Source: Candidatus Methanomethylicia archaeon
GTDB lineage: Archaea > Thermoproteota > Methanomethylicia > Nezhaarchaeales > B40-G2
DNA length: 45,024 nt
Direction of reading: 5' to 3'
Assembly (NCBI GenBank): GCA_029259155.1
Contig: JAPDJI010000007.1
Coordinates: 1 to 45,024 of the forward strand
Position 1 is the stretch's first letter. Each line of letters opens with the position of its first letter. The notes below the pieces were generated by a model. That model did no database searches and was not told where the DNA came from. It saw nothing but the letters and a program-made list of their open reading frames with translations. The translations under genes and the position numbers were made by a program. Below are positions 1 through 45,024 of the stretch, piece after piece.

Positions 1-1113
1 AGGAGGATGGATAGGATAATAGAGGTCAACGAGAAGGCTAGGTACGTGGTCATAGAGGCGGGGGTTACTGAAGGCAAGCTTAAAGCCTACCTTGAAAGAC
101 ACTATCCTCACCTTAAACACTCCATCCCCGATGCACCTCCCTCAGCCACCGTGGTTGGCAACGCCCTCATACATGGGCAAGGTAGGCTGTCGCAGCAGTA
201 CGGCTTCACCTCAGACATGATCAACGGCTTGGAGGTCGTCCTGCCAACAGGTGAGGTCTGTAGGCTGGGTTCATGCGCTGCCTCACCTTACTGGTTCTCA
301 AGAGCTCCTCTACCTGACCTCATAGGGCTCTTCGTAGGGTGGCTGGGCACCACAGGCATAGTAACAAAGCTTTCCTTGAAGCTCTATCCGCGTAAGAAGC
401 TGAGGGACGTGGAGATCTTCGTCACCGAGGACCCTGAACTAGTCCCTGAAGTGGTTTTCAGGGTAACCCACACCGAGATGGTAGAGGATGTAGATATCTG
501 GGCTCAGCCCTACCCCCTAATCTTCAAAGACCTCCAACACACCTCCATTTACCTAACGGGCGATAATGAGGAGGAACTGGAGTTCAAGAGGAAGACGGTG
601 TGGAACGCGCTGCGCCACATCATCGATAGTAGGGAGGGGGGCTTCATGTTCGCCAACCCTGACATGAAGGAAGGGTTCCTCAAATCCCCTCAGCCAAGCG
701 TAGCTAGGATAGCGGACGTGAAGAGGGGTGGAGGGTTCGGGTATGTGGGAGCCATCATACCTGTCGAGAAGTTTCCCGAAGCCTATAGGCGTGGTGTAGA
801 GCTTTCGTTGAAGCATGATATAGGCACCTACTCCTTCATGGCTAGGGTGGTTGGCCGCGGCCACGCCTTAATGTTCGCCTGGTCTTACCCCTTCAACCGG
901 GCCGACGCGAAAAGCGTAGAGCGGGCACGTAGAGCTCTTGACGAAACCGATGAGCTAGCGCTGGAGCTAGGAGGAATACCTTGGAAGGCGGGGGTTTACG
1001 GACAGAGGCTTATCATGGAGAGGATGGACCCTAACACCTTAAACCTGCTGAAACGGGTTAAGGCGTTGTTGGACCCCAACGGGGTCATGAACCCTGGCAA
1101 CTGGGAGGCTTAA
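1..1113 (+). CDS. FAD-binding oxidoreductase, GlcD/D-lactate dehydrogenase (VAO/PCMH) family; 5'-truncated by window edge
   Basis: Frame is open from base 1 (RRMDRIIEVN...VIEAGV); ATVVGN, GLEVVLPTGEV, GTTGIVTK and terminal LDPNGVMNPG are typical of the family. Confidence 0.9.
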   Translation, partial: RRMDRIIEVNEKARYVVIEAGVTEGKLKAYLERHYPHLKHSIPDAPPSATVVGNALIHGQGRLSQQYGFTSDMINGLEVVLPTGEVCRLGSCAASPYWFSRAPLPDLIGLFVGWLGTTGIVTKLSLKLYPRKKLRDVEIFVTEDPELVPEVVFRVTHTEMVEDVDIWAQPYPLIFKDLQHTSIYLTGDNEEELEFKRKTVWNALRHIIDSREGGFMFANPDMKEGFLKSPQPSVARIADVKRGGGFGYVGAIIPVEKFPEAYRRGVELSLKHDIGTYSFMARVVGRGHALMFAWSYPFNRADAKSVERARRALDETDELALELGGIPWKAGVYGQRLIMERMDPNTLNLLKRVKALLDPNGVMNPGNWEA

Positions 1114-1116
1114 GCC

Positions 1117-2274
1117 ATGGAGGCTTCCTATGAGCTACATAGATGCTTCAGGTGCGGCTACTGCAAGTTTCCTGGAAGCTACGTAGACCTTAACTGCCCA
1201 GCTTATCAACGGTTCCGCTTCGAGTCCTACTCTACGGGCGGGAGGCTATGGTTGATAAGAGCTTGGCTCAACGGAGAGATTGCCTGGAGCCCACACTTAG
1301 CTGAAGTAGTCTATGCATGTACTACCTGCAGGAACTGTATGGAGCAATGTCCTTTCAAGTTCAAGGACCTACTCCTAGACATGGTCTTGGCTGGGCGTAG
1401 GGCAATGGTGGAGAAGGGGCTGGTCCCCCCCAAAGTAAAGGAGTTCCTTGAAAACCTCCTGAAACAGGGAAACCCATGGGGGATGTCTAGGGAGAAGAGG
1501 GCTAGCTGGGCCGTTGACCTGCCTAGGTACCGCGATGGCCACGAGTACCTACTCTATGTTGGCTGCTTAGCCTCATACGATGAGCGGGCCCAGAAGACGG
1601 CTAGAAGCCTAGCTAGGCTACTGAGCGAAGCCCAGGTTCCCTACGGCATACTAGGCAACGAGGAGGAGTGCGACGGCAACGAAGCCTACATGCTCGGGGA
1701 GGAGGGGCTCTTCGAATTGCTCGCTGAGAGGAACCTTGAGAAGTTTAAGGAGCTAGGTGTGAAAAAAGTGGTTGCTCTTTCGCCTCACGCCTACCACGTC
1801 ATGGTAAACCTGTACCCTAAGCTTGAGAAAGGGACGCTGGAGGTCTTACATTACACTCAGCTCCTCCAAAGGCTCCTGGAGGAGGGGAGGCTGAAGCCTT
1901 CAAGGTTGGAGGTTAAGGTAACCTACCACGACCCTTGCTACCTCGGTAGGCATAACCGGATATTCGACCCGCCCCGGCAAGTCCTAGAGAGCATCCCTGG
2001 CCTTAAACTATTAGAGATGGAGCGGAGCAGGGAAAACGCGCTTTGTTGCGGTGGAGGAGCAGGCAACTTTTACATAGACCTCCTAGCTGGACGAAATAGC
2101 CCTGCTAGAGTGAGGGTTAGGGAGGCCTACGATACAGGAGCTAGAGTCTTAGCGGTCGCTTGTCCAGCATGTCTGATCATGTTGGAGGACGCGGTTAAGG
2201 AGGAAGGCCTGGACGGCGAGCTTATGGTCAAGGACGTCGCCGAGGTGCTGATGGAGGCCTGCCTAAGAGGTTAA
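1117..2274 (+). CDS. Fe-S oxidoreductase, GlcF/HdrD-like (2x[4Fe-4S] plus CCG domains)
   Basis: CFRCGYC..CP and CTTCRNCMEQCP; YHDPC..CCGGG..ACPAC; starts 3 nt after the FAD oxidoreductase. Confidence 0.9.
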   Translation: MEASYELHRCFRCGYCKFPGSYVDLNCPAYQRFRFESYSTGGRLWLIRAWLNGEIAWSPHLAEVVYACTTCRNCMEQCPFKFKDLLLDMVLAGRRAMVEKGLVPPKVKEFLENLLKQGNPWGMSREKRASWAVDLPRYRDGHEYLLYVGCLASYDERAQKTARSLARLLSEAQVPYGILGNEEECDGNEAYMLGEEGLFELLAERNLEKFKELGVKKVVALSPHAYHVMVNLYPKLEKGTLEVLHYTQLLQRLLEEGRLKPSRLEVKVTYHDPCYLGRHNRIFDPPRQVLESIPGLKLLEMERSRENALCCGGGAGNFYIDLLAGRNSPARVRVREAYDTGARVLAVACPACLIMLEDAVKEEGLDGELMVKDVAEVLMEACLRG

Positions 2275-2327
2275 GTAGCGGGAGATTTTTCTAGGGAGCT
2301 GCTCCATGCTTCTTCGAGGTAAGCCCT

Positions 2328-3101
2328 GTGGCTCTACTTCCCTTAGCCCTTCTCGTCCTCGCAGCGCTCAGTCCATTTACGCTCAGCTTAACGGTGGAGG
2401 TTGACGTAGGCACCGTGGAGCTTAACGTGGGTGAGGAGCTAGCGGTTGTCTATGAGGGAGAGGCCCCTATCTACGCCGTGGTGGCTAACTTCACCGAGGG
2501 CTTAATGGTGTCTGAGGCCGAGGTGATGGATGGAGGACATAGAGGCCTAATCCAAGTAGAGGTGTATAACAGCTCAGTAAGGCTGGGTGAATGTTTAATC
2601 GCCTTAACCTCCACCAAGCCTTTCACCGTAAAGGTTTCGACAGAGGAGGCTCTGGCGACATACAACTGTGACGGCAACGTAACGGTGATGCTACATGTCA
2701 AGATAAGGGCGTTAGAGGTGGAGGAGGGCGAAGCACCGAGGGGGATATACGTCTCTTGGGAAAACCTCTGGCCTATGCTCATCTATGGAGCATTAACCCC
2801 TCCCTTCCTAGCAGCAGCGCTATTGGACGTTAAGGACTTCAAGGCCAGGAGGGGTAGGAGAGCTAGGGTGGAGAGCTTAGCCATCGTCTTAAGGTACATG
2901 ACCTACGCCTCTATCACCTGTTTAATAGCGGTTTTAGCGGTGACAGGGGGGTTAGCTCTCTATAGCCTGATAGCCCCCATGCCTCTTAGAGTTGAGGCTG
3001 GAAGCCTACTCCTCAGCTCCACCTTGACTGGAGCCTTAGCTCTCCTCTATGGGCTAGCCAGGTGGAAGGGGTGGTACGAGGCTGTCGATGAATATGATTG
3101 A
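2328..3101 (+). CDS. Hypothetical membrane protein: signal peptide, beta-rich extracytoplasmic domain, about 3 C-terminal TM helices
   Basis: Hydrophobic N-terminus, GAGGT SD before GTG, three hydrophobic segments with a basic loop KARRGRRAR; overlaps next gene by 14 nt. Confidence 0.8.
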   Translation: MALLPLALLVLAALSPFTLSLTVEVDVGTVELNVGEELAVVYEGEAPIYAVVANFTEGLMVSEAEVMDGGHRGLIQVEVYNSSVRLGECLIALTSTKPFTVKVSTEEALATYNCDGNVTVMLHVKIRALEVEEGEAPRGIYVSWENLWPMLIYGALTPPFLAAALLDVKDFKARRGRRARVESLAIVLRYMTYASITCLIAVLAVTGGLALYSLIAPMPLRVEAGSLLLSSTLTGALALLYGLARWKGWYEAVDEYD

Positions 3102-5772
3102 GAACCCTAAGCCTTGGTGGCTTAGGAGGCCGACGCTCAGGAAGATCCTAGGCCTACCGCTACTCCTAGCCAACAAGGAGTATAGGAGGTGGCGTAACGC
3201 TCAGCTAAGCCCAGGGAAGATTAGGAAGAGGCTGAAGGAGCTAGACAAGAAGCTTCCTAGGAAGCGCGAAGACCTTGTTGGGCGCGATAGGGAGTATCAG
3301 CTTATCATGAGCTCCGTGGGCTACCACGTGATTAGAGATAAAGCAGCCGTAGAGCTCTTCCAAGGAGCTCCTCCGCCGAAGTTCATCATCCTGAAAGGGG
3401 CTACGGGCACGGGCAAAACCATGCTTGCAGAGGTTTGCCTACGCGACGCCGTACTCTACGGGCTTGAGAAAGGGGTTAACGTGCAGCCTATGATGGTGAG
3501 CTGCTCAGAGATCTTCCACCCTCTCTATGGGCAGAGCGTCAGGAACATAGCAGCCGTGTTCAAGAAAGCAAGGTTTACGCCTACCGTACTATTCTTCGAC
3601 GAGTTCCACGCAGTAGGCATGAGGGTGGAGAAAGCCTACTACGCCGTGGATAGGGAGGACGTGAGGGTCCAGGACGCCTTCATCGACCACTTAAACCGCG
3701 TCCTGACAGGCCAAGACCGCGTAATAGTGTTGGCAGCTACGAGCAAACTGGAGGGTATGAGGGAGGATATTAGGCGTAGAGCCTACGTGATCGACCTAGA
3801 CCAGAACATCACCCGCGACCTACTCCTAGCCGTGCTTAGAGCTGAGCTGGAGAAGTATGGCTGGACCTACCTTGACGAGGAGGAGGTCATGAAGATCCTA
3901 GAGCGATCCGTCAGTGCCTTTAGGCAGACCCAGCTCACCCCCTTCGATATCATAGATGCCTGCAACAGGGTCCGAGCAAGGAAGGTGGAGCCTCTACGCC
4001 AAGCCTTGTTTAAACGAGTTAGTGGAGGAGGCAGGGTGGATGTCAGCTACAAGGTTAGCCTAGACGACTTCAAGTTAGTGGCCAGGGAGCTTCGAGGCTA
4101 CGTGGAGCAGGAGAAGAGCAGCGAGGTCATGAGCAGCGTGCTTAGGATAAAGCCTGCGGTGAGCTACTCCGATATAGGTGGCCTCTTCGGCATCAAGGAG
4201 AAGCTCTTCAAGATCATCTCGCTTAGCTTAAACCCTGATCTAGCCAGTAAGCTGAACTGGGTTCCTCCTAAAGGCTTCCTGCTATGGGGCGAGCCTGGCT
4301 GCGGTAAGACCTACCTGTCCAAGGCGATAGCTAAGGAAAACGACGCTGCCTTCTTCTACGTCCCCGCCGCTCAGCTCCTCATAAACGCGAAGTGGGTAGG
4401 AGACCCTGAGAAGAACGTGAAGGACCTCTTCGAGCTTGCTCGCAGGTCGGCGCCAAGCATCATCTTCTTCGACGAGTTCGACGTCATAGCTAGCAGGCGT
4501 CGCGGAGACCCTGTAAGCGACCGTATGACGGCTCAGATCTTAACTGAGCTCGATGGCCTACAGCCCCTAGAGAACGTGATTGTGATAGCCGCTACCAATA
4601 GGCTGGACACCATAGACGAAGCGGTGGTTAACCGGTTTGAGCCCTACGTAATTGAGGTTCCACTGCCTAGAAACGATGCTGAGCGCTTAGATGTGATAAG
4701 GGTTCACTTAAGGCAGTACGTAGCCCACCTAGACGAGGAAGTCGATGAGGGGAGGGTGCTCAGCGTACTGAAGAAGTTCAGGCTGGTGTCGCCTAGGGTG
4801 GTAGCCGAGGTAATAAGAGAAGCCAATAGGCTTAGGTCGCAGGAGGTGATGGCTGCCTCTGAGCTTAGGAGAGCCATGGAGGCCAACGACCCGGTCCTCG
4901 AGGAAAGAATTAGAAACCTCTACCGCGAAGACCTTGAAAGGCTTGAGAGGCAGGTAGGCAGGTTGACCTTAGAGAGGCTCAGGGAGGTTACGCCAAGCCT
5001 ACACCGGATAAAGATCTTCCACTTTGAGGCAGCCGCTGAGCAGTTAAAGCTCGACGTGGACAAGGAGATCATGGACGCTCAGGAAAGCATGCTGTGCGAG
5101 GAGCCAACCATAGGCACCGTGATGGGCTTAGCCACCGACGCCCAAGGGAGGAGAGGGGTCATATTAATAGTGGAGTGCTCCGTCAACCCGAGGGGGACGG
5201 GGAAGGTAACGGTGACCGGCGCGGCTAGGACCGTTCTTTTAGGGCATACCACGCCGGTGGAGGATGTTAGCGTCCAAGAGAGCGCCATCAACGTCACTGA
5301 GTACGTAAGGAGCTATGTCCACGAGAGGCTAGGCATAGATATCTCCAGCTTCGACTTCAAGTTCCAGGTTATAAGCCCTCTCGAAGGCGTAGCTGGGTTA
5401 GGTGTTAGCGGGCCTAGCTTAGGCCTAGCCTTTAGCATAGCCGCCATCTCAGAGCTAAGCAGCCTGCCTGTAGAGCCGGGGGTTGCCATAACGGGGAAAG
5501 GTGACATCAAAGGCAACGTAGGCCCTGTAGGAGGCTTAGGGTGGAGAGGAGCTGGCAAAATAGTGGCTGCCATCCAGACGAGGAAGGTCAAGGTGAAGAA
5601 GTTCATCCTTCCGAGGTGGAACTATGAACGTGGCCAAGACGAGGTAAAGGTACTTGAGGAGGTAGGCATCCACGTGATACCCGTCGAAAGGCAGGTCGAT
5701 GCTTGGCTCCACGCCCTAAACATCGGCGAGGAGGAGCTTCTAGAGAGGCTTAGAGCTAAGCTTTCCCATTAG
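3088..5772 (+). CDS. Tandem-AAA ATPase fused to a C-terminal Lon-type (S16) protease domain
   Basis: D1 GATGTGKT/LFFDEF; D2 PPKGFLLWGEPGCGKT/KWVG/IIFFDEFD/AATNR; from about 5101 GTVMGLA..GTGKVTVTG..QESA..SGPSLG..AITG..PVGG..KIVAA..ILPRWN. Confidence 0.9.
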   Translation: MNMIENPKPWWLRRPTLRKILGLPLLLANKEYRRWRNAQLSPGKIRKRLKELDKKLPRKREDLVGRDREYQLIMSSVGYHVIRDKAAVELFQGAPPPKFIILKGATGTGKTMLAEVCLRDAVLYGLEKGVNVQPMMVSCSEIFHPLYGQSVRNIAAVFKKARFTPTVLFFDEFHAVGMRVEKAYYAVDREDVRVQDAFIDHLNRVLTGQDRVIVLAATSKLEGMREDIRRRAYVIDLDQNITRDLLLAVLRAELEKYGWTYLDEEEVMKILERSVSAFRQTQLTPFDIIDACNRVRARKVEPLRQALFKRVSGGGRVDVSYKVSLDDFKLVARELRGYVEQEKSSEVMSSVLRIKPAVSYSDIGGLFGIKEKLFKIISLSLNPDLASKLNWVPPKGFLLWGEPGCGKTYLSKAIAKENDAAFFYVPAAQLLINAKWVGDPEKNVKDLFELARRSAPSIIFFDEFDVIASRRRGDPVSDRMTAQILTELDGLQPLENVIVIAATNRLDTIDEAVVNRFEPYVIEVPLPRNDAERLDVIRVHLRQYVAHLDEEVDEGRVLSVLKKFRLVSPRVVAEVIREANRLRSQEVMAASELRRAMEANDPVLEERIRNLYREDLERLERQVGRLTLERLREVTPSLHRIKIFHFEAAAEQLKLDVDKEIMDAQESMLCEEPTIGTVMGLATDAQGRRGVILIVECSVNPRGTGKVTVTGAARTVLLGHTTPVEDVSVQESAINVTEYVRSYVHERLGIDISSFDFKFQVISPLEGVAGLGVSGPSLGLAFSIAAISELSSLPVEPGVAITGKGDIKGNVGPVGGLGWRGAGKIVAAIQTRKVKVKKFILPRWNYERGQDEVKVLEEVGIHVIPVERQVDAWLHALNIGEEELLERLRAKLSH

Positions 5773-5809
5773 CCTTAAGCCCCTCCACGATTTTCGTAGG
5801 CCATGTCTC

Positions 5810-7750
5810 TCAACGACGCCTAAGAGAGCAGATAAAGCCGGGGTAGGGCTGGTAAGCTATGCCTAATTGTAGGAGACGCCCTAGAGCAGCTTCAAAAGCA
5901 TCCCTCCCTATGCCCTCAGCCAGCGCTTTTTCGAGAAGCTTCTCTACCCTTGTAGGCTCGTTAGGCAGGTGGTGTTCAAGCCACTTCATGGCCTTACCCA
6001 TCCCCTTAGCGTACTGAAGGTAAGGTGAAAACCACTCAGCCTTCATGGAAGGCTTTGGAGGTTCAGGGGGAGGCTGAGGAGAAGATAGGTAGCCGGATAG
6101 CGTAGTGGTCACGGTGGGCTTAGCAGGTTTCTCGGGCTTCTCAGGCCTCTTAGCTTTAGGCAAAGCTCGGTCTAGGCGGCGGAGGAGAGCTTTCATCCTC
6201 CTAACCCGGTGGACGCTCGCCCAGTAGAAGGCTTCATCCATGCTACGCTCAGTGATGAGCACCGTAGCTTTACCAGCCACGCGCCTACCTGTCCTTCCCC
6301 GCCGCTGGATGAACCTTATCTCGCTGGGTACAGGTTCATAGAAGATTACGTGATCCACCTCAGGTATGTCTAAGCCCTCCTCTGCTATGCTGGTAGCTAC
6401 CAGCACGTTGTAGACCCCTGACCTTAAAGCCTCTAAAACCTCCTGCTGAGCACGTTGGCTCATTCCTTCATCCCTACTTCTAGAAGCTTGGCCCACAAAC
6501 CTAGCCGCTCTAACCCCTTCGAGCTGTTTTAGGGAGTCCAAGATCACCTTCGCCGTGTCACGGTACTGGGTAAAGATAAGCATCCTAGATTCAGGTTTAC
6601 TGTCCAGCTGCTCCTTCACCACCTCTAGTAGGGCGTGGATTTTCGGATGCTTCATCCCCTCAGCCTGTTTCAGGTAGAACTTAGCCTCAGCAAAGAGGGG
6701 GTCGGCCAGGATTGATCTATGAGCCTTGCTGCCTGCCTCAGCGTCTTTAACCAAGGTGTCCTCTATGAAGGCCTTCAACGTATCTATGCCCTGGGTCTCT
6801 AGGAGCTCGAGCATGTGAGCTATGGAGATCGCAGCTGTGGTCTGAGCCTTTAAGTGGTATAGGTAGCCTCCTTCACCTTGGTTAAGCCTCTTCTGGAGCT
6901 CCTCATTGAGCTTGATCAAATCCCCCTTCGTCACTTTGCTAGGCTTCTTCTCAGGGAAGGCTCCCATGCTTTGTAGGCTTTTCACGCGTTCCTCCAACAT
7001 GGCTTTGAGGCAAGCTCTAACCTTCTCATACTCGGAGGGAAGCTTCACCTTCCTCCAAGCCATCTTAATGGGGTGGATGTATGGTGCAACGTCCTCGTCG
7101 TCGTCCGTCCTGACCTCGATAGCCTCGATGAAAAGGTTACGACACACCTGTTTAATCTCGTTTTCATCGCCTCCTGGGGAGGCGGTTAAGGCGAGGATTA
7201 AGGGGTCGCTGGCCTCGCTTACGTAGCGCTTAGCTATCTCCACGTACGCGTAGTTTCCGCGTGCTCTATGGGCCTCATCGACTATGAGTAGCCCCACGTC
7301 GGATAGGCTTATCTTACCGTCGGCAAGGTCGTTGCGGATCACCTGAGGAGTAGCGAAGATGAGCTTAGCTCTCTTAAAGAGCTCTACTCGCTTAGGTTGA
7401 GGGTAAAGCCCGGTCAACACCGTCATCTCATCCTCGCTGAGGTCTAGGTGGTCCTTGAACCGCTCATGGTGTTGAAGGACAAGCGGCCGAGTAGGAGCCA
7501 GAAAAACTACTTTACCTCCATCCCCGTAGAGGCGGTGAGCTGCCAGTAAAGCTGCTATGACGGTTTTACCCAGCGCCGTGGGAAGGACCACGAGGGTATT
7601 TGCTTTCTTAGCTCTCTCCAAGATCTTACGTTGATAAAGCCTATCCTCAACCCTCCCCGTCTTGATGAGAGGATGTTCAACAAACTTCCGTTCAGGCTTA
7701 AGGGGAGGGTTAATGCTCGACACCGCCTTCCTCGTGAGGATGTCGGCCAA
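5810..7750 (-). CDS. hef: Hef/FANCM-family SF2 helicase without ERCC4 nuclease domain
   Basis: RLYQ, LPTALGKT, DEAHRA.GNYAY, LTASPG, HPK, ATSIAEEGLDIP, QRRGRTGR. Confidence 0.88.
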   Translation of the reverse strand: MADILTRKAVSSINPPLKPERKFVEHPLIKTGRVEDRLYQRKILERAKKANTLVVLPTALGKTVIAALLAAHRLYGDGGKVVFLAPTRPLVLQHHERFKDHLDLSEDEMTVLTGLYPQPKRVELFKRAKLIFATPQVIRNDLADGKISLSDVGLLIVDEAHRARGNYAYVEIAKRYVSEASDPLILALTASPGGDENEIKQVCRNLFIEAIEVRTDDDEDVAPYIHPIKMAWRKVKLPSEYEKVRACLKAMLEERVKSLQSMGAFPEKKPSKVTKGDLIKLNEELQKRLNQGEGGYLYHLKAQTTAAISIAHMLELLETQGIDTLKAFIEDTLVKDAEAGSKAHRSILADPLFAEAKFYLKQAEGMKHPKIHALLEVVKEQLDSKPESRMLIFTQYRDTAKVILDSLKQLEGVRAARFVGQASRSRDEGMSQRAQQEVLEALRSGVYNVLVATSIAEEGLDIPEVDHVIFYEPVPSEIRFIQRRGRTGRRVAGKATVLITERSMDEAFYWASVHRVRRMKALLRRLDRALPKAKRPEKPEKPAKPTVTTTLSGYLSSPQPPPEPPKPSMKAEWFSPYLQYAKGMGKAMKWLEHHLPNEPTRVEKLLEKALAEGIGRDAFEAALGRLLQLGIAYQPYPGFICSLRRR

Positions 7751-7977
7751 GGATTTATAAAATGTTTACGATGCCTACGGCGCAGGGCGGGATCATCACT
7801 TGCATCATGAACTAGGACCGCCTCGCTGTTGTAACTAGGCGTGTAAGCAAGTTGTAGATCACTTTGTTTTCGCCCTATCCCAATATATTCTGCTTGAAAA
7901 GCCTTGAAATCTTCCTTGAAGGGATATCAAATTCTGCTAAGAAAATCATATATCGAGGTGTCGACCAATGCTATAAC

Positions 7978-8271
7978 ATGGAAAAACTAGAGAGGCTAGC
8001 CTCGTTCTTCGACGCCCTACGAAGCCCTACTAGGCTTAAGATTCTTCAGGTGGTAGCTGAGACCGATAGACCTTTACATATAGAAGCCGTAGCCAAGATG
8101 CTAGGGATCAACTATGCTGCTATATACAGGCATATACAGGCATTAAGGCAGCAAGGGCTGTTGAAGGTATACGAGGTAGGCCGGTCAAGGGTCTTAGCCT
8201 TAACGAGGCCTCAACTTCTACGTCAACTCCTCGAGCTAGCTGACAAGTTTTTGAGTGAAGCACAAGGTTAA
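7978..8271 (+). CDS. ArsR-family winged-helix transcriptional regulator
   Basis: FFDALRSPTRLKIL..AIYRHIQALRQQGLL; ATG 7978 preferred over TTG 7864 because the extension runs through AT-rich promoter-like DNA. Confidence 0.85.
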   Translation: MEKLERLASFFDALRSPTRLKILQVVAETDRPLHIEAVAKMLGINYAAIYRHIQALRQQGLLKVYEVGRSRVLALTRPQLLRQLLELADKFLSEAQG

Positions 8272-8348
8272 TTTAAGTCGCTTTGGAGAGGAATTTATCT
8301 TAACTTGAAAGCATATTAATTATTACAAATAAGTCATATTAAATTGCA

Positions 8349-8361
8349 TAAAAGCTTAAAT
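8349..8361 (+). promoter_or_regulatory. Probable BRE/TATA box of the ECF S-component gene
   Basis: TAAAAGCTTAAAT about 34 nt upstream of ATG 8395; similar motifs at other promoters in the window. Confidence 0.55.
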
Positions 8362-8394
8362 CTTCCTCAAGTAGAGGGTTGGGAGGGTTAGATA

Positions 8395-9012
8395 ATGGAG
8401 GGCGTAGCGCTAGCGAAAAGGGTAGCTTTCATAGCCTTGATGGGGGCTCTAGGCAATGCTTTAGCCTTCCTTACTCTACCAGTCTTCCCTCTAGCACAGC
8501 ACGTCTACCTAGACCTCTCAAGCTTACCGGTCTTAGTGGCAGCGGTCTTCGGTGGAGCCTACATGGGGGCTGCGGTTGGGTTGATAGCTGGACTAACGCC
8601 TTCGATATGGTTCGGCTTCATAGGTGGAACACTAGGCTTACTAGGTTTTTCAGCCTCGGTGGGTAAAGCGCTACATGGCTTTACGGTTGGATTACTGGTC
8701 AAGCGGCTCAAGCTACTCGATAAAGGCACCTGGACGATAATCCCAGCGGTGATCTTAGGCTTCGTCCCTGAAGCCCTATGGATAATGGTGGTGTTCCAGT
8801 GGCTAGTCTTCTTCTTCGTACCTGCACCAGTGGCAGAGTTCATGTCGACGGTACTGGTCTGGAGCATTTTGAGCAAGGCGACGTTCGAGGTCGTGTTGAT
8901 GGCCTTCTTCACCTCAGCGTTGTCTGGGCATGGAGGGTTCAAAGCCATCATGGAGAGCTACCTTACCCCCGTGAGGGTTCTACAGACTAGGCAGATCTCG
9001 GGGAAGAGCTAA
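8395..9012 (+). CDS. ECF transporter S component (vitamin/cofactor binding)
   Basis: About 6 TM helices; RVAFIALMGAL..L, LDLSSLPVLVAAVFGG..G pattern. Confidence 0.85.
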   Translation: MEGVALAKRVAFIALMGALGNALAFLTLPVFPLAQHVYLDLSSLPVLVAAVFGGAYMGAAVGLIAGLTPSIWFGFIGGTLGLLGFSASVGKALHGFTVGLLVKRLKLLDKGTWTIIPAVILGFVPEALWIMVVFQWLVFFFVPAPVAEFMSTVLVWSILSKATFEVVLMAFFTSALSGHGGFKAIMESYLTPVRVLQTRQISGKS

Positions 9013-9038
9013 AGCAACCTTCTTTTTACCTCATTTAC

Positions 9039-10325
9039 GTGGACAGAGCCAGGGTGCTACACGTTAAGGCAGGAGAGTTCATGTTAGCTGAGGGGCCTCT
9101 ACGTGTAAAGCTTCTTGAAGGTGAAGCCTCAATATGCGGTGCTAGATGCAGGGAAGGCTACGAGTTTCTACTGGTGGCTGAGAAGGCAGTTACCGTGGAG
9201 GCCCTCACAGACCTTAGACTGGAGGTTCATGGAGGCCTAGAGGCGAAGCTAGAGAAGAGCGAGAAGACCGTGCCCGAGGAGTGGCTTAGCGTAGTGGAAG
9301 AGCTAGCTAAGGGCCGTGGCACCGTAATGTTAGTAGGCCATGTAGACTCTGGGAAGACCTTCATGGCTACGTACATAGCCAACAAGCTGGTGGATGAAGG
9401 CTTCAAGGTAGCGGTGGTGGATAGTGATGTTGGACAGTCCAGCATAGGGCCTCCCGCCACGATAGGCATGGCGGTGATGGAAAAGCCCGAGCCCTTCCTG
9501 AACGAGTTGAAGATGGAGGCAGGCTACTTCGTAGGCTCAACCACGCCTACTGGCCACCTACTACCCATGGTGGTAGGTGTGAGGAAGCTAGTGGATAGAG
9601 CTAGGCAAGTAGCAGACTGCATAGTTATAGACACGACCGGGATGGTGTTCGGAGGGCCTGCCAGAGCCTTAAAGCTGTATAAGGCTGAGGTTGTCAGGCC
9701 CGACATAGCGGTGTTGCTGGAGAGGAGAGGAGAACTTAGCCACTTAGCCAAGCAGCTTGAAGCTCTAGGGATCGAGGTTAGGCGCATACCAGCTTCAAGG
9801 TGGGTGAAGCCTAGAGGGAGAGGGGAACGTAGAGCTTTGAGGGAGAGAGCTTTCCAAGTCCACTTTAAACGTAGGAAGCCGCGTGAAGTTGAGCTAGACT
9901 TAACCTCAACGCCTCTGATAGGGACTTACCTGGGATCAGGTGTGCAACCTTCAGGGTTGAGGGAGGAGGTTAAGGCGCTACTAGGCGTAGAGGTGCTTTA
10001 CTGTGAAAGCCTACCTGAGGGGATCGTGGCCATAATTGAAGAAAAGGTAGCTCCCAGGCAAGTAGAGGTCTTAAGGAGGAGGTTCGGTGAAACCATCAAG
10101 TTGTTGAGGAAAGGCTTCGAAAAAGGGCTTCTAGTAGGCCTCTTAGACTCTGAGGGGCTACTTCTAGACGTAGGCGTGGTGAAGCGTTTAGAGCTGGAAA
10201 AGAGCAGGGCCACGGTGACAACTCCCCTCGAGGATCTTGGCTACGTGAGGGCGGTTAAGCTGGGGTCCATTAGGCTCAATGAAGAGTATGAGGAAGTGGA
10301 GAGCCTAAGACCAGGCTTCCTTTGA
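9039..10325 (+). CDS. Clp1/Nol9/Grc3-family polynucleotide 5'-hydroxyl kinase
   Basis: GHVDSGKT, DSDVGQSSIGPP, IVIDTTG, R..R...R lid, GLLVGL C-terminal domain. Confidence 0.92.
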   Translation: MDRARVLHVKAGEFMLAEGPLRVKLLEGEASICGARCREGYEFLLVAEKAVTVEALTDLRLEVHGGLEAKLEKSEKTVPEEWLSVVEELAKGRGTVMLVGHVDSGKTFMATYIANKLVDEGFKVAVVDSDVGQSSIGPPATIGMAVMEKPEPFLNELKMEAGYFVGSTTPTGHLLPMVVGVRKLVDRARQVADCIVIDTTGMVFGGPARALKLYKAEVVRPDIAVLLERRGELSHLAKQLEALGIEVRRIPASRWVKPRGRGERRALRERAFQVHFKRRKPREVELDLTSTPLIGTYLGSGVQPSGLREEVKALLGVEVLYCESLPEGIVAIIEEKVAPRQVEVLRRRFGETIKLLRKGFEKGLLVGLLDSEGLLLDVGVVKRLELEKSRATVTTPLEDLGYVRAVKLGSIRLNEEYEEVESLRPGFL

Positions 10326-10341
10326 CCTGGAGGATGTGTAG

Positions 10342-11163
10342 ATGAAGCTTACTAGGAGGAGGTTCCTAGCGCTTTTAGCTGGAGGCTTAGCGCCCTTAAC
10401 CCTCGACCTCTCCTTCATAGAGCCCTACTTATTCGTAGAGACCAGCCACATCTCCATTACGCTACCTAAACCCTTGACGTCGACGCTGAGGATACTTCAC
10501 GTAACCGATACTCACTTCGGAAATTCCCTGGTTAGCTTCGTCTACGAAGCTGTAGTATCCAGGGCTAAGGAAGCCAAGCCAGACCTCATAGCATATACGG
10601 GCGACCTAGTCTCCAAGGCTGAAAGCTTTGAGGACGCCGTAAGCTTTGTTGAAGCCTTAGCCAGCGAGGCTCCTGTCTTCGTTGTTTGGGGCAACTGGGA
10701 TCACTGGAGCCTAGGTGGCGAAATCGGTGAGCTGAAGAAGCATCTAGAAGATATAGAGGGGGTTAAGGTGTTGGTGAACGAGGGAGAAGCCTTCAGGGAC
10801 GACGTATATATCGTGGGTGTAGATGATCCCTACTTATGGCGCAGCGACCTTAGCCAGGCTCTCAGCAATGCCCCAGATACCTGTGTGAAGGTATTGCTCG
10901 CCCATTCACCTCAGATCATAGGGGAGGCTGCGGGCAAGGTTGATGTGGTATTAGCGGGGCATACGCATGGAGGACAGGTAGTTATTCCCCTTGTAGGCCC
11001 CCTCTTCGTGCCCCTACCAAGTGAGTATAGAAGGTTTCTCGCTGGAGCCTTCTTCGAAGACGGCACGTACATGTACGTGTCGAGAGGAATAGGCATGAGT
11101 CTTCTACCCGTGAGGTTTCTATGTCCTCCTGAAGTAGCGGTTATCGATCTAGAGGAGTCGTAG
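10342..11163 (+). CDS. Calcineurin-like metallophosphoesterase (YkuE/YaeI type) with twin-arginine signal
   Basis: TRRRFL signal; DTH, GDLV, GNWD, LAHSP, GHTHGGQ, YVSRGIG. Confidence 0.9.
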   Translation: MKLTRRRFLALLAGGLAPLTLDLSFIEPYLFVETSHISITLPKPLTSTLRILHVTDTHFGNSLVSFVYEAVVSRAKEAKPDLIAYTGDLVSKAESFEDAVSFVEALASEAPVFVVWGNWDHWSLGGEIGELKKHLEDIEGVKVLVNEGEAFRDDVYIVGVDDPYLWRSDLSQALSNAPDTCVKVLLAHSPQIIGEAAGKVDVVLAGHTHGGQVVIPLVGPLFVPLPSEYRRFLAGAFFEDGTYMYVSRGIGMSLLPVRFLCPPEVAVIDLEES

Positions 11164-11187
11164 CCTCGAAGAAACCATCCTCACCGA

Positions 11188-11220
11188 CCACCTAAGCAGC
11201 AGACGGCTTATCTTAGGTGG
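11188..11220. repeat. Perfect 9-bp inverted repeat between convergent genes
   Basis: CCACCTAAG-N15-CTTAGGTGG. Confidence 0.6.
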
Positions 11221-11242
11221 GATGCAATGGTCAGCTCCTATC

Positions 11243-13459
11243 CTAAGCCACCGACTTGCCGCTAGGTTTCTCTAGAGGAATGGAGGCAGCCCTCCCTAAG
11301 ACCTCTTCGAGGAGGCTTAGCGCCTTCTTCCTTGAGAGGAGGCGGTTGTTGTTACCGCAGAAGGGGTCGTATACACATCTAGGACACCCGTCGTAGCAGC
11401 TACAGTTCTTCATGATCTCAAGGGCTACTCTATGAGCCTTCTCCAGCCTACCGTAGAGTAGCTTAGCTAAGCCTGAGCCGCCGGGCGTTGAGTCGTAGAT
11501 GACTATGTGGCCGCTAGGGTAGCTTACACCTCCAAGGTCTGTGAGGCCTGCCCCTACAACAGGCCTAGCAGCGTGAATTACAGCGTGCTCCAACGCGTGT
11601 ATGGCCTCGGGGTCGGCGTAGTCAGCGTAGCGAGCCTCGAGAAGCATAGTATTATAGCTCCAGGAAAGCGGTTCTTCCAGGTACTTCAACGTCTTAGGCT
11701 TACCTCTCTCCGAGGCATAGATTTGATATACTGCGTAGCCCACCACCGTTTTAACCACCCTGCCTGACCCGTAGGCCACGCGAATCCCGTCAACCTCGCG
11801 CTCAACCTCTAAGTCCAGCTCCTCTACCTCCACCTCGTATAGCGGCCTAGTGTAGTAGGGTAGCTCCCCTACCGGTTTGACGTATGCCTTCAACCTCTTT
11901 AGGTCTAGGCGCTCCACCTCATATACCACTCCTTGGTGAAGGTATACAGCTTCAGGGTGTAGGTCGTGTAGAGCCATGGGGAGCTCACGGGAGCCTATTA
12001 GCTTTTCTCCACGGTATATCTCGACTTCAGGCCCAGCTCCTCGGAGCCCCTTCTGGCTGATTAAGCGCCATGCTTCCCTTGAAGGGTAGTAGCTGGCACC
12101 TCTAGCCAGTAAGAGCCCTTCAGCCTCAAGCTTGAGCACAGCCTCCCTCCAAGCAGGAGGTATGGCCTGTTCGCGTAGCCTTCCATGTTGAAGAGCGTAA
12201 GCTAGTACGTGAAGCTTGACTACCTCCTCGTTGCTTGGTTCAAAGACTATGGGGGTAAGCTCCTGCTCAAAGTATCCTTCAGGACGGGCTTCGTAGTAAG
12301 CATCGATTGGGTCGTCGCCTAGCACCATAAACACGTAGCCAGGCAAACCTCTCCTACCAGCTCTCCCAGCTCTCTGAAGATACTTTACGTAGCTAGGGGG
12401 AGGAGAAGCCATTACCACGGCGTCAAGCGATCCGATATCTATGCCTAGCTCGAGGGTTGGGGTGGCCACTACGCCGTCGAGAGCTCCAGCCCTTAACGCA
12501 TCCTCCACCTTAACCCTTTCAGCTTTGGGCAAGCCTGCTCGGTGGACAGTTACGTTGGCTCCATCCCTCTTAGCCATCCTGGCCAAGAGCTCTGCCATCT
12601 GCTGGCTATCAGTGAAGCCAAGCACTTTAAGCCCCATCCTCGCCAAGTAGGCTATGAGCTTAGAGGCCACCATCCACCTGCTTAGGGGCCCTGCGCTAAC
12701 CATTACGTGGTAAGCTACTCCTCTCCTTCTAGGTAAGCCTCTAACCACCTCCACGTCTACGTCGAAGAGAAGCCTCCCTAGCTCCTCAGGGTTGCCTATG
12801 GTGGCTCCTGAAGCTATCAACTGCACTTTACCCCTAACGGTCCTCTTAAGCCGCTCCAACACCATCCTCATGTGGGAGCCGAAGGCCCCCTCGTATACAT
12901 GGGCCTCATCCAGGACCACGGCGTCAACTTCCCTCAGAATTCCTCTAAACCTAGAAGAGTAGGCTAAGCCGAAGTGCAGCATGTCAGGGTTTGTTATGAA
13001 GACCGCGGGGGGGTGCTTAGCGATCTCCCTACGCTCGTGTTCGGGTGTATCGCCGTCGTAAACCGCCGCCGTCACTCCCACGTTGAAGCATAGCTTCGTC
13101 AGCCTAGCCCTCTGATCCTTAGCTAAAGCCTTAGTAGGGTATATAATCACGGTCTTTAACCCTTCCTTCAGTGCTCGGTCCAGTAATGGAACGATGAAAG
13201 CCTCGGTCTTTCCAGTGGCGGTACCCGACGTGATCACCACGTCTCTACCTGAAGAGATCAGCCTATAGGCCTCAAACTGGTAGGAGTAAAGCCTCTCCAA
13301 CCCCTGAGCTATCAAGGCAGAGGATAACGTCTCCGCCAGGCCTATCTCAGAAACTCTAGGTCCTTGAGGCGGCTCCCCAACCTCCTCCTTCCTCACGTGA
13401 ACTATGCGGACTGGGGACCCAGCGAACATAGCTTTAATAGCTTCCACGACTCCCAGCAA
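11243..13459 (-). CDS. DEAH-box helicase with C-terminal DUF1998 Zn domain (Hrq1/SftH/YprA family)
   Basis: LYSYQ, GTATGKT, TNPDMLH, DEAHVY.GAFGSH, ELGIDIG, QRAGRAGRR, HALEH, CSCYDGCPRC. Confidence 0.92.
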   Translation of the reverse strand: MLGVVEAIKAMFAGSPVRIVHVRKEEVGEPPQGPRVSEIGLAETLSSALIAQGLERLYSYQFEAYRLISSGRDVVITSGTATGKTEAFIVPLLDRALKEGLKTVIIYPTKALAKDQRARLTKLCFNVGVTAAVYDGDTPEHERREIAKHPPAVFITNPDMLHFGLAYSSRFRGILREVDAVVLDEAHVYEGAFGSHMRMVLERLKRTVRGKVQLIASGATIGNPEELGRLLFDVDVEVVRGLPRRRGVAYHVMVSAGPLSRWMVASKLIAYLARMGLKVLGFTDSQQMAELLARMAKRDGANVTVHRAGLPKAERVKVEDALRAGALDGVVATPTLELGIDIGSLDAVVMASPPPSYVKYLQRAGRAGRRGLPGYVFMVLGDDPIDAYYEARPEGYFEQELTPIVFEPSNEEVVKLHVLAYALQHGRLREQAIPPAWREAVLKLEAEGLLLARGASYYPSREAWRLISQKGLRGAGPEVEIYRGEKLIGSRELPMALHDLHPEAVYLHQGVVYEVERLDLKRLKAYVKPVGELPYYTRPLYEVEVEELDLEVEREVDGIRVAYGSGRVVKTVVGYAVYQIYASERGKPKTLKYLEEPLSWSYNTMLLEARYADYADPEAIHALEHAVIHAARPVVGAGLTDLGGVSYPSGHIVIYDSTPGGSGLAKLLYGRLEKAHRVALEIMKNCSCYDGCPRCVYDPFCGNNNRLLSRKKALSLLEEVLGRAASIPLEKPSGKSVA

Positions 13460-13513
13460 CTATCCTCTACTGAAGAGGAAGCGTGAAGCCTAAAAAGCCT
13501 CCTCACCTAGTGC

Positions 13514-14506
13514 GTGAAGGCCTTGAAGTTTAAGCCTATAGCCTCGGCGCTAGGGGTTACGTTAAGCCACCCCTATGAAGGATACGTAAGCTTCACGTCC
13601 AGCCCATACACCCCTCACGTGGCTTGGTCAGCCGTAGATCTCTCTACCTCCACGAAGTTCGGAGATGAAGCCCTGTCACCTGTTGAAGGCAAGGTGGAGA
13701 GGATCGTGAAGGCGAGTAGCGGAGCTGGGCCCTATGAGCGGCTAGACTACATGATATCCATTAAGCCTAGGAGGTCCGAGAAGGTTAGGGTAAAGGTAAT
13801 GCACGTGAAGCCCGCCGTTAAGGCTGGAGATCACGTGGTGGAGGAGGACTTACTAGGCAGGTACATCAGGACGAACTACTTCTCCTACCACCATGTACCT
13901 CACCTTCACGTAGAGGTCTGCAGGGATACCAGCCTTAGACCTACGAGGGCAGCTCCCTTAACCCCTCTACTGCCATTGAGCGAGAAGACGTCCTTGAAGA
14001 AGCTTAAGGTAGTGGTCGATAAGGTAGAGGAGAGCTTCGCTCTATGTAGCCTAGAAAACGGGGGGCTGGGCATTACGTGTACCATAGGGGCTTCGCGTCG
14101 TAGAGCCCTGCTCAATGGACAGCTAGGGGTTAGAGCTGAGTACCTCGGCCTCCTAGGTTTAAGGGACGTAGAGATAAACGATCCCGTAAAGGTTGCGGGC
14201 AGCGAGGTAGCTTACGTTAAGTCTCAGCTAGGAGATCGAGCCATAGCTATTACCTCTAGGTCTCTATCCTTCAAGTCTTGGCTTAGGAAGCTTCAGAGAG
14301 CTTACCTTTCCAGGAACGAGGCACCTAAGCCTAGGGTAAAGGTGACCTCGACTGAAGCGCAGGTGAGAGGAGTAGAGCTCTTATTGTCGAAGCGGTGGCA
14401 GGTTAAGCTCATACCGTATCAAGGTCGCAGCTGGGGCGAAGAGCTGAGGGGGAAGAGGCTGGAGCTAAGCTTGAGCTTAAGACGGAGCAGGACTAGGCTT
14501 TCCTGA
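13514..14506 (+). CDS. Hypothetical protein with N-terminal M23 peptidase-like domain
   Basis: [36 protein letters not shown]. Confidence 0.7.
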
Positions 14507-15202
14507 AGCTTCCTTTAATCTACCAGCCCTTCTCCTTGCTTCTAGCTCCCTGAAGACCTCGTCTAGATCTACGCCTAATACTGCTAAGAGGACAAGGGAG
14601 TGGAAGAGGAGGTCAGCGGCTTCCTTAACCACCTCCTCTTTGGCGTTGTCCTTCGCAGCTAAGACAAGCTCTAAAGCCTCCTCACCCACCTTCCTAGACA
14701 CAGCGTTGACACCGGCGGAGGCCAGAGAGCTTACATAGGAGGTCGGTTTAGGGCTTCGTAGTCTATCCTTGATCACCTCGAAGACCTCAGCCAAGATAGC
14801 TGGCCCTTTAGCTACTTCCTCCTTGACCTTAGCCTCCACCTTGTTATGGAAGCAGGTGTAGAAGCCTTCGTGGCAGCAAACTCCGACCTGGACAACCTTG
14901 AAGAGTAGAGCGTCGCGGTCACAGTCCAAGTAGACCTCCTTGACGTACTGGTAGTGGCCTGAAGTCTCACCTTTAAGCCATAGCTTGCCCCTCGATCTAC
15001 TCCAGTAATGCATGAGGCCGGTGGTTAACGTCTTGAGAAGAGCTTCCTTATCCATGAAAGCTTGCATAAGTACCTGTCCAGTAGCTAAATCCTGTACCAC
15101 CACGGGTACGAGGCCGTTGCCCTTAGCGAAGTTTACTTCATCAACTAGCTTGGAGGCCTCTTCAAGCCCAAGCCTGAAAAAACTGTTGGACACAGCGTCC
15201 AC
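14477..15202 (-). CDS. hisIE: Bifunctional phosphoribosyl-AMP cyclohydrolase / phosphoribosyl-ATP pyrophosphatase
   Basis: [27 protein letters not shown]; [20 protein letters not shown]. Confidence 0.95.
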
Positions 15203-15256
15203 CTCAAAGTCCAGCCTTATAAGGCATTACAGACACTTAAAACTAAGGGAAAAGTC

Positions 15257-16042
15257 ATGGTTGTAGTATCCCCCGACCTGGTCAATCAATACTTGACCAA
15301 CGATAAGTTGGCAAAGATGTTTAAGCTACTATCGGGCGACGAGGTCATCCAGGCCTACTTGAAAATGGCTAACATCATGGCTGTAGGCAGGCTGAGATAC
15401 AACGATCACGGCCACGTCCACTCTAGGATAATAGCTGGAAGCGCCTTGGAGATCTTGTCCTTGCTCGTTGAGGAGGGCGTGGAGCCCTCGCTGGTAAAGG
15501 ACGGGGTGGGGAGCTATGAAGATGCTCAGCTAGTTGTGTTAGCAGGGGCCTACCTGCACGATATAGGAAACGCTGTGCATAGGGAGCAGCATCATGTACA
15601 TGGCTGTTATATAGCTAGTGAGGTCTTAGATAGGTTGTTGCCCAAGGTATATGGCAACGATAAGGTGAAGATAACCCTAGTGAAGTCTGAGATCTTACAC
15701 TGCATTTTCTCTCACGACGAGAAGGTTGAATCTTTAAGCATCGAGGCTGGCACGGTTAAGGTAGCTGACGGCACAGATATGGCTGGAGGTAGAGCTAGAA
15801 TCCCCTATAGGACCGGGAAAGTAGATATTCACTCACTCTCAGCCTTAGCCATAAGTAGCGTTGAGATAGAGAAGGGGGTTAAGACGCCTGTAGCGATAAG
15901 GGTTAACATGGAGAACCCTGCTGGCGTATTTCAAGTAGAGGCAGTGCTCGGTAGGAAGCTTAAGACCTCGAAGATCAAGGGCTACGTCGAGGTAGAAGCT
16001 CTCATAGATGGGAAGAGGCTTAAGACCATCGAGCCTTCGTAG
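15257..16042 (+). CDS. HD-superfamily phosphohydrolase
   Basis: YNDHG.VH, YLHDIGN..HR..H, VADGTDM..GRAR. Confidence 0.88.
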   Translation: MVVVSPDLVNQYLTNDKLAKMFKLLSGDEVIQAYLKMANIMAVGRLRYNDHGHVHSRIIAGSALEILSLLVEEGVEPSLVKDGVGSYEDAQLVVLAGAYLHDIGNAVHREQHHVHGCYIASEVLDRLLPKVYGNDKVKITLVKSEILHCIFSHDEKVESLSIEAGTVKVADGTDMAGGRARIPYRTGKVDIHSLSALAISSVEIEKGVKTPVAIRVNMENPAGVFQVEAVLGRKLKTSKIKGYVEVEALIDGKRLKTIEPS

Positions 16043-16574
16043 CCTCCTCGACCAGCTCCTCCGCTAGTTCTTTAGCCAAGGAGTCGCGGTTCCCCGTCGT
16101 CAGCACCAAGACCTTGACGTCAGCTCTACGCTTAACCTCGTCCACAAGGCCGCCTCTCGCCTTAAAGTGAACCGTGCCTAGAACAAGCTTTCCGCTATCT
16201 AGAGCCTTTCTTACCGCCTCCTTGAAAGCTTCGCTGTAGAGCTCCATGGGACCAACCTCATCCACCACAACTACGTCGCATTCCTCCAACGCCCTTAGTA
16301 TGGCTTTAACCCCCACCTCTTCAAGATCGTGCAGGTTAACTCGATACTTACCTATGCTTGGACCTGTACGCTGCTCTACGCTCGCTAAAACACCTCTAGC
16401 CCCTGTAGCCAAGTCGATTACCTCAAAGCCCCACCTAACACCGCTTCTCCGCACCTCTCCAGACAGCATGCCTCCAACCTTGAACCCTCTCCGTTTAAGC
16501 TCCTCCACTACTTTCATCACAGCCGTGGTCTTGCCGACCCCCGGTGCACCGGTGAGGAAGAAAGCCTTGACCAT
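16020..16574 (-). CDS. NTPase, THEP1/NTPase_1 family
   Basis: TGAPGVGKTT, EVR..G.R.GF, IGKY.V, VDEVGPMEL. Confidence 0.93.
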   Translation of the reverse strand: MVKAFFLTGAPGVGKTTAVMKVVEELKRRGFKVGGMLSGEVRRSGVRWGFEVIDLATGARGVLASVEQRTGPSIGKYRVNLHDLEEVGVKAILRALEECDVVVVDEVGPMELYSEAFKEAVRKALDSGKLVLGTVHFKARGGLVDEVKRRADVKVLVLTTGNRDSLAKELAEELVEEATKARWS

Positions 16575-16593
16575 GAAAGCTACCCCCCGTCAG

Positions 16594-16956
16594 CTACCAA
16601 GAGGAAGTTAAGAGGAGGAAGAGGAACCATACCATCATTAAGATCAGGATTATGTTGAATATTGAATGCCACTTAGCGCCCTTAACCCTCTGAGCCTCAA
16701 ACCTAGCTCTACAGTCGCTACTACAGAGAGGAGGCTCGCCGGGCGTGGTATACATTAAAGGTATAGGTTTACCGCAAACCACGCAGTGTTTATGAGGAGT
16801 ACCAACCTCTATGCCCGTCTTTCTCCAAATCTCCCGACACCTATCACTACATAGCGGAGGCTCCCCTACCTTCTGGGAGTAGGGAGGGTAGATCGGAGAG
16901 CCGCAAACTATGCAGTGTCGATGATCGTAAGCCGACGCAGCTCCCTCCAAAAACAA
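16594..16956 (-). CDS. DUF2116-like Zn-ribbon membrane protein with duplicated Zn finger
   Basis: Two HxHCxxCGxPI...GEPPLCSxxCR units followed by a C-terminal TM helix. Confidence 0.8.
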   Translation of the reverse strand: MFLEGAASAYDHRHCIVCGSPIYPPYSQKVGEPPLCSDRCREIWRKTGIEVGTPHKHCVVCGKPIPLMYTTPGEPPLCSSDCRARFEAQRVKGAKWHSIFNIILILMMVWFLFLLLTSSW

Positions 16957-17045
16957 TCTCTAAGCCAACTCTAATTACTTTTTACCTACTAGACGCAGCA
17001 TTTTTTAACAAGGTAGGGCTTCTTGATTAGAGACGGTGTCCATCT

Positions 17046-18413
17046 TTGCCCCACTTTAGCCTAGGTATCAACACTCAGACCCCTCTCATCAAGTTTAAGC
17101 TCAGCTTTGAGGAGCTCCTAGAGAAGTATGGTCAGCTTGAAGAGCCTGTTAGGCTGGAGAAACTGGTTAAAGATAAGGACTATTACTTTACTCCTGGAGG
17201 AGTGACAGCCACCGTATACCCTATGGTTAAGGCGTTAAGAAACCTAGGACAGCTATCCTCGATAAGCTGGGTATCCCTTAACCATAACGCTCCTTCCGAG
17301 GTCGTCTTCGACGACATAAAGTTCTACCACGTCCAGCTACCCAGCGAGCTCATACCTTACTACACGAACTTTAAGGAAGGTATCTGGAAAGAGTTTCATG
17401 GACTAGGACCCGCCGAGGTAAAGATCGGGGAGTACGAAGCCTACGCCATGTACAACTGGCTCTGCGCTCAACGCATGTTAAAGCTACTCCCAGAACTCGA
17501 CATACTCTGGATACATGATTTCCAGCAGCTCCAAGTAGGAGGCTTAATAGGCCCTTCAGCACCAGCCGTGTATAGGTGGCATATCCCCTTTAGGATCGAT
17601 TTAGTATCCCGTAGGTTAAGGAACTTCGTGCTTAAGAACCTTGAAAGCTACGACGCAGTGATCGTGAGTACCAAGAGAGACCTTGAAGGCCTTATACATG
17701 CAGGATACCATGGTAGAGCCTACCAAGTTTACCCCTACATAGACCCCAAGAAGTGGAAGGTGCCCAGCGAAAGTAGAGTAATGAAAGTCATGGATAGGTA
17801 CAAGATAAGCGAGGACGATGAGGTTATATTGGTCGTGGCCAGGATGGACTACATTAAGGGGCAGGACGTTGCCATTAAGTCCCATGCCCTCCTCAAACAG
17901 AGGAGGCCTAAGGCCAAGTTACTACTAGTGGGTAACGGCAGCTTCACGAGCAGCGGCCTAGGACATAGTAAGGGTGAGACCTGGAGACGCTATTTAATGG
18001 TCTTAGTCAGAGAGCTTAAACTGGAAGATAGCGTGCGCTTCTTAGGGTACGTTAGCGATGAGGATTTGAAAGCACTGTATGTGAGGGCTAACGTCGTGCT
18101 CCTACCTTCAAAGATGGAAGGTTTCGGCCTGACAACCATAGAGGGCTGGAATTATAGGAAACCTGTAGTCGTGAGTCGAGGGGCAGGGTCCTCTGAGCTA
18201 GTCATAGAGGATGTTAACGGATATACGCATAGGCCGGAGGATCACGAAGAACTCAGCGAGAAGCTGGAAAAGGTTCTCAGCAACGCTGAGAAAGCGGAAA
18301 AGATGGGAAGCTTAGGTTATGAAACTTCTAAGCAGTGTTGGGTCTCATCAGCCGTGGAGAAGTTGAAGGAAGTCTTCGAAGAGATCCTAGAAACCTATAG
18401 AGCGGCCCATTAA
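17046..18413 (+). CDS. GT-B glycosyltransferase (GT4-like C-domain), candidate trehalose-6-phosphate synthase-like enzyme
   Basis: PGGV, WIHDFQQL, WHIPF, VARMD..KG, EGFGLTTIE. Confidence 0.75.
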   Translation: MPHFSLGINTQTPLIKFKLSFEELLEKYGQLEEPVRLEKLVKDKDYYFTPGGVTATVYPMVKALRNLGQLSSISWVSLNHNAPSEVVFDDIKFYHVQLPSELIPYYTNFKEGIWKEFHGLGPAEVKIGEYEAYAMYNWLCAQRMLKLLPELDILWIHDFQQLQVGGLIGPSAPAVYRWHIPFRIDLVSRRLRNFVLKNLESYDAVIVSTKRDLEGLIHAGYHGRAYQVYPYIDPKKWKVPSESRVMKVMDRYKISEDDEVILVVARMDYIKGQDVAIKSHALLKQRRPKAKLLLVGNGSFTSSGLGHSKGETWRRYLMVLVRELKLEDSVRFLGYVSDEDLKALYVRANVVLLPSKMEGFGLTTIEGWNYRKPVVVSRGAGSSELVIEDVNGYTHRPEDHEELSEKLEKVLSNAEKAEKMGSLGYETSKQCWVSSAVEKLKEVFEEILETYRAAH

Positions 18414-18415
18414 CT

Positions 18416-19636
18416 TCACTTGCCGACAAGGTCTATGTGCATCCTCAAGTAATCCTTAAGGTCCCTCGTGATTAGGAAGTTGTACCTTACATGCTCCCTT
18501 CCATTACGTCCAAGAACTCTAGCCAGCCAGGGACGCCTAATTAAAGTTACCACTCGTTCAGCAGCCTCCTCTAAGCTGTTAACAAGGAAGCCTGTGGTAC
18601 CATCTATAACCTGTAGAGGAATCCCTCCAGACCTCCTAGCAACTACTGGGACCTCTTTCCATAACGCCTCCGTCACAGCGAGGCCGAAGCCCTCCTTTAT
18701 AGATAATTGAAGCGCAACGGTAAACGACCTCTGGAAGGCGTTAACCTCTAGATCAGTCACTCCATCAAGGTTAGTTAATACATGTATATCCTTGAACTGG
18801 GAAGCGCGTTCAACGGTCTTCTTGTACCATTCAGAGCCTTCAGGGTCGTCGTGAGCGAAGCTGCCTATCAATATTAATTGTGTTTTAGGTTCACGCTCCT
18901 TCACCATCCTGAACACCTCGATAACGCCTAAGGGGTCCTTCCATGGATCAAACCTCGCCACCTGCCCTATGATAGGGCTATCTGGATCGACGTCGAACCT
19001 TTCAAGCACCTTCAATATCTCCGAGGGCCTTAAGGGCTTGTTCTTGTCGGAGAGAGGGTCTATGGAGGGGTATCTTACGAATACCTTGAGGCCCATTAGA
19101 TCCTTTGGGACATAGCGCTCCATCGAGCATATCACCGCGTCATACTTCATCGCAAAGTCTTTGAGGAAGTTCCAGACCGTTAGGTTAGGCTCAGACATAT
19201 CGATGTGGCATCTCCACACCCATTTACCGTCCTTCCTATAGTTGATCAGTGGGAGGGGCTGAGGATCGTGTATTAACGTTACGTCAGCGTCCAGGTCTAC
19301 GATCTTAGCGTTCTCCTCATTAACCTTGAGGTATATTTTCATCATCTCTTCGTTCAGCGATATAGCCATGTCCCCCTGTAGGGCGTTATGGATCATCTTG
19401 GTGACCTTAAAGAACTCAGGGGTAGCCTTCAAGACTTGCCATCTCGCATCCAGCCCAACAGAACGGGCAAGCGGGACGAGGTTCTTGAGAATCTCCGCTA
19501 CGCCTCCACCATAGGACGTGGCGTTGACGTGGACCACCTGGGCGCCCTTAACCCTCTCGGCCAGCTCCATGATGCTTTTTATTTCATCCCTACCTATTAC
19601 GCGTTCATAGTCCTCGATGTTCTTCTCAACTGACAA
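18416..19636 (-). CDS. treT: Trehalose glycosyltransferring synthase
   Basis: [59 protein letters not shown]. Confidence 0.92.
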
Positions 19637-20510
19637 GCTGGCTCACCATTAAGTCGAACACCGCTGAAACACCTTTGACCTTGGACAACCCTACTAAGAC
19701 ATCTATCCTACTAACAAGGCCTACGAGGCGGCCATCCTTCGATACTACAGGCAAGCCGCTTACATCCCTACTGGTCATAATTTCTATAGCTTTGCCGACA
19801 TCATCTTCAGGGGCTACGCTTAAGACCTCTCTGCTCATGACGCGGTCAACGGTCTCCTTAAAAATATCCTCGATCTTCACATCGTACAGTAAAAGCTCCA
19901 CGTGCCTCTCTCCGACCAATAAGTGGTTCAGTAGGTCTGTGATGGTTATTAGTCCCTTAAGTTCACCCCGCTGAACCACGGGTAGCCTACGTACCCTCAA
20001 GTCCGCCATCAAGTTGGCCGCTTCCATAAGGGTTGAGTCAGGGCTGATGCTATGGACAGGGCTTGTCATTATTTCCTTCACGGGTAAGCCGAAGTCTTCA
20101 CCTTTAAGCCCGTTAAGGATGGAGGCGTCATCTACTAAGCCTTGCAGCACCCAGTTATCGTCCACTATGATGGCGAAGCCTATCCTATTCTCAACCATAT
20201 ACTGGAAAACTGCGAGGGAAGGCATGTGTTCAGTGAAAACTGGGCGAGGCTCATCTATGAAGAGGCTCACGTTCTCCCTCAACATCCCCTTGACCCCCCT
20301 GCTCTCCATCAGCGAAGTTCCTCGTCTACCTATGAGGATCTCGAGGACTCGGCGGCCTGTCAACACTCCTTTAACCCGCTGCTTCTCATCAACCACCACT
20401 ACCCGGTAAGGGCTTTTCCTGCTCCTGCCCGCCATTATACTGAGGGCGGTAATGAGTGGATCGTTCCAGTAAATGTGAGGTCTGACACACATTATATCGA
20501 CGAGCTTCAA
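19626..20510 (-). CDS. Four-CBS-domain protein
   Basis: Repeated IMT.P..S..., RRLPVV..G.L.GLIT..D and SGLPVV..G.LVGLVS..D motifs. Confidence 0.9.
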   Translation of the reverse strand: MKLVDIMCVRPHIYWNDPLITALSIMAGRSRKSPYRVVVVDEKQRVKGVLTGRRVLEILIGRRGTSLMESRGVKGMLRENVSLFIDEPRPVFTEHMPSLAVFQYMVENRIGFAIIVDDNWVLQGLVDDASILNGLKGEDFGLPVKEIMTSPVHSISPDSTLMEAANLMADLRVRRLPVVQRGELKGLITITDLLNHLLVGERHVELLLYDVKIEDIFKETVDRVMSREVLSVAPEDDVGKAIEIMTSRDVSGLPVVSKDGRLVGLVSRIDVLVGLSKVKGVSAVFDLMVSQLVS

Positions 20511-20546
20511 CTTATCGACCTCGCTTCAACAGTACCGGCTAGGACT

Positions 20547-20966
20547 TTAAATCCTACGCTTAGAGACCAACTCTAACTCTACTGCCGTAGCTCCTCTAAA
20601 TATGTATGCCTTAACTGAGCCGTCGAGCGAGCTTACGATAAGCCAGATTATGGGCCACTTCTTCATGCCTTCAAGGTCAGCGTCGGAGGGATTTGGAGGA
20701 GCAGGGTGGGAATGATAGATTCCCACCACCTCCAAGCCAAGCTTCTCAGCCTTAACATGGGCCTCATAGATATCCTCAGGCCTAACCACAAACCGAGTGG
20801 GCGAAGGAGCTACGTTAACCGATGGGTAAACCCTCAACACCTTAACCGTTTCACCCTCAACACTTCCTAGGAGGAAGCCGCATACCTCTTGAGGTGAGGT
20901 TGACGCCTCTTTTACAAGAGCTTTCAACCAATCCTCATCCACCTCTATCTTCCTCGCGGCGAGCAA
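20547..20966 (-). CDS. JAMM/MPN+ metalloprotease (M67 family, desampylase-like)
   Basis: EVCGFLLG and YHSHP....PSDAD. Confidence 0.92.
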   Translation of the reverse strand: MLAARKIEVDEDWLKALVKEASTSPQEVCGFLLGSVEGETVKVLRVYPSVNVAPSPTRFVVRPEDIYEAHVKAEKLGLEVVGIYHSHPAPPNPSDADLEGMKKWPIIWLIVSSLDGSVKAYIFRGATAVELELVSKRRI

Positions 20967-21046
20967 TATGAATCCTCCATATCGCTCCTAGAAACTATAA
21001 GTTTAAAGCCTTGGAAATACAGAAGCGTTTCTCGTCGGGAGCTACA

Positions 21047-22252
21047 TTGTCTAAGTACCCTGCCATTATAGGTTACGGCAGGACTAAGTTCGGCGAGCTA
21101 TATGAAAGATCGCCTGAGGAGCTCATAGAGGAGGCTGGGCTTAAAGCCCTAGACCTAGCTGGAGTGGAGCGTAAAGACCTAGAATACTGCTTCCTCTCCG
21201 ATTACTTCCTTCAGCTCACCAACAAAATAGGGCTTGAGGAGGGCTTCATGTCCGAGTTATTGGAGCTCCACGTACCCATGGAGAAGTGTAGGTCCTTCAG
21301 CTCAGCGCTCTTCAACGCCTACACCGCCATAATGGCGGGGCGCTGTAAACTCGCCCTAGTAGGAGGAGTCGAGAAGCTAACTGATAGGTGGGATAAGATA
21401 CGCGACGACTTGATGATCCTGGAAGACCCTTGGAGCTACTACGCTGGAGGCAGCCCTGAGGCCAACCACGAGTTGATGATGAGGCTTTACGTGAAGGAGT
21501 ATGGGTTAAGCCAGGAAGAGGCCGATGAGCTGCTGGAGGCCTTAGCGATGATAGCGGTTAAGAACCATCAATGGGCTACGCTCAATAAAGAAGCTCACTT
21601 CCATAACAAGCCTATAACGATCAGTGAAGTCTTAAAGGCTAGGAAAAAGGAGAGGAAGCTTCTGGGCCTATACGACTTCGCACCTATATCTGACGGCGCC
21701 TCCGTAGTGATACTAGCTAGCCCTGAGGTCGCCTCTAAACTATGCGAGGACCCCGTATACGTGGTAGGCTTCGGCTCCTCCACCGACTTTATCTCCTATC
21801 CTTGTAGACAGGGCAGGGCTGGTTTCCTAGCTACGAGGCTGGCGGCTGAGGTAGCGTTCGACATGGCTAAAATGGAGCCGGAGAACATAGGTGTGGCTGA
21901 GCTCTACGACCAGTCCACGCTACTTGAACTCATAGCCTTAGAGGATCTAGGCTTTTACGGTAAAGGGGAAGGCTGGGCTAAGGTGAAGGAAAGCCTCGAG
22001 TCAGGAAACGTCTACCAGCTAGAGGGTGCGAGGGAGCTCTACGTAAACACTAGTGGAGGAAGGAAAGCCGACGGCAACCCTCTTGGCGCTAGCGGTGGAG
22101 CCATGGTAATAGAGGTGGCTAAACAGCTACGCGAAGAGGCTGAGGCGAGGCAAGTTTCCTTCACCAGTAAGGCAAGGGCAGGCTTGGTGGTTGAACATGA
22201 GGGCTTCGGCACTAAAACCTACGTGCACATCTTGTCGAGGGAGGTTCCATGA
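21047..22252 (+). CDS. Thiolase-fold protein (SCP2/archaeal type) with degenerate catalytic motifs
   Basis: IIGYG.TKFG, ALVGGVEK, AVKNH..A..N..A, APISDGA, VNTSGG; TTG 21047 after GGGAG chosen over 21011. Confidence 0.85.
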   Translation: MSKYPAIIGYGRTKFGELYERSPEELIEEAGLKALDLAGVERKDLEYCFLSDYFLQLTNKIGLEEGFMSELLELHVPMEKCRSFSSALFNAYTAIMAGRCKLALVGGVEKLTDRWDKIRDDLMILEDPWSYYAGGSPEANHELMMRLYVKEYGLSQEEADELLEALAMIAVKNHQWATLNKEAHFHNKPITISEVLKARKKERKLLGLYDFAPISDGASVVILASPEVASKLCEDPVYVVGFGSSTDFISYPCRQGRAGFLATRLAAEVAFDMAKMEPENIGVAELYDQSTLLELIALEDLGFYGKGEGWAKVKESLESGNVYQLEGARELYVNTSGGRKADGNPLGASGGAMVIEVAKQLREEAEARQVSFTSKARAGLVVEHEGFGTKTYVHILSREVP

Positions 22253-23769
22253 GCAGCGAGCCTATCGAGCGTAGAGTCTCGTACATAGGAGATAGGCTAA
22301 GGGGAGCTAAGTGCACCATATGTGGTAGAGAGTACTTTAACGTGAGGCATTATTGCGGCGTCTGTGGAAGATCTAGCATAGGTAAGATGGCGTGTCTCGA
22401 CCTATTCTATGAAAAAGGTATACTGGAGGTCTGCACAGCGATAAGGGAGCCTACCAATAGGTTTAGGGGGCTTAATAGCTACATATACGGCATTGTTTCG
22501 TTCCACGACGGGGATATCAAAGTACCTGGCAGGTTAACTGACTTAATCCTAGACGAGGAAGATATTGAGCCTTCAGCCCTTGAAGGAAAGGAGGTAGTTC
22601 CGAGGATTAGGAGAAGATATGCCGTTGAGAGGAGTGAGATCGTACCCACCATTTCCCTTGCCTTCACCCTCGCCGACGAGTACTATCCGTATCAGCGATT
22701 TGAGCCCAAGGAACCCCGAGAGAAAGCGGAAAAGCCTGGGATCGTTGGCTACGGCGTCTATACTTCGAGGTTTAGGATAAAGGAGGAAGGCTTAGAGAGG
22801 ACGGTGCCCTTCATAGATGAGGATGCCATCACAGCCTCGGTTGAGGCTGGGAAGCTGGCTTTAATCCATGCCGGCGTAGACCCCCACCTCGTTAAGAAAG
22901 TCTACGTAGGCTCCGAGTCTAACCCCTACGCGGTTAAGCCCATAGCCTCCAAGGTAGCACAGGTACTAGAGTTAGGGGTAAAGCTGCCGGGAGAATTACA
23001 GGAGGTTGATGCCATAGACACCCAGTTCGCCTGCAAAGCAGCGACGAGTATGTTTAAGGATGCAGCTGCCCTAGCGTACTACCCCTTCGTGGAGACCCCG
23101 TACGTGATGGTGATAGGGGCCGACAACGCCCAAGCCGCTCCTCGTAACACCGCTGGGGGAGAACTAGACTTCTTCGTGGGCTATGGAGCTTCCGCCTTCA
23201 TCTTCGGGCTCTACGACGTGATAGCTGAGGTCGAGGCATGGTACTCCTGTACCTCGGATACGCCTGATTTCTGGAGGAGGGATACGCAGGAGTATCCTAG
23301 GCATGGAGGACGGTTCACTGGAGCACCTGCCTACTTTAAACACGTGGAGAAGGCGGCTAAAGGCCTTATGGACAAGTTTGGCTATAAACCTTCAGACTTC
23401 GACTACTTCGTCCTTCACCAACCCAACCCTACCTTCCCCGTAAAGGCTGCGAGGAGCCTAGGTTTCAAGGAAGAGCAGTATAGCTTAGGCCTCAAGGTAT
23501 CTAAGTTCGGCAACACGTACTCTAGCTCAAGCCCATTAGGCCTAGCAGCGGTGCTCGATAAGGCTAAGCCCCACCAACGCATACTGCTCGTAAGCTATGG
23601 CTCAGGCGCGGGGAGCGATGCGTATGTTTTCATTACCACTCCGCTCATAGAAACGAAAAGAGAGAGGCAGAAGTTTACGGTGGAGTGGCAGGCTGAGAAC
23701 AAGTTCTTGAAGTACGTGGACTACGCGACTTATAGACGCTTCAAGGCTGGGCTCGAACTTTCCTCTTAA
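22249..23769 (+). CDS. DUF35 (Zn-ribbon + OB) fused to archaeal HMG-CoA synthase
   Basis: CTIC..CGVC then OB-like segment; DED, GSES, FACKA, DTPDFWRR..YP.HGGRFTG.PAYF, HQPN, GNTYS, SYGSGAGSD. Confidence 0.92.
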   Translation: MSSEPIERRVSYIGDRLRGAKCTICGREYFNVRHYCGVCGRSSIGKMACLDLFYEKGILEVCTAIREPTNRFRGLNSYIYGIVSFHDGDIKVPGRLTDLILDEEDIEPSALEGKEVVPRIRRRYAVERSEIVPTISLAFTLADEYYPYQRFEPKEPREKAEKPGIVGYGVYTSRFRIKEEGLERTVPFIDEDAITASVEAGKLALIHAGVDPHLVKKVYVGSESNPYAVKPIASKVAQVLELGVKLPGELQEVDAIDTQFACKAATSMFKDAAALAYYPFVETPYVMVIGADNAQAAPRNTAGGELDFFVGYGASAFIFGLYDVIAEVEAWYSCTSDTPDFWRRDTQEYPRHGGRFTGAPAYFKHVEKAAKGLMDKFGYKPSDFDYFVLHQPNPTFPVKAARSLGFKEEQYSLGLKVSKFGNTYSSSSPLGLAAVLDKAKPHQRILLVSYGSGAGSDAYVFITTPLIETKRERQKFTVEWQAENKFLKYVDYATYRRFKAGLELSS

Positions 23770-25612
23770 CCACCACCGCTACGACGGTGGCCGCTAGGAT
23801 AAAGACGGTGGCGTAAATCAGCTTCATATAAAGCGGAGCCTCCCAGAACCAGTCCATGTTTATGAGAAAACCGCCTCTCTCAATGTAGACATCCATCCAC
23901 AAGTTTTGCGTCAATGTCCTTCCACGCTGAACCCATAAAACTTGAAGCTCCACATCCACCTGGCCTATGGGAGCAGTAGGGCTGACGTCCACCTCAAAGC
24001 TGGCTGTAGCCGTTGAGGAGCCTTCCATAGTCCCTAGGAAGGACACTGTAGTACCGCTAAACGTTGAGCCCAGCAACCTAACTCTGACCTGCTCTGCTTC
24101 GACATCCTCGACGTTACGTAGAAGCAACACGACCCTAACCCCCCTCTCGTCTTGTTTAAGTACAGTAGGCTCCGTGTATGCCTCGAGAATCTCGAACCTA
24201 GCTTTCCTTGAAACCTCGAGGGGTAAAGTTAAGTTCTGCATCCCTCCATCATAGCTAACCGTTAAGGTTAGGTTATATCTATCAGGCTCAAGTTCCTCGT
24301 CTAAGTCGACGTAGAAACTGATTTCCCTATACTCACCGATTGGAAGAGTGCCTAAGTTGACCTCGTCGGACCCCGCGTAGGTAGGCGTTATGCCTTCAGG
24401 GGTTACTAGCCTGACCTCCACGTCCTCAGCAGCGTAGCTCCCAATATTAGCTAAAGCAACCTTCAACTCTACGCCTTCATCTCCCGGAAATACTGAAGGA
24501 GGTACATAGCTGCTCCTCAAAGCTATAAACTCCGCTTCACCACCTACCTCTAAGCCTAGTGAGGCTAGATACGTATAGGAGCGTCCTTCGCCGTCACGGT
24601 AGCTTAAGGAAGCCGAGAGCACAGTGGCACCGTATAACGTCGGAGGCGCGTAGATGGCTAATGGGGCTTCAACCCTCCCTCCCGCCTCGATGAAGTCAAA
24701 GGTGAGGTAGTTGGACCCTAGGATAACTAATCCTTGAGCAGGGGTTAAAGTGATGGATATATTGGATGCTTCAAGAAAACCTGTATTCTCCACGATAAGC
24801 TTCACGTAGTTCACATCGTCGGGCACTATGACTGAGGGGTCTAGGCTTAAAGATAATTGAACAGGAGGCATAGGTTCCACGGTGAAGCCGAGAGTGTAGG
24901 TGCTAGCGTAGGCATTGCCGAACTGGTCTAGGTAGGTGGCTGTGACGGTGAGCGCCACACTATCGAGAGCAAGGCTTTGAACGTGGAGCTTCAAGGAGAC
25001 GGACGAAGAACTTGAAGGCGAAAGAACCCCCATAAGCGAGGCACTGCCCTCAACCACCGTTAAGTAAGGCGTAGCTGATGAAGCAATGAGGTTTATCAAC
25101 CTGGCCGCTCCTGTGCCCTCGTTTTTCACCACGAGTTCAACCTCAGTAACCGTCCCCTTCTTCAGTTCGGAGGGGGTTGCTGATAAGGTTAGAGTGGGTA
25201 GGCCATAGAGGGTTATGGGCACCGTTAAGCTCTCCTCCTTACTTTCACCACCTGCCTCGTAGCTCACTCTGAGCTCAGCGTCATAGGAGGGGACCTCAGG
25301 GTTTAGAGGAGTATTCAAGGTAAAGGTGAAGAGCACGAGCTGGCCAGCCTCCACCTCTTCGCTATAGGAATCTGTATTAGAGCCTCCCGTGGAGGCTGGG
25401 CCAGGAGTTAGCGTAGCTTCAAGGTCAGAGGCTGGATATTCTCCCTTATAGCTAAGGACCACTGAGAAGTAGCTCGTTGAGCCTTGCGTGTAGCTGCTCC
25501 AGTAAGCGTCTTTAACCTCGAACCGGTTCTCATCAGCCTTCACAGATATGCTTAGCATAGCGATAGCCAGGAGGAGCAGGGTCACGGCCAAGATGACTCC
25601 TCTACTTTTCAT
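23741..25612 (-). CDS. COG1361-like S-layer/Ig-repeat surface protein with C-terminal TM anchor
   Basis: Signal peptide; repeated N.G...A.. beta-sandwich units; C-terminal TM plus KRKVR. Confidence 0.8.
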   Translation of the reverse strand: MKSRGVILAVTLLLLAIAMLSISVKADENRFEVKDAYWSSYTQGSTSYFSVVLSYKGEYPASDLEATLTPGPASTGGSNTDSYSEEVEAGQLVLFTFTLNTPLNPEVPSYDAELRVSYEAGGESKEESLTVPITLYGLPTLTLSATPSELKKGTVTEVELVVKNEGTGAARLINLIASSATPYLTVVEGSASLMGVLSPSSSSSVSLKLHVQSLALDSVALTVTATYLDQFGNAYASTYTLGFTVEPMPPVQLSLSLDPSVIVPDDVNYVKLIVENTGFLEASNISITLTPAQGLVILGSNYLTFDFIEAGGRVEAPLAIYAPPTLYGATVLSASLSYRDGEGRSYTYLASLGLEVGGEAEFIALRSSYVPPSVFPGDEGVELKVALANIGSYAAEDVEVRLVTPEGITPTYAGSDEVNLGTLPIGEYREISFYVDLDEELEPDRYNLTLTVSYDGGMQNLTLPLEVSRKARFEILEAYTEPTVLKQDERGVRVVLLLRNVEDVEAEQVRVRLLGSTFSGTTVSFLGTMEGSSTATASFEVDVSPTAPIGQVDVELQVLWVQRGRTLTQNLWMDVYIERGGFLINMDWFWEAPLYMKLIYATVFILAATVVAVVVKRKVRAQP

Positions 25613-25613
25613 T

Positions 25614-26717
25614 TCAATCCACCCTCGCCTTAAACAGCAGTAGCGAACAGGTCAAGGTAACGACGACGTAGATGAAGAGAGGAGTGAGGTCCCACAGCAT
25701 CATGTAGAGGGGCTGCCCTCTAACCATCAACGACTGCAAGGCATCGACGAAGTAGTATAGAGGATTTATGTAAGCCACTATCCTACTGCTAGGCGTTAAT
25801 ATCTCGACAGGAGCGAAAGCTCCGCAGAAAAGCAGCGCAGGTATGAAAATGAAGGTGGAGATCTGGTAAGCTTGAAGCTGATTACGGGAGACCACCGAGG
25901 CAGCTAAGCCTAAACCTAAGGAGCCTACAAGGAAAAGCGTGGACACCGCTAAGATATCGATTAAGCTACACCTCATAAGGACCTTAAAGCCGTAGAGGGC
26001 TATGGCTAGCGTTAATAGGAGGTCAAGGAATGTCACAAAGCCATAGGCCAGAAGCTTACCTACGATGATCTCCCATCGCCTAAGTGGAGACATAACCAGC
26101 GCCTCAAAGGTACCCTTCTCCCTCTCCCTAGCTATGGCCACGGAGATCAGCGTGGCTGGGAGCAGTAGCAATATCATACCTAAAACTACAGGCATGAAGG
26201 AGTCTATCCTCTTCAATTCAGGGCCGTATAGCGTAGTGAGGATTAGGGAGAGCCTAGGTCCCTGAACCCCTACTTCAGCGCTAAGCGTAGCGTCAGCGCT
26301 GGTTAAGAGAGCCGCAGTATGGTCTTTAAGGCTTCTAGAAATACTTGGCATAGACTCGTCTGTCACTAGGATTACGAAGGCTCCATCGACCAGATAGCTC
26401 TGGGTAAAGCCTTCCGGGATCACTATGGCGCCTAATACTTGTCCCTCCTGCACCATATCCTCCGCCTTCTCTAGGCTGTCCACGTAAGCCACTACGTGGA
26501 AAGCCTTAGACTGTTCAACGATGTTTACAAAGCTCCAGCTAAGCATACCTTCAGGGTCGAGGTTAGCGACAGCTATAGGTATGTGCCCCATTCCTCCCCC
26601 ATAACCCCAGCCGAAGAGAACCATCACTATTATGGGCATACCTATCACCATGGCCAAGGTTCTAACATCCCTCCTAAGCTGTTTAAGCTCCTTGATCACC
26701 AGCGCTGCCAACCTCAA
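25614..26717 (-). CDS. ABC-2 type exporter permease
   Basis: KE..QL.RD, ARERE.GTFE.L..SP....I..GK, NPLYYF. Confidence 0.92.
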   Translation of the reverse strand: MRLAALVIKELKQLRRDVRTLAMVIGMPIIVMVLFGWGYGGGMGHIPIAVANLDPEGMLSWSFVNIVEQSKAFHVVAYVDSLEKAEDMVQEGQVLGAIVIPEGFTQSYLVDGAFVILVTDESMPSISRSLKDHTAALLTSADATLSAEVGVQGPRLSLILTTLYGPELKRIDSFMPVVLGMILLLLPATLISVAIAREREKGTFEALVMSPLRRWEIIVGKLLAYGFVTFLDLLLTLAIALYGFKVLMRCSLIDILAVSTLFLVGSLGLGLAASVVSRNQLQAYQISTFIFIPALLFCGAFAPVEILTPSSRIVAYINPLYYFVDALQSLMVRGQPLYMMLWDLTPLFIYVVVTLTCSLLLFKARVD

Positions 26718-26723
26718 CCCTCT

Positions 26724-27659
26724 TCACCCCGCCAGCCCGATGAAAACGTCCTCGAGGTTAACGTTGACCTGGCTAAGCGAGCGTACCTCAACGCCTGCTC
26801 TCTCTAAGGCCGTGAACAGAGCAGGTATAGCTGTCTCAGCGTCCTCCACGACGAGGTGAAGCCTCTCTTCATTAACCTTCTCCACCTTGAAGACGAAGCT
26901 TAACCCTTCTAAGACATGTATCACTTCATCCAGCCCTGATTTAGGCACTAGTTCTATGAGGTCTCCTCCATGAAGCTTACGTTTAAGTCCTCTAGGAGAA
27001 TCTACCGCTACTAGCCTACCTTTATTCATCAAGCCTAGCCTATCGCAGTTTTCAGCTTCATCCATGTAATGTGTGGTTACGAGTAAAGTAACCCCTTCAT
27101 TATTCAGCTTTCTGAAAAAGCTCCAGAAGGATCTCCTCAGAGGAGGATCTACGCCTGCCGTGGGTTCGTCGAGGATGAGAAGCTTAGGGCTATGGAGGAG
27201 AGCAGAGGCCAAGGAAAGCCTCTGCTTCATACCTCCGCTTAGCTTACCTGCTAAATGATGTTCAAAGCCTTTAAGCTCAACAAAGTCCAAGAGTTCCTCG
27301 ATCCTACGTTCACGCTCAGACTTGGATAGACCATACACTGAGCCATAAAAGTCTAAGTTTTCCCACACGGTTAAGTCGTCGTACAGGCTAAACTTCTGAG
27401 GCATGTAGCCAAGTATCCGTTTAACCTTTTCAGCCTCCTTGAAGGGATCGTGGTCATAAATTCTTATGTGACCCTTAGAGGGAAGGAGAAGGCCGCAAAT
27501 CATCCTTATGGTCGTGGTCTTACCTGCTCCGTTAGGTCCTAGGAGACCAAAGATCTCACCCGTCTCCACTTCAAGGTCCAAGGAGTCCACAGCTACTAAC
27601 CCCTTGAACCTCTTGGTGAGACCCCTAGTCCTAACGGCGAACATCAGTCTACCGACCAA
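26724..27659 (-). CDS. ABC exporter ATP-binding subunit (start may be ATG 27644)
   Basis: GPNGAGKTT, LSGGMKQR, LILDEPT.GVDP, TTHYMDEA. Confidence 0.95.
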   Translation of the reverse strand: MVGRLMFAVRTRGLTKRFKGLVAVDSLDLEVETGEIFGLLGPNGAGKTTTIRMICGLLLPSKGHIRIYDHDPFKEAEKVKRILGYMPQKFSLYDDLTVWENLDFYGSVYGLSKSERERRIEELLDFVELKGFEHHLAGKLSGGMKQRLSLASALLHSPKLLILDEPTAGVDPPLRRSFWSFFRKLNNEGVTLLVTTHYMDEAENCDRLGLMNKGRLVAVDSPRGLKRKLHGGDLIELVPKSGLDEVIHVLEGLSFVFKVEKVNEERLHLVVEDAETAIPALFTALERAGVEVRSLSQVNVNLEDVFIGLAG

Positions 27660-27712
27660 AACAACCTATATAATCTTTATTAACTAGTAGAGGTGAAAAT
27701 TTATGTGGGATT

Positions 27713-28519
27713 ATGTTGGAGAGGATGGAGGAGCTCAAGGCCTACCGAGCGCTTAAAGCCTGTGGTTTATCTAGCTACGAAGCTAAGGCTTACATAGCAC
27801 TGGCTCTTCAAGGACCTGCTTCAGCTAGACGCATAGCTGAAACTGCGGGTATACCGTACACTAAGGTCTACGACACCCTATCGAAGCTGGAGCGAAAAGG
27901 AATGGTCGAGGTTTTACCGAGTAGACCCATGAAGTATAGAGCTTTGCCTCCCAATGAGGTGGCTGAGAACATTAGAACCCAGTTAAACCAGGTAGCCTCT
28001 CAAGCAGAAGAGGCCTTGATCGAAGAGCTTCAACCCTTGTACTCCTTAGAGGTCTTGGAGAAACCTATAGTCAAGCTCTTGAAGGCTCGCAGAGACATGG
28101 AGGCTGCCTTAAAGGAGATAATTGATAATGCTAATCACGACGTAGTGATTCATGTGGGCTGGGCCGACCCCTCCTACCTTAGAAGCCTCTTAGATCGGCT
28201 TCGAGCAGCTGTGAAGCGTGGGGTAAAGGTGAAAGCCTTAGCCTCCCCTAGGTATGCGAAGAGCGACGCCATCACCTCCTTGGCCAGTCTAGCTGAGCTG
28301 AAGCTCGCCAAGTCTTTGTTGCCGATAAACGTAGTAGTGGCTGATGGATCTGAAGCCCTATTCATGTTAGCCTCCAAGGTCCGTGAAGGGAGGCCTTCTA
28401 GGAGGCTAACCCTACGGATAACCCTCAAGGAACTAGCTGGACTGATAAAGGAGTATACAGAACTAGCTTGGGAAACCACGAGCCAGTCTCTAGAAGCTAG
28501 GGGCCTTAAATCGCATTAA
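27713..28519 (+). CDS. TrmB-family transcriptional regulator
   Basis: GLSSYEAKAY.AL, IP..KVYD.L..L..KG.V, P.KYRA.PP; divergent from the ABC operon. Confidence 0.92.
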   Translation: MLERMEELKAYRALKACGLSSYEAKAYIALALQGPASARRIAETAGIPYTKVYDTLSKLERKGMVEVLPSRPMKYRALPPNEVAENIRTQLNQVASQAEEALIEELQPLYSLEVLEKPIVKLLKARRDMEAALKEIIDNANHDVVIHVGWADPSYLRSLLDRLRAAVKRGVKVKALASPRYAKSDAITSLASLAELKLAKSLLPINVVVADGSEALFMLASKVREGRPSRRLTLRITLKELAGLIKEYTELAWETTSQSLEARGLKSH

Positions 28520-29087
28520 TGAAGTTTTGTAGAATCGAGAAGCCCCATGGCCTATCCTTATCGTACCTCTCAGGGTGAAACTGTACGCCGTAAATCTTCC
28601 TGCCATTGACCTTAAGAGCTTCAACAGGGTTATCGAGAGACGATGCCAAAACCGTGAACCTGCTGTCCTCATAGACCTCTTCGCTCACCCTTGCCCTATG
28701 GTTCTCCCACACCAAGGGGTTCTCTAGTCCTTCAAAGAGAGCCTCCTTAACATGTATGCGTAGCTCCTTGAAACCTACACGCCTACCCGTCATCTTAACC
28801 AGGGGCATTCCGAAGGACTGTGCTATCAAGTGTAGACCGAAGCATATGCCTAGCACAGGGGCGCTGGTGTGACGTACCAGTATTTTCTCGTCCTTTAGCT
28901 TAGGGCCGTTAAGGCCTTTACAAGGCGCTGTGCCCGTTAAGATGAAGGCATCGTAACCACCCTGTAAGCAAGCTTCAGGCCTAACCACAATCGGCTTAAC
29001 CCCAAGCCTCTTTAAGCTACGCTTAATTCTCTTGAGCGCAGTCTTGCCCTTACCTTCAGGGTAGTTGTTGAGCACAGCTATCTTCAA
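28506..29087 (-). CDS. Stand-alone class I glutamine amidotransferase (GMP synthase A-subunit-like)
   Basis: PVLGICFG and YGVQFHPE catalytic triad motifs. Confidence 0.85.
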   Translation of the reverse strand: MKIAVLNNYPEGKGKTALKRIKRSLKRLGVKPIVVRPEACLQGGYDAFILTGTAPCKGLNGPKLKDEKILVRHTSAPVLGICFGLHLIAQSFGMPLVKMTGRRVGFKELRIHVKEALFEGLENPLVWENHRARVSEEVYEDSRFTVLASSLDNPVEALKVNGRKIYGVQFHPERYDKDRPWGFSILQNFINAI

Positions 29088-29173
29088 AATCCACCCTTAC
29101 TCCCATACCTAGAAAAGCCTAAAAAACGTAGCCTCTGCTCTTAGAGCCCTAGAGGTGGCTTAAGCTGAGCTGG

Positions 29174-29677
29174 GTGGTTAAGGGGAAGGTATTGAAATAT
29201 GGAGATAACATAGACACCGACGTCATCGTACCGGGGAAGTACCTTATACATATAGAGCCGGAGGAGCTGGCCAAACACGCCATGGAAGGCATAGACCCAG
29301 CCTTCCCTGAGAAAGCTAAAGGAGGCTGTATCTTAGTAGCGGGTAAGAACTTTGGATGTGGCTCAAGCCGTGAACAGGCGCCAGTAGCCTTAAAGCATGC
29401 AGGGGTTAAAGCCGTCATAGCCGATTCTTTCGCTAGGATCTTCTATAGGAACGCTGTTAACATAGGCCTGCCCCTCGTCGCTCTCCCCGAAGCTCCAGGG
29501 ATCTTCGAAGAAGGAGACGAAGCTGAGGTGGACCTTCAGGGAGGCTTAGTGAGAAACCTTAGGACGGGGAAGGCTGTTAGCTTTAAACCTCTCCCACCTA
29601 TGCTCTTGGAAATCTTATCGTCAGGCGGGCTAGTGGAATACATGAGACGTAGGTTTAGCGCTCAAAGAAAGCCTTAA
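29174..29677 (+). CDS. leuD: 3-isopropylmalate dehydratase/homoaconitase small subunit
   Basis: GDNIDTD.I.PG.YL, NFGCGSSRE.A, SFARIFYRN..N.G. Confidence 0.88.
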   Translation: MVKGKVLKYGDNIDTDVIVPGKYLIHIEPEELAKHAMEGIDPAFPEKAKGGCILVAGKNFGCGSSREQAPVALKHAGVKAVIADSFARIFYRNAVNIGLPLVALPEAPGIFEEGDEAEVDLQGGLVRNLRTGKAVSFKPLPPMLLEILSSGGLVEYMRRRFSAQRKP

Positions 29678-30959
29678 GAACCCCTTTAACGAAGTCCTGG
29701 CCATCGATGCAGTAACGAACAGTGTTGAAGTCAGCCAATAGTTTATGTACCTCTTCCTTGATCCTTTCAGGCTCCTCTCGTTTAATGAGAAGCCTCCACA
29801 TCAGCTCGGCTATGGTTTCCATCTCCCTCTCCTTCATACCCATTCTCGTTACTTCCTGCGTCCCTATCCTGACCCCTGAAGGGTTGTGTACTTTTCCTAC
29901 AGCGTCCCACGGAAGCAGGTTCCGGTTAACAATTATATCAGCCTCCTCCAGCCTCCTAGCAGCCTCTCCTCCCCCTCCAAGCTTTGAAGCCTCGAACACT
30001 ACTTGATGTGACTCCGTGAAGCCTCTATGTGCACCGAGAACGTTTATCCCGTAGTCGTGGAGTGCCTTAGCCAGTGTCTTAGCGTTCCTAACTATCTGTG
30101 TCGCGTACTCCTTACCGTAGAGAAGCATTTCAAGAAGTGTGACAGCGAGGCTGGGTAGCCGAGCTAAGTGATGATTGGACACTAGGCCTGGAAACACGGC
30201 CTTCTTGACCTTTCTAAATAACGTTTCATCGTTAGCCAGCAGCATACCTCCTTGCGGGCCCGGAAAGGTTTTATGGGTAGAGGATGAAACGACGTCAGCC
30301 CCTTCCTTTAAAGGATCTTGGAAGACCCCTCCAGCCACCAAACCTAACACGTGGGCAGCATCATAGTGTATGAGGGTGCCATAGGGCTCAGCTATCTTTC
30401 TTACCTCCTTCACAGGGTGGGGAAACAGGATTAAGCTTGCTCCAAGCGTTATGAGGTTCGGCTTCGCCTTCTCCACGACGCTGGCTAAGGCTTCTAGGTC
30501 TATGTTCATGTCCTCATGGTTGAAGGGAATGCTGTACACCTTCAACCCTCTACATCCAGCTGCTCCAACCTCTCCGCAGCTAATATGGCCACCAGCAGGT
30601 ATAGAAAGGCTGAGGAGAACATCCCCTGGCTTGGTCAGGGCAAAGAAGACCGCTAGGTTGGCGAGAGCTCCCGAGATAGGTCTAACATCGACGAAGTTGG
30701 CGTTAAATACTCGAGATGCCAACTTGATGCATAGGTCTTCGATAAGGTCTATTAACCCCCCTCCTTGGTATTCCCTGTCGTAAGGTTCGCCCTCAGCATA
30801 TCTATGGTTGAAGTCGCTGGGTAGAAGAGCCCTGGCGAGGGGGCTCATCTTATTTTCACTAGCGATCAAGTTAAGCGTCGATCTACCACGCCACTCCTCC
30901 TGTTTTTGAACAGTCTCGACGATTACTTTCAACTCAGAGAGAGCTTCTTCCAGGTCCAA
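29655..30959 (-). CDS. glyA: Serine hydroxymethyltransferase (archaeal type)
   Basis: LNLIASEN, YAEG, GGH.S, YDAAH, STHKTFPGPQGG, SGVRIG. Confidence 0.96.
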   Translation of the reverse strand: MDLEEALSELKVIVETVQKQEEWRGRSTLNLIASENKMSPLARALLPSDFNHRYAEGEPYDREYQGGGLIDLIEDLCIKLASRVFNANFVDVRPISGALANLAVFFALTKPGDVLLSLSIPAGGHISCGEVGAAGCRGLKVYSIPFNHEDMNIDLEALASVVEKAKPNLITLGASLILFPHPVKEVRKIAEPYGTLIHYDAAHVLGLVAGGVFQDPLKEGADVVSSSTHKTFPGPQGGMLLANDETLFRKVKKAVFPGLVSNHHLARLPSLAVTLLEMLLYGKEYATQIVRNAKTLAKALHDYGINVLGAHRGFTESHQVVFEASKLGGGGEAARRLEEADIIVNRNLLPWDAVGKVHNPSGVRIGTQEVTRMGMKEREMETIAELMWRLLIKREEPERIKEEVHKLLADFNTVRYCIDGQDFVKGVLKAFFER

Positions 30960-30961
30960 GC

Positions 30962-31984
30962 TTAAACCTCCTTAAGCCTCCTTGCTATATCCCTAGCTAG
31001 GTCCATGGTACCCGAAGACCCTCCGAGGTCTGGAGTTAGAGCAAGCCCTTCCTTTAAGGCCTCCGTTACTGCTAACTCCAGCTTCCTTGCAGCTTCAGCC
31101 TCACCTAGCCACTCAAGCATCAGTTTAGCTGCCAGTATTGTGCTACAGGGATTGGCTATTCCTTTACCAGCATACTTTGGAGCAGAGCCGTGGACAGGCT
31201 CGAAAAGCGCATAGCGCTCTCCTATATTGGCAGCTGGAGCTATGCCCAGACCACCTACGAGGGCAGCTGCTTCATCTGATAAGATGTCTCCAAACATGTT
31301 AGTAGTTACTATGACGTCAAACTCGTGGGGCCTCCTGATCAACTGCATGGCGCAAGCATCCACGTACATCTCGTCGAAGGATACTGAAGGATAGCGGGAG
31401 GCCACCTCACGACAGGCTTTAGCGAAAAGGCCGCACGTGAGGCGCATGACGTTGGCTTTATGCACAGCCGTGACTCTACGTTTTCCGCTCCTCTGCTCCG
31501 CCATTTTGAAGGCGTATTCAGCTATGCGTCGAGAACCCTTCATAGTTATGGGCCTTAGACAAACTGCTGCTTCACCAGGAACTACCTCAAACTCCCATCC
31601 TTTATACACGTCTTCCGTATTTTCACGGACGATCACGAAATCTATGTCGGGCCTTAAGCACGGTATACCTGGATAGGCCTTGAAAGGCCTGACGTTTGCG
31701 TATAGGTCTAGTAGGAGCCTCAGCTTAACTATGACATCTGCCGCCGACTCTCCTACCGGGCCTTTAAGGCAAGCAACGCTCTCCTCTAAGATTACCTTTA
31801 AGGTATCCTCAGGTAAAGCCTTGCCATATCTACGTAAGGCTCCATCGCCCGCCTCCACCTTCACGTATTCCATCTTTAGCCCTTTGCTAACGTCCTGTAA
31901 AGCATCGAGTACGTGAAGGGTTGCTTCTATCACTTCCGGCCCTATGCCATCACCAGGTATGACAGCTATCCTATAACTAGACAT
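30962..31984 (-). CDS. leuB: 3-isopropylmalate/beta-hydroxyacid decarboxylating dehydrogenase
   Basis: [44 protein letters not shown]. Confidence 0.85.
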
Positions 31985-32019
31985 ACGTCTCCGCTTGGAC
32001 CTTTAAGGCTTGAGGGGGT

Positions 32020-33060
32020 TTAAGGCTTAGCCCTCACAGCCATGGCGTTGGGTGTAGCTAGGTTAATGGTGACCTCAGCTATGTCAGCACCGTACTCGGC
32101 AATTCTACGTAGGCTATCGAGCACGAGGCTTAGGCTGACGATAGACTTCACGTCTAAGTTAAGCTTGACTAGCTCCTCCACCGTCCTCCTCCCAGCATCC
32201 ACCGCCTCCACTGACCTGGAGATGCAGTGATGGGCTACTTTAGCGTCAAGCTCCTCCAATGCCTTGAGAGCCTCGCTATATACTTGGCCAGCAAGCTCGC
32301 TTACCTTTAAGGCGTCGTTGAGGGCTTCAGGGCTGAGCTTCCTATCTAGGGCTAGAGCCATGTAGGCTATCCTAGCAGCATGGTCTGCTACCCTCTCGAT
32401 ACTCTTAGCTACGAGCCTATAACCTAAACAGTCTCTAGGGTTGCCTAACCCGATCTCCTCGCTCAACGCACGGTTCTGTACAGCCATCTTGAGCTGCCTA
32501 ACGATGAAGAAATAGAACCTATCTACCTCATCGTCTCTACTTATGACCTCGCCCGCTAAGCCTTGATCGCAGTTGGCGTAAGCTGAGATCGCGTCTTTAT
32601 GCATAGAAGCGGCTATAATACTCATCCTATTGACCGCTTTCTTCACCGGAAGCTCTGAGTAACCTATTAAACACTGTGTTAATAGCTCATCAGCCGACTC
32701 CTCGATGACCTCGACTCCCATGAGCTTCCTCCTCGCAACCTCCTTCAACACCGCACGGTGCTTAGAGGTGCCTTGATGGAACCTTATCCTTATCATTTCA
32801 TGTCCCGTGAGGTAGTATGATATGAAGTTCCTGACCGCTACCTCAGGGTCCATGGAGGAGGAGACTTCCATGAATGCCTCGATCCCAGGCTCTATCTTAG
32901 CTTCACCTCTAGGAACTATGAGGAGGGAGGAGTCTGATTGAGGAATCAAGGTTACCTGGTGTCCAGGTTTAAGCCCCACACTCCTAGCCCAGTCCTTAGG
33001 TAGGGAAACCACGTAGGTAGCCCCACCAGTAAGCTGGATACGCCTAATCTCTGCGGACAA
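32020..33060 (-). CDS. phoU: AbrB-domain PhoU-family phosphate uptake regulator
   Basis: RRIQLTGG.TY.VSLPK.W; DDEVDR, ERVADHA, RRIAEY..DIAE. Confidence 0.92.
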   Translation of the reverse strand: MSAEIRRIQLTGGATYVVSLPKDWARSVGLKPGHQVTLIPQSDSSLLIVPRGEAKIEPGIEAFMEVSSSMDPEVAVRNFISYYLTGHEMIRIRFHQGTSKHRAVLKEVARRKLMGVEVIEESADELLTQCLIGYSELPVKKAVNRMSIIAASMHKDAISAYANCDQGLAGEVISRDDEVDRFYFFIVRQLKMAVQNRALSEEIGLGNPRDCLGYRLVAKSIERVADHAARIAYMALALDRKLSPEALNDALKVSELAGQVYSEALKALEELDAKVAHHCISRSVEAVDAGRRTVEELVKLNLDVKSIVSLSLVLDSLRRIAEYGADIAEVTINLATPNAMAVRAKP

Positions 33061-33104
33061 GGTAGAACACCTCTTTACACTACTTAGTAAGTTATAGAGG
33101 CTAC

Positions 33105-33116
33105 ATATAAAAGCTT
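33105..33116 (-). promoter_or_regulatory. Probable BRE/TATA box of phoU
   Basis: AAGCTTTTATAT on the minus strand about 45 nt upstream of the TTG, with GAGGTG SD in between. Confidence 0.55.
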
Positions 33117-33185
33117 AGCGAAGTATATGCTTAGACATTATCCCTCAAGAGAGCTGGGGGCAGAGAAGATTGTTACTTTTCAGGC

Positions 33186-34409
33186 TTATTTAGGGCTCCC
33201 CAGAATGGAGTTTACGAGCTGAAGGAACTCTTCGTCGCTTAAAGCTGACTTCCTCTCCTCGCTTATAGACTTGACTGCTTCGGTTATCTTGGTTAATCCT
33301 TCCTCGTCCATAGCTATTCCTAGCTCCTCTAGCTTAGCCTTAATGGCATGTCTACCTGACAATTTACCTATGACCAGTCTTCTACGCTGACCTACAAGCT
33401 CCGGTGGGTAGGGCTCATAGGTAGTGGGGTTGACGATGACGGCGTGTTGATGGACGCCGCTCACATGGGCGAAGATATTTTCTCCAGCCACAGGTTTATT
33501 GGGATGGACCTTTATCTTGGATATACGCTCCACGAGCTTACATAGCTCGTAGAGGTGTTCGGTCCTAAACCCACCTATGCCGTAGAGGTTGTGGAGAGCT
33601 AAGATAACCTCCTCTGTAGGTGTTACGCCAGCTCTCTCGCCTAGGCCATTCACCACTGAAGATATAACGGAGGCCCCCACCTCTATGGCTGCGAGAGAAT
33701 TCGCTAAGCCTAAGCCATGGTCGTTGTGGCAGTGTATTTCAATAGGCGTGCCCGGTGGCAGCGCTTCACGGATCTGTTTAACGAGGAACCTCATGGCGCT
33801 TGGGTGTATACATCCAAGCGTATCTACTATCCTAGCTCTATCGCAGCCAGCTTCAATAACTGCCCTAAAGACCTGCTTCAGGAACTCCAGGTCAGTCCTC
33901 GTGGAGTCCTCTGCGCTATAAGTTATGTATAGGCCGTGGTCCTTAGCGTACTCAACCAGCTCCACGGCTCTTTGAAGATACTCCTCCCTGCTCATCCTCA
34001 GCTTAAACTTAAGATGCATATCGGAGGGAGGAAAGGAGAGGACGAGGCCGAAAGTTTCACACTTTATGACTTCATCTATGTCAGCCTTCACCGCCCTAGC
34101 GAAGCCAAAGATCTTAGCCTCCAAGCCCTCCTTAACCAGCCTCCTCAAAGCCTCCCTCTCTCCCTGCGACGCCGCTGGAAAGCCGGCTTCGATTTGTTGA
34201 ACCCCCACCAGGTCCAGCATCCTTGCGATAGCTATCTTGTCCTCAGGCCTGAAGACGACGCCAGGAGTCTGTTCACCTTCTCTCAACGTGGTGTCATGTA
34301 TGATGACTTCGCTCGGCAGCTTCATGAAGGCCCTCACTTCTGGGTGGAAGTTAAGAGGGCTTACCACCACTTTACTAGCGATGTCTGGGTTCAAGGGATC
34401 CACCTTCAA
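33186..34409 (-). CDS. Homocitrate synthase / isopropylmalate synthase family enzyme (DRE-TIM) lacking the C-terminal regulatory domain
   Basis: DTTLREGEQ, IEAGFP, AEDSTR, DTLG, HCHND.G, GLGER.G, H.SGVHQ. Confidence 0.9.
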   Translation of the reverse strand: MKVDPLNPDIASKVVVSPLNFHPEVRAFMKLPSEVIIHDTTLREGEQTPGVVFRPEDKIAIARMLDLVGVQQIEAGFPAASQGEREALRRLVKEGLEAKIFGFARAVKADIDEVIKCETFGLVLSFPPSDMHLKFKLRMSREEYLQRAVELVEYAKDHGLYITYSAEDSTRTDLEFLKQVFRAVIEAGCDRARIVDTLGCIHPSAMRFLVKQIREALPPGTPIEIHCHNDHGLGLANSLAAIEVGASVISSVVNGLGERAGVTPTEEVILALHNLYGIGGFRTEHLYELCKLVERISKIKVHPNKPVAGENIFAHVSGVHQHAVIVNPTTYEPYPPELVGQRRRLVIGKLSGRHAIKAKLEELGIAMDEEGLTKITEAVKSISEERKSALSDEEFLQLVNSILGSPK

Positions 34410-34444
34410 CGATGAAATTCAGCCCTTAGCTACGGGTTGACAGC

Positions 34445-34580
34445 TTTAAAAGCTTTTCTACGATATATGTAAAAGAGTGCTTTTACTTAGTTTAAGATGC
34501 TTAGTGGAGGATGCGACATAGCTTAAGCCACGTTTAGTCCTTAACGTAGGCTTGAATACATTTTTAATCAAAGCTTTAAA
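34445..34580. promoter_or_regulatory. Divergent promoters for the synthase gene (-) and his operon (+)
   Basis: GAAAAGCTTTTAAA on minus strand (34445-34458) and AAAGCTTTAAA on plus strand (34570-34580), each about 35 nt before a start codon. Confidence 0.55.
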
Positions 34581-34614
34581 GGAAGCTTAGCTAGGCTTTA
34601 ACCCTAGCTTCACG

Positions 34615-35943
34615 GTGAAAACATTGAGGGTAGTTGAAGCCTCAAAACTGACCTCGGAGGAGTATGCTCGTATCGTCAGCCGCGGGGCCCTTGATCTATC
34701 CAAGGCCTTAAAAGAGGTTGAGAAAGTCGTCGTGGAGGTTAAGGAGAAGGGCGATGAAGCTCTAAAGAGGTTCTCCAAGGAGTTCGACGGCGTTGAGGTC
34801 GATCTAGAGAGGTGGAGCTTCAAAGTCGACGAGGAGGAGGTTAAGGAGGCTTACCGTGAAGTTGGCGAGGAGGCCTTAGAAGCCATCAGGAGAGCCGTGA
34901 AAAACGTCAAGAAATACCATGAGGCTAGGAGGCCCACGAGCTTCTCGGTAAAGGTGGAAGAAGGCGTAATAGCCGGATCATTGATCAAACCCCTCAGCCG
35001 AGTAGGTGTATATGTGCCTAGAGGTAGGTCAGGGTATCCTTCCACCGCCATTATGACGGTGGTGCCAGCTAAGGTGGCAGGCGTGAAGGAAGTGTTAGTC
35101 TGTACTCCCCCCTTGAGGAACGGTAAAGCCCCCACGTTAACCTTAGTAGCTGCCATAGAAGCTGGAGCTAGCCAGGTGTTTAAGGTGGGGGGCGCCCACG
35201 CTATAGCTGCCATGGCTTATGGCACCGAGACCATACCTAAGGTAGACAAGATAGTAGGTCCGGGAGGCCTATACGTCACTGCAGCTAAATTGCTTGTCAA
35301 TAAAGAAGTTGCCATAGACCTCCCGGCGGGCCCGAGCGAAGTATTGGTAATAGCTGACGATTCAGCCGACCCAGCCTATATAGCGTTGGACCTCCTAGCT
35401 CAAGCTGAACATGATCCTGCCTCCACCTCTATACTTGTCACCACCTCTAAGGAGTTAGCGATTAAGGTGGTGGAGGAGATCGACCGTAGAAGAGAGGCTT
35501 ACCCTAAAGGCAGCGCTGAAAGGGAACGGCTAGATAAGAGCTTGGAGGAGAGGGGATGGATCATTGTCGTTGAAAGCTTGGATGAAGCGGTTAAGATAGT
35601 GAACGACTTTGCCCCTGAACATGTGGAGTTCATAGTTAAAGATCCTTTAAGCCTGCTCGGCGCCGTCAGGAATGCTGGGTCAATGTTCATGGGCGAGTAC
35701 TCACCCACAGCCATCGGAGACTATGCTGCCGGCCCGAGCCATGTCTTACCTACCGGAGGGTACGCTAAAGTCTACTCAGGGTTGTCGACGAGAGACTTCG
35801 TTAAAGAAGTAGGGTTCATTAACTGTAACGAGGAGGGAATGAAAAGGATAGGATGGATAGCGGCTAAGCTAGCCGAGCTGGAAGGTTTTAAGTTACATGC
35901 CTTATCGGTGGAGGAGAGGCTGAGGAGGCTGAAGCCTAGTTGA
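34615..35943 (+). CDS. hisD: Histidinol dehydrogenase
   Basis: [50 protein letters not shown]. Confidence 0.97.
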
Positions 35944-36545
35944 AGGTCGCCGTGGTAGACTACGGCATGGGTAATCTTAGAGGGGTCAAGCTCGCCATAG
36001 AAAGAGCTGGGGGAAGAGCTGTCATAACCAATGACCCGGCGGAGGTAACGGAGGCAGACGCCATAGTCCTTCCAGGAGTAGGGGCGTTTAAAGACGCTAT
36101 GGAGAGGCTCAGAAGCATTGAAGAGGTAGTGAAAGACCAGATAAGAGCTGGAAAACCTTTGCTCGGCATATGCTTAGGACTACAGCTCCTCTTCACGGAG
36201 TCTATGGAGGGTGGTTTACATAGAGGCTTAGACCTGTTGAAGGGAAGAGTAGTGAAGCTTCCTGCAGGTGTTAAGGTTCCACACATGGGCTGGAACAAGG
36301 TGAACATCGCTAAGTGGACTAGGTTTGTCGAAGACCTTCCTCAAGGAGCCTACATGTACTTTGTCCACTCCTTTTACGCTGATCCCCTCAACAAGGACGT
36401 AGTGTTAGCTACGACGGAGTACGGGGTAAAGTTTCCCTCCATCGTCGAGGCCGATCCACTATACGCTACTCAGTTCCATCCGGAGAAGAGCGGGAAAACA
36501 GGGTTGAAGCTGCTTCGAAACTTCATCAGCATAGCTAAGAGGTGA
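35940..36545 (+). CDS. hisH: Imidazole glycerol phosphate synthase glutaminase subunit
   Basis: DYGMGN, LPGVGAF, GICLG.Q, PHMGWN, YFVHS, QFHPEKS. Confidence 0.97.
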   Translation: MKVAVVDYGMGNLRGVKLAIERAGGRAVITNDPAEVTEADAIVLPGVGAFKDAMERLRSIEEVVKDQIRAGKPLLGICLGLQLLFTESMEGGLHRGLDLLKGRVVKLPAGVKVPHMGWNKVNIAKWTRFVEDLPQGAYMYFVHSFYADPLNKDVVLATTEYGVKFPSIVEADPLYATQFHPEKSGKTGLKLLRNFISIAKR

Positions 36546-36551
36546 AAGCAC

Positions 36552-37304
36552 ACGCTGTTAATACCTTCAGTAGACCTGGTCAAGGGCAAAGTTGTGAGGT
36601 TGACTAAGGGAAAGTTGGAGGAAATGAAGGTATACTACGACGACCCTGTAGAGGCAGCCAGGGAATGGGAGGAGGAAGGTGCCGATGCATTACACGTAGT
36701 TGACATCGAAGCAGCTATGGGGATTGGGGAGAACCTTGAAGCCATAGAGAAGGTGCTCTCCTCGGTTAGCGTTGAGGTCCAAGTCGCTGGAGGTATACGT
36801 AGCGTAGAGAAGGCACGTAGATTAGTGGAGCTTGGAGCTACAAGGATAGTAGTGGGCACGAGGTTCATCGAGAAACCGGAGGAAGTAGCTAGGATCGCAA
36901 AGGAGCTTGGCTCCTCTAGAGTAATGGTAGCGCTGGACCACCGTTCAGGCACCGTCGCCGTGAGGGGCTGGGTAGAACAGACGGGGCTAGATGTCTATGG
37001 AATGGCTGTAGAAGCTGAGAAGGCGGGAGCTGGGTGGATACTTTTCACCTCTGTTGAAAGAGACGGTACGCTTAGCGGATTAGACCTGGCTTCGTTAAAC
37101 AGAATGGTCAAGTCGGTTAAGATACCGGTAGTGGCGGCTGGTGGAGTAGCGAGCATCGAAGATATAGTGAACGCAGCTAAATCAGGGGCAGCGGGTTTAG
37201 TGCTGGGCAAAGCGCTTTACGAGAAACGTGTCAAGCTTAGTGAAGCCTTGAGGAAGCTAGAGGAGCTTGGACTACGCAGGTCACATAGAAGGGGGAAGCC
37301 TTGA
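36552..37304 (+). CDS. hisA: ProFAR isomerase; start extended upstream of GTG 36594 to a presumed ACG (36552) or CTG (36555)
   Basis: In-frame LLIPSVDLVKGKVVRL upstream of 36594; LHVVD, GGIRS, RDGTL.G, AGGV. Confidence 0.9.
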   Translation, partial: TLLIPSVDLVKGKVVRLTKGKLEEMKVYYDDPVEAAREWEEEGADALHVVDIEAAMGIGENLEAIEKVLSSVSVEVQVAGGIRSVEKARRLVELGATRIVVGTRFIEKPEEVARIAKELGSSRVMVALDHRSGTVAVRGWVEQTGLDVYGMAVEAEKAGAGWILFTSVERDGTLSGLDLASLNRMVKSVKIPVVAAGGVASIEDIVNAAKSGAAGLVLGKALYEKRVKLSEALRKLEELGLRRSHRRGKP

Positions 37305-38194
37305 GTAGATTCCTTCAAGCATTGAAAGCTAGGCTAAAGTTGACCAAGCTAGGGTTAAGCCACGGAAACGACGCTGACGGTATAACGTGCGCAGCTCTCT
37401 TCTTACGTAAATATCCAGGAGCCACCGTGGTCTTAGCTGAGCCGTGGGAAATTAAGCCTACATGGACCTGCTGGTTGAACTGGTTTGCCTGGGACTTCGT
37501 AGCCGACCTTCCCTGTCCCTTTAGAGCAAAGCTTCACGTAGATCACCATAAGACAGGGAGACCCTGCGCTAAAGTAGAGTTCTATGACCCTGAAGCTCCT
37601 TCAGCCGCCTCGCTGGCTTTGAAAGCCTTGCAGCTGGAAAGCGACGAAGAGGCAGCCAGGTTGGTGGAGCTAGCTAATGAATGCGACACCGCTAAGATAA
37701 GGTCTCAGGAAGCTTGGGACCTAAACGATGCGGTAAAAGGTTCAAGGATAGAGGAAAGGGTAACTTTAGCTAAGCTGCTAGCCATGAAGGGTTTAGCAGC
37801 GCTCAGTGAACCTATGGTCAAGGGTTGGATTGAGGTTAACAAGGCCAGAAGGAGGAAGGTGCAGACGCTCGTTGAGAAGGTGCCTATCGAAGATTTCCTT
37901 TTCATTAAGTTAAGGGAGGTTGACGAAAAATTCCCCGTGAGGACCTTCATGCTGACGCTCGAGGAGAAAGGAGCTAAGCTAACATGCGTCATCACTCCCA
38001 GAAGGAGCAGGTTTAAGGTTCACTTAGGCTCAAGACGTGATAGCGGAATAGACTGCGCTGAGATAGCCTTTAAGCTAGGGGGTGGAGGCCATAGATACGC
38101 AGCGGGAGCTACCGTAGACAACCTCGATGAAGCACTGAGAAGAATAAAGGAAGCCTTAGGGTTGAAGGAGCTTAAGGTCATGGAGCTCGCTTGA
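37301..38194 (+). CDS. DHH/DHHA1-family phosphoesterase
   Basis: SH.NDADG, VADL, VDHH, GGGGH..AAG; TTGA overlap with the hisA stop. Confidence 0.88.
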   Translation: MSRFLQALKARLKLTKLGLSHGNDADGITCAALFLRKYPGATVVLAEPWEIKPTWTCWLNWFAWDFVADLPCPFRAKLHVDHHKTGRPCAKVEFYDPEAPSAASLALKALQLESDEEAARLVELANECDTAKIRSQEAWDLNDAVKGSRIEERVTLAKLLAMKGLAALSEPMVKGWIEVNKARRRKVQTLVEKVPIEDFLFIKLREVDEKFPVRTFMLTLEEKGAKLTCVITPRRSRFKVHLGSRRDSGIDCAEIAFKLGGGGHRYAAGATVDNLDEALRRIKEALGLKELKVMELA

Positions 38195-38239
38195 TGGACG
38201 AAAACCGATATTAAGCTGGCCAACTGCTTCATTAGCGCT

Positions 38240-39052
38240 ATGCTGGCGAAGCGTATCATCCCCTGCCTCGACATGAAGGACGGTAGAGTAGTCAAAGGAA
38301 TAAAGTTCCTAAATCTGAGGGATGCAGGCGACCCTCCTACCTTAGCTGCCTACTACGAGGAGCAGGGAGCCGACGAAATAGTATTTCTAGACGTTACGGC
38401 TAGCCATGAAAAACGCAAGATCCTTGTGGATGTCGTGACAAGGACGGCCGATCAGCTATCCATCCCGTTCACCGTGGGGGGCGGAATATCCAGCCTCGAA
38501 GACATAAAGATCGTGTTACACTCAGGAGCCGATAAAGTCTCTATTAACACCTCCGCTGTCCAGCAGCCCGAGCTGGTGAAGGAAGCCGCCCAGGTGTTCG
38601 GAAGCCAATGCATAGTTGTAGCCATAGACGCGAAAAGAGTTTACGTGGAGTATCCAAGTCAAGCTCAAGACAAACTTTTAGTCGAGGTAGAGGAAGGGCT
38701 TTGCTGGTGGGAGGTATATACCCACGGTGGTAGGAAGCCCACCGGCCTAGATGCCTTACAGTGGGCTAAAAAGGTAGAGGAGCTTGGGGCTGGAGAGATA
38801 CTCCTCACTAGCATGGACTGTGATGGCACACAGGACGGCTATGATCTTCCGCTTACAAAGACAGTATCTAGGTTAGTCAACATACCTGTGATAGCCAGCG
38901 GAGGAGCAGGTTCCCCACACCACATATATGAAGCTTTAACTGAAGGTGAAGCGGACGCAGCTCTAGCTGCCTCCATTTTCCACTACGGGAAGTACACAGT
39001 CAAGCAAGTTAAAGAGTACTTAGCAGAGCGTGGTGTGGAGGTTAGGATTTGA
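38240..39052 (+). CDS. hisF: Imidazole glycerol phosphate synthase cyclase subunit
   Basis: [52 protein letters not shown]. Confidence 0.97.
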
Positions 39053-39131
39053 AGGACAACTTATAGACTGCTAAATAACAAGTAAAGATATATATAGGAG
39101 ATAAATAGATTACAGTTGGGGGGAGGGCGGA

Positions 39132-39446
39132 GTGGCGACCAAAAACATGGCAAAGGCACAGGGCAAACTATGCCTAGTAGCCAACTCTAAGGTGTTAGCC
39201 AAAACCTTCTCATGGAAAGTTCTAGGTGTATTGACCTTATTCATAGTATCCTACATGCTCACTGGCTCACCGGTAGCTTCAGGAACTATCGCCCTAACCT
39301 ACCACTTACTAAACACAGTTCTATACTATCTTCATGAGAAAGCCTGGGAAGGACATCATCCTTCAGTTAAAGCCTTCTTGGCTTCGTTAACTTCCTTCAT
39401 ACTCAGTACGCTGCTACTGGTCTGGCTAGCCTTTCCTACTCCGTAA
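39132..39446 (+). CDS. DUF2061-like small membrane protein (start may be ATG 39147)
   Basis: LAKTFSWK......LYYLHEKAW pattern. Confidence 0.75.
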   Translation: MATKNMAKAQGKLCLVANSKVLAKTFSWKVLGVLTLFIVSYMLTGSPVASGTIALTYHLLNTVLYYLHEKAWEGHHPSVKAFLASLTSFILSTLLLVWLAFPTP

Positions 39447-39460
39447 ACCTATGAACCCCT

Positions 39461-39934
39461 TTAGATGAACACGTCAAGCGTGTTAAACCTCTCTTGGCAG
39501 GCTTCCTTGGGGACGTAGCCTTCATCAACCTTTAGCAGCGGAGGCTCACAGCCATAATGTTCCTTGCTTGATAGCTGTCTCAGCATCTTAGCTACGGTGG
39601 CTCGGCTCGGTGGATCTATACCTACGTAGATGCTCAGCTTGACTACTTCTCCTTGAACCTCGCTGGGTTTCACCGGCCTAGAAAGCTTCCTATAGGCTTC
39701 GAGAGCTGCTCGATACACGAGCCTCCTCATAGACTCCACGTCGACCCTACGCACACCATTATACATGTAAGGATGTTCGTCTAGGTTTAAGTCGGAGGCC
39801 CAGTGGGGGAATTGAGCTCCTGCGTTCTTCATAGCCCTAAGAACTCGTTTAAGCTTAAAGACCTCCGTCTTCAACCTATCATACTGAGCCTTATAGAAGC
39901 TTAAAGCTCTCTTGAGCTCCTCTACCTCATCCAA
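39461..39934 (-). CDS. Hypothetical protein: N-terminal coiled coil plus probable winged helix
   Basis: Heptad-like N-terminus; RPVKPSEV..PPSRATVAKMLRQL..LLKV.EGYVP; GAGGTGG SD upstream. Confidence 0.75.
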   Translation of the reverse strand: MDEVEELKRALSFYKAQYDRLKTEVFKLKRVLRAMKNAGAQFPHWASDLNLDEHPYMYNGVRRVDVESMRRLVYRAALEAYRKLSRPVKPSEVQGEVVKLSIYVGIDPPSRATVAKMLRQLSSKEHYGCEPPLLKVDEGYVPKEACQERFNTLDVFI

Positions 39935-39943
39935 CGAGGACCT

Positions 39944-40010
39944 GCCTCCACCTCAAGGAGACAAAAGTACTATGTCCGGTAATACTATTTATCTCCTTGG
40001 GGTTGGAGGC
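39944..40010. repeat. 67-bp imperfect inverted repeat
   Basis: GCCTCCACCTCAAGGAGA ... TCTCCTTGGGGTTGGAGGC (18 pairs, one bulge, one G-T) plus inner AAA/TTT and AGTA/TACT pairing. Confidence 0.8.
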
Positions 40011-40130
40011 TATGTTCATTCATCTTAAGCCCATGTTAAACCTTAACTTGAAGCAGATAGCCTAGCACAGGCCACTTAACTTTGATAAATTCCTGTTAAG
40101 TATAGGTTATAGCAGGCTGGAGGCTGCTCC

Positions 40131-41108
40131 ATGAAGTTGCTTGATCATTATAGAGAATGGCGGAAAATGGCGGAGAAAATCCTCAAAGAAGAGGTAGAGA
40201 ACCTTAAGCCCTTGAAGTTCAAGGCAATAGCCTTTACAGGAATGGGCGGCTCAGGCATAGTAGGCGACTACGTCAAGTCTTTCTTACAGGATGTATCGAG
40301 GACCCCCATAATCGTAGTCAAAGACCTTTATTTACCCACTTGGATAGGGAAAGATTGGCTAGTAGTAGCAGTATCTTACTCAGGAAATACTTCAGAGACG
40401 CTTAGTGCGGTGAAGGAAGCGCTGTCTAAGGAAGCTTACGTAGCAGCGGTATCGTCCGGAGGAAAGTTGCTAGAGCTGATGGATAAGGAGAGGCTACCTT
40501 ATGTTAAGGTAGGGGGAGGCTACGCCCCAAGGTCTGCGTTACCTTTACTGCTATATGCCAGCTTAAAGCTGCTTGATGAGCTAGGACTAAGCATACCTAT
40601 GAATCAAGTACAGGAAAGCCTGGATGTGCTGGGAGGAGTAAAGGAGGCTGAAGACGAAGGGAAGAGTATAGCTGAAGCACTGAAAGGATATACGCCTATC
40701 ATAGTGTCCGATGTAAGGTATGAAGCATTAGCTTGGAGGTTCAAGAGCGAGCTTAACGAAAACGCTAAGATCGTAGCTAAATGTGAAACAGTTCCTGAAT
40801 CCATGCATAACGACGTCGAAGGCTACGAGGAAGCCTCATCTAAGTTCAAAGCACTTCTACTAAGCGCTCATGACGACACGGTCTACACAAAGGTGCTCGA
40901 GAAGTTTATTGAAGAGCTTCTCAAGGAAAAAGGGTTTAAGCCGTATAGGCTCGAGCTTAAAGGTAAAGGTAGGTTGGCTAAACTAATGCACGGCGCTCAC
41001 GTCGCAGGCTTCACTTCACTATACCTGGCCGAGAAGTGTAAAGTCGAGCCGGTGAAAGTAGAGCTAATAGCTAGGTACCGAAAGTTCCTCGAAGAAGCTT
41101 TACCTTAA
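40131..41108 (+). CDS. Bifunctional phosphoglucose/phosphomannose isomerase
   Basis: GMGGSG, SYSGNT.ET, SGG.L, PR.A, R.K..LNENAK, PE..HN. Confidence 0.95.
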   Translation: MKLLDHYREWRKMAEKILKEEVENLKPLKFKAIAFTGMGGSGIVGDYVKSFLQDVSRTPIIVVKDLYLPTWIGKDWLVVAVSYSGNTSETLSAVKEALSKEAYVAAVSSGGKLLELMDKERLPYVKVGGGYAPRSALPLLLYASLKLLDELGLSIPMNQVQESLDVLGGVKEAEDEGKSIAEALKGYTPIIVSDVRYEALAWRFKSELNENAKIVAKCETVPESMHNDVEGYEEASSKFKALLLSAHDDTVYTKVLEKFIEELLKEKGFKPYRLELKGKGRLAKLMHGAHVAGFTSLYLAEKCKVEPVKVELIARYRKFLEEALP

Positions 41109-41253
41109 AGCAAGATAGAGCTTAAAGTAAACTTCCAAGTTATTTATATCTCCTAACGCATCGAGGCTCAATAGACATGGAAGAGAAACGGCCAGACGAG
41201 AGGGAGCCTTATTTAAGAGTGGCAGTATAATAGTATATTTGGAACTAGAGGAA

Positions 41254-41448
41254 ATGTCCAAGAAACATGAAGTAAGGGAAGAGTTTCTCTGCGAAAAATG
41301 CTATATGTTCGATGGATGGGCAGAGCATAGAAATCCCAGGGGGATGAGGCTAGTGAAATGTAGAGCTATTGATGCATATGTACAACCACCGTATGAGCGC
41401 TGTCCTGCTTTTCTTTCAAAAGCTATAGGGATTCAAAGGTCTTCTTGA
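41254..41448 (+). CDS. Small Cys-rich (probable Zn-binding) protein
   Basis: CEKC-x19-C-x13-C; GAGG SD before ATG 41254; AT-rich TATA-like sequence upstream. Confidence 0.6.
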   Translation: MSKKHEVREEFLCEKCYMFDGWAEHRNPRGMRLVKCRAIDAYVQPPYERCPAFLSKAIGIQRSS

Positions 41449-42262
41449 GGAAGAGGGCATCTCCCTCTATGTTAGGCGACTCAGATATTATCACTCCTTC
41501 CACGTGAAAGTCCTTTAAAGCCTTAGCTAAAGCCTCGTAGTTATAATCGGACTCCTCCAAGTTAACATGTTTAATCTCGCCTCTCTCTCCATACTCTATG
41601 CCCGAGAAATGCATGTGCATGTTCTTTAAACACTCCTCCCCTAGCTCCTTCTCCAAGAGAATGAAGATGGAAGAGATCTCATCATAGGTGTTGTAGCCGC
41701 CGTTAGTCCTCGCATGGAGATGAGCAAAGTCTATGCAAGGCAGGACACCTTCTATCTCTTGGCTTAAGTCCACCACCTCGTGCAAGTTACCATACTCAGC
41801 TAAGCCGCCAGCCGTCTCAGGCCTGACCCATACCGTTACACCCTCGTCTCTAAGCTCCTTCATCAGTCTTTTCAACGATCTCTTCACTTTTTCATGCACC
41901 GCCGAGGGCTCGTCATCACCATAATACGCTGGATGGAAAGTGATAGACCATCCCCCGCATTTATGAGCCACCCTAGCCGTGTCCATGATGCGTTTAATGC
42001 TGGCTTCAACTTTTTCCTCATCCGGTGAGTTAAGGTTTACATAGTAAGGTGCATGAGCTGTTAAAACGACGTTAACCTCCTCACTCACCTTCTTAACCTC
42101 CTCAGTTAGCTTATCGCTCATCCTAACCCCTCTAACGAACTCCAGCTCCATGGCGTCCAGGCCTAGAGCCTTAACGGTCTTTATGCCCTCTACGCTGGAA
42201 GGTTTAGGGCTAGCTATAGGAACCCCAGCGGTGCCGAAGAGGAGGCCTTTAAGCTTCTGCAA
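41423..42262 (-). CDS. nfo: Endonuclease IV-family AP endonuclease (TIM barrel)
   Basis: FGTAG.P, E.EFV.GV, HAPYYVNL, FHP, PET.G, CIDFAH, HMHFSGI, GE.KH, ISESP. Confidence 0.9.
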   Translation of the reverse strand: MQKLKGLLFGTAGVPIASPKPSSVEGIKTVKALGLDAMELEFVRGVRMSDKLTEEVKKVSEEVNVVLTAHAPYYVNLNSPDEEKVEASIKRIMDTARVAHKCGGWSITFHPAYYGDDEPSAVHEKVKRSLKRLMKELRDEGVTVWVRPETAGGLAEYGNLHEVVDLSQEIEGVLPCIDFAHLHARTNGGYNTYDEISSIFILLEKELGEECLKNMHMHFSGIEYGERGEIKHVNLEESDYNYEALAKALKDFHVEGVIISESPNIEGDALFLKKTFESL

Positions 42263-42475
42263 GGCTCTTCCCTGATGGAAGAAGGCTTAGTATAGTATTT
42301 CAGCCTTACTTCTCCTTGGCCGTTGATTGAAGTAGACGTAGGGAAGTAGAAGTGATGTTAGTCTTTTAATCCTCTGAACACATCAGGTTTGTTCATAGAT
42401 CTTTGCTCACTTGATTTAGTAGCAGTAGTAAAAATTATAAACTCGACTGGCCTTCCAAATGGCCGGTGTCGGTTC

Positions 42476-42742
42476 ATGTCCGAGCTATACGCTCGTATAA
42501 TGGCTAACGATGTGCAGAAGGAGATCATAAAGAACTTGAAGGAAGGTGAGAAGACCACAAGCCAGTTAACGGAAGCGATCAATAAACTGACCCCTACAGG
42601 CATTCCACCCTTAACCGTCTACCTTCAGGCCTGGTTTCTAGAACAGAAAGGTCTCATCTCAAGCACGGGTGAAGGGATCGAACGAACCTATAGGCTTACC
42701 GATAAGTGGAAGGAGCTGGAGGCCCAGGCCCAGAAGAGTTAA
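42476..42742 (+). CDS. Small winged-helix protein (ArsR/PadR-like)
   Basis: EII..L..GEKT.SQL..I..TVY....LE.KGLI....TYRLT; ATG 42476 follows AAAAATTATAAA, so the TTG 42389 extension is rejected. Confidence 0.8.
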   Translation: MSELYARIMANDVQKEIIKNLKEGEKTTSQLTEAINKLTPTGIPPLTVYLQAWFLEQKGLISSTGEGIERTYRLTDKWKELEAQAQKS

Positions 42743-42777
42743 TGATTTTTTCAAAGGTTATTTTGTTTGGACCTTAA

Positions 42778-43488
42778 ATGGGTGAGCTAGGCGATTTTCC
42801 AAAGCTTACGTTGAAAGAACTCCCTTCTCTAATCGACTACTCAGTGCTTAGACCGGAAGCTACACTCAGCGACGTGGAGAAAGCATGCTACGCTGCTTTA
42901 AAATATGGCTTCGCGGCGGTGTGCGTTAACTCTTTCCACGTTGACTTAGCGTACTTCCTCCTAAAAGGAAGCCCAGTTAAAGTATGCGTTACCGTGGGCT
43001 TCCCGTTGGGGGCTACGCTTAGCGAGGTTAAGGCCTATGAGGCAGCTGAAGCTGTACATAGAGGAGCGAGGGAAGTAGATTTCGTAATTAACCTAGGCCT
43101 AATAAAATCAGGCTGCTTCAAGGAGGCTCTAGGCGATGCTAAAGCTGTGGTAGATGCTGTAAGATCAGCGGAGCCAGAAACGGTCATTAAGATGATAATT
43201 GAATCTAGGCTGCTAAACATGGAAGAAAAAGCGTTAGCCTGTAGGGTAGCGAGGGAGGCCAAAGTAGACTATGTTAAGACCTGTACAGGCTTTACGTCCT
43301 GTCAAGCCCATCCTGATGACGTGGTGCTTCTCACGAAGCTTGCTCCGGGCTTGAAGATCAAGGCGTCGGGAGGGATAAGGACCCTGAGCCAAGTCTTAGC
43401 CTTAGTGAAAGCTGGAGCATCAAGGATAGGTACGAGCTCCGCTGTGGAAATAATGCTTGAAGCCCAGCGAGCCTTGCCTACAAACTAA
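42778..43488 (+). CDS. deoC: Deoxyribose-phosphate aldolase
   Basis: IDYS.L, VGFPLG, GA.EVD.V, KMIIE, VKTCTGF, IKASGGIR, RIGTS. Confidence 0.95.
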   Translation: MGELGDFPKLTLKELPSLIDYSVLRPEATLSDVEKACYAALKYGFAAVCVNSFHVDLAYFLLKGSPVKVCVTVGFPLGATLSEVKAYEAAEAVHRGAREVDFVINLGLIKSGCFKEALGDAKAVVDAVRSAEPETVIKMIIESRLLNMEEKALACRVAREAKVDYVKTCTGFTSCQAHPDDVVLLTKLAPGLKIKASGGIRTLSQVLALVKAGASRIGTSSAVEIMLEAQRALPTN

Positions 43489-43537
43489 GACTACGCGCTT
43501 AGTACAGGGTATGAAGCACCTTAGGATTAATGAACCA

Positions 43538-43553
43538 GAAAAAGCTTTTATCA
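43538..43553 (+). promoter_or_regulatory. BRE/TATA promoter of tRNA-Val
   Basis: GAAAAAGCTTTTATCA ending about 22 nt before the mature tRNA 5' end. Confidence 0.65.
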
Positions 43554-43574
43554 CGTTTGAGACCGAGCTCTAAC

Positions 43575-43648
43575 GGGCCGGTCGTCTAGCTGGTTAGGAT
43601 AACCGCCTTACACGCGGTTGGTCCCCGGTTCGAACCCGGGCCGGCCCA
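43575..43648 (+). tRNA. tRNA-Val(TAC), no intron, CCA not encoded
   Basis: Acceptor GGGCCGG/CCGGCCC+A; anticodon arm ACCGC-CTTACAC-GCGGT; T arm CCCGG-TTCGAAC-CCGGG. Confidence 0.97.
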
Positions 43649-43651
43649 TAA

Positions 43652-43675
43652 TTTTCTCGCCATCTGAAAGGTGGC
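43652..43675 (+). terminator. Pyrimidine tract plus small hairpin after the tRNA
   Basis: TTTTCTC followed by GCCATCT-GAA-AGGTGGC. Confidence 0.4.
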
Positions 43676-43774
43676 AGCTCCAACTTTCAATCTCACCGCT
43701 ACTTAAAATATTATACCAGTCTCTATAAGAATGTACTATGTTTACTCCGTATATCACCCTGGAGGAGGCTTTAG

Positions 43775-43961
43775 CTAAGTCCTCAGCTACCCGGCTATAC
43801 CTTGGAAATAGCTGCAGGCCGTGCCTATGACCGACCCCAACGCTACGCCAGCGAACACCTTATAGGCGGTTACGCCTACGTGGTGCCAGCTTTCGCGCAA
43901 GGAGAAGATGTTAATTAAAGGCCAATAGAGTCGAAGCTGGGTCTGGGAAGAGAGGTGAGCT
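43775..43961 (-). pseudogene. Frameshifted fragment of an SsuC/TauC/NitT-type ABC permease
   Basis: Manual translation: SSPLFPDPASTLLA / frameshift near 43918 / LINIFSLRESWHHVGVTAYKVFAGVALGSVIGTA; no start codon and no C-terminal part. Confidence 0.6.
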
Positions 43962-44094
43962 ATAGTACTTTTATCTAGATTATTTCATTATTATATGACA
44001 ATTTTTAATTTAGCAGTTGTACTTTACGATTTAACCTTTAATCGAAGACCACTATTTGACCGTTGCGTCCTCTATTCATAGGACCTCCAACTTT

Positions 44095-44124
44095 ACCCAT
44101 AACTCTTCAGCTAGGGTTATGGGT
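44095..44124. repeat. 12-bp-stem hairpin
   Basis: ACCCATAACTCT-TCAGCT-AGGGTTATGGGT (one G-T pair). Confidence 0.65.
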
Positions 44125-44294
44125 CGTGGGTGCACTTACCCTGAGCAGAATGCGGATGTGTTGTGAACTGGCCTTAAAAAACACGCACGATGCTAAACCC
44201 TTTCTATACTTCTTCAAGTATTAGGTAATTTAACTAAATTACATCGACCAATGGCTCGGCTTTCTCCATTAACGCCTTAATTTTCTTTTTATGC

Positions 44295-44741
44295 TCACGT
44301 AACATCTACAATTATTGCTCCTTGATACTCGACTATCTTTTCAGGGTTAAGCTTCGACAACCTCTCTATACTTCCTCCGCCACCAATTACGAATTCGTTT
44401 TCAAGAACTCTTGGATCCACTATGGTCTTAACCTCTACTCCAATCGGTGGCACGGCTCCTACTTCAAAACCTGTTATCCTCCTAACCTCTTCAGGCGTTG
44501 CAAGCCTAGTGTTGCCGAAAATTTTTGTAAGCTTAGTTAGATTGACCTTTGATTCACCGTCCACTATAACTAATATAGGCCCTTCTTGAGAGATAAAGAG
44601 CAAGGATTTTATTATCTGCTTCGGCTTCGATTTCGTCGCTTTAACGGCTTGCCCTACAGTTTTAACGGGCTTTCCTACACTTATTATTTCCCCACCCATT
44701 TCTTCAATTAACTCCTCGAGGGACTCCTTAACCATCCACAC
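44295..44741 (-). CDS. YbaK/EbsC-family aminoacyl-tRNA deacylase
   Basis: QIIKSL, LATPEEV...TG..VGAVPPIG, GGG; GGAGGG SD upstream. Confidence 0.92.
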   Translation of the reverse strand: MWMVKESLEELIEEMGGEIISVGKPVKTVGQAVKATKSKPKQIIKSLLFISQEGPILVIVDGESKVNLTKLTKIFGNTRLATPEEVRRITGFEVGAVPPIGVEVKTIVDPRVLENEFVIGGGGSIERLSKLNPEKIVEYQGAIIVDVT

Positions 44742-45024
44742 CTACCCTCCTTCCCTCTTCAAAAGGCAGGACGGGGAGATCTTTATACTTGTCTTTTTAG
44801 CTGGTGGAGCTGCGGGTCTAATTCTTTTAGGTCATTGAAAGGTGTCGCCTGCCCCTTAATGCTCTAGTCCACGTCTTACGACCCTTAACTTAGTCCTCCA
44901 CCCCCCCTTTTTTCCATGGTTTACCTAATCCGCTCATGGATGAGCAAACGGGCTAGTCTTCAAGCCGGGGACCGCCTTACCTACTTCCTATTTACCTTTA
45001 AGGCTTTACGGCGATCCTGATTTC

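Follow-up and report, generated by a model that had tools for sequence, protein, structure and literature searches.

The window analysed is the whole 45,024-nucleotide stretch of contig JAPDJI010000007.1 (Candidatus Methanomethylicia archaeon, assembly GCA_029259155.1). Within it, two overlapping forward-strand genes were studied (Table 1). The downstream gene was read in one uninterrupted frame, as the initial annotation had it, and encodes a protein, here called the protease, with a helical N-terminal region, two classical AAA modules (D1 and D2), a helical linker and a C-terminal Lon_C domain. The upstream gene encodes a candidate membrane anchor, relative to which the protease ORF lies in the +1 frame.

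Table 1. Positions of the two genes and of the domains and motifs of the protease in the window.
Feature	Position	Strand	Basis or remark
Putative membrane-anchor subunit gene (P0121, 257 aa)	2328..3101	+	Directly upstream; overlaps protease ORF
Anchor/protease overlap, 14 nt	3088..3101	+	Anchor stop TGA 3099-3101; protease ATG 3088, second ATG 3094
AAA-AAA-Lon protease gene (P0001, 894 aa)	3088..5772	+	Single unbroken ORF
N-terminal helical region, residues 1-60, conserved	3088..3267	+	W10, W11, W35 invariant; PWW ... YRRWRNA motifs
D1 classical AAA module, residues ~61-335	3268..4092	+	PF00004 69.2 bits (genome scan; cut-off 21.2); p97/VAT/Rix7 D1 matches
D1 Walker A GATGTGKT, residues 104-111	3397-3420	+	Translation
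D1 pore loop PLYG, residues 145-148	3520-3531	+	Translation
D1 Walker B, ending D171/E172	3586-3603	+	Translation, alignment
D1 RRR arginine cluster R229-R231	3772-3780	+	
D2 classical AAA module, residues ~340-600	4105..4887	+	PF00004 120.7 bits (genome scan; cut-off 21.2); VAT/p97 D2 matches, E 4e-76
D2 Walker A GEPGCGKT, residues 401-408	4288-4311	+	Translation
D2 pore loop KWVG, residues 435-438	4390-4401	+	Translation
D2 Walker B, ending D462/E463	4459-4476	+	Translation, alignment
D2 invariant R516	4633-4635	+	Alignment
D2-peptidase helical linker, residues ~601-669, conserved	4888..5094	+	Invariant R618, H645, F646
Lon_C (S16) peptidase domain, residues 670-867	5095..5688	+	Pfam PF05362
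Predicted catalytic Ser777 of GPS	Codon 5416-5418	+	Alignment with LonB
Predicted catalytic Lys824 of GKIVAA	Codon 5557-5559	+	Alignment with LonB

Pfam searches placed PF00004 (AAA) on two stretches of the protease (E 9.5e-54, 181.8 bits); these matches and that to Lon_C lie well outside what chance would give. Intact Walker A and B motifs and aromatic pore loops had been reported for both AAA modules, and their coordinates matched the translation. K110, D171/E172, Y147/G148, K407, D462/E463, G438, S777 and K824 were invariant in 35/35 full-length homologues aligned; W436 of the D2 pore loop was read from the translation of this protein. Where D2 keeps R516 alone, classical AAA proteins have two arginines, and catalysis between subunits may therefore work differently in D2. 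The D2-peptidase linker was family-specific, and profile matches that included it set the family apart from other Lon proteins. No TM-like segment was found in the protease, no 19-residue window reaching a Kyte-Doolittle value of 1.6. The AF2 monomer model gave a pTM of 0.45, at which the arrangement of the domains relative to one another is uncertain.

The Lon_C match (E 3.5e-14, 53.3 bits against a Pfam cut-off of 21.1; 56.5 bits in the genome scan) and the serine and lysine codons named in the initial annotation were both confirmed. An alignment of ~210 residues between the peptidase and the P-domain of A. fulgidus LonB put S777 and K824 in the Ser and Lys columns. By the definition of the Lon Ser-Lys dyad in excerpts of PMC2605481, the domain is predicted to be a Ser-Lys protease with its dyad intact. 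A different reading, which we hold to be quite improbable, is that of a Cdc48-like unfoldase or segregase whose Lon-like domain forms a ring that serves oligomerisation or ligand binding and not catalysis. As far as excerpts of the literature go, Lon-like domains lacking protease activity do occur in other P-loop ATPases (RadA/Sms, ComM and BrxL). Here, however, both residues were also invariant in 21/21 sequences covering both subfamilies of the family, as were the glycine-rich motifs around them, at ~36% overall identity, a conservation that a non-catalytic ring would hardly account for; the domain also scored over the Lon_C threshold and aligned end to end with the active LonB peptidase domain.

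The search for the architecture and its taxonomic spread, as the initial annotation had proposed, returned more than 80 full-length homologues with the same architecture from many assemblies. The architecture was found in 55/401 sampled genomes of its own phylum and not in the other 346. The family is composed of two deep subfamilies and occurs in Thermoproteota lineages and some Asgard archaea, its hosts being Nezhaarchaeota, Methanomethylicia/Verstraetearchaeota, Bathyarchaeia, Brockarchaeota, Marsarchaeota, and Odin-, Hod- and Promethearchaeota-labelled MAGs. These host lineages have few or no cultured members. At source the homologues were named 'AAA family ATPase', 'hypothetical protein', 'transitional endoplasmic reticulum ATPase' or 'SpoVK/Ycf46/Vps4 family', and many were unnamed; together with the lack of an NCBIfam model for the family, this amounts to an annotation gap. 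No description of the family was found in the literature searched, in keeping with the initial remark that no characterisation of it was known to its author, and structure searches returned no solved chain covering D1, D2 and Lon together. A contig scan with two generic AAA motif patterns gave at least 80 Cdc48/FtsH-type loci, alike in the ATPase part alone and at 28-45% identity; an orthologue was not among the matches listed.

A misassembly between D2 and Lon had been raised as a possible source of the architecture. Contigs from 4/4 other public runs (4 studies) covered 4900-5150 without indels or joints, bridging the D2/Lon junction in one piece, and one 46-kb contig spanned the whole of 2300-5800 with 10 base differences. 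Together with the homologues, their presence in the sampled genomes, the intact frame and the invariant catalytic residues, these contigs rule out an assembly chimera or a decayed gene, a reading for which no supporting point was found and whose probability we regard as negligible. Contigs of the same 4/4 runs carried no indel at the anchor/protease overlap, so the split between the two genes is real and is not a sequencing frameshift.

That the gene pair belongs to an anti-virus defence system or a mobile element, as a Lon/AAA effector pair, was judged very improbable. The protease did weakly match IteA, an anti-phage ATPase, below threshold (116.2 vs 510 bits), mostly through the shared AAA fold, but identity ran at 56-84% across distant archaeal lineages, and each sampled genome with the family had it at one locus (in one genome the match was divided between two contigs). 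Sequences in a quick IQ-TREE phylogeny grouped roughly by named lineage, GC was flat at 0.54-0.55 through the locus, and the neighbours other than the anchor were housekeeping genes that were not conserved.

In the anchor, an N-terminal signal/TM segment is followed by a beta-sandwich ectodomain (residues ~21-128), then by a membrane module of three helices (residues ~144-246) and by an acidic C-terminal tail ending in YEAVDEYD (AF2 model, pLDDT 82.6). No Pfam family was assigned to it. Foldseek searches with the model gave weak generic Ig-like/beta-sandwich matches only (best E 6.3e-4, TM <=0.24), an ESM Atlas search gave no usable match, and longer proteins searched with the single sequence of the TM module (residues 140-257) gave no match at E <=0.001. 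A homologous anchor gene lay directly upstream of the protease gene, co-oriented and with its stop inside the protease ORF, at 14/14 subfamily-1 loci examined; 23 other genomes with subfamily 1 had been found, and these loci represent 14 of them.

In 7 full-length Asgard proteins, the first 106-127 residues aligned with the anchor TM module (hhalign probability 99.4%, E 1.3e-21, 113 columns; BLASTP E down to 3e-18), with controls at E 0.007 for the reversed profile and 0.039 or worse for ten column shuffles. By these comparisons, the N-terminal extensions of the fused Asgard orthologues are homologues of the module. The five fused Asgard forms in the quick tree formed one clade (SH-aLRT 100). 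The Asgard fusion point was in register with the gene boundary here. In the fusions, anchor, ATPase and peptidase follow one another in a single chain, with the membrane module directly preceding the counterpart of protease residues 1-60; these residues may form an anchor- or membrane-proximal element. The predicted topology was self-consistent, with the positive loop and the tail on the cytoplasmic side and, in the fusions, the tail running on into the protease. The description of the protease as 'self-contained' in the initial annotation had to be given up in view of the conserved overlapping membrane-protein gene and the Asgard orthologues with the membrane module fused N-terminally, from which the machine is most likely membrane-tethered and, in this archaeon, two-component.

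Contact between the two proteins was predicted for protease residues 1-330 and anchor residues 140-257 at the level of 'weak support' (0.43, against 0.00 for the highest of 3 controls), where the pass mark was reached by 58/80 solved complexes and 2/110 mismatched pairs and where passes at <=0.60 comprised 7 of the 80 solved complexes and both passing mismatches. The runs agreed in >=93% of contacts, with partner pLDDT >=73. This weak pass, and the lack of a TM-like segment in the protease itself, would also suit a soluble, cytosolic protease whose upstream neighbour, the membrane protein, serves as its substrate or regulator or is simply co-transcribed with it. At 6/6 subfamily-2 loci examined, an adjacent gene encoded a 239-270-aa protein of similar layout (signal/TM, beta ectodomain, C-terminal TM helices); these genes were divergently transcribed in 3/6 loci, and no homology to the subfamily-1 anchor was detectable (hhalign E 0.025, probability 1.9%), which lends the soluble reading further support. 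Because that comparison was not significant, the subfamily-2 neighbour is claimed as an analogous layout only and not as a homologue. The soluble reading is nonetheless unlikely, given the covalent, in-register fusion of the TM module to the 7 Asgard orthologues and the overlapping ORFs at all 14 loci. Two Bathyarchaeia-type loci, moreover, keep the TM module alone (124 and 134 aa) without an ectodomain, which argues that the TM module, and not the ectodomain, is the indispensable part.

The genome itself (94% complete) contained 20S proteasome genes and two Cdc48-like genes, and no LonB or PAN over their cut-offs. LonB-like genes, taken at E 1e-60 or better and all short of the cut-off, were found in 22/401 genomes of the phylum, 0 of which were among the 55 with the AAA-AAA-Lon family, and 324/401 had neither. 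With the family not found in most sampled genomes and so many lacking both genes, it is not a general LonB replacement.

Taken together, 2328..3101 and 3088..5772 probably encode a membrane-tethered, ATP-dependent, self-compartmentalising protease of an undescribed family. The 894-aa subunit would assemble into a hexamer of three stacked rings, D1, D2 and the C-terminal Lon Ser-Lys peptidase, with the D1 and D2 rings presumably descended from a Cdc48-like tandem without its N domain. ATP hydrolysis in both rings would drive the aromatic pore loops (Y147, W436) to thread substrate processively through D1 and then D2 towards the Lon chamber for cleavage by Ser777/Lys824. The anchor, with its signal/TM segment, Ig-like ectodomain, three TM helices and cytoplasmic acidic tail, would hold the N-terminal helices of the protease, and hence the D1 entry face, at the cytoplasmic side of the membrane, giving an overall anchor, ATPase, peptidase topology like that of FtsH. 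A likely role would be quality control and regulated turnover of membrane or membrane-proximal proteins in archaea without FtsH or canonical LonB.

To our knowledge, ATP-dependent proteases come in a handful of architectures, none of which joins a type II classical AAA unfoldase covalently to a peptidase. The family described here does so, with every predicted catalytic residue conserved. New here is its pairing with a separate putative membrane anchor, whose membrane module is fused in Asgard orthologues. If active, the protease would offer a natural single-chain model for the hand-over of substrate from two AAA rings to a proteolytic chamber, a candidate explanation of the way in which archaea without FtsH or LonB remove membrane proteins, and a clean evolutionary case of module shuffling that brings together a tandem of Cdc48 type, a peptidase of LonB type and a membrane anchor, either split off or fused. 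More tentatively, and with slightly more doubt than conviction on our part, the family may constitute a distinct ancient AAA+ protease family beside the Clp, HslUV, Lon, FtsH and proteasome-ATPase systems, three-ringed and membrane-held by a dedicated anchor. In that case the Ig-like ectodomain may link intracellular proteolysis to extracellular events, the family may serve membrane-protein quality control in many TACK and some Asgard lineages without FtsH or canonical LonB, and its split (TACK) and fused (Asgard) forms may record a fusion of the anchor and enzyme genes.

The initial annotation had set the covalent double-ring AAA and Lon protein outside LonA, LonB, FtsH and Cdc48/VAT. This placement was borne out; the scores of the protease lay far below every curated NCBIfam cut-off. 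Like Cdc48/VAT/p97, the protease has two tandem classical AAA modules, which are collinear with D1 and D2 and both carry aromatic pore loops. The closest matches to the ATPase part were VAT (5g4f, E 4e-76) and p97 chains (Foldseek E ~1e-28 over ~630 columns), and for D1 alone the best solved matches were the D1 modules of p97, VAT and Rix7 (E ~3e-16). Against the two Cdc48 paralogues of the same genome, D1 scored 66.6 and 57.8 bits to their D1 and 53.1 and 51.2 to their D2, and D2 scored 155 and 152 bits to their D2, with 126 and 134 for the cross-comparison. The protease differs from Cdc48 in its score (210.7 bits vs a CDC48 cut-off of 802.65, NCBIfam TIGR01243), in its lack of an N domain, with ~60 residues before D1, and in having its own C-terminal Lon peptidase and a membrane-anchor partner. 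CDC48_N (PF02359) and CDC48_2 (PF02933), which true Cdc48 matches in the homologue search carried, were absent among the best 25 of 34 Pfam families (E up to 0.1), as were Peptidase_M41 and the LON N-terminal domain. Docking of Cdc48/VAT to the 20S proteasome relies on an HbYX motif at the C-terminus, whereas the protease ends in LSH. Against PAN the protease scored 207.3 bits, below an NCBIfam cut-off of 500.

LonB carries TM helices inserted in its AAA+ module. It shares with the protease a Ser-Lys Lon_C peptidase, the proteolytic domain of A. fulgidus LonB (1z0b, E 3.6e-13) being the closest solved relative. LonB has one Lon-type AAA+ module, whereas the protease has two classical AAA modules without TM segments, and in its family the anchor is either a module of its own or fused at the N-terminus. 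The score was 67.8 bits vs a LonB cut-off of 516.6 (NCBIfam TIGR00764), with the C-terminal part alone matching. Archaeal LonB is membrane-associated according to excerpts of PMC3391209, and the two would thus be alike as membrane-associated ATP-dependent archaeal proteases. The serine motif GPS is LonA-like and not the LonB consensus, given in excerpts of PMC2605481 as GDSA[ST]. Like LonA, the protease joins an ATPase and a Lon_C peptidase in one polypeptide with a GPS serine context; unlike LonA, it has no Lon-type AAA+ module, and it scored 64.2 bits vs a cut-off of 608.05 (NCBIfam TIGR00763).

FtsH is described as attached to the membrane in excerpts of PMC9601784, and the order proposed here from the membrane inwards, a TM anchor with ectodomain, a classical AAA ring and a peptidase ring, would be similar. 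FtsH, however, combines a single AAA ring with a zinc metallopeptidase (M41), against two predicted rings and a serine peptidase (S16) here, and the score was 144 bits vs a cut-off of 600 (NCBIfam TIGR01241). Clp ATPases, as in ClpAP and ClpCP, are placed in another AAA+ clade, and the ClpP tetradecamer is a separate particle to which they attach without a covalent link. As far as excerpts on ClpAP extend, its two stacked ATPase rings feeding a peptidase chamber are matched by the arrangement predicted here; in contrast to Clp, the peptidase of the AAA-AAA-Lon protease is fused to its ATPases and would be six-fold like its rings.

The protease (P0001) is encoded in a single open frame (see table). 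Its reading in the initial annotation, as two AAA modules followed by a Lon peptidase, was checked by translation and confirmed, and every coordinate was correct. The Walker A motifs GATGTGKT (nt 3397) and GEPGCGKT (nt 4288) are residues 104-111 and 401-408, the pore loops PLYG and KWVG are residues 145-148 and 435-438, and Ser777 and Lys824 are codons 5416 and 5557. Pfam assigned two stretches to AAA (PF00004; E 9.5e-54) and, where a Lon peptidase domain had been proposed, residues 670-867 to Lon_C (PF05362; 53.3 bits, gathering score 21.1). Scored by single module at genome level, D1, the first AAA module, received 69.2 bits and D2, the second, 120.7 bits.

Coordinates of the protease, its anchor and other genes of the window and of the same genome (G000)
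Feature	Location	Strand	Description
Protease (P0001)	window 3088..5772	+	894 codons, AAA-AAA-Lon
Anchor (P0121)	window 2328..3101	+	257 aa, no Pfam family, ends 14 nt inside protease ORF
Antisense ORF	window 5313..5606	-	97 aa, opposite Lon-domain coding sequence
FAD-linked oxidase and CCG/4Fe-4S protein	window 7..2274	+	FAD_binding_4 and FAD-oxidase_C; glycolate-oxidase-like pair
Clp1-type P-loop protein (PF16575), then calcineurin-like phosphoesterase	window 9039..11163	+	
DEAD-box helicase	window 11243..13459	-	C-terminal MrfA zinc-binding domain
Other Lon_C protein	L002 (contig C12) 1309..2220	-	303 aa, ATPase-less membrane form, the organism's only other Lon_C protein
Neighbour of other Lon_C gene	L002 (contig C12) 2404..3264	+	adjoining and divergent

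A chimeric assembly was considered for the stretch 4900-5150. Sixteen public runs were listed for the sequence 2300-5800, six of them containing half or more of the words sampled. Contigs from four runs of four studies were compared with the protease locus, a possible source run being left out. One run yielded a 46-kb contig that spans 2300-5800 completely, without gaps and differing at 10 bases; contigs from the other three spanned the D2/Lon junction in one piece (thus 4/4 runs), and contigs of all four crossed the two-gene boundary at 3088-3101. No indels or joints were reported in these contigs. The full architecture is moreover common to ~85 proteins from many assemblies (35-84% identity), and it is not an artefact.

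Conservation was scored in an alignment of 35 full-length homologues (mean column identity 57%). The lysine of each Walker A motif, the Asp-Glu pair of each Walker B motif, and Y147/G148, G438, R231, R516, S777 and K824 did not vary; a further alignment, of the C-terminal halves of 21 sequences taken from genomes of both subfamilies, again showed S777 and K824 unchanged. Such conservation is consistent with an enzyme that has an active peptidase and two active ATPase rings. The antisense ORF opposite the Lon domain appears "conserved" in 10 related loci; it is most simply a by-product of strong sense-strand conservation and not a gene.

The nearest solved structures to the whole protease are VAT and p97 (E 4e-76), and its AF2 model (pLDDT 79.7, pTM 0.45) was matched by p97, Cdc48 and Rix7 chains over ~630 columns at ~25% identity. 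Taken alone, D1 best matched D1 of p97, VAT and Rix7 (E about 3e-16), and D2 best matched D2 of the same proteins. In comparison with the two Cdc48-like proteins of the same organism, D1 scored 66.6 and 57.8 bits with D1 versus 53.1 and 51.2 with D2, and D2 scored 155 and 152 bits with D2 versus 126 and 134 in the other pairing. Because these preferences are collinear, the tandem looks like a Cdc48-type D1-D2 pair. The protease is nevertheless not a Cdc48: it scored 210.7 bits, below the curated Cdc48 cut-off of 802.65, Pfam found neither CDC48_N nor CDC48_2 in it, and only ~60 residues precede D1. The curated cut-offs of PAN, FtsH, LonA and LonB were likewise missed, which supports the initial annotation in placing the protein outside LonA, LonB, FtsH and Cdc48.

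Residues 640-894 best matched the A. fulgidus LonB proteolytic domain solved on its own (1z0b, E 3.6e-13), aligned end to end with Ser777 and Lys824 falling in the columns of the catalytic residues, followed by LonA chains and T. onnurineus LonB (E 1e-8 to 1e-6). LonB has a hydrophobic segment, and the protease differs in having none anywhere along its length. The GPS at its serine is of the LonA type by quoted consensus (PMC2605481, in part).

The gene directly upstream encodes the putative anchor (P0121), whose chain begins with a hydrophobic segment, continues through a beta sandwich of nine strands and long hydrophobic helices, and closes with an acidic tail. Neighbourhoods were taken in list order from contigs of sufficient length, giving, among the phylum-sample genomes with the family, 14/23 other genomes of subfamily 1 (the branch of the window's protease) and 6/31 of subfamily 2 (a second deep branch). 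In 14/14 subfamily-1 loci the ORF immediately preceding the protease, co-oriented and overlapping with it, encoded an anchor homologue; anchor identity was only 24-39% and protease identity 60-84%; in two of the 14 the anchor was cut to the membrane module alone (124 and 134 aa). The glycolate-oxidase-like pair is co-oriented upstream of the anchor/protease pair with short gaps. As it lies near the protease in only 1 to 2 of 20 related loci, it was placed outside the system. The Clp1-type, phosphoesterase and helicase genes of the window are ordinary.

Orthologues labelled Asgard (Odinarchaeia, Hodarchaeota, Promethearchaeota) are 989-1015 aa long and begin at the N-terminus with 106-127 additional, hydrophobic residues, which the others lack. 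Sequence comparison shows this extension to be a homologue of the membrane module at the C-terminus of the anchor: hhalign aligned the two over 113 columns (probability 99.4%, E 1.3e-21; reversed target, E 0.007; ten column-shuffled targets, E 0.039 to 0.66), and BLASTP with composition correction gave values down to 3e-18. The hhalign alignment stops at the acidic tail, where the separate anchor ends and the conserved PWW motif of the protease begins, and the gene boundary in the window is therefore matched by a peptide bond in Asgard. The five fused proteins formed one clade inside subfamily 1 (SH-aLRT 100, quick maximum-likelihood tree), which would fit a single fusion event within a subfamily otherwise split in the loci examined. 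Complex prediction for protease residues 1-330 and anchor residues 140-257 scored 0.43 ("weak support"; best of three controls 0.00), with contact agreement of at least 93% and partner pLDDT of at least 73. The mark was reached by 58/80 solved complexes and 2/110 mismatched pairs, and passing scores of 0.60 or under came from only 7/80 solved complexes and both passing mismatches. Given the fusion evidence, the prediction was taken as mild corroboration. The protease has a conserved membrane-anchor partner, which adds to the interpretation in the initial annotation.

Members of subfamily 2 (33-38% identity, about 900-940 aa; 126 clusters at E 1e-20 or better) have source names of Bathyarchaeota/Bathyarchaeia, Brockarchaeota, Marsarchaeota, Nitrososphaerota and Thermoprotei MAGs. 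A 239-270-aa protein adjoins the protease in 6/6 loci examined (upstream and co-oriented in three, divergent in three) and has the layout of the anchor: a hydrophobic N-terminus, a beta-rich middle and two C-terminal hydrophobic helices. No sequence relation to the subfamily-1 anchor was detectable, so it was recorded as analogous and not as a proven homologue.

Of the genomes sampled from the phylum to which the window belongs, 55/401 carried the full architecture, at one place per genome (one match was split over two contigs). The family was found in 8/301 genomes sampled from the phylum of Promethearchaeum syntrophicum (four with frames of about 1014-1019 aa; cultured strain MK-D1 gave no match) and in 0/251 from the phylum of Methanoperedens. 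A linker and Lon profile run against 1.84 billion representatives returned 31 proteins at E 1e-30 or better, below which matches dropped sharply to the Lon domain only; two AAA stretches and Lon_C were found in 9/9 representatives tested. In two archaeal clusters of the ESM Atlas (118 and 110 members), 97-98% of the proteins carry both AAA and Lon_C. A look-alike ESM Atlas cluster (~1140 aa, AAA and Lon_C), taken as a lead only, is labelled bacterial, with phylum known for only two members, and a partial protein (P0065, 57% identical) is labelled Methylomirabilota; a bacterial branch of the family may exist.

Several members depart from the common layout. P0146, P0147, P0150, P0153 and P0157 (967-1067 aa) lack the N-terminal WW motif and have a charged extension of ~130-250 residues ahead of D1. 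P0166 (1261 aa) carries an intein after the D2 ATPase core (~residues 569-876; Intein_splicing and LAGLIDADG_3 matches), and P0402 has the same length and, in a precomputed listing, the same Pfam families. P0154 (1120 aa) bears a further peptidase domain, of BSP type, C-terminal to Lon (PF04450, E 9.5e-15) and would place two different peptidases on one double-AAA chain.

The protease's own genome, which is 94% complete, encodes three proteasome subunits and contains two Cdc48-like genes, the latter being, with the protease, its only strong single-gene PF00004 matches; no LonB or PAN exceeded the curated cut-offs. A LonB-like gene was present in 22/401 sampled genomes of the phylum, never alongside the protease family. 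Replacement of LonB by this family is not claimed, because 324/401 genomes have neither. The 303-aa Lon_C protein of the same genome combines a hydrophobic segment at the N-terminus and a coiled-coil-like stretch with its Lon domain (DGPSAG at the serine, EKALAAA at the lysine), and its divergent neighbour looks SPFH/stomatin-type by eye.

Full-text literature searches found no description of an AAA-AAA-Lon_C architecture, although paywalled reviews or arCOG/asCOG tables may mention it. The available portion of a 2008 census of Lon architectures (PMC2605481) lists LON-AAA-Lon_C and Sigma54-, Mg-chelatase-, DnaB- and PDZ-linked forms and omits this one, nor is it described in the available portions of PMC10933270, PMC11188069, PMC5070193 and PMC6017811. 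Genomes with the protease in the phylum sample are mostly multi-contig. Among named holders no cultured organism was found, which may account for the lack of study. That the protease is a new architectural variant of AAA+ proteases is well supported computationally.

Composition, conservation and fusion suggest a hexamer of three stacked rings, in which the entry face of D1 would be kept against the membrane, on its cytoplasmic side, by the anchor's transmembrane module and the conserved N-terminal helices of the protease. Aromatic pore loops of both rings would translocate substrate into the Lon chamber for cleavage by Ser777/Lys824. Some lineages do without the Ig-like ectodomain of the anchor, and the Asgard fusions lack it, so its role would more likely be regulatory than structural. 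Read from the membrane, the predicted layout would be that of FtsH, but with one ring more and a serine in place of a zinc peptidase.

Follow-up and report, generated by a model that had tools for sequence, protein, structure and literature searches.

Several described systems resemble parts of the locus reported here. FtsH (MEROPS M41), a membrane AAA protease of bacteria and organelles, has an N-terminal anchor with an outer domain, followed by a classic-clade AAA domain and a peptidase ring on the cytoplasmic side. The Cdc48/VAT/p97 unfoldases of archaea, with two AAA domains of the classic clade (D1 and D2) in tandem, feed the 20S proteasome, and in ClpAP and ClpCP two stacked ATPase rings feed substrate to a serine peptidase chamber. 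Sulfolobus MBA ('membrane-bound AAA') was reportedly described by Serek-Heuberger et al. in 2009 as a predicted membrane-bound protein of hosts without FtsH, and MBA proteins are said to carry their helices in the same chain as a single AAA domain. Since PF05362 (Lon_C) had no match in the control genome of Sulfolobus acidocaldarius, the MBA proteins there are not Lon fusions. An excerpt of PMC3493965 places MBA in a separate cluster among archaeal AAA proteins. Archaeal LonB (MEROPS S16.005) is an ATP-dependent Lon-type protease associated with the membrane; an excerpt of PMC9569914 describes one AAA+ module of the Lon type, into which the membrane anchor is inserted, an Asp preceding the catalytic Ser, and, in both LonA and LonB, exactly 42 residues between the Ser and the Lys.

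We analyzed a stretch of 45,024 nucleotides (the window) from Candidatus Methanomethylicia archaeon (contig JAPDJI010000007.1), in which two overlapping genes, designated A and B, encode a membrane protein and a tandem-AAA Lon-type protease (all features below are on the + strand, in window coordinates). We consider it probable (about 0.8), from the comparison of the sequences, that A and B together make up a single ATP-dependent protease bound to the membrane, each gene supplying one subunit. The best reading of A is as a membrane anchor detached from B, because the pair is conserved, the helices and tail of A are fused to the protease in Asgard archaea, and a mini form exists without the outer domain. 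No description of a split-anchor AAA-Lon machine was found in the literature searched, and this A-B type of membrane-bound protease seems to be undescribed in archaea.

Gene B compared with known AAA proteases

Gene B (3088..5772; ATG start, 894 amino acids) is, as its predicted domains indicate, a Cdc48-like tandem AAA ATPase joined to a Lon Ser-Lys peptidase. Pfam detected two PF00004 AAA stretches (181.8 bits) and PF05362 Lon_C at residues 670-867 (53.3 bits, cut-off 21.1). Domain D1 (residues 61-330; 3268..4077) has the Walker A motif GATGTGKT (3397-3420), the pore loop PLYGQS (3520-3537), the Walker B motif FFDEF (3592-3606) and an RRR motif (3772-3780), and its residues G104, G107, G109, K110, Y147, G148, D171, E172 and R229-R231 are invariant in 34/34 sequences. 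Domain D2 (residues 331-560; 4078..4767) carries the Walker A motif GEPGCGKT, the pore loop KWVG, the Walker B motif FFDEFD and the sensor N504; among solved structures it is closest to the VCP-like ATPase of Thermoplasma (5g4g, E = 1.4e-76). A helical linker without an assigned family (residues 561-664; 4768..5079), in which S568, P569, R570, E574, R581, H645 and F646 are conserved, connects D2 to the Lon (S16) peptidase domain (residues 665-894; 5080..5769). In the latter, the catalytic Ser777 in GPS (5416-5418) and Lys824 (5557-5559) align with the dyad of AfLonB and are, together with G775 and P776, invariant in all 34 sequences. Solved Lon P domains matched B at E values from 4e-13 to 1e-6, the best being that of A. 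fulgidus LonB (1z0b, E = 4e-13). B is catalytically complete: in both rings the Walker A and B motifs, pore loops and Arg residues show no variation among the 34 sequences (34/34), nor does the Ser-Lys dyad. The family is strongly conserved, with 57-84% identity in lineages of the Nezha-, Methanomethylicia-, Bathy-, Odin- and Hod-type.

The N-terminal segment of B (residues 1-60; 3088..3267) has the pattern PWW...LRK.., then a hydrophobic PLL..YRRWRNAQL. The preliminary description of the window had called this terminus basic and Trp-rich and the protease devoid of a clear transmembrane helix, and both points were borne out: residues 1-70 have a net charge of +13 and contain W10, W11 and W35, and hydropathy analysis gave no transmembrane helix in B, with no hydrophobic segment in residues 1-767 and a sole hydrophobic window (768-787) in the Lon active-site region. 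The three Trp residues are invariant in 34/34 sequences, in all of which the 55 residues from WW onward have a net charge of +7 to +14.

The likeness to FtsH lies in the order of anchor, AAA and peptidase, which is found in one chain in the Asgard orthologues, whereas the anchor in the window is a separate gene. FtsH has one AAA ring and two helices, and here there are two AAA rings and three helices; the FtsH model TIGR01241 matched the AAA part of B weakly (144 bits, cut-off 600), and Pfam gave no match in B to the M41 zinc peptidase PF01434, the peptidase of B being the Lon Ser-Lys domain instead. With LonB, B shares the Lon-type peptidase and a membrane association, which is predicted in the case of B. 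Unlike LonB, B has two PF00004-type AAA domains and no inserted helices, its G-P-S is an A-type centre with Pro before the Ser, and S777 and K824 are separated by 46 residues, not the 42 given for LonA and LonB in the excerpt, with a four-residue insert (GWRG region) before the Lys. The models for LonB (TIGR00764, 67.8 bits, cut-off 516.6) and lon (TIGR00763, 64.2 bits, cut-off 608) scored low. B has the Lon_C domain and the Ser-Lys dyad of the Lon family S16, and it departs from the family pattern in the 42-residue spacing and in the single Lon-type AAA+ module before the P domain.

VAT and p97 are the best solved relatives. As in Cdc48/VAT/p97, both rings of B have aromatic pore-loop residues, and residues 89-543 are collinear with residues 205-639 of the genome's own Cdc48 (34% identity, E = 5.5e-57). 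However, Pfam detected no CDC48_N domain in B, the peptidase is fused in cis and not a separate docked 20S, and B is predicted to be membrane-tethered. With TIGR01243 (cut-off 802.65), B scored 210.7 bits, compared with 1215 and 1145 bits for the two true Cdc48 genes that the genome additionally encodes, together with 20S subunits. ClpAP and ClpCP, which share the stacked double ring, belong to another AAA+ clade, are soluble and have ClpP as a separate protein.

Gene A and its parts

Gene A (2328..3101; GTG start, 257 amino acids), the proposed anchor subunit, matched no Pfam or NCBIfam family; its family is small, with 33 representatives among 1.84 billion proteins, and no source gives it a name. 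By hydropathy, it starts with a hydrophobic stretch (residues 1-20; 2328..2387), a putative signal peptide or signal anchor that lines up with the N-terminal hydrophobic segments of the homologues, followed by a polar outer (extracytoplasmic) domain of 125 residues (21-145; 2388..2762). TM1 (146-168; 2763..2831) starts at the near-invariant W148 and ends in an LD motif, after which come the basic cytoplasmic loop KDFKARRGRRARVESL (169-184; 2832..2879), TM2 (185-212; 2880..2963), TM3 (224-244; 2997..3059) and the cytoplasmic tail RWKGWYEAVDEYD (245-257; 3060..3098). This layout agrees with the three hydrophobic segments, the basic loop and the acidic tail noted at first, as well as with an external domain of about 120 residues with two Cys; these are C89 and C113, and the third Cys of A lies within TM2.

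The outer domain is the least conserved region of A (28% mean pairwise identity), and it is missing from the mini and fused forms. Its N-x-S/T sequons are conserved in the full-length homologues (N117 in 18/19, N81 in 14/19) and, as potential N-glycosylation sites, fit a placement outside the cell. Residues 167-186 have a net charge of +4 and belong to the conserved motif LD.KD.K..RKRWS..D..AL.LRYLFY, in which R189, Y190 and F192 are found in at least 90% of the alignment rows, including the Asgard fused forms. The tail is the most conserved part (62% mean pairwise identity), and the fused forms retain its motif Y(D/E)xxDE(E/Q). Its last nine residues have a net charge of -3 to -5 in 18/18 proteins, complementary to the positive N-terminus of B. 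We define an A-type anchor family by the three helices, the LD..K loop, the RY.F motif and the Y(D/E)xxDE tail, together with encoding directly before, or fusion to, the protease; all of these were found for A.

Conservation of the pair and of its junction

The preliminary description had suggested a gene-neighbourhood survey for a conserved pair, and had named protease homologues mostly lacking the membrane gene as evidence against it. The opposite was observed in 301 genomes of the phylum, taken as a fixed sample. Close homologues of B were present in 19 genomes and A in 20; all 19 genomes with B carry exactly one A, and in 18 of them A immediately precedes B on one contig, in the same orientation, and ends at the B start. 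In the remaining genome (G284) the two genes are on different short contigs, and in the sole genome with A only (G242) A is located 724 nt from the contig end. Among public orthologous loci, an A homologue overlaps B in 17/22 (blastp E values from 4e-16 to 1e-58), and in four further public loci the three-helix module of A is joined to the N-terminus of the protease. Recurrence of the pair in different phyla puts the arrangement far beyond chance. The genes flanking the pair differ among 10 loci and include no conserved transcription factor or other output partner. An adjacency without functional meaning, in which A is an unrelated membrane protein upstream by accident, is contradicted by the strict reciprocal co-occurrence, the conserved overlap, the fusion and these non-conserved flanks, and we regard its probability as negligible.

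The 14-nt overlap noted at first was confirmed (the A frame ends at 3101 and B starts at 3088), B being shifted by +1 with respect to A, and four independent metagenome assemblies span the junction without indels. The DNA of the A tail also holds the B start codon and a ribosome-binding purine run: a Shine-Dalgarno-like GAGG (3078..3081) is found inside the A coding sequence 6 nt before the B ATG, and a longer run, AGGTGGAAGGGGTGG, is at 3060-3074. The 3' end of the genome's 16S rRNA, ...GGATCACCTCCT, matches the purine-rich sequence before the B start as a ribosome-binding site. In relatives, GGAGGGG precedes an ATG or TTG by 5 nt at a 26-nt overlap in 15/21 loci. These seven nucleotides are the reading of the W-R-G codons of the tail, and W-R-G is not retained in the fused forms; the high conservation of the tail is thus partly due to its DNA also encoding the B start and ribosome-binding site. 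Since these signals are within the last codons of A, the two proteins are probably synthesised jointly and in balanced quantities, and A is probably translationally coupled to B.

The same junction could be read as a site of programmed +1 frameshifting by the ribosome where A ends, the split being only apparent and the product a single Asgard-like A-B polypeptide. In favour of this, all split loci (21/21) have B in the +1 frame, the split and fused forms are collinear, and five residues separate the DE(E/Y) motif from PWW both in the fused protein L018 and in the window when its junction is notionally read through in +1. However, the B ATG is itself conserved (at the 14-nt overlap in 17/21 loci and at an 11-nt overlap in 3/21) behind the purine run, the last sense codons (GAT, GAG, GAA and CAG) are unable to re-pair after a +1 shift, the loci differ in their stop codon (TGA, TAG and TAA), and no significant RNA structure was predicted at the junction (z = -0.56). 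A frameshift is therefore extremely unlikely.

Fused, mini and distant forms and the role of A

In Odin- and Hod-type Asgard archaea, the three helices and the tail form the N-terminus of the protease itself, and the point of fusion is the basic Trp-rich segment of B. Four such proteins (L018, L019, L022 and L023) begin with the three helices and the loop motif W..DS.AL.LRYLFF, and their Y(D/E)xxDE(E/Q) tail runs straight into PWW. Of the 85 listed family proteins, 9 have a fused N-terminal extension. An HMM trained solely on stand-alone A proteins (18 sequences) and run against 6055 sequences matched A itself and only the nine fused N-termini (E values from 1.5e-22 to 1.2e-8), and in 4/4 Asgard genomes with the fusion the single match to the A profile lies inside the protease frame of 1014-1019 amino acids. 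At the level of profile similarity, these matches showed that the helix-and-tail module of A is homologous to the N-terminus of the single-chain orthologues. The fused forms constitute one clade (SH-aLRT 100), indicating one fusion event and not several. Bathyarchaeial relatives have a mini form of A (124-134 amino acids; L102 and L103), consisting of the helices and the tail only, upstream of B.

The preliminary description had allowed A to be an anchor, adaptor, sensor or dedicated substrate. The fusion and the mini form favour an anchor and speak against a dedicated substrate. In the latter reading, B would destroy A in trans-membrane signalling like that of an anti-sigma factor, with the tail as a degron pulled by the AAA rings; the tail is exposed, acidic, aromatic and the best-conserved part of A, and AAA unfoldases commonly begin at terminal tails. 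However, the Asgard tail is covalently continuous with the protease and has no free end, coupled and matched synthesis with a sole substrate in 21/21 loci is hard to account for, and an output partner conserved nearby is lacking, which makes a dedicated substrate very unlikely.

A regulatory sensor or adaptor deserves more weight but is still unlikely for A as a whole. B would then be bound to the membrane through its own Trp-rich N-terminus, and the outer domain of A would sense the state of the envelope and gate or recruit substrates. Residues 10-30 of B (WWLRRPTLRKILGLPLLL) are basic and hydrophobic and conserved in both protease clades, so B might bind the membrane without A, and full-length A has a conserved outer domain with sequons. 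A distant protease clade, which counts in favour of the pairing of protease and membrane protein as well, has an adjacent partner of similar layout, in which a signal-like N-terminus and an outer domain are combined with two TM helices, co-directional in 10/16 loci and divergent in 5/5 tested g25 genomes of the remainder. The A HMM gave no match to this partner, whose helices have no detectable homology to A; hhalign gave a probability of 29%, in the outer domain only. Because the partner lacks TM3 and the acidic tail, a contact between the tail and the B N-terminus cannot be universal. Against a sensor or adaptor, the outer domain is dispensable, as the mini and Asgard fused forms keep the helices, loop and tail; the conserved and fused portion is the membrane-embedded part, and no segment of B outside the Lon active site reaches the hydropathy of a TM helix. 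A sensing or adaptor role is possible for the outer domain only.

With A as the anchor, its three helices would be in the membrane, the N-terminal domain facing outward and the basic loop and acidic C-terminal tail in the cytoplasm. B would be the engine and chamber, with the stacked Cdc48-type rings D1 and D2 before a Ser777-Lys824 Lon peptidase ring. The loop and tail of A may hold the basic Trp-rich N-terminus of B, and hence the D1 face, against the membrane, much as FtsH is tethered through N-terminal helices of its own. The pore loops of D1 and D2 would then grip membrane or membrane-near proteins, extract and unfold them, and the Lon chamber would cleave the unfolded substrates. Found in some lineages only, the outer domain would be accessory and may sense or scaffold outside.

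The B family unites the Cdc48-proteasome unfoldase type, the Lon peptidase and the membrane layout of FtsH, and its natural split, mini and fused forms make it possible to test directly how an anchor in the membrane cooperates with an AAA protease. The pair is likewise a prokaryotic model for a membrane-tethered Cdc48-like extractor in a eukaryote-related lineage. We tentatively raise the possibility, itself rather doubtful, that archaea have ATP-dependent proteases of a third class, in addition to the proteasome and LonB: FtsH-like, with a Cdc48-type double ring, a Lon chamber and a dedicated three-helix subunit, ERAD-like and coupled to the envelope. If so, the three-helix subunit would be encoded in trans by Thermoproteota and in cis by the Odin/Hod Asgard archaea, membrane proteins would be extracted and degraded by one enzyme in an ERAD-like manner without ubiquitin or a separate proteasome, and the outer domain of the anchor would link protease activity to envelope state. 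B is the only ATP-dependent Lon-type enzyme found, with the queries used, in this 94%-complete genome. Replacement of LonB by the A-B system is only a tendency, and canonical or LonB-like genes co-occur with the system in three genomes (G303, G302 and G073).

The membrane protein and the tandem-AAA protease

Gene A (2328-3101, plus strand, GTG start) encodes a 257-aa membrane protein and gene B (3088-5772, plus strand, ATG start) an 894-aa protease, which carries two AAA stretches (PF00004; D1 and D2 hereafter) followed by a Lon-type peptidase domain (Lon_C, PF05362; 53.3 bits against a cut-off of 21.1). Hydropathy analysis of A revealed a hydrophobic N-terminus (aa 1-20), a polar outer domain of 125 aa with two Cys residues and three hydrophobic segments (aa 146-168, 185-212 and 224-244); the loop between the first and second segments is basic (net charge +4), and the protein ends in the tail RWKGWYEAVDEYD. 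The preliminary description of the two products, as an exported three-helix protein and a double-AAA Lon protease, thus agrees with the open reading frames, the hydropathy and the Pfam and NCBIfam models.

The best NCBIfam models for B were CDC48 (210.7 bits) and PAN (207.3 bits), both below their cut-offs (802.65 and 500, respectively), and B was far below the cut-offs of LonB (67.8 vs 516.6), lon (64.2 vs 608) and FtsH (144 vs 600). The AAA part was nearest to the Thermoplasma VCP-like ATPase and p97 (5g4g, E 1.4e-76), and residues 89-543 were collinear with residues 205-639 of a Cdc48 from the same genome (34% identity, E 5.5e-57), indicating that B has a Cdc48-like D1-D2 tandem and lacks the N domain of Cdc48. 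The peptidase part was nearest to the P domain of Archaeoglobus fulgidus LonB (1z0b, E 4e-13). It differs from LonB in having Pro, not Asp, before the catalytic Ser, which is the A-type centre as defined in the relevant passage of PMC9569914, and in a four-residue insert ahead of the catalytic Lys, which lengthens the Ser777-Lys824 spacing from 42 residues to 46. In all 34 family members compared, from both clades described below, the Walker A and B motifs of both rings, the pore-loop Y147-G148 (D1), the KWVG loop (D2), R229-R231, the sensor N504 and the peptidase residues G775, P776, S777 and K824 were invariant, suggesting that B is fully active. The only hydrophobic window in B (768-787) is the Lon active-site region. 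PADLOC matches of B (IetA, TRIP13) were generic AAA matches, and a defence-system reading was rejected.

The family of A is tiny, with 33 representatives among 1.84 billion proteins, none of them named. No Pfam, NCBIfam or PADLOC family was found for A or for the shortened, distant-clade and Heimdall partners of the protease, and a PDB profile search with A gave no match below E 0.6. The ESM Atlas model of an identical protein (P0128) had a pLDDT of 0.51, and the TM scores of its structural neighbours (0.29-0.40) were meaningless. In a search of representatives, five weak stretches of a 1890-aa protein (P0152) matched the outer-domain part of the A profile (E 4e-9 overall); this protein has Pfam hints of Ig-like/ASH, ricin-lectin and fascin domains, and the stretch matching A overlaps the Ig-like/ASH hint. 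The hhalign probability was only 4%. An Ig-like sandwich in the outer domain is weakly hinted at.

Conservation of the pair and its variant forms

Of 120 proteins listed in the search, the first 85 had the tandem-AAA Lon architecture; these were 57-84% identical to B and were named in their sources only as 'AAA family ATPase' or hypothetical protein. They came from Nezha-, Methanomethylicia/Verstraete-, Bathy-, Hecatellales-, 'Sulfolobales'-, Odin-, Hod- and Prometh-archaeal assemblies. A second protease clade was found at about 36% identity (the distant clade). Within the phylum of the window, the C-terminal 334 aa of B matched 49 of 301 genomes (19 of the close and 30 of the distant clade), and in Asgard archaea family-level matches (E <= 1e-25) were present in 8 of 201 genomes, the other 13 matches being frames of LonB length.

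Whether the membrane gene is a conserved neighbour of the protease was examined in a neighbourhood survey, which showed that it is. An A homologue (240-298 aa, blastp E 4e-16 to 1e-58) overlapped the protease gene in 17 of 22 orthologous loci, taken from contigs of one genome per species. In the reciprocal search of the same 301 genomes, the A profile was found in 20, including all 19 that have a close B, although these counts come from related genomes and are not independent. In 18 of the 19 genomes the two genes share a strand and the end of A coincides with the start of B, and in the remaining one (G284) they are on different short contigs; in the twentieth genome with A (G242), the gene lies 724 nt from a contig end. 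By this profile, A was never duplicated and was not found at any other place. The flanking genes differed among 10 loci, so that only the A-B pair is conserved. A and B thus form a two-gene unit with intact catalytic motifs and strict co-occurrence.

Upstream of A, the window (1-2274) encodes an FAD-linked oxidase (FAD_binding_4/FAD-oxidase_C) and a CCG/4Fe-4S protein, a GlcD/GlcF-like pair that is not conserved beside A-B in other loci. Convergent with B is a gene (5810-7750, minus strand) for a 646-aa DEAD/Helicase_C protein with an RNA_helicase_helical bundle (Hef/Hel308-like), which recurs only in the closest relative, locus L003. The rest of the window contains histidine biosynthesis genes (hisD, hisH-like, hisA/hisF and hisIE; 34615-39049 and 14480-15202) and other housekeeping genes, none related to A-B.

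In four Odin- and Hodarchaeal loci (L018, L019, L022 and L023), the gene upstream of the protease is unrelated to A and the protease itself carries an N-terminal extension of about 115 residues. This extension consists of three helices, the same loop motif as in A (W..DS.AL.LRYLFF) and a Y(D/E)xxDE(E/Q) tail, which runs straight into the PWW motif where B of the window starts. An HMM of A, built from 18 stand-alone proteins only, was searched against 6055 sequences (six-frame ORFs of the window's genome and fetched proteins); apart from A itself, its only matches were to nine Asgard proteases, each at the N-terminus (E 1.5e-22 to 1.2e-8). Judged from these matches, the membrane module of A is homologous to the in-chain N-terminal anchor of the orthologues. 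The extension is present in 9 of the 85 family proteins, and each of the four complete Asgard genes gave a single match to the A profile, within a frame of 1014-1019 aa. Note that a search with the A alignment restricted to longer proteins gave no match; this was a false negative, as the collection contains fused proteins.

At two further loci (L102 and L103), the upstream gene encodes an intermediate form of 124-134 aa with the three helices and the tail and without the outer domain (the mini form). The absence of the outer domain from both the mini and the fused forms indicates that this domain is accessory. In a quick maximum likelihood tree of 50 proteases, with anchor columns removed and the root assumed at the distant clade, the fused forms were one clade (SH-aLRT 100), sister (95) to the mini-form group. 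Read most simply, this topology implies loss of the outer domain and then a single fusion.

In the distant clade, a 229-260-aa protein is encoded directly upstream of the protease in 10 of 16 loci; the other six belong to genus g25, where the partner gene was adjacent and divergent, on the opposite strand, in all five genomes tested. In this partner (L086-L101 and L106-L110), a signal-like N-terminus is followed by an outer domain of about 150 aa, a first transmembrane helix, a conserved LD.YFKSK.E.VS loop and a second helix. The partner was not matched by the A HMM, and hhalign against A gave a probability of 29%, in the outer domain only, so that its resemblance to A may reflect either very distant homology or analogy. 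Since the partner is adjacent here too, the arrangement of a membrane partner next to the protease holds in both clades.

The A-B junction

A and B overlap by 14 nt on the same strand. Four independent metagenome assemblies span the junction without indels, so that an assembly artefact can be discounted as the cause of the split. B is in the +1 frame relative to A in all 21 split loci. Its ATG lies at the 14-nt overlap, within the D-E codons of the tail (GATGA), in 17 loci and at an 11-nt overlap in three; a further ATG or TTG is found at a 26-nt overlap, 5 nt after GGAGGGG, in 15 of the 21. GGAGGGG is formed by the W-R-G codons of the tail (3060-3098 and the corresponding position of 20 related loci). 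The 16S rRNA of the window's genome ends in ...GGATCACCTCCT, and from this match GGAGGGG is predicted to be a good ribosome-binding site for B. The fused forms, which require no internal start, have lost W-R-G and kept Y(D/E)xxDE. The mean pairwise identity of A homologues is 62% in the tail and 28% in the outer domain, part of the tail conservation being due to dual coding, since the same DNA specifies A residues and the start and ribosome-binding site of B. The overlapping layout suggests that translation of B is coupled to that of A. Scans for sigma-70 promoters and terminators gave results at the level of shuffled sequences, these models being unsuited to archaea.

The split and fused forms are collinear, a five-residue spacer separating the DE motif from PWW in each, and the gain or loss of one base would therefore interconvert them. 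A programmed frameshift joining A and B into one product is nevertheless highly improbable, because B has a conserved start of its own, re-pairing in the +1 frame is impossible for the last sense codons of A, the stop codon is variable, and the junction RNA folds no better than shuffles (z -0.56).

Putative working and relation to known proteases

Under the positive-inside rule, and with the N-x-S/T sequons conserved among A homologues (N117 in 18 of 19, N81 in 14 of 19), the outer domain would be outside and the loop and tail inside. The fused tail leads into the protease, which is necessarily cytoplasmic, in agreement with this predicted topology. The charge of the A tail is -3 to -5 in 18 of 18 proteins and that of the B N-terminus +7 to +14 in 34 of 34. 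The acidic tail and the basic loop of A may contact the basic, Trp-rich N-terminus of B, which would keep the D1 face close to the membrane, as in FtsH. The membrane helices of a hexamer would number 18, and substrates would pass from D1 through D2 into the Lon chamber.

A-B would thus work like FtsH and LonB without the defining features of either: it has no M41 domain, unlike FtsH, and B has no inserted anchor, unlike LonB. It also differs from Lon in the AAA clade and the Ser-Lys spacing, and from Cdc48 in lacking the N domain. Passages of a review (PMC4343526) give the proteasome and LonB as the only ATP-dependent proteases of archaea, the Lon subfamilies A, B, C and BA described in part of PMC9569914 each have one ATPase module, and the portion of a 2008 survey dealing with Lon_C architectures (PMC2605481) omits AAA-AAA-Lon_C. 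The nearest published idea is that of the 'membrane-bound AAA' (MBA) proteins of Sulfolobus; Lon_C (PF05362) was not found in the control genome of S. acidocaldarius. In full-text literature, no description of a tandem-AAA Lon_C protease or its anchor was found, earlier mention in papers or supplements being possible, among them the MBA paper and the map of archaeal AAA protein clusters in PMC3493965 (Supplemental Fig. S1). As A-B lacks the defining features of the known systems and no description was found, we class it as a variant membrane-anchored AAA protease, of a form so far undescribed within this scope.

Besides B, the genome of the window contains two true Cdc48 genes, scoring 1215 and 1145 bits, and genes for three 20S subunits; no canonical LonB was found in it. 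With the CDC48 model at E <= 1e-20, the whole genome yielded the two Cdc48 genes and B, and a PAN-like single-ring proteasomal ATPase was not found by this query. Among the 301 genomes, 49 have a close or distant B and 31 a LonB-like gene (E <= 1e-30), with both in G073 only; at most four LonB-like candidates were scored per genome, and most genomes had neither by these queries. Replacement of LonB by the B system is only a tendency; the avoidance is weakened by the many genomes with neither and by co-occurrence in a Heimdallarchaeal genome (G303), which also has a canonical LonB (906 bits), and a Hodarchaeal genome (G302), which also has a LonB-like gene. The LonB-like genes (in G024, G080, G206, G272, G093, G302 and others) include one group of 800-845-aa frames scoring 140-165 bits with the LonB model and a second of 735-780-aa frames scoring 345-370 bits; the curated cut-off (516.6) was passed by no genome in the phylum sample.

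The only other Lon_C gene in the window's genome (contig C12, L002:1309-2220, minus strand) encodes a 303-aa membrane protein without an ATPase domain, with one N-terminal helix, a coiled-coil-like stretch and the Lon peptidase domain (VDGPSAG...). Back to back with it is a gene for a 286-aa protein (L002:2404-3264), which appears stomatin/SPFH-like by eye. The two genes may encode a stomatin and its partner, a membrane-anchored Lon-like peptidase that works without ATP.
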